A DNA stretch of 64,000 nucleotides from an uncultured Clostridia bacterium (GTDB lineage: Bacteria > Bacillota > Clostridia > TANB77 > CAG-465): assembly GCA_944388585.1 (NCBI GenBank), contig CALXJI010000004.1, forward strand, positions 58,156 through 122,155, in the 5' to 3' direction. Under the pieces are notes generated by a model that saw only the letters and a list, made by a program, of their open reading frames with translations, had not been told where the DNA came from and searched no databases. Positions 1 to 64,000 of this stretch are shown here, in pieces (position 1 is the stretch's first letter; every line of letters starts with the position of its first letter). Position numbers and translations under genes: made by a program.

Positions 1-187
1 CATTAGAATAATATTTTTTCTCATTAGTTTTAAATACTCCAACTGTAAAATCATTTGTTGCACCAAGTGCATTAACGTTTGCAAGTTTTATATTTTCTTT
101 TGACGCAATCTCTTTTATTTTCTCAAGTACTTCTTCTCCTTTATCTATTCTTGCAACTATGGTGTTATTAAATCTTCTATAATCCAT
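1..187 (-). CDS. PPC/DUF296-domain putative DNA-binding protein (runs off the left edge)
   Basis: Hand translation from ATG 187 (GGAGG RBS): MDYRRFNNTIVARIDKGEEVLEKIKEIASKENIKLANVNALGA..., typical DUF296 N-terminus; absent from the ORF track. Confidence 0.75.
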   Translation of the reverse strand, partial: MDYRRFNNTIVARIDKGEEVLEKIKEIASKENIKLANVNALGATNDFTVGVFKTNEKKYYSN

Positions 188-307
188 AATGATTACCTCC
201 TATTAAAACTTATATATCATATTAATCACATAAAAATTATACTATATTTTATTTATAAAGTCTAAATATTTACCTAAAAATGTTATTTATTATTTTTTTA
301 AAAAATA

Positions 308-336
308 AGGCACTTCCTTTTTTAAGATAGTGCTTT
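308..336 (-). terminator. Intrinsic terminator after GNAT 363-779
   Basis: Minus strand AAAGCACT...AGTGCCTT hairpin followed by a T-run. Confidence 0.55.
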
Positions 337-362
337 AAAATAAATTGTTTAAAAATATAAGC

Positions 363-779
363 TTAAAAATATTTAACTAAAAAATATTTAGTAAGTTTAG
401 GATTTACTTTATTTTCTCTTACGAATTCAACTTTAAATCCACACTTTTTATAAAATTCAGGTGCTTGAAATTCATAAGTACTTAAATTAATATTTTTAAA
501 TTCTTTATTTTTAAAATAATTTTCAACTGCTTCTATAAGCCTACTACCAATATGTCTGTTACGATACTCTTCAAGTATAATAAGATCACTTATATGTACT
601 TCATTATAGTATGAATGTCCCGTTATTATTCCAACAATATTTTCATCTTCTTTAGCCACAAAATTAAATGATTTATAATTACAGACCACATCATTTTTTG
701 CAGCAAATTTATTAAATTCATCATCTATCATATCATTAATATTGTCATCTAGATTTTCTTTATATTCTATATTTAACAT
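363..779 (-). CDS. GNAT N-acetyltransferase
   Basis: YRNRHIGSRL motif A, FQAPEFYKKCGF; GGAGG RBS. Confidence 0.85.
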   Translation of the reverse strand: MLNIEYKENLDDNINDMIDDEFNKFAAKNDVVCNYKSFNFVAKEDENIVGIITGHSYYNEVHISDLIILEEYRNRHIGSRLIEAVENYFKNKEFKNINLSTYEFQAPEFYKKCGFKVEFVRENKVNPKLTKYFLVKYF

Positions 780-797
780 TGCTATCCTCCTAATAAA

Positions 798-1460
798 TTA
801 CTTTTTACTTAATATATATTTTATTATATTATATATCTTTTCACTATGAACTATATAACTACTATGATTTTCTTTAGGAATTATTTCTAATGTACTATTT
901 TTTATATTTTTTGCAATTAATCTTGTATGTTCTTCTTTTATAACATCTTTCTCTCCTGCTAAAATATAAGTAGAAACTTCTATTTTTTCTAAATCTTTAA
1001 TAGTTATATTAGGTTCTTGTATCATCATTTTAAATAACTTGTTTCTGGTAATAAAATACCCTATCTTTGATACTATCAACATAGATTTAGACATTCCATT
1101 TGGATTTAAGTTAGCTCCACTTACAATTAGTTTAGACAACAATTTAGGCTCCTTTATTGCAATTAACAGTCCTATTATACCACCATCACTAAACCCATAA
1201 AATATAGGTTTAGTGATCTTCAATTTTTTTATAAACTCAATCATATCTTCAGCCATTAAGTCATATGATATTGTTTTTGTCTTTTCACTTTTCCCATGAC
1301 ATCTACTATCAACAGCATATACTTTATAATCTTCTTTTAATTTGTCTATTAATACATCGAATATTTGATGTGTTTCACTATTTCCATGTACTAATATGAT
1401 TGGCATTCCACTTCCATAAACTTCATAATATAAATTTACACCATTTACATTAATATACAT
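798..1460 (-). CDS. Alpha/beta fold hydrolase
   Basis: HG oxyanion motif, DSRCHGKS, GFSDG nucleophile elbow, C-terminal His. Confidence 0.85.
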   Translation of the reverse strand: MYINVNGVNLYYEVYGSGMPIILVHGNSETHQIFDVLIDKLKEDYKVYAVDSRCHGKSEKTKTISYDLMAEDMIEFIKKLKITKPIFYGFSDGGIIGLLIAIKEPKLLSKLIVSGANLNPNGMSKSMLIVSKIGYFITRNKLFKMMIQEPNITIKDLEKIEVSTYILAGEKDVIKEEHTRLIAKNIKNSTLEIIPKENHSSYIVHSEKIYNIIKYILSKK

Positions 1461-1481
1461 TCTAATCTCCTCTACAAATCA

Positions 1482-1694
1482 CTATTTATCTTTTTTAATT
1501 AAAAATCCTATTCCTAAACCAATGCATAAGCCTATACTAATTCCAAAACATATACAGATAGGAATATTATCAATAAACACACCTATAATTATCCCTAGTG
1601 ATGTTCCAATGCACATTCCTATTGACATTCCTTCTAACATATATGTTTTTGTTCCATCTTTAATTTCTTGCTTATTAACTTTCTTATTTTTCAT
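1482..1694 (-). CDS. Small glycine-zipper membrane protein
   Basis: 70 aa, two GxxxG-rich hydrophobic helices. Confidence 0.65.
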   Translation of the reverse strand: MKNKKVNKQEIKDGTKTYMLEGMSIGMCIGTSLGIIIGVFIDNIPICICFGISIGLCIGLGIGFLIKKDK

Positions 1695-1753
1695 AATATC
1701 CTCATTTTCAAATCACTATTTTATAACTAATCAATAATTAGAAATTTCTATAA

Positions 1754-2275
1754 TTATATACTAAATATAATTTCATGCTTTGTTATTTTTTCAATATCTT
1801 CACATAATTTATTTATATTATTCATGAATACAATTTCATACTTTGAAAATTTTTTATCTTTGCTAGATATTACCATTTCTTTATTTCCAATAAAAGATAA
1901 TAAATAACAATTATTCTCCTTATCAGTAATGCATTCTATTTTTCTTACTTGTTGCATATTGATAGTATAGCTTTCTTCCAAATATTTAATTATTATTTTA
2001 TTGTCTTCTACATCAACTTTTGCCACTACTATTATTTTCTTTCTTAGCTTATATGCAAAATAGATACCTACTATTATAGGAAAAATAACAATATCAAACG
2101 CATTCCAAGTATTTTGTGGCTCTTTCCAATTGGTAACTATTTCCTTAATACCATCATTTTGGCTATGTAAATAACTTATGCATAATAAAAATATTAATGT
2201 TATTAATAATATAATAATACAAATAATATTTAAAATTCCAAACTTACCATCAACTTTAATTTTATAATTATTCAT
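1754..2275 (-). CDS. Hypothetical membrane protein (2 TM plus soluble C-terminal domain)
   Basis: AGGAG RBS, two hydrophobic segments. Confidence 0.6.
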   Translation of the reverse strand: MNNYKIKVDGKFGILNIICIIILLITLIFLLCISYLHSQNDGIKEIVTNWKEPQNTWNAFDIVIFPIIVGIYFAYKLRKKIIVVAKVDVEDNKIIIKYLEESYTINMQQVRKIECITDKENNCYLLSFIGNKEMVISSKDKKFSKYEIVFMNNINKLCEDIEKITKHEIIFSI

Positions 2276-2319
2276 TTCAATACTCCTAACAATTAAATTA
2301 CTATTTATAATATTAGCTA

Positions 2320-2832
2320 CTATATTTCAAATTCTTTTCCATATTTAACAATGCCTTTTATTTCTTTATTTGTATCATTTAATTTTATTGCCATAAAATT
2401 TTTATAAGGTACTTCAAAAGGAGCTTTTATTCCATATTTCACTGCTGGAACATAACCAAATCGTGGATAGTAATTTTCACTGCCCAAAACAACAGAATAG
2501 TGATATTCTAATTTTTTTGCTACTTCATGACCTTTTTCTATTAATTTTCTTCCAATTCCTTGTCCTTGATACTCAGGTAAAACTGCTAATGGTGCTAATG
2601 CTAATTCTGTATTTTTACCTATTTTTATTTTTGTAAACAAAATATATCCTACAATTTTATTATCTTTAATAGCAACTAAAGATAATTTTTGAATAAAATT
2701 TTCACTTTTTCTTAGTTCTATAACTAAATCCTGTTCATTACCATCACTATGTTCTGCTCCTTCAAATGCAATTTTTACAACATTATATACATCTTCATAG
2801 TCATCTATATTCTCTTGTCTTATTTCTAACAT
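2320..2832 (-). CDS. GNAT N-acetyltransferase (YhbS-like)
   Basis: LAPLAVLPEYQGQGIG, VVLG...YYPRFGY. Confidence 0.85.
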   Translation of the reverse strand: MLEIRQENIDDYEDVYNVVKIAFEGAEHSDGNEQDLVIELRKSENFIQKLSLVAIKDNKIVGYILFTKIKIGKNTELALAPLAVLPEYQGQGIGRKLIEKGHEVAKKLEYHYSVVLGSENYYPRFGYVPAVKYGIKAPFEVPYKNFMAIKLNDTNKEIKGIVKYGKEFEI

Positions 2833-2926
2833 TATATTCTCCTTTAATCCCTAGTATTTTAATATTAATTTATTACTTCTTAATACTACCATAATAATAT
2901 ATAATTATCAATCAAATTTATAAACT

Positions 2927-3478
2927 TTAACTGTTTTTATCTTCACCTATAAACTTTAGCCACCAATTTTGTTTTTTAAGAAATCTATCTGCTATTTTAA
3001 ATATGCCATAACCAATAACTCCACCTAAAAGATTAGTTATAACATCATCTATATCTGCTGCTCTACCTATAAAATACTGAATAAATTCTACTCCAAATGT
3101 TACAAAAAATGCTATTATAGTTATTTTATATAGTTTTCTTTTACTTTTAAATACAATAGGAAGAAAAAATCCAAGCGGTATGAATAACATAATATTAGGA
3201 ATCTTTTCATTTATAAATTGATACGGCCCATAAATATTTTCATTAAAATTAAAAGGTATTAAATTTAAAACATACCTTTTTGGTGGAAATTCAATTGGCA
3301 TATATAGTATAGTTGCAAATATAATTAAAAATAATGAACAAATTAATCCCAAATAGCTTAATTGTCTAATAACATTTTTACCTTTCTTTTTTAAATAAAA
3401 TAATATTGGTAGATATAATATAGTTATAACTATAACGAATATAATAGCTAATCTAACATATGCATCTATCCTTTGCAT
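2927..3478 (-). CDS. VanZ family membrane protein
   Basis: NLIPF, NIMLFIPLGF, EFIQY...GRAADIDDVITN. Confidence 0.85.
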   Translation of the reverse strand: MQRIDAYVRLAIIFVIVITILYLPILFYLKKKGKNVIRQLSYLGLICSLFLIIFATILYMPIEFPPKRYVLNLIPFNFNENIYGPYQFINEKIPNIMLFIPLGFFLPIVFKSKRKLYKITIIAFFVTFGVEFIQYFIGRAADIDDVITNLLGGVIGYGIFKIADRFLKKQNWWLKFIGEDKNS

Positions 3479-3549
3479 AAAAATTACCTCACTTATTTTT
3501 TTAAAATAATATCATAATAAAATGACTTTTTTATGACTTTTATATAAAA

Positions 3550-3572
3550 ATAGACGACAATATGCCGTCTAT
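3550..3572 (-). terminator. Intrinsic terminator
   Basis: Minus strand ATAGACGGCA-loop-TGTCGTCTAT then T-run, directly after the stop of 3573-3905. Confidence 0.7.
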
Positions 3573-3905
3573 TTACTTTTTTTTGTATTTATTTAAAATG
3601 CTACCTATAAAAGTACCAATTAATGCAAAAATAAAATACACTATCATATATATATAAGCTGTCTTGTTATAAAAAATAAACATAGTAGGTAAAAATAATA
3701 ATGCTATAATTATAGATATCCATATTTTAAATCCATACTTTTTACAAAATACAATTGCCGCAATTAATGAATAAAGTGAGTTAATAAACCATAAATCTAA
3801 TAAAAATGTATACGTAACAGTTTCAGGAAATATATCATTTAAAATAGGAATTATATTATATATTACTAAAGATAAAATTATTATACCAATTATTTTTTTA
3901 CTCAT
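3573..3905 (-). CDS. Hypothetical 4-TM membrane protein
   Basis: 110 aa, hydrophobic; GAGGT RBS. Confidence 0.65.
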   Translation of the reverse strand: MSKKIIGIIILSLVIYNIIPILNDIFPETVTYTFLLDLWFINSLYSLIAAIVFCKKYGFKIWISIIIALLFLPTMFIFYNKTAYIYMIVYFIFALIGTFIGSILNKYKKK

Positions 3906-3919
3906 TATCTACCTCTATT

Positions 3920-4357
3920 TTAATAATTTTTACTTTCTAAAAACTCTTTTAATTCATTTTCATCTTTAAATATCTTATCAAAAATAAGATATAATGAATC
4001 AGTTACATCATATTCTCCTATAGCATAACATTTTTTCCCCATTCCATATGCAATGCCAGCTTCAATATGTGCAGATTTACCAGCTGGAAGTACAATTAAA
4101 AAGTTTTCAGAATTTTTCTCTCCATCTAAATCATGTTCAAAAATTGTTCTAACTCTAGGATTATCAAGTCCTAATGATTCAAAAGTATCGGCAAGATGAC
4201 TATCATTTATATCAAGCCCTGCCTCTTTATGTGATGCTTCATTTTTTAAAAAGCAATAATGTGAAATATTTAAATCCTCAAATATTTTACAAACATTTAA
4301 AATATTCTCCCTATTTCTAGTTCTACCTGCAATAAAAAATTTATACTTATACTCCAT
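3920..4357 (-). CDS. Nucleoside 2-deoxyribosyltransferase-like protein
   Basis: FFIAG near N-terminus, FEHD, LPAGKSAHIEAGIAYGMGK. Confidence 0.65.
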   Translation of the reverse strand: MEYKYKFFIAGRTRNRENILNVCKIFEDLNISHYCFLKNEASHKEAGLDINDSHLADTFESLGLDNPRVRTIFEHDLDGEKNSENFLIVLPAGKSAHIEAGIAYGMGKKCYAIGEYDVTDSLYLIFDKIFKDENELKEFLESKNY

Positions 4358-4366
4358 AACTTCCTC

Positions 4367-4867
4367 CTATTTATTAATATCAACAAATTCTTCCTTCAAT
4401 AATCCAGTAATACACTCATCAACATAATCATTAGTTGCTAAGCATAAATATCTTTTTCTTCTTATTCCTTCATCTTTATATCCAAGTTTATACTGCATAT
4501 TTCTAGATTTTTCATTTTCCTTAAAATATCCATTTTCTAATCTTCTTAAATTTAGTATCTCAAAGCAAAACTTAGCTCTTATACAAAAAGCTTCTATGCC
4601 ATATCCATTTTTTTGATAGCTTTCATTTAGCCAAATTCCACCACCAGCCGTACCATCTTTTTTATTTATATTTTCTATTGTTGTACCACCTATAACTTTA
4701 CCATTTTCCTTTAAAACTATAGCAAGCATTATATTATTTTCATTAGTCATATTTGAATATTCAATAAAATCTTTTGCATCTTGCTTTGTATATGGATACG
4801 GTATATTTGCAAGCCACTTTGATACATTTATATTATTAATATATTTATTTATAAAATTATTTTCTCG
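4367..4867 (-). pseudogene. RimJ/RimL-type GNAT, apparently 5'-truncated
   Basis: Frame open 4867-4367; GNAT-like sequence (NNINVSKWLANIPYPYTKQDA) continues upstream of the first ATG (4750) with no ATG/RBS, and the family N-terminus is missing. Confidence 0.55.
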
Positions 4868-5277
4868 TTATTTTTTGTACTTAAGTAAATTTTAATCTGT
4901 CGTATTATATGAGGAATATTATAATTACCAGCAAATTTATCATTATTTAACAAACTATCATTTATATCTAACCATTCTAATTTATTTTTTTCTTCTATTA
5001 GCTTTACTTCATGATTTAAAATACCATAAAAAACTTGTAAATTATTTTCATACTTAAAATAATTTATATCCATAAAATGATCTAATTCTATATCTTTATT
5101 TGATATTCCAGTTTCTTCAAATAATTCTCTGTATGCTGCTACATAATTTGATTCATTTTCTTCTACTTTTCCACCAACAAAATTATATAGACCTTTGTAT
5201 GGCTCTTTTGATCGAATACAAAAAAGAGCTTTATCTAAGTTTTTATTAAATACAACTATTAAATTTAACTTTCGCAT
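4849..5277 (-). CDS. NUDIX hydrolase
   Basis: Nudix box GGKVEENESNYVAAYRELFEETG; start placed at ATG 5277 after GGAG. Confidence 0.85.
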   Translation of the reverse strand: MRKLNLIVVFNKNLDKALFCIRSKEPYKGLYNFVGGKVEENESNYVAAYRELFEETGISNKDIELDHFMDINYFKYENNLQVFYGILNHEVKLIEEKNKLEWLDINDSLLNNDKFAGNYNIPHIIRQIKIYLSTKNNEKIIL

Positions 5278-5303
5278 ATTACTTCTCCATTTCAAATAGA
5301 AAT

Positions 5304-5702
5304 TTAGCTTATTAAACCTTTTTTATTTAAATCGTCAAATATTAATTTATCTACTTGAGAAATTTTTTCTAAATCATTACAGTTTAACCAATTTATACTT
5401 TCAATTTCACTACTAGGTTTTATATCACCATTAAAATCAGCTATATAGCATGTCATTTTTACTAATATTCCTTCATCTTTTGCATGTGCTTGTGCTTCAA
5501 ATGTTCCATAATACTGTATAGTATCTTTAATAATTTCAACATTTAGTTCTTCTTTACATTCTCTTATTAAAGTATCAGTATCTGATTCATCTTTTTCTCT
5601 TTTTCCACCAGGTAAATAATATATATCTTTTCCTTTAGATAATGTACATAATATTCTTTTGTCTTTTACATATATAAGTGCTATTTTATCTATTAATTTC
5701 AT
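5304..5702 (-). CDS. NUDIX hydrolase
   Basis: PGGKREKDESDTDTLIRECKEEL. Confidence 0.85.
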   Translation of the reverse strand: MKLIDKIALIYVKDKRILCTLSKGKDIYYLPGGKREKDESDTDTLIRECKEELNVEIIKDTIQYYGTFEAQAHAKDEGILVKMTCYIADFNGDIKPSSEIESINWLNCNDLEKISQVDKLIFDDLNKKGLIS

Positions 5703-5716
5703 ATATTCTCTTCTCC

Positions 5717-6196
5717 TTATTTATTTGCATTTTTTAACATTAACAAATGCTCAATCTGCCATTTTCTTTCATTTTCCATTATTTCTATAACATTTTTCTT
5801 ATCCTTATTAATATATTTAATAGCAGAAATAACATACATTGCTGTACCTTCCGCATGTGTAGGAACATGGCATGTAGCTAAGCAATGACTTGTTGCTCTT
5901 ACTATTTGGCAACAAGCTTTGTCTTCATTTTCAATTTTTCTTGCAAATTCTAATACTTTCCAACAATATTTTCTTGCCTCCCACATTGCTATTTTTCCAC
6001 TCATCCAATCTTTTAAAATATTAATAGCATTTTGTGGAATTTTTTCATTAGGATATTTTTGTTCAAAAAGGTAAAATACCCTATAAAGGCAATCAATAGC
6101 CCATTGAGCTAATATTTTTTGATCAGTTGTCTTTATTAATTCTTGAATTTCTGGATCATGCTTAGCTAACGAAAATTTTTTCATATCTATTGACAT
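5717..6196 (-). CDS. Putative immunity protein (Imm5-like helical domain)
   Basis: LAQWAIDC...P..AI...W..G...EARK...ATCHVPTHA...ERKWQ pattern, recognised by eye. Confidence 0.55.
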   Translation of the reverse strand: MSIDMKKFSLAKHDPEIQELIKTTDQKILAQWAIDCLYRVFYLFEQKYPNEKIPQNAINILKDWMSGKIAMWEARKYCWKVLEFARKIENEDKACCQIVRATSHCLATCHVPTHAEGTAMYVISAIKYINKDKKNVIEIMENERKWQIEHLLMLKNANK

Positions 6197-6219
6197 ATTT
6201 TCTCTCCAATAACTATAAT

Positions 6220-6780
6220 TTAAATATTATTTATATAATCATATATTTCTTTCCAACCACTTACTCTTTTAAAATTACAATCTTGTTGCAAATTTATTTT
6301 GCTATTAAATAGTAAAACACTATCTACTATTCCTTTTACACTATCTAAATTTTTTATATTATCATCTATAAATAAATCTATTTTTTCATCAATACAAACT
6401 TGTCTTTTATTATACGTACAAAAAAGTTTATCATAATTAATACCAAGATTATTTAATTGATTTGACGTAAATTCAAACGCTTTATCATAAAAAGCTTTAT
6501 CTCTTGCTGTAATAATTATTATTTTGTTTCCTTCAGATTTTAATTTATCTATAATTTCTTTTGCATCTTCTTTTAATGTAACATTTGGTAAAACTTGTTC
6601 AAACATCACTTTTCCTATCTCTTTTATTTTATCTTTATATTGTTCCAAGATTTTATCATAAGACATTTTATTACTTTCTTTTAATTTACCTATGTCTAAT
6701 GCACTATTTTTTGAAACATATGGTATCAAAATCTCTAAAGTATTAGTAATTGTGTCATCTATATCTATTCCTATATTCAT
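6220..6780 (-). CDS. HAD superfamily phosphatase (5'-nucleotidase/YqfW-like)
   Basis: IGIDIDDT motif I, ITAR, FIDD. Confidence 0.8.
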   Translation of the reverse strand: MNIGIDIDDTITNTLEILIPYVSKNSALDIGKLKESNKMSYDKILEQYKDKIKEIGKVMFEQVLPNVTLKEDAKEIIDKLKSEGNKIIIITARDKAFYDKAFEFTSNQLNNLGINYDKLFCTYNKRQVCIDEKIDLFIDDNIKNLDSVKGIVDSVLLFNSKINLQQDCNFKRVSGWKEIYDYINNI

Positions 6781-6805
6781 AATTTCCTCCAAATATAATT
6801 TTTTG

Positions 6806-7612
6806 CTAATTAAATCTTACTTCATTTTTTAGTCTATCTTTTTTGTCTTCATTTACTTTTTTCATTTTTTCATAGACTTCCTGCTTTAAAATTTCTATTT
6901 TTTGTTTTGTATCTCCTTGTTTTGGTGGTTCGATTGGTTCTACAATAGTTAATGTAACATCTTTTTTATATTTAAATAATTTTCTTATTCCTCGTGGTTC
7001 TCTAAAAGTAATAACTATTGGAACAATTTTTTTATTATTTTTAATTGCTATATTAAATGCCCCGTTTTTAAAGTGGCGTATTTTACTATGATATGGAATT
7101 AAAGATGCTTCAGGATACAAATGTACACTTTTTCCACTCTTTAAAATATCATCTATTGCATTCAAAAAATACTCTTTATTTTTTATACCTTCTGGTATTG
7201 GAATTGCTCTTAATAACTTTATTAATTTTCTAACACCAGGAATTTTAAAGCTTCCCTCTCGTGTTGTAAAATACACCTTTTTAAATCCATAGGCAAGACC
7301 TACCATTGCACAGTCTAAAAATAATACATGATTAGACACAGTAATTACGCTCTCTTTTATATCTCTTAAGTTTTCTTTTCCTTCAATTTCTAAATCATAT
7401 ACCACTTTAGTCAGTACTTTTAATATAGGATATGCTACTATATAATATACAAAATTAGATAAAATAGAAAAGATTACTCCTTTAGATACAAAATTATATT
7501 TTTCATCAATATTAAAATCTAATGGTTCCCACAACTTAATAATATGTTCATTTTCATCTTGAATTTCTAAATCATCAAGTTCTGCTACATTTTCATTATT
7601 ATCCTGTCTCAT
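6806..7612 (-). CDS. Lysophospholipid acyltransferase (PlsC family)
   Basis: NHVLFLD (HX4D), YPEA, FKNGAF. Confidence 0.85.
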   Translation of the reverse strand: MRQDNNENVAELDDLEIQDENEHIIKLWEPLDFNIDEKYNFVSKGVIFSILSNFVYYIVAYPILKVLTKVVYDLEIEGKENLRDIKESVITVSNHVLFLDCAMVGLAYGFKKVYFTTREGSFKIPGVRKLIKLLRAIPIPEGIKNKEYFLNAIDDILKSGKSVHLYPEASLIPYHSKIRHFKNGAFNIAIKNNKKIVPIVITFREPRGIRKLFKYKKDVTLTIVEPIEPPKQGDTKQKIEILKQEVYEKMKKVNEDKKDRLKNEVRFN

Positions 7613-9546
7613 TATTCTCCCTTTTCTTTCAACTCTTTACATATAAACTCTGCAATATCCATGCTTGCATTTCTATTTATGTATTTTCTTTGGTTTATTA
7701 CCATCTCTTTTTGTAATTTTTCATCAGTTAATAATTTCTTTGTATTTTTTATAACTTCTTCTTTAGTATCACTTTTTATTGACATTTTTAAATTTTGAAA
7801 AAAGTTAGAATTATAGTTTTCGCATCCAGGTATTGGCATTGTATGTATAAAAGGCTTACCTATAGTTGCAATTTCTGTTGTTGTTAGACCTCCAGGTTTT
7901 GTAAGAATAATATTAGAAGCCTTTATATAAAGATTTAATTTATCTGTAAATGGTAATAAGATAATTTTATCATTTCCTTCATATTCATTTTTTAGTTCGT
8001 TTAATAACTCATTGTTATTTCCACAAGATATTATAAAATTAGCATCTTTTATCTCGCTAATTAAATCTTTGATTAATCCTTTTATATTCCCAAATCCCAT
8101 ACTTCCTGTTAAAATTAATATATATTTTTCATCATTTTTTAAATTTAGTTCTTTTCTTACTTCTTCTATTTTATAATCTTGACTACACTCAAGTTGCACT
8201 GGTATTCCTAAAGGTATAAGCTTTTTTTCTTCTATTCCTTTTTTCATAAAATCTGCTTTTAGTTTTTCACTTGGAATTATGAAATAATCTGGATTAGTTT
8301 CCTCCCAAAAAGGAATACTTACATAATCTGTTGCAATAGCAATAAAATGAATATCATGCTCTTTTTTTATTGCAGTTAAAGCTTGAGCTGCAAATAGATG
8401 TGTAGTAACAACATAATCATAAAAATTATTTTCTATATAATAATATAATTTATTTCCATTTAACTTATTTAATGTATATATTGGAGATTTTAATCTTGTC
8501 TTTTGATACAACTTTCCTAAATTATATACATGCTTAAATACTTTGCCTTCATTATTTGTTGAATTTATATATAAATTATTTACAGTATCTTTTAAATTAG
8601 GTCTAGTTATTTCTAAATATTCTTTAAAATCTGCTTGTATATTTTTTACATTTAAAGCTTGTTTTACTGCTTTTGCTGCTGAATTATGTCCTCCGCCTGT
8701 GCCACATGAAAGTATCAGTACTTTTTTTGGCTTATTCTTTTTAATTTGTTTTAATATCTTATTATAAAAACAATCTAAGCTTCCAATATATTCTTTATTC
8801 CATGGTTTATTTCTTCCACAATAATGTATAATAACTGTATTTTTTATAATCCATTTTAAGGTTATTTTATTTTTTGAATTATTAATATTGAATTTATACC
8901 AAGCTATCTCACTTAAGTTATATTTTAGTTCATCTATTAATTTAATTTTATTTCCAAAAAGAGATACTATTATATCTTGATCTGGTAAAAGTAGTCTTTT
9001 TTGATTTTTCTCTATAAATTTTATTATTTTATCTTTTACATCTATTTTTCTTAGTTCTTTTAAATTAATTAGAAGAACACCAGTATTTACATACGGTTCA
9101 TCTTCTTGAATATTTAGTCTAATTTCATTAAATTTATGTAATACTTTACTTATATGTGTAGCTGCAATATAATAATTATCTTCAAAATCCATATTATATA
9201 GTTCTTTTAAATCGTTAATTACAACAGTATCACAATCTAAATATAATATTCTATCTATATCACTTGGTAAATAATCACTTGCAAATAGTCTAAAATAAAT
9301 TTCTACAGGATATCTTTTTTCTATAACAGGAAATGTATCAATTTCACTATCAGGTATTTTTACATCTATTACACTAAAGTTTTTCGAATCTAAATTTACA
9401 GTTATATTTTCAAGATCATCCTTATCTAAATTTTTATTTAAAACATATATATTAAATTTTTCTTCTTTATTAGAATATGCTATTGAATTTAATAATACAT
9501 TTAATTGCCTTATATATTTTTTATTTACTGATGTTAAAATATTCAT
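7612..9546 (-). CDS. Fused glycosyltransferase: N-terminal GT8 plus C-terminal MGDG-synthase/UgtP-like GT28
   Basis: GT8 motifs YLDCD, PDQD, HYCGRNKPW; GT28 motifs SCGTGGGH, ATDY, TKPGGLT. Confidence 0.85.
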   Translation of the reverse strand: MNILTSVNKKYIRQLNVLLNSIAYSNKEEKFNIYVLNKNLDKDDLENITVNLDSKNFSVIDVKIPDSEIDTFPVIEKRYPVEIYFRLFASDYLPSDIDRILYLDCDTVVINDLKELYNMDFEDNYYIAATHISKVLHKFNEIRLNIQEDEPYVNTGVLLINLKELRKIDVKDKIIKFIEKNQKRLLLPDQDIIVSLFGNKIKLIDELKYNLSEIAWYKFNINNSKNKITLKWIIKNTVIIHYCGRNKPWNKEYIGSLDCFYNKILKQIKKNKPKKVLILSCGTGGGHNSAAKAVKQALNVKNIQADFKEYLEITRPNLKDTVNNLYINSTNNEGKVFKHVYNLGKLYQKTRLKSPIYTLNKLNGNKLYYYIENNFYDYVVTTHLFAAQALTAIKKEHDIHFIAIATDYVSIPFWEETNPDYFIIPSEKLKADFMKKGIEEKKLIPLGIPVQLECSQDYKIEEVRKELNLKNDEKYILILTGSMGFGNIKGLIKDLISEIKDANFIISCGNNNELLNELKNEYEGNDKIILLPFTDKLNLYIKASNIILTKPGGLTTTEIATIGKPFIHTMPIPGCENYNSNFFQNLKMSIKSDTKEEVIKNTKKLLTDEKLQKEMVINQRKYINRNASMDIAEFICKELKEKGE

Positions 9547-9674
9547 ATTTTTCCTTTCGCTATATTTTGATATTATTCGTCAACTCTTTTAAAATTTTAC
9601 CATATATTTACTAATTTGTCTATTTAATTATACTGTCTAAAAATTTAATTATTTCTAAATTTAATATAAAAAAT

Positions 9675-9699
9675 AAAGCACTTTAAACTAAGCACTTTA
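9675..9699 (-). terminator. Terminator of rlmD
   Basis: AAAGTGCTT-loop-AAGTGCTTT stem with G-U pairs, then a T-rich tail. Confidence 0.5.
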
Positions 9700-11058
9700 C
9701 TTTTTTAACTCTAAATTTGTTACAACTTCACAATGCACACTATTTGGAAAAAGATCTACTGGTACTACTTTACCTATGTCATAATATGTACTTAAAAGCT
9801 TTAAATCACGTGCAAGTGTTGCAGGTGAGCAACTTACATAACCAATTTTTTTAGGTCTAAATTTTATAATATATTCTATACTTTCTAAATCTAAGCCTTT
9901 TCTTGGTGGATCAATTACTATGACATCCGGATGAATGTTTCTTTTTTCAAATTCTACTATTTTCTTATCTACGCTTCCTGCAATATACTCTGCATTTTTT
10001 ACATTATTTGCCTCTAAATTTAAATTTGCCATTTTAACAGCCTGCTCTTCTATTTCAATTCCGTATACTTTTTTTACATTACTGCTTAAAAATATTCCTA
10101 TTGAACCTACTCCGCTATATAAATCAAAAAGAATCTCATCACCTTTTAAATTTAAAAGCTCTTTTAATTTATTATACAATACTTCTGCTTGTACTGTATT
10201 TACTTGAAAAAAAGATTTTGAGCTTATATAATACTTATATTCTCCTATATAATCTGTAATGTATTCTACGCCATATACAAGCTTTTCTTCTTCACCTAAT
10301 ATTTCATTTGTTTTAGATGGATTAAAATTTAATATTATGCTTTTGATTTTATCGTTACTTTCTTTTAAGATTTTAACTATTTCCTCTATTCTTACATCTT
10401 CAAAAATTTCTTTTTTATTTACTACAATAACTATCATAGTCTCGTTTGTATGATATCCTCTTCTAATTAGAATATGACGTATATCTCCTTGATTAGTTTG
10501 TTCATTATATCCTACAAATCCTTTCAAAAGCAATAATTTAAATACTTCTTTAGAGAGTCTATCAATATCTTGATTTTGAATTAAACATTCCTCATTTTCT
10601 ATTACTTCATGGCTTCTTTTGGCATAAAATCCTATTTTATTTTTTCCATCTTTACCAATTCTTACAGGATACTGTGCTTTATTTCTGTAATTATATGGTA
10701 TTCCCATTCCTATTACTTTATCTAAAGATTCATATTTTACATCCTGTTTTTCCAAAGTATTTTTTACATTTTCATACTTTATTTCAAGTTGTGCCCTATA
10801 TTTTATATGCTGAGCTGAACACCCACCACATCTTTTATATACACTACAAAAAGGAGTTTGCCTTTTAGAACTCTCTTCTATTATTTTTTCAATTTTCCCT
10901 ATACAAAAGTTTTTATTTACTTTTATTATTTTAGTAAGTACTTTTTCTCCCTTTATAGCGTCAGGTACAAATACCACTTTATTGTCTACTCTTGAAATTC
11001 CCTCAAAATTTATTCCGTTATCTAAAATTTCTAACTCAATCTCATCATTTTTATTCAA
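9697..11058 (-). CDS. rlmD: 23S rRNA (uracil-C5)-methyltransferase RlmD
   Basis: TRAM domain, C..YKRCGGC cluster, SFFQVN, DPPRKG, YVSC. Confidence 0.92.
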   Translation of the reverse strand: MNKNDEIELEILDNGINFEGISRVDNKVVFVPDAIKGEKVLTKIIKVNKNFCIGKIEKIIEESSKRQTPFCSVYKRCGGCSAQHIKYRAQLEIKYENVKNTLEKQDVKYESLDKVIGMGIPYNYRNKAQYPVRIGKDGKNKIGFYAKRSHEVIENEECLIQNQDIDRLSKEVFKLLLLKGFVGYNEQTNQGDIRHILIRRGYHTNETMIVIVVNKKEIFEDVRIEEIVKILKESNDKIKSIILNFNPSKTNEILGEEEKLVYGVEYITDYIGEYKYYISSKSFFQVNTVQAEVLYNKLKELLNLKGDEILFDLYSGVGSIGIFLSSNVKKVYGIEIEEQAVKMANLNLEANNVKNAEYIAGSVDKKIVEFEKRNIHPDVIVIDPPRKGLDLESIEYIIKFRPKKIGYVSCSPATLARDLKLLSTYYDIGKVVPVDLFPNSVHCEVVTNLELKK

Positions 11059-11199
11059 AATTATTCCACCTTTTTCCTAACTTTTAAAATTATATCATAA
11101 CATAATAAAATAATTCAACACTTATTTTGTAACCATTTATTTTTTTTTGAATATAGTATAGTAGTTGAAAGTCAACTAAAAACAAAGGAGTTGAAATGT

Positions 11200-11331
11200 A
11201 TGTGCATAGATAGTGATAATATTATATGGCTAATAATCCTAGTCTTAATACTCATTATTTTATACTTTATATGTAACGAAAGAACTTCATCTACACCATT
11301 AAACTTCGATACTTTCTTTGAAAGTAATTAG
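11200..11331 (+). CDS. 43-aa single-TM microprotein (not in ORF track)
   Basis: AAGGAG RBS; MCIDSDNIIWLIILVLILIILYFICNERTSSTPLNFDTFFESN. Confidence 0.65.
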   Translation: MCIDSDNIIWLIILVLILIILYFICNERTSSTPLNFDTFFESN

Positions 11332-11360
11332 AAGTTTATATATAAAGAGAGGTGAACAGA

Positions 11361-11519
11361 ATGATGGATGAAAGATGCGGATGTGGCAACTGTGGTGGTT
11401 GTGGATGCAATAACTGCGGATGCGGCGGATTCGGTGGTAATGGATTCTTCGGAGGAGGAAACTGCTGCTGTATTTGGATCGTATTAATAATTATAGTTCT
11501 TTGTTGCTGTTGTTGCTAA
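11361..11519 (+). CDS. 52-aa Cys/Gly-rich peptide with hydrophobic C-terminal helix (YjcZ/SscA-like architecture)
   Basis: GAGGTG RBS; MMDERCGCGNCGGCGCNNCGCGGFGGNGFFGGGNCCCIWIVLIIIVLCCCCC; followed by a terminator. Confidence 0.8.
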   Translation: MMDERCGCGNCGGCGCNNCGCGGFGGNGFFGGGNCCCIWIVLIIIVLCCCCC

Positions 11520-11536
11520 TTGCACATAAATACATA

Positions 11537-11566
11537 AAGGTGGAAGAAAAAAATCTCTTCCACCTT
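11537..11566. terminator. Bidirectional terminator between the Cys-rich peptide and uvrA
   Basis: AAGGTGGAAGA / TCTTCCACCTT perfect 11-bp stem between convergent genes. Confidence 0.8.
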
Positions 11567-11572
11567 ATTTTT

Positions 11573-14407
11573 TTATAATATTTTTCTTAAAAATTCTCCT
11601 GTATAGCTTTCATTTACCTTTGCTACTTGCTCTGGTGTTCCTGTTGCTACAACTTGACCACCTTCGTCTCCTCCTTCTGGACCTAAATCTATTATATTGT
11701 CTGCACTCTTTATTACATCTAAGTTATGTTCAATTACAACAAGTGTATTTCCACCATCAACAAGTCTTTGTAATATATCTATTAATTTATGTACATCTGC
11801 CATATGAAGCCCTGTTGTTGGCTCATCTAATATATACATTGTTTTTCCTGTTGATCTTTTAGATAATTCTGTTGCAAGCTTAATTCTTTGTGCCTCTCCT
11901 CCAGATAAAGTAGTAGATGGTTGACCAATCTTTATATATCCAAGTCCCACATCCATTAATGTTTGTAGTTTATTTTTTATAGTAGGAATATTTTTGAAAA
12001 ATTCAAGTCCTTCTTCTACTGTCATATCTAATACATCACTTATACTTTTTCCTTTATATTTTACTTCTAAAGTTTCTCTTGAATATCTTTTTCCTTTACA
12101 AACTTCGCATGGAACGTACACATCCGGTAAAAAATTCATCTCAATTTTAATAATACCATCTCCTGAACATGCTTCACATCTTCCACCAGGTATATTAAAA
12201 CTAAATCTTCCCTTAGCATATCCTCTAAGTTTTGCCTCATTAGTATTAGCAAATATTTCTCTTATTGCATCAAACATTCCTGTATAAGTTGCAGGATTCG
12301 AACGAGGTGTTCTTCCAATTGGAGATTGATCTATATTTATTACTTTATCAAAAAAATCTAAACCTTTTATTTTATCATACTTGCCAGGTCTTTCAAATGC
12401 CCTATTAATATCTCGTGCCATTGTTTTATATAGTATCTCATTTACTAGTGTAGATTTTCCAGATCCAGATACCCCTGTTACACATGTAAATACTCCAACA
12501 GGAATTTTTACATTAATGTTTTTTAAATTATGCTCTTTAGCTCCCTTTATTTCTAGATATCCTACACTTGTTTTTCTTCTTGTTTTTGGTACTGGAATTT
12601 TTAACTTTCCACTTAAGTATTTTCCGGTAATTGATTCTTCACAATTTAAAATATCTTGTGGCTTTCCTGCAAAAACTACCTCTCCACCATGAACTCCTGC
12701 TCCTGGTCCTATATCCACAATAAAATCTGACTGTCTCATAGTATCATCATCATGTTCTACTACAATTAATGTATTGCCTAAATCTCTCATCTTCTTTAAA
12801 GAGTTAAGAAGTTTTTCATTATCTTTTTGATGCAGTCCAATACTTGGTTCGTCTAGTATATATAATACTCCTGTAAGTCCTGATCCTATTTGAGTTGCAA
12901 GTCTTATTCTTTGTGATTCTCCTCCAGATAAAGTTCCTGCACTTCTTGCAAGAGTTAAATAGCTAAGTCCAACATCTATTAAAAATTGTAATCTTGAATT
13001 TAGCTCTTTTACAATTTGCTCTGCAATTGTTTTATCTTTCTTGCCCATTTTTTCATATTCTTTATTTATATAATCTTTTATATATACAATATTTTTACAA
13101 CATAATTCATGAATATTAAGTTTTCCAATTGTTACAGCTAAACTTTCTTTTTTAAGCCTTGCACCATCACAATAATCACAATGAGTACTAGACATAAATC
13201 CCTCGTAAAATGTTTTCATTCCTTGAGATTTTGTCTCATTAAATCTTCTTTGCAAAGTATTTATTACTCCCTCAAACTCATTTTCAAACTCACGTTGCAT
13301 TGTTCTTGTATTATGCTTAAATTTTATTTTCTCACCTTTACTTCCATAAAGTAATACATCCATAAAATTCTTTGGTAAGTCTTTTAATTTTGTATTTGGA
13401 TCTACATTATAATGCTTACATAACCCTTCTATATACATCTTGCTTATTCCATCTATAATACTTCCAGATCCAGTCCATCCTTGAATTGCTCCATAATCAT
13501 TTAAACGTTTTTCCTTATTTGGCATAATTTTTTCTGGATCAATGCTTAATATTTCACCAAGTCCTGTACAATATGGACATGCACCAAATGGACTGTTAAA
13601 TGAAAACATTCTTGGAGTTAGCTCTTCTAGGCTAATTCCACAATCCACACACGCATAGTTTTGTGAAAATACCTGTTCTGTATCATCATCTAATCTATGT
13701 ATAATAACTAAGTTTTCAGCATATTTTAATGCAAGTTCTACTGAATCTGCAAGTCTTTTTCTAATATCATCTCTTACAACAAGTCTATCAACAACCACTT
13801 CTATATTATGCTTTTTTTGCTTATCTAATTGTGGTATCTCTTCAGATAAATCATAAGTCTCTCCATCTATTCTTGCACGTATAAATCCATCTTTTAATAC
13901 TCTTTCAAATACTTTTACATGTTCTCCCTTTCTTCCTCTTACAATAGGAGTCATAACAAGTATTTTAGTACCTTCTGGATATTCAAGTATTTGATCTACC
14001 ATCTCATCTACAGTCTGTCTTTTTATTCTTTTTCCACATTTGGGGCAATGAGGTATACCTACTCTTGCATAAAGTAGTCTTAAATAATCATATATCTCTG
14101 TTACAGTACCAACAGTAGAACGAGGATTTTTAGATGTTGTTTTTTGATCAATAGATATTGCAGGAGATAATCCTTCAATATACTCAACATTTGGCTTTTC
14201 CATTATTCCTAAAAACTGTCTTGCATATGAAGACAAAGACTCAACATATCTTCTTTGTCCCTCTGCATAAATTGTATCAAACGCTAAAGAAGACTTTCCT
14301 GATCCAGAAAGTCCAGTAAATACAACAAGTTTATCTCTTGGTATTTCTAAATCAATATTTTTTAAATTGTTTTCTTTTGCACCTTTTATAATTAATTTAT
14401 CGTTCAT
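11573..14407 (-). CDS. uvrA: Excinuclease ABC subunit A
   Basis: Two ABC ATPase domains ([21 protein letters not shown]), zinc fingers; start at ATG 14407. Confidence 0.97.
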
Positions 14408-14432
14408 ATTCTCACCTTTTTTATTCTTACGT

Positions 14433-14482
14433 ATTATACCACACATATTATTTTTTTACAACATTTATTAGAACAAATGTAC
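14433..14482 (-). promoter_or_regulatory. SigA promoter of uvrA with a LexA (Cheo)-like box
   Basis: TTGTAA-17-TATAAT with extended TG; GAACAAATGTAC at 14471-14482 is one mismatch from GAAC-N4-GTTC. Confidence 0.6.
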
Positions 14483-14520
14483 GTTTTTAAATAATTAAAA
14501 TAAAACACCACTAAGGTGAA

Positions 14521-15384
14521 TTATTTTAATTTTCTTACTTCTGTTCTCATCACATTATCGTTTACAAATGAATTTACCACCTCATACTTATCTTCAGGTA
14601 AAAGCTCCTCTATAAATGTAACAGACGGTACATAATGCCATTTGCCTCCAACTTTAAGTGAATTTAATATGTTCATATATGTTTGAGCATATTCGATACA
14701 TTCCTCATCGTTTTGTTCTTCTAAATTTGCTTGATTAAAATACTTTGTAAATGATAAATTTGATGTAATAAGGCTATATGTATCTTTTGGATATTCTTTT
14801 TGTAACCAATCCTCTTGTTCTAAAATGTCGCTATCTTCACAGTTCATATCCACTCCATATGCCTGTATCCCTTTTTGTCTTAAAAAATTTACAAGTTCTC
14901 CTTTTTTTCCACAACCTATATCTAATACTTTTCCTTCTATATTTTCTAGATTAACATTTAAAACTTTTAATATAAATTCTGGTGAATAACTTAATTTTTC
15001 TTTATCATCATCACTTTTAGTTGTAAAATCATTTATAAAATTTCTTACTCTTACAAAATGTTCTAAAGCAATTTTTTCATAGTTCATATTAAAATTTGAA
15101 ACATCTTCAATAAGCTTATGATAAATATCTAATATTTCATTGCAGTCTTTTTGTGTAAATCTATTAGTTTGTGCTCCTTTTGCAAGATTTGTCATAAAGC
15201 TTTTAGCAAGTTTATTCATTACTTTAGTATACTCATCAGTGTTCATAGCATTTATAATTTTTTCACGATACTCATTTTCAAATGAATCTTTATACTCTGT
15301 ATTTCTTTTATTTAAAATTAAATTCTCAAAGCTTTTTCCCTCAAAAGCAGTTAATATATATGAATATATCTCTTCTGTATTCAT
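14521..15384 (-). CDS. Class I SAM-dependent methyltransferase
   Basis: VLDIGCG motif I, YSPEF, SNLSF. Confidence 0.7.
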   Translation of the reverse strand: MNTEEIYSYILTAFEGKSFENLILNKRNTEYKDSFENEYREKIINAMNTDEYTKVMNKLAKSFMTNLAKGAQTNRFTQKDCNEILDIYHKLIEDVSNFNMNYEKIALEHFVRVRNFINDFTTKSDDDKEKLSYSPEFILKVLNVNLENIEGKVLDIGCGKKGELVNFLRQKGIQAYGVDMNCEDSDILEQEDWLQKEYPKDTYSLITSNLSFTKYFNQANLEEQNDEECIEYAQTYMNILNSLKVGGKWHYVPSVTFIEELLPEDKYEVVNSFVNDNVMRTEVRKLK

Positions 15385-15427
15385 TTTTTCCCTCCAAATC
15401 AACAATAATATTATATCACATATTATG

Positions 15428-16039
15428 TCAATTTTCTAGATGTGGAGTATAATTTTGATAATCATATTTAATATTTTTATCATCATCAATTACTATTTTT
15501 GAAATAGATGTTTTTGCTATCTTTAAAACTTTAACTTTATTTGTCCATTTAATATTATTTATCACGTGATAAATAATAGAGATAACACCAGCATGGGTTA
15601 CTATCATAAGATTTTCTATATCACTATTTTCATCTATAATTTCAAAAAAAGCTTTTTTTATCCTTTCAAAAAACTCTCTTGGACTTTCTCCTTGTGGAAA
15701 TCTTTCATCATATTCTAAATTTGAAAAAAATGCATTAGGATATTCTTTTACTGCCTTCTCATTTAACATACCAGCAAAAATACCATTATTATTTTCTCTT
15801 AGTCTTTGATCATACATTATAGGTACTTGTAATTTTTCATTTATAATATCTGCTGTCATTTTTGCTCTAGTTAGATCACTACTAATTATTTTTTCTATAT
15901 TAAATTCACTTTTGTGATTATATAAATACTCTCCTAATTTTTCACATTTTCTTATTCCTTCTTCTACAAGTGGAAGCTCACTCCATCCACCTCTATACCT
16001 TTCATCATCGTCTCCATGTCTTACTAAATAAATATTCAT
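15428..16039 (-). CDS. Histidine phosphatase (PGM family)
   Basis: LVRHG, SSDLTRA, VTHAG. Confidence 0.85.
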   Translation of the reverse strand: MNIYLVRHGDDDERYRGGWSELPLVEEGIRKCEKLGEYLYNHKSEFNIEKIISSDLTRAKMTADIINEKLQVPIMYDQRLRENNNGIFAGMLNEKAVKEYPNAFFSNLEYDERFPQGESPREFFERIKKAFFEIIDENSDIENLMIVTHAGVISIIYHVINNIKWTNKVKVLKIAKTSISKIVIDDDKNIKYDYQNYTPHLEN

Positions 16040-16186
16040 AAACTCTCTCCTAACTTGATTTTGCTTTATTTTACCAAAATATTTATAGTTTTTCAATAAA
16101 ATTAAAAATATATGTTAATTTTAATTTTTATTTAAATTACTCTTAATATATGATATTATATTATTATGTATTTATAGGAGGTAGAC

Positions 16187-17359
16187 ATGAAAACTTTCAA
16201 AAAAATAGTTAAAATATTTTTTGTCTATATGATATTATTTTTTGTTTTTTACACTTTACATTTTTGTGATGAAAATGGCGTAATAGAAGAACTAATAGTA
16301 AATGGCTCCAAAGTTCCAACAAGTAATGTAATTTCTTATATTGCAACTGCATTAATTATACCTTTAATTGTGACAATAGCGTTAAATATGCCACTTATTA
16401 TTGCAATTATAATTGCAAACATAGTATTAAAGAAAAATAATAAAGAATTTTACAATAAAGATTCTATAGATAAAAAAACTGATGATTTACAATATTATAG
16501 AGAAGTGCTTAGTAGCTACTCACCTGCTGAATTAAATTATGTTTATTCTGCAAATACACAGTTTCCAAAAGATGCTGTTACTACATTGCTTTCTTTAAAG
16601 TTAAAAAAAATAATTGATTTAAATAATGAAAATAATACTATAACAATTCTTAAAGATGACGCTAATATTTCAAATTCAGAAAAATATGTACTAAATAAAA
16701 TTAAGGATGAAAAACTAAAAAATTTTGAACCTATTAAATACCAACAAATAGTACAAGAAGATGTAGAAAATAAACATCTTACTAATAAAGGATCTAAAAA
16801 AAACATGTCCGCATTCTCTATGTTGTTTATTGCTATAATTATTATTTTACTTTTCTTTATAATAGTATTTGCATTACCAAGTGAAGGAATTTTAGGATTT
16901 ATTTCGGTTATATTAATACCATTAATTTTTATTATTTTATCTTTGGGAATTCCTGGTATTATATTATATTGTATCTTAAGAACATATAATCCATATAAAT
17001 TATCCAAAGAAGGAAAGCAACTAAGAAAAAAACTTTTGGGATTAAAAAACTACATTACTCAATTTTCTTTATTACAAGAAAAAGATATTAAAGACTTAAT
17101 AGTCTGGGAAGATTATTTAATATATTCAATAATTTTTGATTTAAATGATGACTTAATATCTAAAATACAAGAAAAATATATAGTATTTGATACAACTGAT
17201 ACACAAACAGCCAAAAACTATTGTGAAGACTCTAACAATGAAGAAAAACGAATAAGATATGTAAATAGCAATAATGAAGAATTTAACAAAGCTGCAGATA
17301 AAATAATTGGAAATATTATTAATTATATAAAAAACATAAAAAAAAGGAATGAAAAATAG
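16187..17359 (+). CDS. DUF2207-like membrane protein
   Basis: YYRE...YSPAE, GLKNYI..FS, WEDYLIYS motifs; several TM helices. Confidence 0.6.
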   Translation: MKTFKKIVKIFFVYMILFFVFYTLHFCDENGVIEELIVNGSKVPTSNVISYIATALIIPLIVTIALNMPLIIAIIIANIVLKKNNKEFYNKDSIDKKTDDLQYYREVLSSYSPAELNYVYSANTQFPKDAVTTLLSLKLKKIIDLNNENNTITILKDDANISNSEKYVLNKIKDEKLKNFEPIKYQQIVQEDVENKHLTNKGSKKNMSAFSMLFIAIIIILLFFIIVFALPSEGILGFISVILIPLIFIILSLGIPGIILYCILRTYNPYKLSKEGKQLRKKLLGLKNYITQFSLLQEKDIKDLIVWEDYLIYSIIFDLNDDLISKIQEKYIVFDTTDTQTAKNYCEDSNNEEKRIRYVNSNNEEFNKAADKIIGNIINYIKNIKKRNEK

Positions 17360-17369
17360 TTCATTCCTT

Positions 17370-17801
17370 TTAACATATTTTATCATGACGTATTTCAATT
17401 CCATTGGTATTTAAATAATAATCATGTTTTGCTATTATATCATTAATATTACTTTTTATATCCATAATATTATAACAGTTTATAACTACTATATGACTTT
17501 GTAAAAAGCACATATATCCATTTACCTTGTTAATAAAACTCTCACTCCCATTTATTACTAATATTATATTCTCATTTACATAGTCATTAGTAACTTCCTC
17601 ATTTAGCCATTCCATGTATAATATTTTTTCATTTAAGTTTTTAAAATATTTATTAACAATATTTTTTAATTTTTCTTTTTCACTCCTCTCATTTATATAA
17701 ATTACTTTTGCATTTGAAAACTCCCTTGAAATAAAATTATTTGCTACTATACACGAATGTGTATAATTTGCAACAAAAGAACAAACCTTAATATTTTTCA
17801 T
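17370..17801 (-). CDS. Hypothetical protein
   Basis: 143-aa ORF with GAGGTG RBS. Confidence 0.6.
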   Translation of the reverse strand: MKNIKVCSFVANYTHSCIVANNFISREFSNAKVIYINERSEKEKLKNIVNKYFKNLNEKILYMEWLNEEVTNDYVNENIILVINGSESFINKVNGYMCFLQSHIVVINCYNIMDIKSNINDIIAKHDYYLNTNGIEIRHDKIC

Positions 17802-17934
17802 TAAAAAACACCTCTGCGCTATATTTTAAAACATCATGAGTAAGAATTTTGTTTTAATATAGTATATGACATTTTTAGATCTTTTTATTTTTTTAAATCA
17901 TAAAAAATTACACATCATATTTATAGGTGATAAA

Positions 17935-18159
17935 ATGAAAAATTTAAAAAAATATATAACAATTTACCTATATGTCTTTATAATATTTACATCTATACTA
18001 CCTACTAAAGAAAATATGATTAATTTAAAAGAATTAAAAACTATAATTCCTGGTATACAAACTCTATACAATGATGAAGATAATTCTAAAAATAACAATC
18101 AAAATAATGAATATTCATTTAAAATATTAGAAATTTTTAAAAATATTTTTAAATTGTAA
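17935..18159 (+). CDS. Small secreted or membrane-anchored hypothetical protein
   Basis: AGGTGA RBS before ATG 17935; N-terminal hydrophobic segment. Confidence 0.5.
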   Translation: MKNLKKYITIYLYVFIIFTSILPTKENMINLKELKTIIPGIQTLYNDEDNSKNNNQNNEYSFKILEIFKNIFKL

Positions 18160-18217
18160 TATATATTCAAAAAACACACAAAATATTTATGACAAATATT
18201 TTTGTCAGGAGGTATTT

Positions 18218-18433
18218 ATGAAAGCTTTATATAATATAATGCTAACTCTAGTTATAATAGGTGCAATAAACTGGGGAATATTAGGCTTATTTAAAATGGA
18301 CCTTATTGGTTCCATATTTGGTGGAATGACTAGTACTATAAGCAGAATAATATTTGTTCTTGTTGGCTTATGTGGACTTGGAGCTATAGCTCTTTATGGT
18401 CCAATAAACGAAGAAGAAAGAAATCATTCTTAG
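18218..18433 (+). CDS. DUF378 domain protein
   Basis: LVIIGAINWGILG...SRIIFVLVG. Confidence 0.85.
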   Translation: MKALYNIMLTLVIIGAINWGILGLFKMDLIGSIFGGMTSTISRIIFVLVGLCGLGAIALYGPINEEERNHS

Positions 18434-18441
18434 TACCTATT

Positions 18442-18480
18442 AAAAAAACATCTAGATTTTTATTTTCTAGATGTTTTTTT
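18442..18480. terminator. Bidirectional terminator
   Basis: AAAAAAACATCTAGA / TCTAGATGTTTTTTT inverted repeat between convergent genes. Confidence 0.6.
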
Positions 18481-19266
18481 ATATTGCTCATATAATATAA
18501 TTGATGTTGCTACACCAACGTTTAAAGATTCTATTTTCTCACTCATTGGTATTTTAACCACAAAGTCTGATATGTCTATAATTTCCTTTGATACTCCATT
18601 TGCCTCATTTCCCATAACAAATATATATTTGTTATTATAATCAATACTATCTATACTATTTTTTGTATTTAAACTTGTTGTAACAATTTTATATCCTATT
18701 TTTTTTAATAAATTAATTTCTTCTATATTTTCTAAATATATAATTTTTACATTTAATATTCCACCCATTGTAGCTCTTACAGCTTTAGGTGAGTAAACAT
18801 CAGCTGTTCCAGAAGTGCATAATATAGTATCTACATCAAAAGCATTACAACTTCTAATAATAGTTCCGATATTTCCAAGATCTTGAACTCTATCTAAAAG
18901 TACCATATTTTTATTATTTTTTTCTTTTTCTAAGCAATATTTAGGAATTCTTGCAACAGCTAAAATTCCTTGAGTATTTACTGTATCTGTCATATATTTA
19001 AAAACATTTTCTTCAAATTCCAAAACTTTGATATTTTTTAAACTATTTATTCTATTTAATAATGCTTGTCCACCATTGGTTGAAATTAACAAAGATTTAG
19101 AATAAGCGATAAACAAAATGTCTATCGCTTCATTTTTATCTAATATCTCATTTGTAACCTTTACACCTTCTAAATAAAAAGCATTATATTTTGTTCTATA
19201 TTTCTTTTCATTTAAACTTCTAATAAATTTAACATTATCATTAGACTTACTAACTATTAATTCCAT
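18460..19266 (-). CDS. TrmH/SpoU family RNA methyltransferase
   Basis: GNIGTIIRS, GNEANG, ESLNV SPOUT motifs. Confidence 0.9.
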   Translation of the reverse strand: MELIVSKSNDNVKFIRSLNEKKYRTKYNAFYLEGVKVTNEILDKNEAIDILFIAYSKSLLISTNGGQALLNRINSLKNIKVLEFEENVFKYMTDTVNTQGILAVARIPKYCLEKEKNNKNMVLLDRVQDLGNIGTIIRSCNAFDVDTILCTSGTADVYSPKAVRATMGGILNVKIIYLENIEEINLLKKIGYKIVTTSLNTKNSIDSIDYNNKYIFVMGNEANGVSKEIIDISDFVVKIPMSEKIESLNVGVATSIILYEQYKKTSRK

Positions 19267-19274
19267 GTTCTCTC

Positions 19275-20330
19275 CTATTGTTCTGTTGTAGTATCTGTTG
19301 ATGTATCATCAGTTGTTGTATCTGTTTCCTCTTCTGTTGCATAAGCATCAGGATCAATTTCCATTACAAAAGATTTTAATAATTCTTCATTAATATATAA
19401 GTTTTTTGTTTGAGCTATATCAGTAAATAATGAATTTGCATAAGCTGTCCTTTCTGTTGAATTATTTACTCTTCCATTTTCAGCTATACCATTTAATTTA
19501 ATAATATGATATCCATATGAACTTTCTACTAATTGAGGATATACTTCTCCTACTTTCATACTTTTTACTGCATTAGAGTATTCTTCAACTGTATTTCCAT
19601 CCATGTACATCTTATATTGTCCGCCATTTGAGGCAGTAGAATCATCTGAATTTTCTTGTGCTAATGTTGCAAAGTCTTCTCCATTTAATGCTCTAGCAAG
19701 TACAGCTTCAGCTTCAGTTTTTAAAGTTGCTTTTTCTTCATCATTCATTGTAGTATTATCTTCTTTTGTGAAAGAGAATAGTATATGTGATGTATCATAT
19801 TCATTCATATCAACTTCTTCTCCTTCATCAGCTTGTGATTTTATATAATTAGCTACATCATCTGCAGAAGCTTCATCAGCTAACTTTTGTATATAATCTT
19901 GTATTATATAATCGTTATAATATATTTTTCTCAACTCATCTATGTCAAATCCATAGCTTTTAAAATATTCTATATAAGATTCATCTTCAAAGATTGAATC
20001 TACTTCTGCTTTATTTTCATCTGTTAATGTAACACCAGCTGCTTTTGCATCTTCTAATATCATTTTATCTGTAGCTGCTTTTAATGCAATCTCATTTGGT
20101 ATATCGTTTTGATCATATCCATAGTATTGTAGATATGAAGAGAACATCTGATAATATATCTTGTACTCTGCCTTTGTTACTTTGCCACCATCAAATGTAG
20201 CAACTCCTTGGTTATCTTTTGCTACATAAACTCCTACAATAGCAAGTACTATTATTAGAAGACTGGCAAGTATTATTATTATAACACTATTCTCACTGCC
20301 GGATTTTAAACTTTTTGTTTTAATATTCAT
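19275..20330 (-). CDS. prsA: PrsA-like parvulin foldase
   Basis: TM anchor, SHIL, GEDFATLAQENS, YGYHIIK; follows mfd. Confidence 0.75.
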   Translation of the reverse strand: MNIKTKSLKSGSENSVIIIILASLLIIVLAIVGVYVAKDNQGVATFDGGKVTKAEYKIYYQMFSSYLQYYGYDQNDIPNEIALKAATDKMILEDAKAAGVTLTDENKAEVDSIFEDESYIEYFKSYGFDIDELRKIYYNDYIIQDYIQKLADEASADDVANYIKSQADEGEEVDMNEYDTSHILFSFTKEDNTTMNDEEKATLKTEAEAVLARALNGEDFATLAQENSDDSTASNGGQYKMYMDGNTVEEYSNAVKSMKVGEVYPQLVESSYGYHIIKLNGIAENGRVNNSTERTAYANSLFTDIAQTKNLYINEELLKSFVMEIDPDAYATEEETDTTTDDTSTDTTTEQ

Positions 20331-20334
20331 ATCT

Positions 20335-23300
20335 TTACCCCTTTTCTTTTATAGTATTTTCTAATTTACTAATCTCTAACTGTACACGGATAAGTATATC
20401 ATTATTGCTAGAGTTTGTCAATGCGATTTTTAAATTCATTGGTTCAATTTTAATTAGTCTATCTGTTGCTAATATTCTTGTAATTCCAAGCTTTCTAGCT
20501 TTATTTCTTATTTCGACAATTTTTATTAAATTTTCTGTTTCTTTAGGAATATCTCCAAATCTATCTAATAGTTCATCTACTACTTCCATAGATTCTTCCT
20601 CATTTTTTATATCTGATATTTTTTGATACATATCAATTTTTTGAATAGGATCTTTAATATACATATCACTAATATATGCAGACACATTTATATCTATTTT
20701 TACTTCTTTTGATATTTCTTCTTTACTTGTTTCATCTTTTCCTTCTTTTTCTTCTCTTATTGCTTTTTCAAGAAGTGCTAAATATAATTCATATCCAACC
20801 TTTGCCATATGACCATGTTGTTCTTTTCCAAGTAAATTTCCAGCACCTCTTATCTCTAAATCTCTTAATGCTATTTTAAATCCACTACCAAACTCTGTAA
20901 AATCTTTTATTGCCTTTAATCTTTTTTGAGATACTTCAGATAAAGCTTTGTTAGGCTCATATGTTATATACGCATAAGCAAGTCTATTTGATCTTCCCAC
21001 TCTTCCTCTTATTTGATAAAGCTGTGCAAGTCCTAACGTATCTGCATCCTCTACTACTAAAGTATTTGCATTAGGAACATCTATTCCAGATTCGAGGATT
21101 GTTGTACAAACTATAATATCTATTTCATGATTAATAAATTTAAGCATTACATCTTCTACCATATCTGGTGGCATTTGTCCATGAGCTACTCCAATTCTTG
21201 CTTCTGGCACCAAATTTTTAAGCTTTGCACTAATTTCATCTATTTTACTTACTCTATTATTTAAATATATTATTTGCCCATCTCTTAATAGCTCTTTTTC
21301 TATTGCCTCTTTAATAATATTATCATTATATTCAAGTACATAAGTATGAACAGGTAATCTCTCCATTGGAGGCTCAGTTAAAGTACTCATTCCTCTTATT
21401 CCAATCATTGACATATGTAATGTTCTTGGAATAGGTGTTGCTGTCATAGATAATACATCGACTGTCTCTTTTAATATTTTTATCTTCTCTTTATCCTTTA
21501 CTCCAAATCTATGTTCTTCATCTATGATTAAAAGCCCTAAATCTTTAAAAAATACGTCTTTAGATAATATTCTATGTGTACCTATTATAATATCTATTTT
21601 TCCATCTACCAAATCTTTTAAAATATCTGTCTGTTCTTTTTTAGTCTTAAATCTACTTAAAAACTCAACCTTAATACCAAAAGATTTCATTCTTGATTCA
21701 AACGTTCTATACTGCTGAAGTGCAAGTACTGTTGTTGGTACTAAGTATGCAACTTGTTTTGAATCCATTACTGCTTTAAATGCGGCTCTTAGTGCAAGCT
21801 CAGTCTTTCCATATCCAACATCACCACATAAAAGTCTATCCATAGGTTTGTCTGACTCCATATCTTCTTTTATTTCTTCTAATGAAGTCTTTTGATCTGG
21901 GGTAAGTTCATATTCAAATGAATCTTCAAACTCTCTTTGCCAAGGTGTATCCTCTCTAAAAGCATAACCCTTCATTTTCTCCCTTTTAGCATATAATAAC
22001 ATAAGCTCTTTTGCCATTTCTTTTACATGTGCTTTAACTTTAGTTTTTGTCTTTTCCCATTCTTTTGTACCAAGTGAATTTATTTTAGGCTTTGCTCCAT
22101 CATCACATACATATTTTCCAACACAATCTAATTGGTTAATAGGTACATACAAAACGCCTCTGTCTGCATACTCTATTTTTATGTAGTCTTTTTGTGTATC
22201 TTGTACTTTAACAGTCTCTACTCCTCTGTAAATACCAATACCATGATTTTCATGAACTACATAATCTCCAACTTGAAGATCTGCATAAGTATTTATTCTT
22301 TGACCTACACTACTCTTTTTTATTTTTTTTGTTGTAGTAGAAAGTCCACTAACCGGCTCTGCAATAACTAGTATTTCAAACTCATCCGAATAAAATCCTC
22401 CAGATAATATTCCCTTTGTTATATATACATGTCCACTATCTAAGTCATCACAAGACAATATATCTAAAATTTCTTCTACCTTTATATTATTATCCATAAG
22501 ATAATTTTTAACTTGATTATATCTTGTATCTGTAGGAAATACTAAAAGTACTGCTTTATCTTTTGCTCTTGATACATCTAAATTTAATACCTCCATAGAG
22601 CTTTTATAAAAGTTTGCTTCTTTTATGCTAAAGTTATATACTTTTCTATTTCTTAAAATAACTTTATCTATATTTATTCTTTCTAGATAAATGCTACACA
22701 TTCCATTTTCAAGTTTTGCTTCTACCTCTTCAAAAGATAAATATTTATTTACAAAAGGCATATATATATAATTTCTTTGAGCAAGTACTTTTATTGTTTC
22801 ATTATTTTCATAAGTTATACTACTTGCTTTTTCTTTGCATTTTGTTGGCTCATCAATAAAAATATTATATTCTTTTAAATAATCTAATAAATTTTCTGGT
22901 CTTTTAACGAGTAAATTAAAATATTTATCTACTAAATTATCTAAAGCTCCTTCTCTTATTTTTTCAATATCTGATTCTATATTTTGCTTTAGCTCTTCAT
23001 TTAAATTATCTTGTCTTAAAAAATTTTTTAACTCAGAAATTACAGCATTTATCTTATCTAAAGTCACATAATTTTCTGATACTTGAGACATATCTATCTT
23101 TTTTACTGTATCAATACTTCTTTGAGTTATTGGATCAAAAGTTCTTATACTATCTACTTCTTCTCCAAAAAATTCAATTCTAAATGGTAAATCATTATTT
23201 ATACAAAATAGATCTACTATTCCTCCTCTTATGGCAAATTGACCTTTTCCTTCTACATTTTCAGTTCTTTCAAATCCAAACTTAGATAACTTTTCTACAA

Positions 23301-23760
23301 GTTTATTCATAGAGATATTATCTCCAAGCTTTATACTAAACTCTTCTCCTTTATATTTAGTGTTTGGAAACATTTGAACAAGTAGTGCATCTATAGTAGT
23401 TACAACAATTATTTTTTTACCACTAAGTATTCTTTCTATTGCATACATTCTTTGATTAGAAATTTCTTTACTTTCTGCTTCTATATCATAATACTGTAAC
23501 GATCTTGGTGGTAAAAATACCACTTCAATTCCACTTGCATAAAATTTTAAATCTTTAATTATTTTATTTGCTTGAAATACATTACTACATACAATTATTG
23601 AATTTTTATTTGTATTTTGTGTAATTGCATAAAGCATCCAAGCCTTACTGCTATCAGTAAGGCCTACAATACTTAACTTTTCATCACTTTTTTTAATAAT
23701 TTGCTTTACAAGTGATGTATAATTACTACTATTTGCTAAAGTTTTAATAAGTGGATTCAT
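20335..23760 (-). CDS. mfd: Transcription-repair coupling factor
   Basis: CarD-like RID, GDVGYGKT, DEEHRFG, TRG motif DLEIRGAG. Confidence 0.97.
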   Translation of the reverse strand: MNPLIKTLANSSNYTSLVKQIIKKSDEKLSIVGLTDSSKAWMLYAITQNTNKNSIIVCSNVFQANKIIKDLKFYASGIEVVFLPPRSLQYYDIEAESKEISNQRMYAIERILSGKKIIVVTTIDALLVQMFPNTKYKGEEFSIKLGDNISMNKLVEKLSKFGFERTENVEGKGQFAIRGGIVDLFCINNDLPFRIEFFGEEVDSIRTFDPITQRSIDTVKKIDMSQVSENYVTLDKINAVISELKNFLRQDNLNEELKQNIESDIEKIREGALDNLVDKYFNLLVKRPENLLDYLKEYNIFIDEPTKCKEKASSITYENNETIKVLAQRNYIYMPFVNKYLSFEEVEAKLENGMCSIYLERINIDKVILRNRKVYNFSIKEANFYKSSMEVLNLDVSRAKDKAVLLVFPTDTRYNQVKNYLMDNNIKVEEILDILSCDDLDSGHVYITKGILSGGFYSDEFEILVIAEPVSGLSTTTKKIKKSSVGQRINTYADLQVGDYVVHENHGIGIYRGVETVKVQDTQKDYIKIEYADRGVLYVPINQLDCVGKYVCDDGAKPKINSLGTKEWEKTKTKVKAHVKEMAKELMLLYAKREKMKGYAFREDTPWQREFEDSFEYELTPDQKTSLEEIKEDMESDKPMDRLLCGDVGYGKTELALRAAFKAVMDSKQVAYLVPTTVLALQQYRTFESRMKSFGIKVEFLSRFKTKKEQTDILKDLVDGKIDIIIGTHRILSKDVFFKDLGLLIIDEEHRFGVKDKEKIKILKETVDVLSMTATPIPRTLHMSMIGIRGMSTLTEPPMERLPVHTYVLEYNDNIIKEAIEKELLRDGQIIYLNNRVSKIDEISAKLKNLVPEARIGVAHGQMPPDMVEDVMLKFINHEIDIIVCTTILESGIDVPNANTLVVEDADTLGLAQLYQIRGRVGRSNRLAYAYITYEPNKALSEVSQKRLKAIKDFTEFGSGFKIALRDLEIRGAGNLLGKEQHGHMAKVGYELYLALLEKAIREEKEGKDETSKEEISKEVKIDINVSAYISDMYIKDPIQKIDMYQKISDIKNEEESMEVVDELLDRFGDIPKETENLIKIVEIRNKARKLGITRILATDRLIKIEPMNLKIALTNSSNNDILIRVQLEISKLENTIKEKG

Positions 23761-25784
23761 TATTTATTCCCTTCTTTATTTATCATATCTAAAAACTCAT
23801 CTATTGTTACTACTCTTATTCCAAGAGTAATAGCTTTTTGAAGCTTAGAACCTGCTGCTTCCCCTGCTATTAATACACTTGTCTTTTTTGATACAGAAGT
23901 AGTAGCTTTTCCTGAATTTTCTTCAATCATCTTTACAATATCATCTCTTGAATAGCCATCAAAAGAACCTGTTACACATATATTCATATTTTCTAATACA
24001 TTAGATTTTCTTTGCTTCTTTTCTCCTTTAAGATTTACACCTGCATCATCTAATTTTTTTATTATCTCCATTGTTTTTGATTTATTAAAAAACTCATGAA
24101 CAGACTCTGCCATAATAAGTCCAAAATCCTCTAATTCATTCAAATCCTCTACACTTGCAGCTTTAATATCATAAATATCTTTAAAGTTTTCGCTTAATAT
24201 TTTAGATGCTCTTTTTCCGATATGTCTTATTCCAAGTCCAAATATTAATTTATCCAAAGAATTAGACTTTGTTTTTTCTATAGCATTAATTATATTTGAT
24301 GCAGATTTTTCCTTAAAGCCATCTAATCCATATATATCTTCATATTTTAAATAATATATGTCAGCTACATCTTTTAATAATCCTTTTTCAATTAAAGTAT
24401 CAACAATAGCTTCTCCCATACCAGATATATCCATGCAATCTCTTGATACAAAATGTGTAATACTTCTATAGATCTGAGCAGGGCACTCACTATTTGTACA
24501 CCTTAGTGCTACCTCTCCTTCTTCTTTTTCTAGAGTTTCCCCACATACTGGACATACATCTGGAATTTTAACTTCTCTTTGAGTTCCATCTCTTTTTTCT
24601 TTTAATACTCTATATACCTCTGGTATTACATCTCCTGCTTTTTGTATAACAACAGTATCTCCAATTTGTATATCTTTTTCTTTCATAAAATCAAAATTAT
24701 GAAGTGTTGTCTTAGATATAATACTTCCTGCAACTCTTACAGGCTCAAGTATTACTACAGGTGTTACCTGTCCTGTTCTTCCAACCTGAAAAATTATATC
24801 TAATACTTTAGTTTCTTTTTGTTCTGGTGGATATTTATATGCAACAGCCCATTTAGGTACCTTTATTGTTTGACCCATTTCTTGTCTTACCTGTAAATTA
24901 TTTACCTTTACAACTGCACCATCAATATCATATTCTAAAGAGTCTCTCATATCTCCTATTTTTTTTATAGCAGATATTACCTCATCTTTATTCTCACATA
25001 AAAATCTTAATTTTATTGTGTTCATTCCAACACTATCTAAATAATCTAAACTTTCATAATGAGTAGTAAATGATTTACCTTTTTGAACATTAAATATAAA
25101 TATACTTAAATTTCTTTTTTTTACAAGCTCACTATCTAATTGTCTTAGAGTACCTGCTGCTGCATTTCTTGGATTAGATAATTGTGGCTTATCTTTTAGT
25201 AATAGTTCTTCATTTATCTTTTCAAATTCTTTTCTTGGTAAAAATACCTCTCCTCTTACCTCTATAGTATCATTACTTTTAAGTCTATAGGGTATATCTT
25301 TTATTTGCATTATATTTTGAGTAACATCTTCTCCAACAAATCCGTCTCCACGTGTAGACCCCCTTTTAAGTACACCATTTTCGTATTCTAGGGACACAGA
25401 TAAACCATCTATTTTTGTTTCAACGCAAAAGTCAGTTCTATCTCCATACTCTTCTTTTACTTTATCTACAAATTCTTCTACTTCTTCTAGTGAGAATACA
25501 TCCTGCAAACTTTGCATTTGTACATCATGTGTTACTTGCGTAAATATGTTTTTAGTTTTTCCTCCAACCTTTTGTGTAGGAGAATTTTTAGTTATAAGCT
25601 CTGGATGTTCTTTTTCAATTTGTTTTAGCCTTTGTGTTAATTTATCATACTCATAATCTGATATTTCAGGACTGTCTTGTTCATAATATAATTTGTTATG
25701 ATACTCTATTTCTTTTCTTAATTTTTCTAGTTCCTTTTTTACATCATCTATATTACTATCAAAAAGATTAATTTGATCACTCAT
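23760..25784 (-). CDS. ligA: NAD-dependent DNA ligase
   Basis: KIDG, RGDG..GEDVT, zinc finger, HhH, BRCT. Confidence 0.97.
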   Translation of the reverse strand: MSDQINLFDSNIDDVKKELEKLRKEIEYHNKLYYEQDSPEISDYEYDKLTQRLKQIEKEHPELITKNSPTQKVGGKTKNIFTQVTHDVQMQSLQDVFSLEEVEEFVDKVKEEYGDRTDFCVETKIDGLSVSLEYENGVLKRGSTRGDGFVGEDVTQNIMQIKDIPYRLKSNDTIEVRGEVFLPRKEFEKINEELLLKDKPQLSNPRNAAAGTLRQLDSELVKKRNLSIFIFNVQKGKSFTTHYESLDYLDSVGMNTIKLRFLCENKDEVISAIKKIGDMRDSLEYDIDGAVVKVNNLQVRQEMGQTIKVPKWAVAYKYPPEQKETKVLDIIFQVGRTGQVTPVVILEPVRVAGSIISKTTLHNFDFMKEKDIQIGDTVVIQKAGDVIPEVYRVLKEKRDGTQREVKIPDVCPVCGETLEKEEGEVALRCTNSECPAQIYRSITHFVSRDCMDISGMGEAIVDTLIEKGLLKDVADIYYLKYEDIYGLDGFKEKSASNIINAIEKTKSNSLDKLIFGLGIRHIGKRASKILSENFKDIYDIKAASVEDLNELEDFGLIMAESVHEFFNKSKTMEIIKKLDDAGVNLKGEKKQRKSNVLENMNICVTGSFDGYSRDDIVKMIEENSGKATTSVSKKTSVLIAGEAAGSKLQKAITLGIRVVTIDEFLDMINKEGNK

Positions 25785-25927
25785 TTTTTTACACCTCTAA
25801 TATACGCACAGAAAACATAGAATATAGTTATTCTATGCTTTTATTATATACATTTTACTATAAATTATATATTATTTCAAGAAAAAATAATAAAGAGTAA
25901 AATAACAAATAAACAATATATTGTTTT

Positions 25928-26710
25928 CTATCCTAAAGCTATATCTAATATCATCATTAAAACAAATCCTATAGCTACCCCTATTATTCCAACATTACTA
26001 TGTTCTCCTGATTGTGAATCTGGTATCAATTCTTCTACTATAACATAAATCATTGCACCAGCTGCAAATGCAAGTAAGTATGGAAGTAATGATACAACTT
26101 GACTTGTTAAAAGTATTGTAAGAATAGCTCCTATTGGCTCAACAATTCCAGACAACGCACCATAAGCAAAAGATTTTACTTTACTCATTCCCTCACTTTT
26201 TAAAGGCATAGAAATTATCGCACCTTCAAGCAAATTTTGAATTGCAATACCAATAGAAAGTGCAAAAGCTGCAGCTAGTGTAATACCTGAATTTTGAGCA
26301 ATTGCTCCAGCTAGCACAACACCTACTGCCATTCCCTCTGGTATATTGTGTAATGTTACAGCTAATACTAACATTGTTACCTTTTTAAATTTACTTTCTA
26401 TTCCTTCTGGCTTTTTACTGCTTATATGTAAATGTGGAATAATAACATCTAACACAAGTAAAAAAATTATACCTAATGAAAATCCCACTGCTGCTGGAAA
26501 CCAACTAATTTTTCCTTGTTGTTGTGCCATATTTATTGAAGGAATAAGTAATGACCAAATTGAAGCTGCCATCATAACACCTGAGGCAAGACCAGTCAAA
26601 AATCTTTCAGTCTTGTTACTTATATTATTTTTCATAAAAAATACTAATGCTGCTCCAAATGCTGTACCTAAAAATGGTATTAGTACTCCTAGAAAAGTTC
26701 CCATTTCCAT
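25928..26710 (-). CDS. ZIP family metal transporter (ZupT/GufA-like)
   Basis: HNIPEG, PHLH, multiple TM helices. Confidence 0.9.
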   Translation of the reverse strand: MEMGTFLGVLIPFLGTAFGAALVFFMKNNISNKTERFLTGLASGVMMAASIWSLLIPSINMAQQQGKISWFPAAVGFSLGIIFLLVLDVIIPHLHISSKKPEGIESKFKKVTMLVLAVTLHNIPEGMAVGVVLAGAIAQNSGITLAAAFALSIGIAIQNLLEGAIISMPLKSEGMSKVKSFAYGALSGIVEPIGAILTILLTSQVVSLLPYLLAFAAGAMIYVIVEELIPDSQSGEHSNVGIIGVAIGFVLMMILDIALG

Positions 26711-26793
26711 TCCCCCTTACATATATAATTATACTCCAAAATGCAACAAAAAAATAGATAGTTAAAAACTACCTATTTACAATTAATTATTTC

Positions 26794-27438
26794 TTAATTT
26801 TCTACATCTATGTCTTCTTTAAATCTTAAGAAATAATCTACAAAAGACCATATTGTTGCTATTAAAGCAAATATTAAAGTTACACTCATTGCAACATTTA
26901 TTATAAGTTCAAGTATACTCATGTCTAAAGAGTTAGACATAAAGCTTCCTATTCCCATTGTTGGCATCATCGAATAACTTAATAGTGCAAATACTATTGA
27001 AAGCATTTGAAATAATGTTTTTATTTTTCCACTTAGTCCTGCAGATACATCCTTTTGATTATCTGATCCAAACATTCTTAAAGCATTTACAAAGAAATCT
27101 CTAAATACAATTATAGCAGTTATAAATGCTGGAACAATTCCAAGTCCTGTAAGCATTATAAATCCAGCTGATACAAGTAATTTATCTGCTAAAGGATCCA
27201 TAATCTTTCCAAATTTAGTAACTATTCCTTTGCCTCTAGATATTCTACCATCTAAAAAGTCTGTAAATGCAGCAATAGCAAATATTCCTAAAGCTACATA
27301 TCCCATATAATCGTATACAACTTCTATTTTTAAGAATTCAAAAAATTCCTTTGGAATACATAAAACTAAAATAAATATTGGTACTAATATAATTCTTAAC
27401 ATAGTTAACTTGTTAGGCAAGTTCATTTTACTAAGCAT
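26794..27438 (-). CDS. pgsA: CDP-diacylglycerol--glycerol-3-phosphate 3-phosphatidyltransferase
   Basis: MNLPNKLT, D..DG..SR...G..MDPLADK. Confidence 0.9.
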   Translation of the reverse strand: MLSKMNLPNKLTMLRIILVPIFILVLCIPKEFFEFLKIEVVYDYMGYVALGIFAIAAFTDFLDGRISRGKGIVTKFGKIMDPLADKLLVSAGFIMLTGLGIVPAFITAIIVFRDFFVNALRMFGSDNQKDVSAGLSGKIKTLFQMLSIVFALLSYSMMPTMGIGSFMSNSLDMSILELIINVAMSVTLIFALIATIWSFVDYFLRFKEDIDVEN

Positions 27439-27523
27439 GTTTATACCTCCTCTTTCACTTGTAAATTATAACAAACTAAAAATATATAGTCAATAATTTA
27501 CCTATATTTCACATTATTTTCAC

Positions 27524-28363
27524 TTAATTAAGTTCCACTATACAAGCCATAGTTGCATAGTCTTTTTTACCAGACTGTGTCGCTTTTCTATAAGAAAAAA
27601 AGTTATCACACTCACATCTGGTACAAATATTTGCTACGTGTATATTTTCTTCTTTTATGCCTATATTTTTTAATTCTGTCTTTAAAATTTCAATTAAATC
27701 AATATGAAATGTTTCTTTATCATCTTCATACGTTAAATATTTATCTTGATATTTAAAAACATTAGTAAACTTCTCCTTAAAGCTTTCCTCTTTGCTAGTA
27801 AAACAACACTTTCTAATAGATGGACCAATGCATACTATTAAATCTTCTACTTTACTATTATATTTTTCTTTCATAATATTTATTGCATTTATATATATTT
27901 TATTTATTACACCTTTCCATCCTGCATGAATATTTGCAACTATATTATTTTTTACATCATATATAATAATTGGATTACAGTCTGCTACTGTAACAAGAGG
28001 TGCTATGCCCTTGTCTTTTATAATATATCCATCAACTAAAGTAGTATTTAATTTTTCAAACTTATATTCATCCTTATTATTTTCATCTAAAATAATAACA
28101 TTATCTGTATGATCTTGTTTTCCCTTACAAATTTCATTAAAACCTATAGCCTTTTTTATAATTTCTACATTTTTAAGTACATTTTCTATTTTATCATTTC
28201 CAACTGTTCTAAAATTTAAGCTATTATATTCACCAGTACTTACACCACCATGTTTTAGAGTAATACAATTTTTAACATTATATTTATTTAGTACCTTAAA
28301 CTGAATATATTCTAAGCCCCCAGCTTTTACATGTAAAATTTCATCATCTTCATATTTATTCAT
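27524..28363 (-). CDS. pgeF: Polyphenol oxidase/PgeF (YfiH) family protein
   Basis: GGVS, ADCNP, HAGWKG, GPSI, FFSYR. Confidence 0.88.
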   Translation of the reverse strand: MNKYEDDEILHVKAGGLEYIQFKVLNKYNVKNCITLKHGGVSTGEYNSLNFRTVGNDKIENVLKNVEIIKKAIGFNEICKGKQDHTDNVIILDENNKDEYKFEKLNTTLVDGYIIKDKGIAPLVTVADCNPIIIYDVKNNIVANIHAGWKGVINKIYINAINIMKEKYNSKVEDLIVCIGPSIRKCCFTSKEESFKEKFTNVFKYQDKYLTYEDDKETFHIDLIEILKTELKNIGIKEENIHVANICTRCECDNFFSYRKATQSGKKDYATMACIVELN

Positions 28364-31300
28364 CTTTATCCTCCTTAATCTCTATTTCTTTATTTAAATT
28401 AAAAGAATATATATATACTTTATCTACATTATATTTAGTCAATTTATTAATTGCCTCTTTATATATGTCAAGCTGTATCTTATATCTTTTAATAAATTCG
28501 CTTTCATCTTCTAGCCTGTCTGTTTTAAAATCTACAAGTATAGCTTTTCCGTCCACAACAAAAAACAAATCTATAACACCTTGTATCAAGCTATTAGATA
28601 TAGTTTTGTCATCTAATATAAACTCATACTCTCTAAAAATAGCAGTTGCATTTTTTATATTTCTTCCGATATTTGAATTTAAGAAACTATATATTTTATT
28701 GATACTTATATATTTTTTATCATACTCATTTATTATCCCATCTTCATATAGATTATCTATATATTTTTTTATTTCTTGTTTAGTATTAAGACTAAAATCT
28801 AAATTTTGAAGTATAAAATGTATTAAAATACCTTTTCTTACAGCAGTATATGTATTTTTATCTTCACTTAGCTCATATGGCATTTTAAATTTTTCATTTA
28901 CTAATTCTTCATCTGATTCATCTTTAAATTTTACCACCACGTCTTGACTGTTTTCCTTTTTTAAATTACTAACACTAATTCTTGCAGGAGACATTGTATC
29001 TTCAATATATTTATATTCTCCATCAAAAGTATTTTTTAACTTTTCTATTATATTTTCATCTCTTTTTAACTCTTTACTTTTAAAGATATCTTTTAATTTG
29101 TCTGACATAGATATATTGGATAAATTTTCTTCTTTTATCTTAAATAATTCTTTTAAATTGTCATCAGTAATTTTAGAGTTAATTTTTAAATGTACAATAT
29201 CTAAAATATTTTTGTCTTTATCATATTCGTTATAATATTTTATAACTGGTAGTAGATTTTTATAATAACTTGTATTTAGAGATATAAGTGTTTCATTAAA
29301 TTTATTATTTTTTAAATTAATAGATTGCATGTTGTAATCTTTTTCAAAATCACTTACTGTAGCAAATAAATATAATTTTTCTTTAGCTCTAGTAAGTGCA
29401 ACATATAATAGTCTCATCTCCTCAGATTTTGTCTCTTTTTCTATTACAGCTTTTACAGATTGTTTTATAACTGAAGGATATGTAACTCCTAGGTTTTGAT
29501 TTACTACATCTATTCCTATTCCATAACTATGATGTAATAACACTTTTTGCTGTCTTGCATCTTTAAAATTATATCCTTTTGCACAGTCCGCCAAAATTAC
29601 AATAGGAAATTCCAAGCCCTTTGATTTATGTATTGTCATTATTCTTACTACATTTTCATTTTCTCCTATTATCTTAGCAGCAGAACTTGAAGTATCTTGT
29701 TTATCTTTTAAGCTATCTACATATCTAATATATGAATTTAATGTATTACCTGCAGATGAATAAAAATTTGAAGCAAGCTCTATTAAATAATCCAAATTTG
29801 CTTTTTTAGACTGTGCATCTTCTTCCAAGTCAAATTGATAATATATATTTGTATCTTTATATATTCTAACTAAAAGATCTGAAATATTATATATTTTAGA
29901 ATATTTGATATATTTTTCAATTAATCTTAAAAAAACATCTATTTTACTTACCAATTCTTTTTCATCTTTTATAAACTCATCATCATTTAATATATTATTT
30001 AGTGTATCATAAACATATGATTTGTTATCATAAAGTCTAATCTTTGTAATTTCATCTAATGTAAAGCCACCAATAATACTATACATGATACTTACCATAT
30101 AAACATCTTGATACGGATTATCTAATATTTTTAAAAATGATAATATTAGTTTTACTTCATCTCCTTCAAAAATACTACTAGAAGTATCACAAAATACTGG
30201 TATATCGTTTTCTTTTAAGACTTGTTCTATTATATCTGACTTATTTTTTATTCCTCTTAAAAGTATTACTATATCTTTATATGTAGCATTTCTTAATGTA
30301 TTATCTTGAGATGATACTTTAACATTTTGTATAATATCCTTTATTCTATATGCAATACATTTTGCTTCAATTTGTGTAGAGGTTAAATCCTCATCTATAT
30401 CTTCTTGCTCTTCATTTTCTTCAAAAATACTTTTTTCTTCTTCTTTTAAATCTATTATATTTATTTGAGTATTATACATATCTTTTTCGTTTTCAATATA
30501 ATTTGTATTTCCACACTTTAAAGTCTCATCACTGTCATAATTGCATTGACCATTTTTCATACTCATTATTTTTTCAAAAATATAATTTATCCCGTCTATT
30601 ACTTGATACCTACTCCTAAAATTTTTAGAGAGTATTATTTTTGAGTTTAAATCTTCTTCACTACACTCATCGCTCTTTTTATATGTAATATACTTTTCAT
30701 TAAATATATCTGGACGTGCCTGTCTAAAACCATATATACTTTGCTTTATATCACCTACCATAAATCTATTATTTTCTTTAGATATAGCTTCTAATATTTT
30801 TTCTTGAACAAAACTTGTGTCTTGATACTCGTCTGTATAAATTTCTTTATATCTATTCTTTAGAGAAACTGCTATATCTGTTAAATTATATTGTTTATCT
30901 AACAATAGTTCTAATGCATAATGCATTATATCATTAAATTCAGCTACCCCTTGTACTCTTTTTTCCTCTTTAAACCTTGCATCAAATTCTACAAGGAAAT
31001 TGTACAAATAGCTTAAATAACTGTATGCTATTTTATTATCTTCTATTATCTCTTTACTTTTTGCATATATTCTCTTTTTACATTTTTCTACAACATCTTT
31101 TACTTCACTTTTTCTAAAAGTAGATATTTCTTCTTTTAGATCTATATCTGATACTTTACCAATATTAAATCTTTTAAACTCAATCTCATTTATATTATCA
31201 TATAAAATATCCCAATTTGGCATGTCAATATTTATACAATTTTTAAGCATATAAACATCTTCATTTAAAAGTTCAAAACACTTATTAAACTCTTCATTTG

Positions 31301-32033
31301 ACTGTATTTTATCTAAATATTCATCATATTTTATAATACAAAGTTCTATCTCATCTACTATATCTTGATAAATATCTTTTCCAAAATCTGTGTTATATAA
31401 GTCAACATCTTCATTTATATTATATTTTTCTATCTGTTCTCTTAACCATTCAAAAGGATAAGGAAATGACTGAATATAGTTATATATTCTTAATATATTT
31501 TCTAAAAGTTCCTCATCTTTTCCATTGAATAATTCTAATATATTATATAGCCCAAAAGCATCTTTTTTATCTACATATCCTTCATACTCATTTTCTAAAA
31601 GCTCTTCTAATATTTTTGCTTTTATTAAAATACTTTGAGATTCCTCACATATTTTTATATTTGGATCTATATTTAAAATATTAAAATTCTCTTTTACAAG
31701 TCTTAAACAAAACGCATCTATTGTAGTTATGTTTGCTCTATTTATATATATCAATTGATTTTTTAAATGATTAATTTGCTTTATATCTTTTTGTGTATTT
31801 AAAGCTTTATATATAGCATTTAATATCTTTTCCTTTAACTCTTGTGCTGCAGCATTTGTAAATGTAACAACCAATATCTTATCTACATCTAAATACTCAT
31901 TTACAACTTTTTGTATTATTCTTTCAACAAGTACTGCTGTTTTACCACTTCCTGCAGATGCACTTACTAAAATATTTTTATCTCTTTTTTCTATTGCTTC
32001 ACTTTGCTCTTTAGTCCACTTAGTCTTTGACAT
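28356..32033 (-). CDS. addA: Helicase-nuclease AddA
   Basis: SASAGSGKT, DEYQD, TIHKSKGLEF, C-terminal GVID...VDFKTD nuclease. Confidence 0.9.
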   Translation of the reverse strand: MSKTKWTKEQSEAIEKRDKNILVSASAGSGKTAVLVERIIQKVVNEYLDVDKILVVTFTNAAAQELKEKILNAIYKALNTQKDIKQINHLKNQLIYINRANITTIDAFCLRLVKENFNILNIDPNIKICEESQSILIKAKILEELLENEYEGYVDKKDAFGLYNILELFNGKDEELLENILRIYNYIQSFPYPFEWLREQIEKYNINEDVDLYNTDFGKDIYQDIVDEIELCIIKYDEYLDKIQSNEEFNKCFELLNEDVYMLKNCINIDMPNWDILYDNINEIEFKRFNIGKVSDIDLKEEISTFRKSEVKDVVEKCKKRIYAKSKEIIEDNKIAYSYLSYLYNFLVEFDARFKEEKRVQGVAEFNDIMHYALELLLDKQYNLTDIAVSLKNRYKEIYTDEYQDTSFVQEKILEAISKENNRFMVGDIKQSIYGFRQARPDIFNEKYITYKKSDECSEEDLNSKIILSKNFRSRYQVIDGINYIFEKIMSMKNGQCNYDSDETLKCGNTNYIENEKDMYNTQINIIDLKEEEKSIFEENEEQEDIDEDLTSTQIEAKCIAYRIKDIIQNVKVSSQDNTLRNATYKDIVILLRGIKNKSDIIEQVLKENDIPVFCDTSSSIFEGDEVKLILSFLKILDNPYQDVYMVSIMYSIIGGFTLDEITKIRLYDNKSYVYDTLNNILNDDEFIKDEKELVSKIDVFLRLIEKYIKYSKIYNISDLLVRIYKDTNIYYQFDLEEDAQSKKANLDYLIELASNFYSSAGNTLNSYIRYVDSLKDKQDTSSSAAKIIGENENVVRIMTIHKSKGLEFPIVILADCAKGYNFKDARQQKVLLHHSYGIGIDVVNQNLGVTYPSVIKQSVKAVIEKETKSEEMRLLYVALTRAKEKLYLFATVSDFEKDYNMQSINLKNNKFNETLISLNTSYYKNLLPVIKYYNEYDKDKNILDIVHLKINSKITDDNLKELFKIKEENLSNISMSDKLKDIFKSKELKRDENIIEKLKNTFDGEYKYIEDTMSPARISVSNLKKENSQDVVVKFKDESDEELVNEKFKMPYELSEDKNTYTAVRKGILIHFILQNLDFSLNTKQEIKKYIDNLYEDGIINEYDKKYISINKIYSFLNSNIGRNIKNATAIFREYEFILDDKTISNSLIQGVIDLFFVVDGKAILVDFKTDRLEDESEFIKRYKIQLDIYKEAINKLTKYNVDKVYIYSFNLNKEIEIKEDKDE

Positions 32034-32174
32034 ACTCTCTCTCCTTTTTTATATATTTTATATTTTCTTTTTCAATTTTGCAACCATTTTCTATGTTTAA
32101 TTATTAAGGTTATAAAATGTATATTGTAATTGCTATTTACTAACATTTTTGGTATAATTATATTGGTGATTTTC

Positions 32175-32675
32175 TTGGAAAAAATAACAGATAAAAATGT
32201 AGATAATATACTAGATATAATATTCAATACTAAAAATTCTTTTGAATATGAATATATATCTAAAAATGTAGATGACACAAAATGGCTTGCAAGACTTTTT
32301 GCAAAATATCTAAAAAAAGGAGATATTATAACGTTAAATGGAGAACTAGGATCTGGAAAAACTGTATTTTTAAATGGTATAGCAAGTTATTTTAATATAG
32401 AAAATGATGTATGTAGTCCAACATTTACAATAGTAAATGAGTATAACATAAATAAAGAATATCCTATATACCATTTTGATGTTTATAGAATTAAAGATAG
32501 TCAAGAATTTTTAGATGACATTGGAACTGAATATTTTGAGGATGGAATATGTTTGATTGAATGGGGAGATGAAATAATACAAGACATCTTACCCAAAAAT
32601 ACAATTCATATAGATATTCAAAAAGATAACGGTAATATAAATACAAGATATTTTAAAATTTGGAGGAAAAGCTAA
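32175..32675 (+). CDS. tsaE: t6A biosynthesis ATPase TsaE
   Basis: GELGSGKT, SPTF, YHFDVYR, IEW; probable TTG start after GGTGA. Confidence 0.9.
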   Translation: MEKITDKNVDNILDIIFNTKNSFEYEYISKNVDDTKWLARLFAKYLKKGDIITLNGELGSGKTVFLNGIASYFNIENDVCSPTFTIVNEYNINKEYPIYHFDVYRIKDSQEFLDDIGTEYFEDGICLIEWGDEIIQDILPKNTIHIDIQKDNGNINTRYFKIWRKS

Positions 32676-33373
32676 TGAATATTTTAGGAATAGATACAAC
32701 AACAAAGATTGCAAGTTGTAGTGTATTAAATGATGAAAAATATTATATAAAATCTATAAATAATGAAATTACACACTCTGAAAAATTACTGCCAATAGTT
32801 AATAAAACTCTAATAGAGTCAGGCACAGACTTAGATGGTATAAATATACTTGCTTGCATAAATGGTCCAGGATCTTTTACAGGACTTCGTATAGGACTTG
32901 CAACTATTAAAGCTTTTGCACAAGTTAAAGACTTACCAATATTTTCTATCTCATCTATAGATTTAATCTCTTACTGTGCTTACACAAAGCTTGACGAAAA
33001 AAAAGAGTCATATATACTTTCTCTAATTGATGCAAGAAACAACAGAGTATATTATGGCATAAACAAATTAAGCTTTAAAGATAATAAAATATTAATAGAA
33101 AAAGTAAAAGACGTAGATAATGATACAATAGACAATGTTTTATCTAGTATAAAAGATAAAGATTTAGTTATAGCTGGAAATTGTATAAATAAATTTAGAG
33201 ATAACCTATCTTCTATCTCTACCAAACTAATAGATATATATCCTACAACTAATGATTTAATAAATTGTTATTTAAATTTAGCTGATACATCAAAATATAT
33301 GTATAATGCTTATAGTCTTGATGCATTATATGCTAGAAAATCTCAAGCTGAAAGAATGTCTGCTCATGAATAA
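32675..33373 (+). CDS. tsaB: t6A biosynthesis protein TsaB
   Basis: ILGIDTT, HSEKL, GPGSFTGLRIG, IDAR; TAATG overlap with tsaE. Confidence 0.92.
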   Translation: MNILGIDTTTKIASCSVLNDEKYYIKSINNEITHSEKLLPIVNKTLIESGTDLDGINILACINGPGSFTGLRIGLATIKAFAQVKDLPIFSISSIDLISYCAYTKLDEKKESYILSLIDARNNRVYYGINKLSFKDNKILIEKVKDVDNDTIDNVLSSIKDKDLVIAGNCINKFRDNLSSISTKLIDIYPTTNDLINCYLNLADTSKYMYNAYSLDALYARKSQAERMSAHE

Positions 33374-33815
33374 TATTAAAATATATAAAATGACAAAAGA
33401 CGATATACAAGATGTTTTAAATCTAGAAAAAAGTCATAATATAAAAATACTATCAAAAAATTTGTTAGAAAATGAGATTGAAAGCAAAAATGCATATTAT
33501 ATAGTTGCTAAAGTAAATGATAATATAGTAGGATATGCAGGAATATCTTATGTATTAGATAATGCAGATTTAATATCTATCGTTGTAGATAAAGATAAAA
33601 CAAATATGAGCATTGCAACACATATGCTAAACAATATTATATCTTTTTGTAAAAATAATAATATTATTGAGATTATGCTTGAAGTAAGATGCTCTAACAT
33701 CCCTGCACAAAAACTATATAAAAAATTTGGATTTAAACAAATATCTATAAGAAAAAAATACTATGATAATTTAGAAGATGCATATATAATGAAACTAAAT
33801 ATAAAAAGAGCTTAA
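33366..33815 (+). CDS. rimI: Ribosomal protein S18 alanine N-acetyltransferase
   Basis: LEVRCSN..AQKLYKKFGF...RKKYY..EDA; tsaE-tsaB context. Confidence 0.85.
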   Translation: MNNIKIYKMTKDDIQDVLNLEKSHNIKILSKNLLENEIESKNAYYIVAKVNDNIVGYAGISYVLDNADLISIVVDKDKTNMSIATHMLNNIISFCKNNNIIEIMLEVRCSNIPAQKLYKKFGFKQISIRKKYYDNLEDAYIMKLNIKRA

Positions 33816-33835
33816 CATAGAGTTAAGCTCTTTTT
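33803..33835. terminator. Bidirectional terminator
   Basis: AAAAAGAGCTTAAC / GTTAAGCTCTTTTT perfect stem. Confidence 0.8.
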
Positions 33836-34510
33836 TTATAATTCAATATTTGTTTGTTCTACCTTTTGATTATATTCATCTATAAATGTTTGACTATTAG
33901 ATTTTAATGTGTCATTTTCAATAAACCAAACATCTTTATTATCTTTCATATAAGTTAAAACATCTATTAATGAATTTAAATATCCATCAAATTTAGCATC
34001 TGTTTCTTTTATTTTATTTACTCCATCAGCTAATTTTATTTGTGCTAATATATCTTTATATTCTTGTACATATTTTCCTTTAAGTCCATTATTTGCAGCT
34101 TTTTCATCTATTTTTGTCTCATCAATTAAATCATTTAATGTTGCAATTAAATTTTGATCCTCAGTTTTAATTGTGTTTAATGTTTCAAGTGTAGTATTAA
34201 ATTCTGGTCCGTCATTTTTATAATTTTCTATATTAAGAGCTTTAATATTTGCAACTTCATCATAATTTTCTCTTAAAGCATTAATTGAATCATAATATGC
34301 TTTAAAGTCTTCTTTTACAAGTTTTTCAACAATTCCATATTGACCAGATGTTTTTATCTCCATATTGATATTTGTTTCAGATAAACTATTAATTTCTTCT
34401 GTTAATTTATTTTTAGCACTAATGTCTCTATAAACTAAAAATAAAACCACTCCTATTACTATTATAGCAACTACAACTAAAATAGCTATTATTGTCTTTT
34501 GCTTTTTCAT
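33836..34510 (-). CDS. Membrane-anchored helical hypothetical protein
   Basis: N-terminal TM segment, coiled-coil-like body. Confidence 0.65.
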   Translation of the reverse strand: MKKQKTIIAILVVVAIIVIGVVLFLVYRDISAKNKLTEEINSLSETNINMEIKTSGQYGIVEKLVKEDFKAYYDSINALRENYDEVANIKALNIENYKNDGPEFNTTLETLNTIKTEDQNLIATLNDLIDETKIDEKAANNGLKGKYVQEYKDILAQIKLADGVNKIKETDAKFDGYLNSLIDVLTYMKDNKDVWFIENDTLKSNSQTFIDEYNQKVEQTNIEL

Positions 34511-34766
34511 ACATCACCTTGTAAAGTACTTGTCTACTTTACTCTCCTTTCTTTCTAACTTAATCAATGCATATATTTACATTTTTATATACATTTAAAT
34601 TATACAACTAAATAAATTTAAAGTAAATACTTTTATTATTTTTTACCTTTTTCGATGAATTTAAACAAAGAAAAAATTTTTCTGTAATTTAAGTTGAATA
34701 TTTTTTACATATACTATACAATGTAAGTAAGGTTTACAAAAGAAAAAATTGGAGGTAATAACATAT

Positions 34767-37181
34767 ATGAAGAAAATTAAGGAACTTAAGTCTTCTAGTT
34801 TAAATAATACTTTTAACGTAGATAGTTTACAATTTACAACAACAGATGAAATTGAGCCATTTAATGGAATTATAGGTCAAGAAAGAGCACTTGAAGCAAT
34901 AAAATCTGCAATGCAAATTCCACAAAAAGGATTTAATTTGTATATATCAGGTACACTTGGAATTGGAAAAACTGCATACGCTCTATCTGTAGTAAATTCT
35001 TTAAGTGAAAAATTACCAGTACCCCAAGATTACTGCTATATTAATAATTTTGAAAATCCAAATGAGCCTATAGCAGTATGTCTTGCTCCAGGTGAAGGTA
35101 TGGAATTTAAACAAGATATGAATAGATTTATTAACTCAATAATTACACGTATTAATAAAGAACTAACTGGTGATATGTATGAAAAAGAAAAGAAAACTAT
35201 TGTAGATAGGTATAAAAGAGCTAAAGAAAACTTAATGCGTGAGTTTGATAAATCTACTTTTGAAAAAGGATTTAAGGTACGTAACACAGAAAATGGTATT
35301 TATTTCTCACCTGTTCATAATGGTGTTGTACTTGATGAAAAATCTTTTAAAGTATTAGACGAAAAAACAAAAAAATACTTTGAAGAAAAAAGTCCAGAAA
35401 TTCAAGAACAAACTCTACAAGTGTTAAAAGAATTAGATGCACTAGATAAAAAATGTGAACAAGTTTTAAAAGAATGGGAAAATAATCTAGCTACATTTGC
35501 AGTAACACAATGTATGAGTGATTTAAAAATAAAATATAAGAAAAATCTAAAAATACAAAATTTCTTATACTCTATTCAAAGTGATGTTGTAAAAAATGTA
35601 GAATTCTTTAAAAAAGATAATTCTGAAAAAGATTTAAAAATGATGAGTAATCCTTATCTTATGCAGCAGATGATGAAAGCAAAAAATCAAAAGCCATGGG
35701 AAAGATATCGTGTAAATTTAGTAATAAATAATGATAGACTTCAGCATGCACCTGTAGTTTTATGTAAAAATCCAAACTATTTTGACTTATTTGGAAAACT
35801 AGAGTTTGAAAGCACTCCTCAGGGCACTAAAACCAACTATAGTATGCTAAAACCAGGTCTTATTCACAAAGCAAATGGTGGTTTTTTAATAATAAATATA
35901 AGAGATCTATTACTTAGTGCTCCTACTTGGGAAGCTTTTAAAAGAGTATTAAGAAATCAAGAATTAGCTATTGATAGCTCACGTGATATTCATCAACCAA
36001 TTACTGTTGTATCTTTAAAACCAGAGCCTATACCAATAAATATGCAAGTTATATTAATAGGATCTGAACTTCATTATCAACAACTTTGCGCTATGGATGC
36101 AGACTTTAAAAAACTATTTAAAGTAAAAGCTGATTTCGATGATACATACGATAGAAATAAAGAAAATGTTAAAAAACTTGTTCAATTTATAGCTTATGTT
36201 TGTAAAAAGCATTCTCTTCTACCTTTTGATAAAACTGGTGTAAAAGAAATAATTGAATATAGTTCAAAATGTGCAGGAAATCAAAATAAATTAACTGCAA
36301 TAATGCAAGATATATCAGATTTAATTATAGAATCTAACTTCATTGCAACAAGCTCAAGAAAAAAAATTATAACAGATTACGAAGTACAAAAAGCACTTGA
36401 AGCTAAAACAAAAAGATTTTCTAAATACAATGATGCTTTAAATAAAATGATTAAACAAGGTGATATAATAATTTCTACTAGTGGTAAAAAAGTAGGTCAA
36501 ATTAATGGTCTTACTATAGCAGTATCAGGAGATTGCTCATTTGGCCAACCAGTAAGAATTACTGCTAATACATTTATTGGAAAAAGTGGAGTTCTAAATA
36601 TTGAAAGAGAAGTATCTATGAGCGGTAAATCTCATTCAAAAGGAGTTTTTATCCTTTCTGCATACATAGGTGAAAAATATGCACAAGATATACCGCTTTC
36701 TCTTACTGCAAGTATATGCTTTGAACAATTATACAATCCTATAGACGGTGATAGTGCTTCCTCTACTGAGCTTTATGCTATATTATCTTCTCTTGCAGAT
36801 GTACCTATTAATCAAAGTCTTGCAGTAACTGGATCAGTTAACCAAAAAGGTGAAATACAGCCAATCGGTGGAGTTACAGACAAAATTGAAGGATTTTTTA
36901 AAGTATGTAAAGAAAAAGGACTAAATGAAGAAAATGGTGTTTTAATACCATATCAAAATATAAAAAATCTAACTTTAAGTGATGAAATAGTTGAAGCAGT
37001 TAAATCTGGAAAATTCCATATTTATCCTGTAAATTCAATTGATGAAGGAATAGAAATATTAACTGGAATACCAGCTGGAAAACAAAATGAAGATGGAACT
37101 TACGAAGAAGGAACTATTAATTATTTAGTATATAAAAAGTTAGAAAAATACGCACAAAATAGTGCAAAATATAATAATTAG
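34767..37181 (+). CDS. Lon-like (LonC-type) protease
   Basis: IIGQERA, GTLGIGKT, degenerate Walker B, DGDSAS catalytic Ser, IGGVTDKIEG Lys. Confidence 0.88.
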   Translation: MKKIKELKSSSLNNTFNVDSLQFTTTDEIEPFNGIIGQERALEAIKSAMQIPQKGFNLYISGTLGIGKTAYALSVVNSLSEKLPVPQDYCYINNFENPNEPIAVCLAPGEGMEFKQDMNRFINSIITRINKELTGDMYEKEKKTIVDRYKRAKENLMREFDKSTFEKGFKVRNTENGIYFSPVHNGVVLDEKSFKVLDEKTKKYFEEKSPEIQEQTLQVLKELDALDKKCEQVLKEWENNLATFAVTQCMSDLKIKYKKNLKIQNFLYSIQSDVVKNVEFFKKDNSEKDLKMMSNPYLMQQMMKAKNQKPWERYRVNLVINNDRLQHAPVVLCKNPNYFDLFGKLEFESTPQGTKTNYSMLKPGLIHKANGGFLIINIRDLLLSAPTWEAFKRVLRNQELAIDSSRDIHQPITVVSLKPEPIPINMQVILIGSELHYQQLCAMDADFKKLFKVKADFDDTYDRNKENVKKLVQFIAYVCKKHSLLPFDKTGVKEIIEYSSKCAGNQNKLTAIMQDISDLIIESNFIATSSRKKIITDYEVQKALEAKTKRFSKYNDALNKMIKQGDIIISTSGKKVGQINGLTIAVSGDCSFGQPVRITANTFIGKSGVLNIEREVSMSGKSHSKGVFILSAYIGEKYAQDIPLSLTASICFEQLYNPIDGDSASSTELYAILSSLADVPINQSLAVTGSVNQKGEIQPIGGVTDKIEGFFKVCKEKGLNEENGVLIPYQNIKNLTLSDEIVEAVKSGKFHIYPVNSIDEGIEILTGIPAGKQNEDGTYEEGTINYLVYKKLEKYAQNSAKYNN

Positions 37182-37210
37182 AGTACCAAGTTAAAAAGTT
37201 ACTTATATAT

Positions 37211-37243
37211 AAAATACCTTAACTAAAAAAGTTAAGGTATTTT
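37211..37243. terminator. Bidirectional terminator
   Basis: AAAATACCTTAAC / GTTAAGGTATTTT. Confidence 0.8.
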
Positions 37244-37270
37244 ATTATCTATATATTATAATTAATATAT

Positions 37271-38140
37271 TTATATATTATTGATTAAACTCTCAAGTAT
37301 AGTTTTAGCTATTACTTTTGTCTTACTATCTATATCCCTTAAAGGGTTATATTCTACTAAATCTAATGATTTCAATTTATTTTTATATTTTATTATTTGG
37401 TCTACTGCCTCATATGCTTCTTCTAAATTAATTCCATCTTTTGCTGGAACTGATACTCCTGGACATATAACAGGATCAATTACGTCCAAATCATAACTTA
37501 TATGCATTCCATTTGTATTATCACAGGCAATTTTTACTGCCTCTTCCATAACTGCTTTCATTCCTTTTTCATGTACTTCTTCTGTAGTAAACACTGTAAC
37601 TCCTGCATCTTTTAAATTTTCTTGTTCTAATGGATCTATATCTCTTCCACCAACTATCACAGTATTTTTAGGATTATAAAAAGAACCATTATGAAAATCT
37701 GCTAAATACATCTTTTCATATCCATCAATTACTGCAAGTGGTAATCCATGTATATTTCCTGTTATAGTTGTTTTGAATGTATTATAATCTCCATGTGCAT
37801 CTATCCAAATTATTCCTAAATTTTGATTTTTCTTTATTGAAGCAAGTGCAGATGCAATAACTAAACTATGATCACCACCTATTGTAAGTGGAAATTTCTT
37901 TTCATCTATACTTTTTAATACTCTATTATATAGCTCTATATTAAATTCGTTTAATTTTTTTAAATTTTTCTTTTTATTATCTTTCTCTTTTTCTTTTCCA
38001 TCTTCATCAGCATGTAATATGTATATATTACCTACATTTTCGTTACTAAAGTCTTCTGTTAATATTTCAGGTCCAAGTGCCGCACCATCAACTGATACAC
38101 CCAAGTCTGTACATGCATCTATTATGTCTATCTTTCTCAT
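37271..38140 (-). CDS. Arginase
   Basis: GGDHS, DAHGD, TGNIHGLP, SYDLDVIDP; start ATG 38140. Confidence 0.85.
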   Translation of the reverse strand: MRKIDIIDACTDLGVSVDGAALGPEILTEDFSNENVGNIYILHADEDGKEKEKDNKKKNLKKLNEFNIELYNRVLKSIDEKKFPLTIGGDHSLVIASALASIKKNQNLGIIWIDAHGDYNTFKTTITGNIHGLPLAVIDGYEKMYLADFHNGSFYNPKNTVIVGGRDIDPLEQENLKDAGVTVFTTEEVHEKGMKAVMEEAVKIACDNTNGMHISYDLDVIDPVICPGVSVPAKDGINLEEAYEAVDQIIKYKNKLKSLDLVEYNPLRDIDSKTKVIAKTILESLINNI

Positions 38141-38141
38141 C

Positions 38142-39680
38142 TTACTCCTCTTTTCCTTCATGTCTTTTGTCATATTCACCTAAGAATTTTTCTGTATATT
38201 CTACATCTGATGTACATGGCAAATATTCACTTCCATATTTTTGTCTTGTTTCTCTTCCCTTTCCTGTAAACAATATTATTGTTGGCTTTTCTTCTTTTTC
38301 TGCTTTTAAAATTGCATCTTCTAATGCTTCCCCTCTATCTTCTATTAGAGCATAATTATTAGTATATTCTTTAACGTATTTTGCAATCTCACTAGATATA
38401 TCAATAACAGGCTCCGCACCTGGATCTTCTGCTACTAAATATACAAAATCTGAATATTTACCTGCTATAAGTCCTAAATCTTTTCTTCTAAGTAAAGCTT
38501 TCTTTCCAGGGCACCCAAATATTGCTACTATTCTTCTTCCCTTATATTCTTCTTTTACAGAGCTAAACAACTTCTCAAAGCTTAATTTATTATGTGCATA
38601 ATCTACTAACACAATTATTTTCATATCTTTTGTATGGAAAAATTCCATTCTACCACTTGATCTTGCTACCTTTAACCCATGCTTTATAATATTTACAGGT
38701 ATATCCATTAAATACGCTGTTGCAATAGCTGCAAGTGCATTTTCTACATTAAACAGTCCAGGCATTGTTAATATAAAATCCTCATCATATGTTGGAGTAT
38801 GTACTTTAAATAATGTATTAAATCCATCTTTTCTAACATCATAAGCATAAAAATCTGTATCTTTTTTCTTCATAGAAAAAGTAAATACTCTTGCACTATC
38901 TCTTTTTGCTACTGCTAATGTGTTTTGTGCTAAATCTGCATCCATATTTACAATTGCATTTTTAGTATTTGCAAACATCTTTAACTTAGAATTATAATAA
39001 TCCTCAAAATTAGGATGCTCTATAGGGCTTATATGATCTTCACTTATATTCATAAATATCCCAACATCAAAAAATACATCTGCAACTCTTTCAAGTTTTA
39101 AAGCTTGAGATGATACTTCCATAACTAAATTTTCCATACCAGAATTATATGCATTAAATAAATGTTTTTGAATATCATAAGACTCTGGTGTAGTAATATG
39201 AGATTCAAAATTTTCTACACCATCATATGTATCTATTGATGAAATAACTGCTGTATCTTTTTTATTCATTTTTCTTGAATACTCATCAAGTATTGATTTT
39301 ATATAGTATGTAGTAGTAGATTTTCCCTTTGTTCCACCTACTCCAATTATATTAACTTTTTCACCAGGATAATTAAAATACATAGCAGACATACAAGATA
39401 ATACTTTTCTTATATCATTTACTATCACACATGGTACATCTACATTATATTTTCTTTCTGCTACATATATAAATACTCCATTATCTATAGCTTCTTTTAG
39501 ATACTCATCCTTAAAATTTATCCCTTTGCAAATAAATAAAGTATCTTCTTCAATTTCTTTTGAATTATATGATACTAAATTAACTTCTTTTTCTAAAATA
39601 TCATCACAATTTATAACTTCACTTATTAAATTTTCTTCTTTTAATAAATCTATATAATCTTTTACTTTATATTTCTCCAT
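38142..39680 (-). CDS. murE: UDP-MurNAc-tripeptide synthetase MurE
   Basis: GGTKGKST, TTPE, MEVSS, DYAHN, GKG.E; EDPG in place of DNPR. Confidence 0.88.
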   Translation of the reverse strand: MEKYKVKDYIDLLKEENLISEVINCDDILEKEVNLVSYNSKEIEEDTLFICKGINFKDEYLKEAIDNGVFIYVAERKYNVDVPCVIVNDIRKVLSCMSAMYFNYPGEKVNIIGVGGTKGKSTTTYYIKSILDEYSRKMNKKDTAVISSIDTYDGVENFESHITTPESYDIQKHLFNAYNSGMENLVMEVSSQALKLERVADVFFDVGIFMNISEDHISPIEHPNFEDYYNSKLKMFANTKNAIVNMDADLAQNTLAVAKRDSARVFTFSMKKKDTDFYAYDVRKDGFNTLFKVHTPTYDEDFILTMPGLFNVENALAAIATAYLMDIPVNIIKHGLKVARSSGRMEFFHTKDMKIIVLVDYAHNKLSFEKLFSSVKEEYKGRRIVAIFGCPGKKALLRRKDLGLIAGKYSDFVYLVAEDPGAEPVIDISSEIAKYVKEYTNNYALIEDRGEALEDAILKAEKEEKPTIILFTGKGRETRQKYGSEYLPCTSDVEYTEKFLGEYDKRHEGKEE

Positions 39681-39829
39681 AATAAAATCTCCTTTTTACA
39701 TAGAAAATTATATAATATATATACTTCAAAATCAAGATGGAATAGATATACACAAATCCACAATTTACTACATTTATTATACAAAAATTCACAAAAAAAC
39801 ACCTGAAAAAAATTCCAGGTATTTTTTCA

Positions 39830-40495
39830 TTATATTTTATCTATTATCTCATTTTGATTTTTATATATACTATTTGGTGGTATTACTCCTCTTACAGAAG
39901 AAAGTGGATAAATATTAGTATCTCTTCCAACAACACTACCTGGATTTAAAATAGAACCACATCCAACCTCTACATTATCTGCAAGCATTGCTCCTACTTT
40001 TTTAAGTCCAGTTTCAATTTTCTCTCCCATATTTTTTATTACTACTAATTTTTTATCTGATTTTACATTAGAAGTAATAGAGCCTGCACCCATATGAGAT
40101 TTATATCCAAGTATTGAATCACCAACATAATTATAATGTGGTACTTGTACTTTATTAAATAATATAACATTTTTAAGCTCTGTAGAGTTTCCAACAACTG
40201 CACCTTCTCCAATAATTGCTTTTCCTCTAATAAAAGCACAATGTCTAATCTCTGCATCTTTTCCTATTATTGCAGGACCTTTTATATATGCTGTTGGAGC
40301 AACTTTGGCACTTTTTGCAATCCATATATTATCTTCTTTTTTTTCATATTCATCTTCACTTAAAGTATTTCCAAGCTCTAGTATAAAGCTCTCTATTTTT
40401 GGTAACACTTCCCATGGATATGTTACTCCATTAAATATATCCTTTGCTATTGTTTGATTCAAATCATATAAATTTTCAATTTTACACTCTTCCAT
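39830..40495 (-). CDS. Left-handed beta-helix acetyltransferase (stand-alone GlmU C-terminal-like)
   Basis: Hexapeptide repeats, PHYNYVGDS, GAGSITSN. Confidence 0.8.
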   Translation of the reverse strand: MEECKIENLYDLNQTIAKDIFNGVTYPWEVLPKIESFILELGNTLSEDEYEKKEDNIWIAKSAKVAPTAYIKGPAIIGKDAEIRHCAFIRGKAIIGEGAVVGNSTELKNVILFNKVQVPHYNYVGDSILGYKSHMGAGSITSNVKSDKKLVVIKNMGEKIETGLKKVGAMLADNVEVGCGSILNPGSVVGRDTNIYPLSSVRGVIPPNSIYKNQNEIIDKI

Positions 40496-40508
40496 TTTAT
40501 TTTCCTCC

Positions 40509-40931
40509 TTATTTATTTGCCTCTCTTATCATATCTAGTACATAAATTTTTTCTAATGCACCTGTACTTCTATCTACTACTTTTCCATTTTTCACAACAA
40601 GTAACGTTGGAAGTGAAATAATTCCATATTTTTGTGCAAGCTCTACCTCTTCATCCACATTTACTTTTACAACTTTAACATAATCATAATCATCTGCTAC
40701 ATCTTCAAGTATTGGTGAAAATACTTTACATGGCTCACACCAATCAGCATAAAAATCTACAAGTACTATTTTATCACTTTGAAGTACTTCACTATCAAAA
40801 TTAGTGCTTGTAACTTTTGGTATGCTTACAACTTCTTGTTCATTTACTGAATTATTTATATATATATTTAAAAATACTAATCCTAGTACAAAAATAATTA
40901 TTATTATAAGAATAGATATTTTTTGTTTCAT
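40509..40931 (-). CDS. Membrane-anchored thioredoxin
   Basis: N-terminal TM, VDFYADWCEPC, SLPT. Confidence 0.85.
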   Translation of the reverse strand: MKQKISILIIIIIFVLGLVFLNIYINNSVNEQEVVSIPKVTSTNFDSEVLQSDKIVLVDFYADWCEPCKVFSPILEDVADDYDYVKVVKVNVDEEVELAQKYGIISLPTLLVVKNGKVVDRSTGALEKIYVLDMIREANK

Positions 40932-40942
40932 TTAACTCTCCT

Positions 40943-41578
40943 TTAAAAAAATATTGTATAAATACCAATTACTATTAAAATAGCTCCTGATACTTTTTTT
41001 ATAATATTATAATTTTTCTTTATAACATTAAATACTTGTTTTAACTTTTCAATTAAAGCTACAGATACAACAAAAGGAATTCCAAGACCTATTGAATATA
41101 CTAGCATAAGTAATATTCCCTTTAACATATCTTGATGTTTTGCCACAAGAAGTAGTGCAGAACTTAAAAATGTACCAATACACGGTGTCCAACTAATTGA
41201 AAAAATTGCACCAAATAAAATTGCTTTTAAAAAATTTAAGTTTTTCTTATCTGCATCTATAACTTTAGTTTTATTTAAAAACTTTATATTTATAGCTTCC
41301 ATATAGTTTAGTCCTAAAAATATTATTATTATTCCAAATATTATTTTTATATATCGTATATTCTCGCTAATAATCATACCTAAACTGCTAGCAAATATAG
41401 ATAGAATTAAAAATACTAATGTAAATCCAAGTACAAATCCTAAAGCATTTATTATTTTTTTAGAACTCTTTTTTTCTTCTTCTCCAATAAAATATGAAAT
41501 ATATATTGGAAGCATTGGAAGTAAACATGGAGATATAAAACTTGCTATTCCCTCTAAAAATGTAAATAAGTATTCCAT
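40943..41578 (-). CDS. ccdA: CcdA/DsbD transmembrane disulfide reductase
   Basis: SPCLLP and WTPCIG. Confidence 0.88.
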   Translation of the reverse strand: MEYLFTFLEGIASFISPCLLPMLPIYISYFIGEEEKKSSKKIINALGFVLGFTLVFLILSIFASSLGMIISENIRYIKIIFGIIIIFLGLNYMEAINIKFLNKTKVIDADKKNLNFLKAILFGAIFSISWTPCIGTFLSSALLLVAKHQDMLKGILLMLVYSIGLGIPFVVSVALIEKLKQVFNVIKKNYNIIKKVSGAILIVIGIYTIFF

Positions 41579-41637
41579 AAATTCTCCTTTTCTGATATTT
41601 TGATTATAAACTAAATTAATTTATAATTCAAGTAATA

Positions 41638-43290
41638 TTATTTTAATCTATCTTTTTCTATTTCTTTATATAAATTATATCCTCCCATTATATTTTTCAC
41701 TTTAAATCCATTTTGAATAAGTATTCTGCAAGCAATATAACTTCTTACTCCTGTTTTACAATATACTAAAATTTCTTTGTTCTTATCTAATTTATCTATA
41801 TTTTCTCTTAATTCATCTACTGGAATATTTATTGCCTCACTAAAATGTCCACTTTCATACTCTCCCTTTGTTCTAGCATCTAAAACATAAGGAGTATCTG
41901 TATTTTCAACATCTTCCCAAAATATATTTTTAACAAGACCGTTTATCTCATTTTCTATTACATTTCCAACAATATTTACTACACTTTTAGCAGATGAAAA
42001 AGGTGGTGCATAACATAGTTCTAAGTCTTCTAAATCATAAATGTTAATCTTACTTCTTATAACAGTAGCTAAAATATCTGACACCTTATCTACTCCCTCT
42101 TTCCCTATCACTTGTGCACCTAAAAGTTTTTTTTCTTTTTGAGAATATATAACTTTTACAATCATTTCACTTGCTCCAGGATAATATGTAGCATGGCAAA
42201 AAGGTGTTATAATAATCTTTTTATAATTTATATCTAACATCTTACATTTTTCTTCACTTACTCCTGTAGTTGCTAAAGTATAATCAAAAAGCTTTAGTAT
42301 ACTACTTCCCATAGTACCATTATATTTTGAATCTAATCCACATATATTATTTGCAACTATTCTTGCTTGTCTATTTGCAGGTCCTGCAAGTGGAATATAA
42401 TCTGGCATATTTGTTATATAATTTTTTATCTCTACTGCATCTCCCAAGGCATAAATATCTTTATCATTTGTCCTCATATGCTCATCTACTATAATACTTC
42501 CTCTTGAATTTAATGTAATTCCTGCCTCTTTAGCAATACTAGTTTCTGGTATTACACCAATAGATAAAATTATATAATCTGCTTTAATTTTTCCATCATC
42601 TAGCAAAATATTAAATATATTATTTTCCTCTTTTATCTGTCTTACTCCATTACTTAAAATTAAATTAATATTATTTTCTCTAAGTCTATTTTGAACAAAA
42701 GATGCAATATCTTTATCTATAGAAGCTATAACATGTGGTGCTTTTTCAACAATAGTTACATTTATACTACCATAATGTTTTATATTTTCTGCTACTTCAA
42801 CTCCTATATACCCACCACCAATTATTACAATATTTTTTGGGTTATTTTTTTGTATATACTCTTTTATTTTCACACTATCATTTACATTTCTTAGTGTTGC
42901 TATTTTCTCACTTTTTAGCAATTTAAATGGATTTATTGGCTCAGCTCCAGGAGATAGCACAAGAGTATCATAAGTTTCTATATATTCTTCTCCACTATCT
43001 ACTTTTCTTACTAAAACCTGTTTTTTATCTCTATCTATTTTTACTACTTCATTTTTTATTCTTACATCTATATTAAACCTATTCTTAAAAGATTTTGGCG
43101 TTTGAAGCAATAGCTCTTTCTTTTCTTTTATTACATCTCCAATATAATATGGAAGTCCACAATTTGCAAAAGAGATATGCTCACCTCTTTCAAATATTAT
43201 AATTTGAGCCTTCTCGTCAAGTCTTCTTAGCCTTGTTGCAGTTGTAGCTCCACCTGCTACTCCCCCTACTATTAATACTTTCATATACAC
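41638..43290 (-). CDS. CoA-disulfide reductase with C-terminal rhodanese domain
   Basis: GGVAGG, SFANCGLPY, GGGYIG, YAPPF, rhodanese YCKTGVRS. Confidence 0.88.
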   Translation of the reverse strand: MYMKVLIVGGVAGGATTATRLRRLDEKAQIIIFERGEHISFANCGLPYYIGDVIKEKKELLLQTPKSFKNRFNIDVRIKNEVVKIDRDKKQVLVRKVDSGEEYIETYDTLVLSPGAEPINPFKLLKSEKIATLRNVNDSVKIKEYIQKNNPKNIVIIGGGYIGVEVAENIKHYGSINVTIVEKAPHVIASIDKDIASFVQNRLRENNINLILSNGVRQIKEENNIFNILLDDGKIKADYIILSIGVIPETSIAKEAGITLNSRGSIIVDEHMRTNDKDIYALGDAVEIKNYITNMPDYIPLAGPANRQARIVANNICGLDSKYNGTMGSSILKLFDYTLATTGVSEEKCKMLDINYKKIIITPFCHATYYPGASEMIVKVIYSQKEKKLLGAQVIGKEGVDKVSDILATVIRSKINIYDLEDLELCYAPPFSSAKSVVNIVGNVIENEINGLVKNIFWEDVENTDTPYVLDARTKGEYESGHFSEAINIPVDELRENIDKLDKNKEILVYCKTGVRSYIACRILIQNGFKVKNIMGGYNLYKEIEKDRLK

Positions 43291-43352
43291 ACTCCTTTAT
43301 ATTAAAAATTTAATTTAATTTTACCATAGTAAATTTAAAAACACAACTTTAT

Positions 43353-43381
43353 GTATAAAAGATAATTTTATCTCATATACT
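43353..43381 (+). promoter_or_regulatory. Putative SigE sporulation promoter
   Basis: GTATAAA-N14-CATATACT fits the SigE consensus spacing. Confidence 0.5.
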
Positions 43382-43411
43382 CAAATGAAACTTGTACAAA
43401 GGAGTGATTTT

Positions 43412-46066
43412 ATGTGGCATACACTTTCAGCAGATGAAGTAAGAAAAAAACTTAATACGGACATATATAAAGGACTAACAGACAAGGAAGTATTAAAACT
43501 AAGGAAGAAATATGGATATAACAAACTAGATGAAAAAAAGAGGGAAAGTATATTTTTTAAGTTTATATCTCAATTTAAAGATTTTATGATTATTATCTTA
43601 CTTATTGCAGCTTTAATTTCTGCAATTGTCTCATATTTTGAGGGTACAAAAGAATATACTGATTCAGTAATAATTGTAGTTATTGTTGTAATTAATGCAT
43701 TAATTGGTGTTATACAAGAAAGTAAAGCAGAAAAATCTCTTGAAGCACTAAAAAAACTCTCTTCACCAACTTCTAAGGTGTTAAGAAATGGAAAAAATAT
43801 AACCATAGATAGTACTTTGCTTGTTCCAGGAGATATAATAGAGCTTGAGGCTGGCAATTTTGTTCCAGCAGATTGCAGACTTATATCCTCATATAATCTA
43901 AAAATAGAGGAATCAGCTCTAACAGGTGAAACTGTTCCAGTAACAAAAGATGCAAAAGTAAGACTTCCATCAAACATAGCACTTGGTGATATGATTAACA
44001 TGGCATTTTCAACAACTATTGTTACAAATGGTCATGCTCAAGCAATTGTTACAGAAACTGGAATGAATACAAAGGTAGGTAAAATTGCTAAAATGATAAT
44101 AACAGATGAAGCACCTCAAACACCACTTCAAAAGAAACTTGCAGGTATTGGAAAAAGCTTAGGTATTATATGTCTTGTTATATGTCTTGCAATATTTATT
44201 ATTGGTTTATTTAAAGGAATATCTATAAGTGAAATGTTTATGACCTCAGTTGGCCTTGCTGTTGCTGCAATACCTGAAGGGCTACCCGCAGTAGTTACAA
44301 TTATGCTTTCAATTGGAGTTACAAAAATGTCTAAAAACAATGCAATAATTAGAAAACTTCCTGCAGTAGAAACTTTAGGAAGTAGCTCTATTATATGTTC
44401 GGATAAAACAGGTACACTTACTCAAAATAAAATGAAAGTTACAAGAATTTGTAACTATAAAGAAGATATAACAAACGACATACACTCTCAAAATTTTAGC
44501 TTTATATTAGAACTTGGAAGTATGTGTAACGATTGTAAAGTAAATGGAAAGACAGTAATTGGTGAACCTACAGAATCTGCAATAGTTAATGCTGGTCTAA
44601 AATATGGAAAAAATAAAAATACTTTATATGAGCAAATGAGGCGTGTAAATGAAATACCATTTGATTCTGAAAGAAAAATGATGACAACTATTCATAAAAT
44701 AGGTAGTAAATATAGGATTATAACTAAAGGTGCACCTGACGTTATAATTTCAAAATGTAATTATATATATAATAATGGTTCTACAAATTATATGAATAGT
44801 AGTACTCAAAATAATATACTAAATACTAATGAAAAAATGGCAAATGAAGCTTTACGTGTTATTGCAATAGCATATAAAGATGTATCATCTCTTCCAAATA
44901 ATATAAACTCGGAAAATATAGAAAAAGACTTGGTATTCGTAGGACTCATAGGAATGATTGATCCACCACGTGCTGGAGTTAAAGAAGCAATATTTACGGC
45001 AAAAAAAGCAGGTATTAAAACTGTTATGATAACAGGAGATCATATTCTAACTGCCAAAGCTATAGCAAAAGATTTAGGAATATATTCAGATGGAGATATT
45101 GCAATAACTGGAAATGAGTTAGATAAACTTTCTGATAGAGAATTTCAAAAAAATATAATGAAATATTCTGTATTTGCAAGAGTATCTCCTGAACATAAAG
45201 TAAAAATAGTAAAAGCTTTTCAAAAGACAGGAAATATAGTAGCAATGACAGGAGACGGAGTAAATGATGCACCAGCACTAAAAAATGCAGATATCGGTGT
45301 ATCAATGGGTCTTAATGGCACAGATGTTGCAAAAAATGCATCAGACATGGTACTTACAGATGACAATTTTGTAACTATAGTAAAAGCTGTAAAAGAAGGA
45401 AGACATATATATGATAATATAAAAAAAGCTGTGCATTTTCTAATATCTACAAATGTTGGAGAAATTGTTACTATATTTTTAGGATTAATTTTAGGACTTG
45501 AAACTCCTCTACTTGCTATACATCTGTTATGGATAAATTTAGTTACAGATTCTTTTCCAGCAATAGGTCTTGGACTTGAACCAGAAGACAAATATATAAT
45601 GAATAGGAAACCAAAAAATCCCAAAAAAGGATTATTTGCTGATGGATTATGGTTTAAAATCTTTTTTGAAGGTTGCATGATAGGAATACTAACATTATTA
45701 GCTTTCTATATTGGCTCAACTCAATATGGCATAAATGTTGGAAGAACAATGGCATTTTTAACACTTGGACTTACAGAGCTTATACATAGCTTAAATATTA
45801 GAAGTGATGAATCACTATTTGAAATAGGATTATTTAAAAATAAATACTTAATATTTGCATTTTTACTAGGTGCCATATTACAAATAGGTGTAACAATAAT
45901 ACCTCAAGTAGCAACTATTTTTGATGTTGTACCTCTTTCAATAACACAATGGATTTTAACATTAATTATTTCTATTTGTCCACTTTTTATTATGGAATCT
46001 AAAAAGAAACTTCATGAAATAAGACACGGAAAAGTAATTTATTCATTTAACACAAAAAAAGTATAA
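43412..46066 (+). CDS. Calcium-translocating P-type ATPase
   Basis: DKTGTLT, TGET, PEGLP, TGDGVNDAP, LWINLVTD. Confidence 0.92.
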   Translation: MWHTLSADEVRKKLNTDIYKGLTDKEVLKLRKKYGYNKLDEKKRESIFFKFISQFKDFMIIILLIAALISAIVSYFEGTKEYTDSVIIVVIVVINALIGVIQESKAEKSLEALKKLSSPTSKVLRNGKNITIDSTLLVPGDIIELEAGNFVPADCRLISSYNLKIEESALTGETVPVTKDAKVRLPSNIALGDMINMAFSTTIVTNGHAQAIVTETGMNTKVGKIAKMIITDEAPQTPLQKKLAGIGKSLGIICLVICLAIFIIGLFKGISISEMFMTSVGLAVAAIPEGLPAVVTIMLSIGVTKMSKNNAIIRKLPAVETLGSSSIICSDKTGTLTQNKMKVTRICNYKEDITNDIHSQNFSFILELGSMCNDCKVNGKTVIGEPTESAIVNAGLKYGKNKNTLYEQMRRVNEIPFDSERKMMTTIHKIGSKYRIITKGAPDVIISKCNYIYNNGSTNYMNSSTQNNILNTNEKMANEALRVIAIAYKDVSSLPNNINSENIEKDLVFVGLIGMIDPPRAGVKEAIFTAKKAGIKTVMITGDHILTAKAIAKDLGIYSDGDIAITGNELDKLSDREFQKNIMKYSVFARVSPEHKVKIVKAFQKTGNIVAMTGDGVNDAPALKNADIGVSMGLNGTDVAKNASDMVLTDDNFVTIVKAVKEGRHIYDNIKKAVHFLISTNVGEIVTIFLGLILGLETPLLAIHLLWINLVTDSFPAIGLGLEPEDKYIMNRKPKNPKKGLFADGLWFKIFFEGCMIGILTLLAFYIGSTQYGINVGRTMAFLTLGLTELIHSLNIRSDESLFEIGLFKNKYLIFAFLLGAILQIGVTIIPQVATIFDVVPLSITQWILTLIISICPLFIMESKKKLHEIRHGKVIYSFNTKKV

Positions 46067-46074
46067 AAAAACTA

Positions 46075-46114
46075 AAAAGGTGATTAAATTGATTAGTCAA
46101 TAAAATCACCTTTT
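46075..46114. terminator. Bidirectional terminator
   Basis: AAAAGGTGATT / AATCACCTTTT. Confidence 0.65.
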
Positions 46115-46127
46115 TTAATTTAATAAA

Positions 46128-47969
46128 TTATTCTTTAATTTGTTTTTTATTTAAAACATAAGCAACACTCATAATAGAAATACCAGCTACTAAAAATATA
46201 ACAAGTCCAATACTACCAGTTTCAGGTAATTCAAAACCTTTACCATTTTCTATTTGTACAGCACTCTGATGAGTAGTCTTCCCTACCTTTACTTCAACTG
46301 GTGCTTTTAATAAGTTATAATATTTAGTTACTCCATCTTCTACATAACTTGGTGCTTGTGTTTCTACTAGCCAATATAATGTATCACTTCCATCATCTGC
46401 ATATTTTAATCCCTCTATTGTAGCTTGTCCATTTTCTCCTGTTGTTACTTCTATATCTGCACCTGTTTCGTCTTGTACAAATATTCCATCTTCTGCATTT
46501 TCTTTTGTAGTAGCTATTTTAAACTTAGCTCCTGAAAGTTTTGTTGATGCATTTCCTTTTTCTACTTTTTCAAGTAATACAGCACCAGTATGTACTTCTG
46601 CTGTGTCTGATACTGTTGTTGTGCTTTCTTCATCTCCATTTTCATTTATTTTATTTGTATATTCCAATGTTGCTGTATTTATATTTCCATCTCCACCTAT
46701 TACTATATTATCTTTATCTATTGTTGCTTCATATGTTATTATTATTTTAACAAGACCATAATAATTACTATATTTATATAAATTATCTGTATTAAAATTT
46801 AATTCTAGCTCTTCTTGAGATAATGTATACAAATCCTCCGGTAACGTCACTATGCTATCATTTTCTAATAATTTTCCTTCAATTTTTATACTTTCTCTAT
46901 TTAACATTATTCCATTAGGTAATTCATCTGTTATTTTATATGTTGGCATAGCTATAAAAGCCATTTGAATTGGCACATCTGCTGTTATTTTAAATGTCAA
47001 TCTATCTGTTACGTTTGTACCTATACTATCTACAAATTCTCCATTGCTATTTTGAACTTTCTTTTCTATTTCTGGCTTTTCATTTATATATGTAACTTTA
47101 GTTAAATTTTCTTCTTCTACATAATCAATAAAATAATCGTCTGAATGCTCTACATAAATACTACCATCTCCATTTACAGTAAAATATAATTGAGATAAAA
47201 TAGCGTTATTAATTATATATCCGTCGGGTGCTGATACTTCTATTAATCTATAAATTACATAATCTGTATGTGGGAGAGAAGCAACTTTATAATAACTAGG
47301 TAAATTATTCAAATAAATCTTTCCATTTTCGTCAGTAGTTAAAGTTAAAACTTCATCACTGCCTTCAGGAATATAATCTGCCCATATATTAGGCTCTATG
47401 TCTTCAAGACTATACTCTAAAATTCTTTTCATAACTTGAACCTTAAAAGTAACTCCTTCTATAGGATTGCCTTCTGAGTCTATCTTAGTTAATTCTAAAT
47501 TACCAAAAGCAGTTTGAAATTTTGGTTCTACAATTATATCATAATCCCATCCTGTACCCTCTGCATTTGTCATTGGTATATCAATTAGAAAATCTGAATA
47601 ATGCTCATCATATATAGCACCATCAGATACAGAAGTAACGTCTACAAAATATCTACCTAATTCTAAATTATCAAAAATCACTGTTCCATCTTCTCCTGTA
47701 ATTTTAGATATTCCTTCAACTTGATTATCTTCTATATAACTTTCTGCACTATTATTAGATTCACATGTTTCATCCACCTTATATACAGTATATTCAATAC
47801 CTTCCATTGGTGGATTTGTTGCTGTATCTCCATTTTGTTGTTCATGAGCTATTATTGTAATTGATCCTGTTGTTGGATCTGCTGCATCTACTTGTATAGC
47901 TAATACTGATACTAATATTAATGTTATTATTCCCATTAATATGCCATACCTCTTTAACTTTAAATTCAT
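46128..47969 (-). CDS. Sortase-dependent pilin backbone (SpaH/EbpB-like, D2 domain, LPXTG)
   Basis: Signal peptide, VEPK pilin-motif-like, E-box-like YWLVETQAP, LPETG plus TM plus basic tail. Confidence 0.8.
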   Translation of the reverse strand: MNLKLKRYGILMGIITLILVSVLAIQVDAADPTTGSITIIAHEQQNGDTATNPPMEGIEYTVYKVDETCESNNSAESYIEDNQVEGISKITGEDGTVIFDNLELGRYFVDVTSVSDGAIYDEHYSDFLIDIPMTNAEGTGWDYDIIVEPKFQTAFGNLELTKIDSEGNPIEGVTFKVQVMKRILEYSLEDIEPNIWADYIPEGSDEVLTLTTDENGKIYLNNLPSYYKVASLPHTDYVIYRLIEVSAPDGYIINNAILSQLYFTVNGDGSIYVEHSDDYFIDYVEEENLTKVTYINEKPEIEKKVQNSNGEFVDSIGTNVTDRLTFKITADVPIQMAFIAMPTYKITDELPNGIMLNRESIKIEGKLLENDSIVTLPEDLYTLSQEELELNFNTDNLYKYSNYYGLVKIIITYEATIDKDNIVIGGDGNINTATLEYTNKINENGDEESTTTVSDTAEVHTGAVLLEKVEKGNASTKLSGAKFKIATTKENAEDGIFVQDETGADIEVTTGENGQATIEGLKYADDGSDTLYWLVETQAPSYVEDGVTKYYNLLKAPVEVKVGKTTHQSAVQIENGKGFELPETGSIGLVIFLVAGISIMSVAYVLNKKQIKE

Positions 47970-48142
47970 ATATTATCCTCCTTCATTATATACCTCATTT
48001 ATATTTTATAATATATATTTACTTTATTTTATATTTTTGTTTCATTTTATATCACTTTGACCTTTATATATCATTAGTGTTACTTAATTATTACATTATT
48101 TTTTAAAAGTAATATTATTATTACATCTTGGATATAAAATAA

Positions 48143-48180
48143 AAAAATTGCCTTATATAAATATATAAAGCAATTTTTTT
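48143..48180 (-). terminator. Terminator of the DUF362-flavodoxin-hydrolase unit
   Basis: AAAAAATTGC...GCAATTTTTT inverted repeat. Confidence 0.7.
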
Positions 48181-48181
48181 A

Positions 48182-49219
48182 CTATTTATTATTTAAATAT
48201 TTATTAAAGAAACTCTCTATCTTATCAAAAGGTATAACATCTAAATTATCATATAAATCACAATGAACTGCGTTTGGAATAATCATAAGTTCTTTATTAT
48301 CATTATATTTTCCATTTTCTGTCATTTTTTTATAAGCATCTTTACTAAAATAACAAGAATGAGCTTTTTCTCCATGTATCATTAAAACAGCACTACGTAT
48401 TTCATTTGTGTATGTAAGCATATGTGTATTCATTAAAGAACTTAATGAAGAATAAGTAAATCCATTATTTGAGCCAAGTGATCTTTTATGATATCCACGC
48501 TTTTTATAAAAATCAATATAATCTATTAAAAACTGTGGTGCCCCATCTGGTGCCTCTTCAGGATTTCCTCCAAGCAATGTATATTTTTTGTTTTTATAAT
48601 CTAGTGTTCTTTGTCTATTATAATCTATACGTGCACTGTAACGTGTATCTTCATCATTTACATCATTATATCCATAAGAAGTTACTCTACTCATATCATA
48701 CATTGTAGAAGTTAATGTTGCTTTTACTCTTGTATCTAATGAAGCTGTCTGAAGTGCATAACCCCCCCATCCACATATTCCTATAATTCCTATTTTCTCG
48801 CTATCAACTTCTTCCAAATTAGATAAATAATCTATTGCTGCTTGGTAATCTTCTACACAATGATCAATTGAATTCATATAGCGAGGTAATCCTCCTGATT
48901 CACCATAATATGATGGGTCAAACGCAATAGTTAAAAATCCTCTTGCTGCCATCTCTTGTGCATATCTTCCTGATACTTGTTCTTTTACAGCACTATAAGG
49001 TCCACAAACTGCAATAGCTGCAAGTTTTCCTTCATAATTTTTAGGTGTGTATTTATCTGCTGCAAGTGTTATTCCAAAATGATTTACAAATGCAACTTTT
49101 TCATGATTAACATTTTCATTTTTCGGAAATACCTTATCCCACTCCTGTGTTAAAACAATTTCTTCTTTTTTTATTTGAATATCTGTCATTTCTCCATAGT
49201 TAATTTTTTTATTTTCCAT
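48182..49219 (-). CDS. Alpha/beta hydrolase (YcjY-like, Cys nucleophile)
   Basis: AVKEQ, FDPSYYGESGG, GICGWGG, HCDLYD. Confidence 0.85.
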   Translation of the reverse strand: MENKKINYGEMTDIQIKKEEIVLTQEWDKVFPKNENVNHEKVAFVNHFGITLAADKYTPKNYEGKLAAIAVCGPYSAVKEQVSGRYAQEMAARGFLTIAFDPSYYGESGGLPRYMNSIDHCVEDYQAAIDYLSNLEEVDSEKIGIIGICGWGGYALQTASLDTRVKATLTSTMYDMSRVTSYGYNDVNDEDTRYSARIDYNRQRTLDYKNKKYTLLGGNPEEAPDGAPQFLIDYIDFYKKRGYHKRSLGSNNGFTYSSLSSLMNTHMLTYTNEIRSAVLMIHGEKAHSCYFSKDAYKKMTENGKYNDNKELMIIPNAVHCDLYDNLDVIPFDKIESFFNKYLNNK

Positions 49220-49229
49220 AGTATTCCTC

Positions 49230-49889
49230 CTATAATCCAATTCTATCTAACCACTCTTGAACTTCACTTTGTGAGTTACTAGCATTACTACTACTTATAG
49301 ATAAACCACCTGTAACTGTTGCATTTGGCTCTTTTGTTTGTATAACTACTGGTGTACCAGAAAGTCCTGAGCCTCCAGATGTGCAAAATGGTGCTATTGT
49401 TTTTCCAGATAGATCATATTCATCTAAAAATGTATACAGTGCCATTGGCATATCTGAAAACCATATTGGATATCCTAAAAATATAGTATCATACTCATCT
49501 ATATTTTCTATATTAGTACTAAGTTGAGGTCTTGCATTATCGTCTTTTTCTTGCTGAGCTATTGTTGATAATGTACTATAATCTTCAGGATAAGGCTCTA
49601 CTGTTTCAAGTTTTACAATATCGCCACCAACTAAGCTTTGAATAATATTTGCAACTTCTTGTGTATTTCCTGTTTGAGAAAAATACACAATTAAATTCTT
49701 TTTCTCATTTGTTTCATTTTGAGTATTTTCTTCTTTTACTTCATCTGAAACAATTTCTTCATTATTAATTTGATTTTCATTTTCTTGAGTAATATTATCA
49801 TCATCTTTTAATACAGTAACCCCCACAATAATTCCCATAATAAGGACTACTAAAATAACTAATATTAAAATTAATATTTTTTTATTCAT
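49230..49889 (-). CDS. Membrane-anchored flavodoxin
   Basis: YFSQTGNT, GYPIW, PFCTSGGSG; N-terminal TM. Confidence 0.85.
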   Translation of the reverse strand: MNKKILILILVILVVLIMGIIVGVTVLKDDDNITQENENQINNEEIVSDEVKEENTQNETNEKKNLIVYFSQTGNTQEVANIIQSLVGGDIVKLETVEPYPEDYSTLSTIAQQEKDDNARPQLSTNIENIDEYDTIFLGYPIWFSDMPMALYTFLDEYDLSGKTIAPFCTSGGSGLSGTPVVIQTKEPNATVTGGLSISSSNASNSQSEVQEWLDRIGL

Positions 49890-49910
49890 TAATTTTCTCC
49901 CCTTATTCTG

Positions 49911-50795
49911 CTAAGCTATATTTACTAATTCATATTCTCTTGTACCAAAACCTAGCTCTGAGGCAGCTTCTATTGTATGAACTCCATGTAAAGACTCAAT
50001 TCTTTTTATTAGCTTATCTTTACCAGGATCTGTAGAATTATACACTAAATCTAGACATGCTTGATCAATTGCAATAGGGTCAGTACTTATAAGTATACCA
50101 ACATCTTTCATACAAGGTGCAGACGCATTGCCATCACAATCACAGTCTACTGAAATATTTTTCATAACATTAACAAATACAATATTTCCTTTAAAGTAAT
50201 TTACAACACTTTCGGCAGCATCTGCCATTGCTTCTAAGAAACGATCTTGCTCTGGTAGATTGTTAAATAATTCATATTGATTATTTGTAACTCCAGCTGT
50301 ATGAATTAAAGTTTTACCTTCTGATGAAGCACAACCTATTGAAAGCTGTTTTAAAGCTCCACCATATCCACCCATAGCGTGCCCTTTAAAATGAGATAGC
50401 ACAAGCATTGAATCATATTTTGCCAAATCTTTTCCAACATAATTCTTCTTTAAAACTTTGCCATTTGGTACATCTAATACCATATCTGGTCCTTCTTCAT
50501 CTAACAGATCAAACTTAAAATATTTGTCCCATTCATGCTCTTTAATAAGTTCTTTATGTTTTTGTGTAGTATTTCTTGCTCCTTCATATGCAGTATTACA
50601 TTCTACTACTGTTCCATCTACATAATCTACTAAAGGTTTTACAAATTCTGGTCTTAAATAATTTTTATTTCCTTTTTCTCCAGAATGTAATTTTACTGCT
50701 ACATTTCCTTTTAACTCTTTTCCTAATACCTTATACATTTTAACTAAATTTTCAGGTGTTATTTCTTTTGTAAAATATACTTTTGCTTTTTCCAT
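49911..50795 (-). CDS. DUF362 Fe-S protein
   Basis: VKLHSGE, SHFKGH.MGGYGGALK, DCDC, DPIAIDQA. Confidence 0.8.
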   Translation of the reverse strand: MEKAKVYFTKEITPENLVKMYKVLGKELKGNVAVKLHSGEKGNKNYLRPEFVKPLVDYVDGTVVECNTAYEGARNTTQKHKELIKEHEWDKYFKFDLLDEEGPDMVLDVPNGKVLKKNYVGKDLAKYDSMLVLSHFKGHAMGGYGGALKQLSIGCASSEGKTLIHTAGVTNNQYELFNNLPEQDRFLEAMADAAESVVNYFKGNIVFVNVMKNISVDCDCDGNASAPCMKDVGILISTDPIAIDQACLDLVYNSTDPGKDKLIKRIESLHGVHTIEAASELGFGTREYELVNIA

Positions 50796-50822
50796 ATAAA
50801 TCATCCTTTCTTATATACTATA

Positions 50823-50853
50823 TTTATATCATATAAAGTATACTTTAGGTCAA
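50823..50853 (-). promoter_or_regulatory. MerR-type promoter with AdhR/NmlR-like operator
   Basis: TTGACC-19 bp-TATAAA with the perfect palindrome TAAAGTATACTTTA in the spacer. Confidence 0.65.
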
Positions 50854-50868
50854 TACTTTATATATTTA

Positions 50869-51714
50869 TTATTTGTTTTTTATTATTATATTACAATTAT
50901 CTTCCATAATTGAATTTTCTTTTATTATTTTTCCTACGCTATCTGCAATTATTTCTCCTGATTTTGGATTTTTAATAGACTTTATATAGCCACTGACTTG
51001 AGCTTGTACATCTGAGTATTCAAATGATAAATCTGTATCTTCCATTATACAGTTTACAAGTTTTAAATTCTTACAATAACATAGTGGCTGTGTACCTATA
51101 ATTTTACAATTAATAAGTGTAAGACTATCAGAAAACCAAGCAAGATATTCTCCCTTTATAACTGAGTCTTTTACTGTAACATTTTTACTGTGCCAAAAAG
51201 CATCTTTAGTATCCAGTGTAGAGTTAGTTATCTCAACATTTTCCATATACTGAAAAGAATATTTACCTGTAAAGTTTACATTATCTAGCTTAACATTTTT
51301 ACTATCTAAAAAAATATATTCAGATACTATATCTGTATTTTTTACCTCAATATTATTACATTTCCACCCAAACTCTCTTGAATCAATATTTGAATTAATA
51401 ATTTGTGTATTTGTACATTCTCTTAAAAGTTTAACTCCCTTTATATTACAATTTTGTATTATTCCATCATTTGAATACCAAATAGGTGCTCTTGTATTTT
51501 CATCAAGCTCTGAATTTAACAGTTCATATTTTTGTACATGCCATAAAGGATATTTTAGCGAAAACTTACTATCCATTACTTTAATATTTCGACTTTCCTT
51601 AAGTACAGACTCCCCATCTTTTGGCCCTGCAAATACGCAATTTTTAACTGTTGCATCTTTTAAATTATATAAAGCTCTTTCTTCATCATATGTTTTGTTC
51701 TCCATTACTTTCAT
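50869..51714 (-). CDS. DUF3737 beta-helix protein
   Basis: ERALY, DGES.LKES, KYPLWH, DTKDAFWH, GTQPLCY. Confidence 0.85.
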   Translation of the reverse strand: MKVMENKTYDEERALYNLKDATVKNCVFAGPKDGESVLKESRNIKVMDSKFSLKYPLWHVQKYELLNSELDENTRAPIWYSNDGIIQNCNIKGVKLLRECTNTQIINSNIDSREFGWKCNNIEVKNTDIVSEYIFLDSKNVKLDNVNFTGKYSFQYMENVEITNSTLDTKDAFWHSKNVTVKDSVIKGEYLAWFSDSLTLINCKIIGTQPLCYCKNLKLVNCIMEDTDLSFEYSDVQAQVSGYIKSIKNPKSGEIIADSVGKIIKENSIMEDNCNIIIKNK

Positions 51715-51730
51715 TAACTATCACCTCTTT

Positions 51731-52291
51731 TTAATTATTTACATTTTCAATTACAACATTAACTGTTCCATTGCCTACTATATTTTTTAATCCTTCTGGA
51801 TTATCTAAATATCCAATTTTAGTATAACTATATGATGTAGAAAAACTATCATAAAATAGTACCAAACAATCTGACCCATATAACATTAAATCTCCAGATT
51901 TTATTGTTCCTACTCTTTCTGGTAAAGTAGTAAAATTATCATTAAAATAATAATATTTTTCATTTCCATTTAACTCACTCATATTAATTGTTAATGGTAG
52001 TTTATTTATTAATTCTTTTACTGCTTTATTATCATATAAAGTTGCACTAAAATTTTGACCATTGATTATAACATTAATTTTAATCATATTATCCTCCTCT
52101 ACACTTGTATCTTGTTCATTTTCACTTATTTTTATATCTTCAGTATCTTCTTGTATAATTGGTATATTATCTACATCCTTGCTAATATCACTTGATAAAG
52201 TATGTATGTTTTTATTTATAATTAAAATTACAAATATTAATATTATAATAATACATAATATACATATACTTATTATTAATTTATTTTTCAT
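51731..52291 (-). CDS. Cyclophilin-like fold protein, membrane-anchored
   Basis: LPLTINMSELNGNEKY, GDLMLYG..CLVLFY, YTKIG. Confidence 0.8.
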   Translation of the reverse strand: MKNKLIISICILCIIIILIFVILIINKNIHTLSSDISKDVDNIPIIQEDTEDIKISENEQDTSVEEDNMIKINVIINGQNFSATLYDNKAVKELINKLPLTINMSELNGNEKYYYFNDNFTTLPERVGTIKSGDLMLYGSDCLVLFYDSFSTSYSYTKIGYLDNPEGLKNIVGNGTVNVVIENVNN

Positions 52292-52421
52292 TAATAACTT
52301 CCTCCCACATTTATTATATTACAATATCTTATCTATTACAAATACTTATTTTCTATATACTACTATAAAAAATAAGCATAATAAAAGATTACCATATTTT
52401 TATGATAATCTTTTTACTACT

Positions 52422-53024
52422 TTATATTTTTTTACTTACCTTTTCTGCTTTATATATTACAAAAGCTACCACAACACCAATTGATGCTGTAATAAGTTGT
52501 GTTAGTCCCATTGCATTTTGAAGTGTTGAAACTAATTTTTCTGGAAATACATTAAATAAATTTAAAACATTAAAAAATAAAAAAATTACTGCAACCTTTA
52601 ATAACACACCAGCTATTCCTGCTAGAAAATAATTCAATTTTTTATCTAATAATAGTAATTTGTATAAATATACTAATATAAAATTTCCTATCCATATAGC
52701 AGGTATCATATACACCATATATGTTGATGCACTACCAAATACATAACCACTTAAAATTGTAGAAATACTTGGCATTGTAACAACACCCAAAATTTTTGCC
52801 CAACCATTTAAATTAATAGCTGTCATAATTAAAGCAGTATTTACAATTGAGCCTATTATTATTTGTGAGTTTTTTGCTATTACACTTTGTGCTCCAAATA
52901 CATTAGTAATTAATTCACCTAAAAATGTTGGAACTAAAAGTGCAATAAGAAAAATTAAGATAGTTTGAACTATATCTGTAATTTTAGAAAAACTTGATAT
53001 TTTTTTATTGATAATCTCTTCCAT
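52422..53024 (-). CDS. Membrane protein, ECF S-component-like
   Basis: About 6 TM helices; QIIIGSIVN, P.IWIGN, QLITA.IG. Confidence 0.5.
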   Translation of the reverse strand: MEEIINKKISSFSKITDIVQTILIFLIALLVPTFLGELITNVFGAQSVIAKNSQIIIGSIVNTALIMTAINLNGWAKILGVVTMPSISTILSGYVFGSASTYMVYMIPAIWIGNFILVYLYKLLLLDKKLNYFLAGIAGVLLKVAVIFLFFNVLNLFNVFPEKLVSTLQNAMGLTQLITASIGVVVAFVIYKAEKVSKKI

Positions 53025-53067
53025 ATTCTTTACCTCTCTTTTTATAAGACGGCTAATATGAATATCT

Positions 53068-53313
53068 TTAAACATTTGAATACATAACTTTACTTGTTAT
53101 TCCAGATAATTTTCCAATTTTACCAGATAATGTATTTATCTCATCTTGTGGAGCATCAATTATAATTGTAATAATATTTATAGCTCTTTTAGGATATGGC
53201 ATTCCCATTCTTCCTATAATCCTATTTGAATAATCATGTAAAATAGAATTTAGTTTATCTACATTATCCTTTTTTTCAAGTATTATTCCAATTATAGCAA
53301 CTCTTGTATCCAT
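53068..53313 (-). CDS. TM1266 family (Fe-only hydrogenase system regulator, ACT-like)
   Basis: TRVAIIGII...LN.ILH....IIGRMG.PY...LSGKIG.L.G. Confidence 0.85.
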   Translation of the reverse strand: MDTRVAIIGIILEKKDNVDKLNSILHDYSNRIIGRMGMPYPKRAINIITIIIDAPQDEINTLSGKIGKLSGITSKVMYSNV

Positions 53314-53442
53314 CTTTCCCCCTTTACTTTTACCTCAATTTTATTTTGGTATTAGAATAAACAAATAAATTACTTTGCTATAAAGTTATTCTTACTAGCT
53401 CAGTTAAATTAATTATATCATATAAAGAATTTTTTTCAATGA

Positions 53443-53466
53443 AAAAAACTGGCAAAACCAGTTTTT
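53443..53466 (-). terminator. Intrinsic terminator
   Basis: AAAAACTGG / CCAGTTTTT. Confidence 0.7.
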
Positions 53467-54313
53467 ATTCATTTACAGTGATATCTATATTTCCCATTCC
53501 ACCTTTAATATCTATATTATTTTTACCATTTCCATATGTCTGATTATTTACAAATTCTTGTTGGTTAACTTTAACATTTCCAATACCTTTTTCTATTCTT
53601 ATTTTACTATTATTAATATCAAAATCACTAAGATTGATCTTTCCATTTCCTATTCCACTTTCTATTTTTGCTACTCCACTTATGCTTGAATTTAATATAT
53701 AATTTCCCATACCAGATTCAAACTCCAAATTATTAATTTTAGATTCTACTATCTCAAATTCTCCAATACCAAGTTCTATATCACATTTGTTTAAAGATGC
53801 TAAATATTCTATTTTAGTGTTTCCAACTTCTGAAGTTATATCTACATTATTTGAAGATATATACTCTACATTACAATTTCCAACGCCAAGCTCTAACTCC
53901 ACATCATTAAATGTTGTACCTTCTGGAATATATAAGTTTATTACTGTCTCTTCTTGACTATTCTCTCCAAAATTTAAAAATTTTTTATCCTCTTCTTTTA
54001 TTACTAACTTATCTCCTTGTATATTACAAGAGAATCTATCTGTTACATTTAAGGCTTCTACTCTTAAAATATCTGATTGTATTATATTAACATTTGCTAT
54101 ACCTGACTCTATTTCAAGTCTCTTTACTTTATTTATATCAAATACTTCATCATAATTAATGTTTATGGTATCTTGGGGTGCTATCAAATTAGAAATATAT
54201 GTAATCCCAGAAATTGCTCCAACAAAAGATATTATTGCAATTAATATATTAAATATTATAAATACAGCAAGTGCAATAGCAAGTCCTTTTATTATTTTTT
54301 GTGTAGTATTCAT
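53465..54313 (-). CDS. DUF4097 beta-strand repeat (LiaG-like) protein
   Basis: N-terminal TM, repeated E.G.G units; ATGA overlap with the upstream gene. Confidence 0.7.
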   Translation of the reverse strand: MNTTQKIIKGLAIALAVFIIFNILIAIISFVGAISGITYISNLIAPQDTININYDEVFDINKVKRLEIESGIANVNIIQSDILRVEALNVTDRFSCNIQGDKLVIKEEDKKFLNFGENSQEETVINLYIPEGTTFNDVELELGVGNCNVEYISSNNVDITSEVGNTKIEYLASLNKCDIELGIGEFEIVESKINNLEFESGMGNYILNSSISGVAKIESGIGNGKINLSDFDINNSKIRIEKGIGNVKVNQQEFVNNQTYGNGKNNIDIKGGMGNIDITVNE

Positions 54314-54987
54314 CGTATAGTAACACCTCCAAACATTGCAAAACTTTCTATGTATACAGTATGTTTTTCGTCACTTTTATTATCTTTAATTTTATTAGAT
54401 GTTCCACCAAAAATATTTGTCGATTTAACTCTTACATTTACATTTTGTGGTACTATTATTTCAACACCCGCAAATATTGCACTTGCTTTTATTATTTTAT
54501 CTTCGTCAATATTACACTGTGAAATATCAAACTTAATATTTCCAAATGTTGAATCTAAATTTGCATTTTTAAATTCGTCACCAACAAGTTTTACCTTATT
54601 TTCAGAAAAACTTGCTACATATATTTCCATTCCATCAGTATCAATATTTTTCATCTTTTTACTTATTTTTTCACTTGTTATATTTTTAAAAATAAAACTA
54701 ATACCAACAATTACCAAAATGGCAGGTAATAAAAGTTTTCTTATTAACTCAAACGATAATATTCCCCTTGTGCAAAGTAATAATACTACTCCTAATAATA
54801 ACCATACATAATTTGAAAACTCTCTTACATTCTTTATAATTCCAATAATACTTGGAACTATTATAAATAGAGTCCACCATCCCTTGAAAAATATGTTTAT
54901 ATGTACTATTCCAAGTGAATTTATTCCCCATATTATTCCAATTACAATTAATACAATTCCCCATAATATATTTGATTTATTTTTCAT
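54310..54987 (-). CDS. LiaF-like membrane protein
   Basis: 4 TM helices, FG....D, AIFAGVEIIVP, FGG repeats. Confidence 0.7.
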   Translation of the reverse strand: MKNKSNILWGIVLIVIGIIWGINSLGIVHINIFFKGWWTLFIIVPSIIGIIKNVREFSNYVWLLLGVVLLLCTRGILSFELIRKLLLPAILVIVGISFIFKNITSEKISKKMKNIDTDGMEIYVASFSENKVKLVGDEFKNANLDSTFGNIKFDISQCNIDEDKIIKASAIFAGVEIIVPQNVNVRVKSTNIFGGTSNKIKDNKSDEKHTVYIESFAMFGGVTIR

Positions 54988-55082
54988 ATAACTCTCCTTT
55001 TTTAATTTATACTAATATAATAACATTTTTATTTTACATTAACAATAAAAAAGTAAATATTATTTATAATTATGACAAAATA

Positions 55083-55115
55083 AAGGATATATAATCTCTC
55101 TATTATATATCCTTT
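55083..55115 (-). terminator. Terminator after the ABC permease
   Basis: AAGGATATATAAT / ATTATATATCCTT. Confidence 0.7.
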
Positions 55116-55119
55116 TTTA

Positions 55120-57213
55120 TTAAATATTTTCTTTTATTATATTTTTACTTTCAAAATATGTTGCAAGAAAATATATTCCATATATAAAGCCTATGATTAC
55201 TACAGTTGCTATTATTGATGGTAAAAGATCTGCTGCATCAGCAATACCAGACATTGTAGATAAAGCAAATTGTATACCAAATATCGAATGTATTATAGCT
55301 ATAACAATTGGAAAAGCAAAGAATATTCCTATTTGTAAAAACAATGAGTGATTAATCATTTTATCATCTGCACCTATTTTTCTTAAAATAGAATATCTAA
55401 GCTTATTATCTGAACTTTCTGTAAGTTGCTTTAATGCAAGAACAGCAGAACTTGATATTAAAAATATTATGCCTAAATAAATTGCCAAAAACACAATTAT
55501 TGTTGCAATTCCCACACTTCCATCATAAATAGATATTCTTGTAGCACCTTCAAGGTCAATTCCGTTTTTATCTAAGTTTTGTATCAAAATTGAATCATCA
55601 CTTGCAAATAAATTTTCTATTTCTTGTTTTTGTTCGTCAGTAGTTGCATTATAGTTTGCAATAAGTATTTGTTGCTCTTGCATATCTTTAGTTAAAGGAC
55701 AACTATCAGGAACAAGTATTATTCCTGTATTTGTATGTGATGTAGACATCATAATATATCCGCTTTTACATTCTTTGTATTTGGGTGTATATTCCTTTCC
55801 ACATAAAGTTATAATTCCATCTATTTGTAACTCTTTATTTCGTATATTTACCATATTATCAAAATCACAAAGCATTACATATTCATTATCATTTAAATGA
55901 AATTCCTCAAGTCCATATAACTTTGCTACCTTATTATATTCTGACTCTTTAACAATTAATTCTGGCGTACCATACGCAAGACCCGGAAACTGAGCTTTTA
56001 CCTCATCAAAAACATCTTTTAAATATGTCTCCCAAGTTAGATTTGGACTTGTATAAGTAGAAATCTCAACAACATCTTTAAGTAAATTCATGTCTAATCC
56101 CGCATTTTCTAATGTATATTGCACAGATTCTTGCGAGTCTTCTATTTGTTCTTTCGTATATACTATTTCTTCTCCATATCTATTTACATACCTTTCTGGA
56201 AGACTAGCTGTTTTATATAGATTAATATCTACTGGTGTCATTTCAACTAATTCTCTTGTCATTGTATTTTTTATTGATAAAGCAGTTGAAAGTATTGTTA
56301 TTGTTATAAATAACATTAAACATATTATAGTCATGCTTACAACAGTTGTATTAATTTTATTATTAATTTGCCTTAAAACAAACATATTAGCATCTTTTAA
56401 ATATGTCTTTTTTCTAAACTGTATCAATTTTATCATAAGTCCAGATAAAGACCAAAATAGTAAAAGTGTTGCTACTGTTCCCATAACAAGTATAGGCCAA
56501 ATTTTTGAAAAACTTGTTAAAGTATATGCCTTTGCACTTACTATATAATATGCATATCCAAGCACTCCACAAGATAACAAAAATATAATGGTACAAATAA
56601 TTGGATTTTTTATAATTACTTTTTCATTTTTCTTAGCTGCATTTAAAAGGTCAATTAATTTATATCTTGACACTGATATAGTATTAAATATCATAACTGC
56701 AAAATACATTAGAGCAAAATAAATACAAGTTTTAACAAAAGCATCTTTTGAAAAAATAAACTGAAATTCTGTCATATCTACCTCAAATAATTTTGATACC
56801 AAAATAGACATAAGTTGTGAGCCAAATATTCCTATTACAAGTCCTATCCCTAGAGATATAATTCCGATTAAAATTGTTTCAAATAACAAAATTTTAGATA
56901 TTTGCCTCTTTCCCATACCTAAAGTCATATAAATACCAAATTCTTTTTTTCTTCTTTTAATCAAGAAATTATTTGCATATATTATTAAAAAAGCAAGTAT
57001 TATAGCAACAAAGCCAGATACAAATCCTATAAGTTGAGTCATAAGCTCTATGATCATTTTTTGAGACTGATTTACTTGCATCATAGCTTCTTGACTTTCA
57101 ATAGAATTAAACATATAAAATATTGTAACTCCAAGTATTAAAGTCATAAAATAAATTGCATAATCTTTAAAGCTTTTTTTAATATTTTTTAAAGATAGCT
57201 TAAATAACATCAT
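55120..57213 (-). CDS. BceB-type ABC permease
   Basis: RRKKEFGIYMTLGM, 10-TM layout with large extracellular loop, YSILRKIG. Confidence 0.88.
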   Translation of the reverse strand: MMLFKLSLKNIKKSFKDYAIYFMTLILGVTIFYMFNSIESQEAMMQVNQSQKMIIELMTQLIGFVSGFVAIILAFLIIYANNFLIKRRKKEFGIYMTLGMGKRQISKILLFETILIGIISLGIGLVIGIFGSQLMSILVSKLFEVDMTEFQFIFSKDAFVKTCIYFALMYFAVMIFNTISVSRYKLIDLLNAAKKNEKVIIKNPIICTIIFLLSCGVLGYAYYIVSAKAYTLTSFSKIWPILVMGTVATLLLFWSLSGLMIKLIQFRKKTYLKDANMFVLRQINNKINTTVVSMTIICLMLFITITILSTALSIKNTMTRELVEMTPVDINLYKTASLPERYVNRYGEEIVYTKEQIEDSQESVQYTLENAGLDMNLLKDVVEISTYTSPNLTWETYLKDVFDEVKAQFPGLAYGTPELIVKESEYNKVAKLYGLEEFHLNDNEYVMLCDFDNMVNIRNKELQIDGIITLCGKEYTPKYKECKSGYIMMSTSHTNTGIILVPDSCPLTKDMQEQQILIANYNATTDEQKQEIENLFASDDSILIQNLDKNGIDLEGATRISIYDGSVGIATIIVFLAIYLGIIFLISSSAVLALKQLTESSDNKLRYSILRKIGADDKMINHSLFLQIGIFFAFPIVIAIIHSIFGIQFALSTMSGIADAADLLPSIIATVVIIGFIYGIYFLATYFESKNIIKENI

Positions 57214-57967
57214 TTAGTTCACCTCCAAGAAGAGTTTGAACATCAATTATCTTCTCAAAGAACTCTTTTCTTGAATCATCTCCTTTTATAATCTCATTAA
57301 ATAACTTCCCGTCTTTTATAAATAAAATTCTATTTGCATAGCTTGCTGTAAAAGCATCATGAGTAACAACAAGAATTGTTGTATTTAGCTCTTTATTTAA
57401 CTTTTCAAATATTTCAAGAAGTTGTCTTGCTGATTTTGAATCCAGTGCTCCTGTTGGTTCATCTGCCAAAACTAAACTTGGACTTGTTATAACTGCTCTA
57501 GCTGCTGCACATCTTTGTTTTTGTCCACCAGATATTTGATATGGATATTTATCTAATACTTCTGATATTTCAAGCTTTTTTGCAATTTCTCTTACCTTTT
57601 TATCTATAATATCTGGCTTTTCTCTTTGAATAGTAAGAGCAAGTGCAATGTTTTCATACACAGTTAGTGTGTCAAGTAAATTAAAATCTTGAAATATAAA
57701 ACCAAGCTCTTCTCTTCTGAATTTATTTAATGCTGTGCCTTTAAGTCTTGTAACATCTTTTCCATCTACATTTATTTTTCCAGATGTAACCTTATCTATT
57801 GTAGAAATACAATTTAAAAGAGTAGTCTTACCACTTCCACTTGCTCCCATTATACCTATAAATTCACCTTTTTTAACATTAAAGCTAATATTATCTACAG
57901 CTTTAGTTAAATTAGATTTATTTCCATAGTATTTTTCTATATTTTTTACTTCTAATACATTTTCCAT
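57200..57967 (-). CDS. BceA-type ABC ATPase
   Basis: GASGSGKT, FQDFNLL, ISGGQKQR, ADEPTGALDS. Confidence 0.9.
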   Translation of the reverse strand: MENVLEVKNIEKYYGNKSNLTKAVDNISFNVKKGEFIGIMGASGSGKTTLLNCISTIDKVTSGKINVDGKDVTRLKGTALNKFRREELGFIFQDFNLLDTLTVYENIALALTIQREKPDIIDKKVREIAKKLEISEVLDKYPYQISGGQKQRCAAARAVITSPSLVLADEPTGALDSKSARQLLEIFEKLNKELNTTILVVTHDAFTASYANRILFIKDGKLFNEIIKGDDSRKEFFEKIIDVQTLLGGELNDVI

Positions 57968-58030
57968 AAATTTTACTCCTTCCTTTAAATATATTCTACA
58001 ACTATATACTCTTACTCGCTATCGATTATC

Positions 58031-58056
58031 CTTACACCTATCTTACATTTTTGTAA
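58031..58056 (-). promoter_or_regulatory. BceR-type binding site upstream of the transporter
   Basis: TTACA-TTTT-TGTAA (58043-58056) plus half-site CTTACA at 58031. Confidence 0.75.
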
Positions 58057-58062
58057 TATAAT

Positions 58063-59076
58063 TTATAAGCTTAAATGTGTACCTTTCGGAAATTTTAATG
58101 TAACACATGTATTTTCATTAATCTTTGATGTAATTTCTATATCAATTCCTAATTTATCACAAAGTTTTTTACAAAGATACAGACCAATTCCAGTAGATTT
58201 TTTAGATATAATTCTTCCATTTTTTCCAGTAAAACCTTTATCAAAAACTCTAGGTAAATCTGAGATATCTATTCCTATACCATTATCAATTATATAAAGT
58301 TCTACTCTTTGTTTTAATTCTTTACTATATATTTCTATTTGTCTATTTATATCTTTACTATATTTAATACAATTTTGAATAATTTGATTTATTATAAAAA
58401 TAATCCATTTACTATCTGTATAAACTATATTATCTAAGTCATGAACATTTATATTTATATCACTTTGTATTAAAACATTTTTATTTCTTTTGATAGATAT
58501 ATTTACCATATCTTTTAGTGAAACTTTTTTAATGCTATAATCTTTTTCCACATTGCTACTTCTTGCATAATATAGTGCTTGTTCTATAAAGTTCTCTATT
58601 TTATCTATTTCTTCTTCAATACTTTTTGTTACTTCATTTCTATTATTTTCTATTATAAGTTTAACTACAGAAATTGGTATTTTAATTTCATGAATCCACA
58701 TTTCTATATACTCTTTATACTCATTTTGCGAAAACTTATATTTATTAACATTTTCAATCATAGATATTCCAAGCTCACTTATATACTCTTCTAATTTTTC
58801 TGCTTCTAAAAATGATGGTACATCTATAACCTCAGATAATAAATATTTCTCATTTAGCTCACTTAACTTAGAATCTACACTATTATAAAAATTTTTCTTT
58901 TTATTATATTCTAAAAAAAACATTAACATAGTTATTATAATAGGAACAAATATAATATACATTATTATAACTTTATTAACATTATATGGCATCAAAAAAA
59001 TTGCTATTGTAATTTGTAAAAAAATAATACTTACTAAATATGAAACTTTTTCTTTAAGGAAATTTAAAAAACTCAT
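58063..59076 (-). CDS. BceS/GraS-type intramembrane-sensing histidine kinase
   Basis: 2 TM helices with no extracellular domain, WIHEIKIP, DNGIG, GFTG, STGIGL. Confidence 0.9.
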   Translation of the reverse strand: MSFLNFLKEKVSYLVSIIFLQITIAIFLMPYNVNKVIIMYIIFVPIIITMLMFFLEYNKKKNFYNSVDSKLSELNEKYLLSEVIDVPSFLEAEKLEEYISELGISMIENVNKYKFSQNEYKEYIEMWIHEIKIPISVVKLIIENNRNEVTKSIEEEIDKIENFIEQALYYARSSNVEKDYSIKKVSLKDMVNISIKRNKNVLIQSDININVHDLDNIVYTDSKWIIFIINQIIQNCIKYSKDINRQIEIYSKELKQRVELYIIDNGIGIDISDLPRVFDKGFTGKNGRIISKKSTGIGLYLCKKLCDKLGIDIEITSKINENTCVTLKFPKGTHLSL

Positions 59077-59744
59077 TTTAATATATACCCCTGTCCTCTT
59101 TTTGTCTCAATTAAGCTTTTAAGATTTATCTCTTCCATTTTATCTCTTAGCCTTTTTATATTAACAGATAGAGTATTTTCATCTACAAAACTCTCACTAT
59201 CCCATAAATAGTTCATTATCTTATCTCTTGATACAATCCTTCCTCTATTTAATACTAAAAAATGTAATATTTTTAATTCATTTTTAGTAAGCTCTATCTG
59301 TACATCGTCTTTTTCTATTTTACTTTGAGAAGTATTAAGTATAAATTTTTTACAATCAATTTTATCTTGTACGTAACTCAAATCTTTTGTTCTTCTTAAT
59401 AGGCTAGCAATTTTAGCAAGCAATATATGTATATTAAAAGGTTTTGTAACATATTGATCTGCACCATAATTTAAAGAAATAATCTCATCTATTTCACTTT
59501 CCCTACTTGTTATAATTATAACGGGTACATTTGATACTTTTCTTAGTTCTTTACAAATATATTCACCATCCAAATTTGGCAAATTAATATCTAAAAGAAT
59601 TAAATCTGCCTTTATCTTTAATATATCATTTATTGTATCTTCAAATTTCTCTAATATTTCTATCTCATATCCATTTTTCTTTAAAAATATACCTAACTCT
59701 TCTCTTAATTTTTTATCATCTTCCACAATTAATATTTTACTCAT
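59073..59744 (-). CDS. BceR/GraR-type OmpR response regulator
   Basis: VEDD, LLDINLP, TKPF, ETKRGQGY. Confidence 0.9.
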   Translation of the reverse strand: MSKILIVEDDKKLREELGIFLKKNGYEIEILEKFEDTINDILKIKADLILLDINLPNLDGEYICKELRKVSNVPVIIITSRESEIDEIISLNYGADQYVTKPFNIHILLAKIASLLRRTKDLSYVQDKIDCKKFILNTSQSKIEKDDVQIELTKNELKILHFLVLNRGRIVSRDKIMNYLWDSESFVDENTLSVNIKRLRDKMEEINLKSLIETKRGQGYILK

Positions 59745-59788
59745 ATTTTTTCCTCCGCATATATTATACCATATAATAGTAAAGACTT

Positions 59789-59808
59789 TTCTTACATTTT
59801 TGTAAGAA
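59789..59808 (-). promoter_or_regulatory. BceR-type binding site upstream of the response regulator
   Basis: TTCTTACA-TTTT-TGTAAGAA palindrome. Confidence 0.7.
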
Positions 59809-59814
59809 GAATAT

Positions 59815-59842
59815 AAAAAAGTTTGGACTGCTCCAAACTTTT
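59815..59842 (-). terminator. Terminator after prs-DUF1653
   Basis: AAAAGTTTGGA / TCCAAACTTTT. Confidence 0.75.
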
Positions 59843-60069
59843 TACCTTTTACTTTTTATATCTTGTAATTCAAATCTATATTTTTGACCATTTTTATTTA
59901 CCTCATCAAAAAACATACTATATGGTCTAATCCATAGTTTTCCATCTCCATATAATGATCTATAAATTACCATTTTCTCACCATTTTCAGAATTATATCC
60001 AATGTCTTCTATCAAATACATATCTCCCTTATAATGTTTATATATTCTATTTATCTTTATCTCTTCCAT
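59842..60069 (-). CDS. DUF1653 protein
   Basis: YKHYKG..Y, SE..E.MVIYRSLY, WIRP..MF, YRF. Confidence 0.85.
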   Translation of the reverse strand: MEEIKINRIYKHYKGDMYLIEDIGYNSENGEKMVIYRSLYGDGKLWIRPYSMFFDEVNKNGQKYRFELQDIKSKR

Positions 60070-60078
60070 ATTTTCCTC

Positions 60079-61017
60079 CTATCTTAGTATCTCTCCTAAA
60101 GGTCTTCCCTCATTTATTCTTTTTATTGTCTCACCAAAAAGTGGTGCAATAGATAATACCTTTATTTTTTCTATTTGCTTTTCTTTAGGAAGTGGCACAG
60201 TATTAGTAATAACTAGCTCTTTAATTGGAGATTTTCTTATTCTTTCTGTAGCATTAGCAGATAATATTCCATGAGTACACCCAGCATAAATTTCTTTTGC
60301 TCCATGCTCTTCTAAAATTCTTGCTGTCTCTATAATAGAACCTGCTGTATCAATCTCATCATCAAATATAATACACTGTTTTCCACTTACCTCACCTATT
60401 ACTGTTGAAGCAATCGCATTATCATCATTACCATTTCTTCTCTTATCTATAAGAGCTATAGGACAATTAAAATATTCAGAATATTTATATGCTTTTTTTG
60501 AACTTCCTGCATCTGTTGCAACAACAACCATATCTTTTAAATTCTTCTTTGAAAAATATTCTTGTAATAGATTTTGTGCAGAAATTCTATCACAATTAAT
60601 ATCAAAATAAGCTTGAATTGCAGGATTGTGCAAGTCACAAGTTATAACTCTTGTAGTTCCTGCCGCCTCTAAAAGCTTTGCTATAAGTTTTGCTGTTACT
60701 GGCACTCTTGGCTGATCTTTTTTATCTGATCTTGAATATAAATAATATGGAAGTACTACATTTATTCTTCCAGCAGAGGCACGCTTTAAAGCTTCTATAG
60801 CAATTAAAAGTTCCATTACTCTCTCATTTACAGGTGGTTTTGTAGTTTGGACGATATATACATCTTTATCTCTTACTGTCTCTAAAATTTGAACAAAAGT
60901 ATTATCATTTTTAAATTTCAATACTTTCATACGTCCCTTTTTTAGTCCTAAATATTCACATATTTCGTCTGTAAAATTTTCAGCACTAGGACATGCAAAA
61001 ATCTTAATATCTCTCAT
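60079..61017 (-). CDS. prs: Ribose-phosphate pyrophosphokinase
   Basis: YSRSDKK, DLH, IDKRR, FDDEIDTAGS; start ATG 61017. Confidence 0.92.
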   Translation of the reverse strand: MRDIKIFACPSAENFTDEICEYLGLKKGRMKVLKFKNDNTFVQILETVRDKDVYIVQTTKPPVNERVMELLIAIEALKRASAGRINVVLPYYLYSRSDKKDQPRVPVTAKLIAKLLEAAGTTRVITCDLHNPAIQAYFDINCDRISAQNLLQEYFSKKNLKDMVVVATDAGSSKKAYKYSEYFNCPIALIDKRRNGNDDNAIASTVIGEVSGKQCIIFDDEIDTAGSIIETARILEEHGAKEIYAGCTHGILSANATERIRKSPIKELVITNTVPLPKEKQIEKIKVLSIAPLFGETIKRINEGRPLGEILR

Positions 61018-61036
61018 CTTTCTCCTCCTTAAATAC

Positions 61037-61082
61037 AAAAAAACTATATAGATATGAAAAAAACATCATATTATATAGTTTT
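61037..61082 (-). terminator. Leader terminator (attenuator) upstream of prs
   Basis: AACTATATA-ATATGA...TCATAT-C-TATATAGTT stem ending in a T7 run, just before the prs RBS. Confidence 0.7.
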
Positions 61083-61134
61083 ATAACCGATTAATATATA
61101 TTAATTTTACTAAATTCCAAATTTTAATTTCCAT
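61081..61134 (-). CDS. 17-aa putative leader peptide MEIKIWNLVKLIYINRL
   Basis: AAGGAG RBS 7 nt before ATG, downstream of a SigA promoter; stop overlaps the terminator 5' arm. Confidence 0.65.
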   Translation of the reverse strand: MEIKIWNLVKLIYINRL

Positions 61135-61159
61135 GGTTGATCTCCTTATTGACACTATT

Positions 61160-61188
61160 ATGATATACTATTACAACTAATTTGTCAA
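61160..61188 (-). promoter_or_regulatory. SigA promoter of the prs leader
   Basis: TTGACA-17-TATCAT. Confidence 0.65.
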
Positions 61189-61244
61189 TTAATGAAAAAA
61201 GAAAAAATTCTTTAAATATGTAAAATTTATTTTCTATATAAAAA

Positions 61245-61269
61245 AACTCTCTTTATATTAAAGAGAGTT
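61245..61269 (-). terminator. tRNA operon terminator
   Basis: AACTCTCTTTA / TAAAGAGAGTT followed by a T-run. Confidence 0.75.
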
Positions 61270-61316
61270 AAATTAGATTATATATAAACACGAAAGATTA
61301 ACATTAGTATAGCATT

Positions 61317-61392
61317 TGGTGGTCAGAGAGGGAATCGAACCCCCGACACGGGGATTTTCAGTCCCCTGCTCTACCGACTGAGCTATCTGACC
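61317..61392 (-). tRNA. tRNA-Phe(GAA)
   Basis: 76-nt cloverleaf, CTGAAAA anticodon loop, GTTCGA T-loop, encoded CCA. Confidence 0.97.
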
Positions 61393-61412
61393 TCAAAAAG
61401 ATAAAAAAAAAG

Positions 61413-61489
61413 TGGCGACCTGAATGGGGCTCGAACCCACGACCTCTAGCGTGACAGGCTAGCGTTCTAACCAACTGAACTACCAGGCC
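61413..61489 (-). tRNA. tRNA-Asp(GTC)
   Basis: 77-nt cloverleaf, CTGTCAC loop, encoded CCA. Confidence 0.97.
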
Positions 61490-61502
61490 ATAAACAAATA
61501 AA

Positions 61503-61578
61503 TGGTGGGCACTACAGGGCTCGAACCTGTGACCCCCTGCTTGTAAGGCAGATGCTCTCCCAACTGAGCTAAGCGCCC
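61503..61578 (-). tRNA. tRNA-Val(TAC)
   Basis: 76-nt cloverleaf, CTTACAA loop, encoded CCA. Confidence 0.97.
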
Positions 61579-61599
61579 ATTTATCTGCTGACAAGTACT

Positions 61600-61628
61600 A
61601 TTATAACGTATCTTATAATATTTGTCAA
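61600..61628 (-). promoter_or_regulatory. Consensus SigA promoter of the tRNA operon
   Basis: TTGACA-17-TATAAT. Confidence 0.9.
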
Positions 61629-61647
61629 CAGTTTTTTTCTATATTTG

Positions 61648-63090
61648 CTATAATATTTTTTTAGCATTAATAATTATTTCATCTATACGTAATCTATACG
61701 TTCCATAGTTAATTAATACTTCTTCAGCTAAACTTTCATCCATTTTCTTAAATAAGAAATCTCCTTGAATCTTATCTGCGCCATCTGTAATAGCTTTTAC
61801 AAGTTTAATATCATCATTTATTTTTCCAACTATAACTTTATATCCTAAATCTTTACAAAGTACTATTAAATCAAGAAACACTTTATCATTTATTATCTCA
61901 CTAGATAATATACTAGAACTTATTTTTACCTCATCTATTGGTAATTCTTTAAATAGCTCCAATGATTCTTGCTTAATATCAAAATTATTTATAATTATAT
62001 CTACGTCTATCTGCTTTAATCTTTCAAACATTAATTTATACGCTTCAAGCTTAGAAGTTTCAATGCTTCCTGTCATTTCGATTTGTAAACTATTCTTTGG
62101 TAAATCATAAGATGTTATAATATTGCAAATTGTATCTACAAATTCTTTTTTTAAAGCTGTCTTGTTTGAAATATTTACAGCAATTTGTACATTGCTATAT
62201 CCCTTATTTTTAAACTCCATTATTTTTTCACATACTGTTTTTAAAACATACTCATCTAATTTCATAGTAAGTCCCATAGTTTCAGCTTGTGTAATAAAAT
62301 ATGCAGCATCTAAATTACCAAGTACAGGATGATTCCAATTAAGTAAAGCTTCAAATCCAATTTTAGATGTGTCTTCAACATTTATTCTAGGTTGCAAATT
62401 TATTCCAAATTCATTATTATCATAAGCTTTTTTTAAGTCTTTTTCCATTTTTACATTATTATCTAGTTTAGCTTTTAGACTGTCATTATGAAAATAATAA
62501 TCATTTCCACCATGCTCTTTTATATAGTACATAGCATTATCTGCATAATTTATTAAATCTTTTCTAGAATATCTCTCATCTATTGCTAAAACTACACCTA
62601 GACTATACTCTATAGATATTGTATTATTTTCTATTACCGCAGGTTTATTCATTATATTTTTTAAACTTTCTAAAATTAATATTACTTCTTCTTTTGTATT
62701 AATTTTTTCAATTATAATGGCAAACTCATCTCCACCAAGTCTATATGCTTTAGCATTTTGAGGTAATGCTTCATCAAATTTTAAAGACATTGCCTTTAAT
62801 AGCTCGTCTCCTATATCATGGCCTAGTGTATCATTTACCTGTTTAAATCCATCTAAATCCATAAATCCTACAGCTATATTTTTATCTTGATCTATTAACT
62901 TATCTAAATCTGCATAAAATAAATATCTATTTCCTTTTCCTGTAAGTTCATCTGTATACGCTTGTTTTCTAACTTTCTTAGAGTTTTTATCTCGTATTAA
63001 AAGCTTGTATATGAGTATTGCAGCTATAGCTATTATAGCTGCCTTTAATATCTCAATTAATATATCTTTATATTGTATAAAAAAATCCAT
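61648..63090 (-). CDS. TM-GGDEF-EAL protein (intact GGDEF, degenerate EAL)
   Basis: DLDGFKQVND.LGH..GD, RLGGDEF; EALLNW and INNFDI in place of EALxR and DDFGTG. Confidence 0.85.
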   Translation of the reverse strand: MDFFIQYKDILIEILKAAIIAIAAILIYKLLIRDKNSKKVRKQAYTDELTGKGNRYLFYADLDKLIDQDKNIAVGFMDLDGFKQVNDTLGHDIGDELLKAMSLKFDEALPQNAKAYRLGGDEFAIIIEKINTKEEVILILESLKNIMNKPAVIENNTISIEYSLGVVLAIDERYSRKDLINYADNAMYYIKEHGGNDYYFHNDSLKAKLDNNVKMEKDLKKAYDNNEFGINLQPRINVEDTSKIGFEALLNWNHPVLGNLDAAYFITQAETMGLTMKLDEYVLKTVCEKIMEFKNKGYSNVQIAVNISNKTALKKEFVDTICNIITSYDLPKNSLQIEMTGSIETSKLEAYKLMFERLKQIDVDIIINNFDIKQESLELFKELPIDEVKISSSILSSEIINDKVFLDLIVLCKDLGYKVIVGKINDDIKLVKAITDGADKIQGDFLFKKMDESLAEEVLINYGTYRLRIDEIIINAKKIL

Positions 63091-63106
63091 TTTTATCACA
63101 CCTTTA

Positions 63107-64000
63107 TTATCCTAAAACTATGTTTACTATCTTAGATTTTATAACAATAACTTTCTTTATTTCTTTTCCTGTCATATAATTTTTTAATGCATCTGCTTCT
63201 AAAGCAATCTTTTCTATTTCTTTTTCATCACTTTGTGCAGGTATATTTATTCTATATCTTACAGTTCCATTAATTTGTACTGGTATTTCTATCTCATCTG
63301 ACACTATTTTGCTTTCATCATATGTAGGCCACTTACTTTCAAAAATATAACCACCTAAATTTAATTTTTCCCATAATTCTTCTGTAACATGAGGAGCTAC
63401 TGGATTTAAAATTTGTAATAAAGGCTTAATATATTTTTTACTTACCTTTTCTTGCTTATATAATACATTTACATAGCTCATCATTGCTGCTATTGCAGTA
63501 TTATATTTCATATCTTCATAATCTTGTGAAACCTTTTTTATTACAAAATTTACTTCCCTATCTAATTCTTTAGATGTTATATCCTCATCTGTTGCTAAAG
63601 TTTCTAATCTCATTATTCTATCTAAGAATTTCTTTGCACCTTTTACTCCATTTTCTGACCAAGGTGCTGACATTCCATAATCTCCAATAAACAATATATA
63701 TGTTCTTAAAGTGTCTGCTCCATATTGTTTTACTATATCATCTGGATTAACTACATTTCCCTTTGATTTTGACATCTTATCTCCATCTGGTCCTAAAATT
63801 AATCCTTGTGTTGTTCTTTTATTATATGGTTCTTTAGTAGGTACAACACCTATATCATATAAAAATCTATGCCAAAATCTTGAATAAATTAAGTGTCTAG
63901 TTACATGCTCCATACCACCATTATAGCAGTCTACACTCTTCCAATAATTTAAAGCTTCTTTAGATGCTAAAGCATCATTATTTTTAGGATCCATATATCT
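63107..64000 (-). CDS. leuS: Leucine--tRNA ligase, 3' part (starts beyond the right edge)
   Basis: GGMEH...HLIYSRF, KMSKS, YGADTLR, IPVQING, IVNIV. Confidence 0.95.
   Translation of the reverse strand, partial: RYMDPKNNDALASKEALNYWKSVDCYNGGMEHVTRHLIYSRFWHRFLYDIGVVPTKEPYNKRTTQGLILGPDGDKMSKSKGNVVNPDDIVKQYGADTLRTYILFIGDYGMSAPWSENGVKGAKKFLDRIMRLETLATDEDITSKELDREVNFVIKKVSQDYEDMKYNTAIAAMMSYVNVLYKQEKVSKKYIKPLLQILNPVAPHVTEELWEKLNLGGYIFESKWPTYDESKIVSDEIEIPVQINGTVRYRINIPAQSDEKEIEKIALEADALKNYMTGKEIKKVIVIKSKIVNIVLG

Follow-up and report, generated by a model that had tools for sequence, protein, structure and literature searches.

A 14-nt word, TAAATAGTRATTTR, stands at four consecutive gene junctions of an accessory array in an uncultured chicken-gut Clostridia bacterium, and sequence comparison suggests that it forms the common left edge of accessory modules, each of a single gene, exchanged as units in such bacteria. 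We analysed a 64,000-nt stretch of one contig (the window) together with the rest of the genome and related genomes of the genus and order. The explanation we prefer, with a probability of roughly 45%, is that the 14-mer serves as a leader or junction element for the shuffling of promoterless modules, much like the PeSL cassettes of T4-type phages.

The array (363-6780, minus strand) comprises 13 small, co-oriented genes of 55-220 aa, which the open reading frame (ORF) list and Pfam place in unrelated families that do not form one pathway. The preliminary description had counted 14 short genes; the count falls to 13, while their small size, minus-strand orientation and lack of relatedness in Pfam stand. 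Pfam also agrees with the gene mix it gave (three GNATs, two NUDIX hydrolases, a hydrolase, VanZ and an Imm5-like protein). Module 1 is a 138-aa GNAT acetyltransferase (363-779; PF00583, 6.7e-16), module 2 a 220-aa alpha/beta hydrolase (798-1460; PF00561, 5e-18), and modules 3 and 4, both from the ORF list, are a 70-aa membrane protein (1482-1694) and a 173-aa protein without a Pfam family (1754-2275). Next come a 170-aa GNAT acetyltransferase (2320-2832), a 183-aa VanZ-like protein (2927-3478), two genes of 110 and 145 aa without a Pfam family (3573-4357), and a GNAT truncated at its 5' end (4367-4750), at which the G008 genome carries 146 bp more and has a 181-aa ORF. Two NUDIX hydrolase genes (4849-5277 and 5304-5702), a 159-aa Imm5_like protein (5717-6196; PF21805, 3.6e-32) and a 186-aa NT5C/HAD-type nucleotidase (6220-6780) complete the series. 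For four array genes, the Pfam search returned nothing above Pfam's cut-off. The motif is absent upstream of the 170-aa GNAT gene and of the VanZ gene, which has its own -10-like box. Past the last array gene lies an inverted repeat followed by a run of T (301-341, minus strand); read by eye it appears to be a terminator, one that the criteria of the terminator scan leave out.

All four copies of the motif lie on the minus strand, 14-18 nt upstream of a start codon. The copies at 794-807 (TAAAAAGTAATTTA), 1475-1488 (TAAATAGTGATTTG), 1709-1722 (AAAATAGTGATTTG) and 2294-2307 (TAAATAGTAATTTA) have 1, 0, 1 and 0 mismatches to TAAATAGTRATTTR and end 14, 14, 14 and 18 nt upstream of the next ATG, each with a Shine-Dalgarno (SD) sequence in between. 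The first contains the hydrolase stop codon (TAA) and precedes the module 1 GNAT, the second contains that of the 70-aa gene (TAG) and precedes the hydrolase, and the third and fourth precede the 70-aa membrane protein gene and the 173-aa gene. Re-reading and a pattern search agree with the earlier report of a near-identical 14-mer at four consecutive junctions and with the spacing it gave for these AGTR copies. The motif had also been described as missing from the 48-55 kb cluster, and no match with one mismatch or fewer occurs there. The four copies have no clear promoter and no hairpin. From GTGATTTG onward, the hydrolase leader is common to homologues in another genus, and their left context is unrelated.

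Three sites with other spacers had been described as variants of the motif: 5293-5306 (TAAATTTCTATTTG, minus strand), 6209-6222 and 6790-6803. We rejected these as motif copies and attribute them to chance in AT-rich DNA, because the arms-only form is unexceptional among arm permutations. TAAAT-N4-ATTTR precedes 8 genes genome-wide, and 40 arm permutations, itself included, precede 1 to 13.

The motif recurs across the genus and the order. It stands at four consecutive junctions in G009, before genes for a 63-aa membrane protein (37% identical to the 70-aa window protein), VanZ, a hydrolase and an ATC_hydrolase, and was also found in G044, G023, G020 and G003. G009 is another species of the same genus. 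Across 50 genomes of the genus, the pattern ATAGTRATTTR-N0-8-GGAG-N4-11-ATG had 36 matches, compared with 2 for the backwards control. In the order, the combination of motif, SD and ATG is present in 175 of 401 genomes (277 matches against about 10 in the control, by our count). The conserved stretch is about 14-20 nt long across sites, and the shared element reaches about 45 nt at most outside the window. Motif-led genes encode proteins of types familiar from cassette arrays: GNATs, hydrolases, VanZ, glyoxalase, nitroreductase, and members of the Erm and Lsa families. The motif precedes VanZ in G009 and G065 but not in the window. At least 8 species have homologues of the module 2 hydrolase, in different contexts; the hydrolase genes of G015, G016, G023, G012 and L038 lack the motif, which is not kept with orthologues. 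A homologue of the module 1 GNAT in the G056 array, 86% identical, has no motif either.

The surroundings of the motif vary. Many copies are promoterless and overlap the preceding stop codon; often the motif lies 8-12 nt downstream of a TGnTATAAT box, which is the predicted transcript start. The motif also has a second form, AAATTACAATTT, which matches the reverse complement of the first at all but one base. In several modules this form directly follows the stop codon, giving them near-identical 12-bp inverted ends; in many modules the motif is confined to the 5' side or repeated in direct orientation. Full terminator-promoter units lie between the two forms at some junctions (contig C11 of G000 and G294:C42). 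As a 20-mer, the 7-6-7 inverted repeat AAATTAC-N6-GTAATTT had 31 matches against 6 in the control and was present in 24 of 151 genomes. Tandem copies of the motif, 5 nt apart, also occur.

We compared the chromosomal slot of the array among relatives. It lies between the genes for an RNA methyltransferase (9697-10707, 336 aa), the conserved right flank, and a 139-aa PCC-domain protein (2-187, extending past the window edge), the conserved left flank, both on the minus strand. Upstream, the array borders two minus-strand genes, identified by Pfam as an acyltransferase (268 aa) and a GT8/MGDG-synthase-type glycosyltransferase (644 aa; together 6806-9546), which are kept as a block in G027. They belong to the same insertion as the array relative to G011, G022 and G053, which have one 171-aa gene in the same slot; in G056, the slot is occupied by another array, with about 14 small genes. 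The array genes behave as independent single-gene modules: their homologues in sister species lie on different contigs and in different orders. Within the species we saw no variation of the array: G008 is collinear at 98-99%, and 19 of 24 runs among those listed (8 studies) retain at least 94% of the array's sampled words. The best explanation is that the window array is old and now stable in a variable chromosomal slot, with the motif marking four consecutive modules.

Context switches were found in relatives. All DNA examined yielded 138 distinct sites with motif and SD, a biased sample because most loci were fetched for their motif. Twelve gene-start clusters had at least two members; eight of these had 2-4 unrelated upstream contexts each (22 in total), and four had a single context. 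Identity begins at AAATAG in all eight multi-context clusters, and in the 22 contexts, from 8 gene families, near-100% identity ends abruptly at the motif, with unrelated sequence beyond. The exact breakpoints shift by a few bases and fall before AAATAG, after AAATAG or after AAATAGTAA. An Erm-family gene is joined to three unrelated promoters, each with its -10 box 9-10 nt upstream of the motif. One downstream element, preceded by AAAT-N4-(A/G)TTT(A/T), has four different spacers and six left contexts. A 180-aa GNAT gene is present in L033 and missing from L034 and G092; motif-like copies bracket the filled site, and the empty site holds a single one. In G380, a small ORF between two motif copies takes the place of the hydrolase. 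The idea that genes are gained, lost or shuffled with breakpoints in the motif thus holds for relatives, whereas the window array is fixed within its species.

Assembly graphs of the MAGs branch at the motif. Contigs start 51-88 nt from 11 of 72 minus-strand sites, with the gene pointing outward, and from 0 of 75 plus-strand sites (among the sites listed; Fisher P 3e-4). Two contigs end 75 nt past ATAG (G008:C7 and G009:C3), and the end of contig C11 of G000 falls inside TAAATTACAATTT. The 51-88 nt distance would fit assembler word sizes of 55 and 77. Other boundaries lie away from the motif. The related array studied most closely has about 19 breakpoint clusters, only 3-4 of them at the motif (among the 150 of 334 matches listed). 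Reading about 22 breakpoint ends by eye placed 5-6 at the motif, and none of the events read in a CAG:571-like lineage were there. Many breakpoints in related arrays are plain gene ends without the motif.

From the motif as observed, its position and spread, the context switches and the slot, we infer a recombination mechanism and a role in expression. The motif, with the consensus GA-TAAATAGTAATTTG-TA-GGAGG, would be the conserved left edge and leader of single-gene modules in small-genome gut Clostridia across the order. A module would run from the motif through the SD and the gene to just beyond the stop codon, and would be placed behind a promoter (with the -10 box usually 8-12 nt upstream), another gene or a terminator-promoter unit. 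Modules would be gained, lost and replaced whole, the sequence switching inside the motif. Shared junction copies may recombine via general recombination functions, host or transferred, followed by selection for expressed genes. In expression, the motif may provide stops in all three frames (TAA, TAG, TAA/TGA, then TAG) and fix a short leader length ahead of the ribosome-binding site.

The PeSL regulatory cassettes, as described in the consulted portions of Arbiol et al. 2010 (PMC2839356) and Comeau et al. 2014 (PMC4122927), resemble this element in several ways. There too, variable regions contain small, non-essential genes, for the most part unknown, that are flanked by short conserved signals for expression, the element bounds insertions, deletions and replacements between relatives, and no dedicated recombinase is linked to it in those portions. 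The terminator and promoter units at some of our junctions add to the likeness. The setting here is a bacterial chromosome and not a phage, and the constant part is a 14-nt leader by the ribosome-binding site, unlike the promoter plus stem-loop of PeSL. RecA-type recombination is generally held to need more homology than 14 to about 45 nt. At 14 nt in the window and no more than about 45 nt in other places, the size of the shared element counts against RecA-type exchange, and the near-constant switch point in 22 contexts looks more precise than general recombination. We also counted against the preferred reading that no event is seen in the window array, that orthologues can lack the motif, that most breakpoints lie off it, that the junction RNA folds no better than shuffles and that the bare 14-mer exceeds its genus-wide control by only 20%.

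A possible but more doubtful explanation refines the idea of the preliminary description: a dedicated enzyme, encoded elsewhere in the genome or by a mobile element, would mobilise the cassettes and use the motif as its core site. It could be a tyrosine recombinase, by analogy with dif modules, or resemble an integrase; a third candidate is a transposase that acts in trans, as with mobile insertion cassettes. Cassettes would be excised and inserted at the motif, preferably downstream of a promoter. The constant switch point fits this account, as do the contig breaks at distances that may match assembler words, the filled and empty sites, the three promoters fused to the Erm-family gene, the inverted ends formed with AAATTACAATTT and the excess of the 20-mer. 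Core-type recombinase sites have an inverted-repeat layout like 7-6-7. Candidates for action in trans exist in the genome (7 tyrosine recombinases, 1 serine recombinase and 1 intact Y1 transposase), but none of the arrays examined has a linked recombinase or transposase. The motif arms are only 5 bp; to our knowledge, those of known recombinases are far longer. The few-base wander of the breakpoints, the tandem copies 5 nt apart (unlike a product of excision) and the invariance of the array within the species also count against a dedicated enzyme. No target duplication was seen, and the single IS200-like element has ends unrelated to the motif.

An integron proper was rejected, and the term "integron-like" is not borne out in its strict sense. 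No tyrosine or serine recombinase is encoded on the 220-kb contig (all genome matches are on other contigs), so the proposed location just beyond the left edge of the window is ruled out. No attC-sized structured site was found at the array junctions, which are 18-60 nt long; RNA folding of the junctions was no better than that of shuffles (z -1.2 to +0.7), and an Rfam scan of the window returned three tRNAs only. Integron cassette arrays, in the consulted portions of Cury et al. 2016 (PMC4889954), share with this system co-oriented, mostly promoterless single-gene cassettes of comparable function, a conserved short word at each junction and insertion beside a promoter; that study found 0 complete integrons in Firmicutes genomes. 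Here, unlike in integrons, no intI adjoins the array or lies on the contig, and the conserved site is 5' of the gene, adjoining the ribosome-binding site.

The pdif sites of dif modules are 28 bp long with two 11-bp arms. In the portions of the reports on Acinetobacter plasmids that we consulted (PMC6449649, PMC13141974, PMC7399989), small accessory or resistance modules lie between short recombination sites, have no recombinase of their own and are thought to be mobilised by host enzymes in trans, as could be the case here. Our modules differ in being chromosomal and co-oriented, with a conserved length of only about 14-20 nt. Mobile insertion cassettes are transposase-less passenger genes moved in trans. 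One example is MIC231 of Bacillus cereus (in the consulted portions of PMC3913671 and PMC6199540). Our modules resemble such cassettes in having passenger genes without a transposase, for which mobilisation in trans is conceivable, and some do so in their near-identical 12-bp inverted ends. Unlike such cassettes, ours have no target duplication that we saw and no cognate insertion sequence sharing these ends came to light, and the motif is often on the 5' side only or in direct repeats.

That the motif is a regulatory signal only, either the operator of a xenobiotic-response repressor or a translation-tuning leader with no part in recombination, is unlikely. Boundaries would then coincide with the motif through selection, since fusions that lost the signal would not survive. 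The constrained distance to the SD and ATG (10-22 nt, mode 14-16, 32 distinct sites), the frequent placement at a predicted transcript start and the common detoxification and resistance theme of motif-led genes favour such a role. Operators are typically quasi-palindromic and in tandem copies, and the motif is quasi-palindromic with tandem copies about 19 nt apart. However, the drop to unrelated sequence in 22 contexts is not explicable by signal selection alone. The overall distance from the -10 box to the motif ranges from 4 to 25 nt, promoterless copies overlapping a previous stop are many, orthologues frequently lack the motif, no regulator gene accompanies it, and the junctions do not fold better than shuffles.

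Far less probable is a chance likeness in 23% G+C DNA, to which stop codons and the A/T-rich spacers ahead of ribosome-binding sites would contribute. Looser forms of the motif are at chance level: with up to 2 mismatches, the window has 32 matches against 25.2 expected, and 9 of 100 shuffles reach 32. Most bare 14-mer matches across the genus (up to one mismatch) are likewise noise; their excess over the control is only 20% (597 against 495). At the rpsQ-rplN junction, the halves of the motif come from a conserved C-terminus with stop codons and from ribosome-binding-site context, and the full 14-mer is present in G053 only (25 junctions read, 30 loci fetched). The AGTR form, in contrast, is real and above chance. 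It has 38 genome matches with up to one mismatch (2 x 1.57 Mb searched), four of them inside 1.5 kb on one strand (Poisson P ~1e-6 per start, ~4e-5 after 38 starts). Six of the 38 lie 8-24 nt upstream of a start codon, compared with 1 of 84 control matches (backwards pattern 0/46, reverse complement 1/38; Fisher P 0.004); the gene caller gave 5 of 38 and overlooked the 70-aa gene behind the sixth. These counts, together with the run in G009, the order-wide matches and the 20-mer excess, refute chance for the AGTR form, and chance holds for the three variants.

Least credible of all, the four junctions could be relics of a single ancestral gene that was duplicated locally in tandem, together with the sequence upstream of it; the copies are neighbouring and co-oriented, but this is contradicted by the unrelated families of the four genes (GNAT, alpha/beta hydrolase, 70-aa membrane protein and family-less 173-aa protein), by junction similarity that ends within about 20 nt, and by the same motif upstream of unrelated genes in other genera.

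The array comprises 13 co-oriented minus-strand genes at positions 363-6780, with ORFs of about 70 to 220 aa, in a source genome (G000) of 1.57 Mb, 12 contigs, and 26% G+C; the window corresponds to G000:C4:58156-122155. The preliminary description had counted 14 genes; its account of short, consecutive genes from mixed families holds. Pfam searches identified three GNATs (one truncated), an alpha/beta hydrolase, a VanZ protein, two NUDIX proteins, an Imm5_like protein, and an NT5C/HAD nucleotidase, and four array proteins matched no family over the Pfam cut-off. Reading the sequence together with a motif search placed four copies of a 14-mer on the coding (minus) strand at 794-807, 1475-1488, 1709-1722, and 2294-2307. 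These copies end 14, 14, 14, and 18 nt from the following ATG, and a Shine-Dalgarno (SD) sequence follows each one; positions, strand, spacing, and SD all agree with what was first described. The stop codon of the previous gene lies inside two of the four 14-mers. With its frequent trailing TAG, the element supplies stops in all three reading frames.

We found the motif at gene starts in other genomes of the order. In another species of the genus (G009), (A)GATAAATAGTAATTTG and an SD occur at four successive junctions, ahead of the genes for a 63-aa membrane protein, for VanZ, for a homologue of the window hydrolase, and for an ATC_hydrolase. Motif clusters are present too in G044, G023, G020, and G003. 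The bare 14-mer is only 20% more frequent genus-wide than its control (597 versus 495). The pattern of motif, SD, and ATG matched 36 times in 50 genomes versus 2 times for its control, and 277 times across the whole order, in 175 of 401 genomes, versus about 10 by our own count. The backwards control used here is lenient because the start context is functional in itself. Aligning 32 distinct sites gave the consensus GA-TAAATAGTAATTTG-TA-GGAGG, ending 10-22 nt ahead of the ATG, with conservation at positions -2 to +13 and in the SD. Many sites lie 8-12 nt downstream of a TGnTATAAT box, where transcription is predicted to begin; other copies are promoterless and overlap a stop codon. A second form, AAATTACAATTT, differs by a single base from the reverse complement of the first. 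It occurs ahead of ribosome-binding sites and, in several modules, directly past the stop codon. A 20-mer combining both forms was found 31 times versus 6 for its control; 24 of the 151 genomes from a second genus carry it. Some junctions are longer (about 90 nt) and consist of AAATTACAAT, a hairpin, a -10 box, about 11 nt, and then the motif.

The genes that follow the motif encode GNATs, alpha/beta hydrolases, VanZ, glyoxalase, nitroreductase, and small membrane proteins. In G294, G235, and G254, the cassettes code for ankyrin, DUF, and other miscellaneous proteins. An Erm-family methyltransferase and an Lsa-family ABC-F protein are also motif-led; their NCBIfam scores fall just below the cut-offs (209.7 versus 212 bits and 705 versus 750, respectively). 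The Erm-family 23S rRNA methyltransferase and Lsa-family genes occur as a pair at L150:1114-3656 and L066:19-2561. An identical 28-nt leader precedes the Erm-type gene in 10 genomes from 4 genera, with at least three unrelated promoters ahead of it, and this shared leader points to recent spread among chicken-gut Clostridia. The source genome contains a second small array outside the window, on contig C11 (about 6036-7425), in the order promoter, motif, 55-aa membrane protein, second form, 58-aa protein, hairpin with promoter and motif, and 289-aa hydrolase. Contig C8 ends in sequence that overlaps the start of C11. At L034:15087-15140 and in relatives, a 201-aa gene that looks XRE-like by eye has a hairpin element (TGTTACTCTACTAATCG...CGATTAGTA) in its leader. 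This element is 90-99% conserved across genomes, and the 4-nt spacer of the motif just upstream differs.

Comparisons among related genomes revealed several changes of gene content at the motif. In a second genus with several near relatives (L033-L040, G092, G148, G380, and others), some genomes carry a 180-aa GNAT that others lack; motif-like copies flank the filled site on both sides, and one copy is found at the empty site. A small ORF replaces a hydrolase between two motif copies in G380. One promoter-plus-motif leads into three different continuations in related genomes, and one downstream element, preceded by AAAT-N4-(A/G)TTT(A/T), occurs with four spacers and six left contexts. The leader of the window hydrolase is shared with its second-genus homologues from GTGATTTG on, and the sequence to the left is unrelated. 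Over all comparison DNA, in which motif-bearing loci are over-represented, 12 clusters of motif plus gene start had at least two members. Eight of the 12 joined 2-4 unrelated upstream contexts (22 in total), with identity beginning at AAATAG every time, and the remaining four had a single context.

Other ends lay away from the motif. By eye, about 16 of some 22 ends read were not at the motif, and among the matches listed (150 of 334), about 15 of some 19 clusters of match ends fell at plain gene ends. No event at the motif was seen among those read in a CAG:571-like lineage. The proposal that indel breakpoints lie in the 14-mer is borne out by several events in related genomes, but many breakpoints there sit at plain gene ends and none was found in this array. 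In the CAG:571-like lineage (L038:14560-14820, L048, L049, L051), insertions of 3-4.4 kb lie within the opening codons of a ylqF/rbgA-like GTPase gene, each supplying new N-terminal codons of its own without involvement of the motif. They resemble an integrative element with the 5' end of this gene as its target. At L037:1715-1802, TAAAT and ATTTG directly flank an 88-bp element whose 27-bp inverted arms match perfectly. This element may be a MITE-like insert or a terminator acting in both directions, and two genes occupy its place in L034.

Contigs also break near the motif. We analyzed 147 sites from the 150 listed of 277, after dropping three overlapping alternative starts. Among the sites listed, 11 of 72 on the minus strand had the ATAG 51-88 nt from the contig start with the gene pointing outward, versus 0 of 75 plus-strand sites within 100 nt of the contig start (P 3e-4). 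The distances group at 51-54 and 70-78 nt, which would fit contigs that reach one assembler word (55 or 77) into shared sequence with multiple paths. Contigs G008:C7 (from the same species as G000) and G009:C3 both stop 75 nt past the ATAG, and G000 C11 stops within the second motif form, at TAAATTACAATTT. The missing halves of the contig-end genes were not binned in the five MAGs searched.

On our reading, the motif is the 5' edge shared by promoterless modules of one gene each. Such modules are attached to a promoter, another gene, or a terminator-promoter unit, and the window holds four of them consecutively in an old array. The reading we favor, with a probability of roughly 0.45, is that the shared junction element may itself be the recombination substrate while also serving expression, as in the PeSL cassettes of T4-type phages (PMC2839356). 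The PeSL hallmark of indels or replacements bounded by the element was seen in related genomes and not in this array. PeSL elements combine a promoter with a stem-loop terminator, and neighbors among them can recombine to yield small circles. Some junctions here, in G000 C11 (near 6440-6545) and G294:C42, have the promoter and terminator combination; the four window junctions carry the 14-mer and SD alone.

The main rival is a dedicated enzyme encoded elsewhere, which we consider possible but doubtful. It would account for the same switch point recurring across contexts and for the inverted 12-mers. Against it stand arms of 5 bp, ragged breakpoints, tandem motif copies, and the lack of a linked enzyme. 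Whole-genome searches gave seven matches to PF00589 (tyrosine recombinases) and one to PF00239 (serine recombinases, on contig C5), with none on C4, the 220,736-bp contig containing the array, or on C11; the expectation of a recombinase close to the array therefore failed for these families. The neighbors of the array in G044 are housekeeping genes. We also rejected a link to IS200/IS605 elements, as the ends of the sole intact Y1 element are unrelated to the motif. This Y1 transposase gene lies outside the window at G000:C2:122099-122521, with G+C-rich hairpins at the element's ends, and a broken copy is at C1:357131-357483. Contig C12, likewise outside the window, measures 3,181 bp with 65.6% G+C in a 26% G+C bin and is probably foreign to G000.

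The array was also compared with cassette systems already known. In integrons, attC is a structured imperfect palindrome of 57 bp or more at the 3' end of a cassette. The motif-bearing window junctions span 18-60 nt in total, the folds of the four junctions are no better than shuffles (z -1.2 to +0.7), and Rfam at gathering scores returned three tRNAs and nothing else in the window; no attC-sized structured site was found at these junctions. Integrons also carry intI adjoining the array, whereas all PF00589 matches here are elsewhere. Integron cassettes are co-oriented and mostly promoterless. The 13 genes here share one orientation, and at least one internal hairpin and T run with a -10-like box was seen by eye at about 3480-3575. 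A promoter and terminator scan (78 promoters versus 92 expected, 0 terminators) is uninformative in DNA this AT-rich. The dif (Xer) modules have 28-bp sites on both sides, in which a 6-bp spacer separates the XerC and XerD arms; unlike these, the 32 aligned sites contain no 11-bp arms. In mobile insertion cassettes (MICs), inverted IS ends surround a passenger gene, and a cognate IS exists in the pan-genome. Here, some modules lie between inverted 12-mers and others between direct repeats. Target duplication, a MIC trait, was not seen, and a genome-wide scan that paired both motif forms across G000 (136 versus 127) was too noisy to inform. We rejected a phage origin after a 21-mer gave 0 exact matches in a viral contig collection. 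Cury et al. (PMC4889954) detected no complete integron among Firmicutes.

A broader proposal is that the order's gut Clostridia possess a gene-capture system of their own, filling the role of integrons in Proteobacteria; we regard this as tentative and rather unlikely. Its cassettes would be promoterless single genes, including the Erm-family and Lsa-family resistance genes, with TAAATAGTAATTTG as a minimal 5'-edge site and often a near-inverted AAATTACAATTT past the stop codon. An unlinked putative recombinase or transposase would insert them behind promoters or each other, and the window array would be a fossil product of such a system. Our literature search (supplementary files outside its scope) found no account of the motif or of such arrays in Clostridia. 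A junction word marking module joins offers a handle on how small-genome gut Clostridia build runs of unrelated accessory genes. The motif makes cassette-like modules findable in MAGs from sequence, accounts for some contig breaks, and flags genes moving among chicken-gut genera, such as the Erm-family/Lsa-family pair. Were an enzyme responsible, the arrays would represent a new cassette system; without one, the phage PeSL principle of regulatory elements as recombination substrates would extend to bacterial chromosomes.

A purely regulatory motif is improbable, as it leaves the sharp context switches unaccounted for. Chance similarity has very little probability for the AGTR form (the strict 14-mer) and is contradicted by its distribution. 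Loosely defined, the motif is no commoner than by chance: allowing two mismatches, the window has 32 matches versus 25.2 expected. With at most one mismatch there are 38 matches in the whole genome, and four of these share a strand inside a 1.5-kb stretch (P about 4e-5). Five of the 38 lie 8-24 nt ahead of a start predicted by the gene caller, or six with the copy before a 70-aa gene that the caller missed, compared with 0 of 46 and 1 of 38 for two controls. Two in-position copies lie outside the window, on C11 and ahead of rplN. We rejected the rplN copy as a genuine motif: it arises from a conserved C-terminus, stop codons, and ribosome-binding-site context. At rpsQ-rplN (L062:4470-4520, L075-L104), TAAATAGTAA, made up of the S17 C-terminus (..VK), its stop, and a TAA, is present in 18 of 25 species read. 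A spacer of varying length separates it from TTTGAAGGGAGG, and the complete 14-mer occurs in sister species G053 alone among those read. The looser, arms-only form with a free spacer (TAAAT-N4-ATTTR) is upstream of 8 genes genome-wide, within the range of 1 to 13 given by 40 arm permutations that include it, and we dropped this generalized motif as not enriched. The three variant copies initially proposed for the array are therefore no evidence. K-mer enrichment upstream of starts in this genome recovered only SD and TGATATAAT words, and the motif is thus no general feature of initiation there. Local duplication, the least probable explanation, is contradicted for the AGTR form and was rejected.

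The chromosomal slot that holds the array varies among species. In the sister species G011, G022, and G053, the order is a UvrA-like gene, an RNA methyltransferase gene, one 171-aa gene, and a PCC-domain gene. In G000 and G008, 9.3 kb containing a glycosyltransferase gene, an acyltransferase gene, and the 13 small genes takes the place of the 171-aa gene. A further sister species (G056) has about 14 other small genes ahead of the PCC gene, with one GNAT alone in common. Homologues of window genes in other species are dispersed over other contigs. When G000 is compared with G011 and G022, the 9.3-kb insertion has no right boundary that falls clearly at a motif; the G011 methyltransferase gene has TAAATAGTATTTAG at its stop. 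Cassette content had been expected to vary among close strains, and the genomes and reads compared show no such variation. A metagenome contig (L042) is 99.7% identical across 4 kb of the locus. Among 24 sequencing runs listed, 19 (from 8 studies) carry at least 94% of 692 sampled words, a comparison of word content rather than gene order in which 2 of the 19 may be the source. Runs carrying the locus are mostly labelled chicken gut. The G008 array is collinear with that of G000 at 98-99% identity except for 146 bp missing from a G000 GNAT, the shortened third one (4367-4860); G008 has the additional sequence at about 4831-4837 and encodes a 181-aa ORF.
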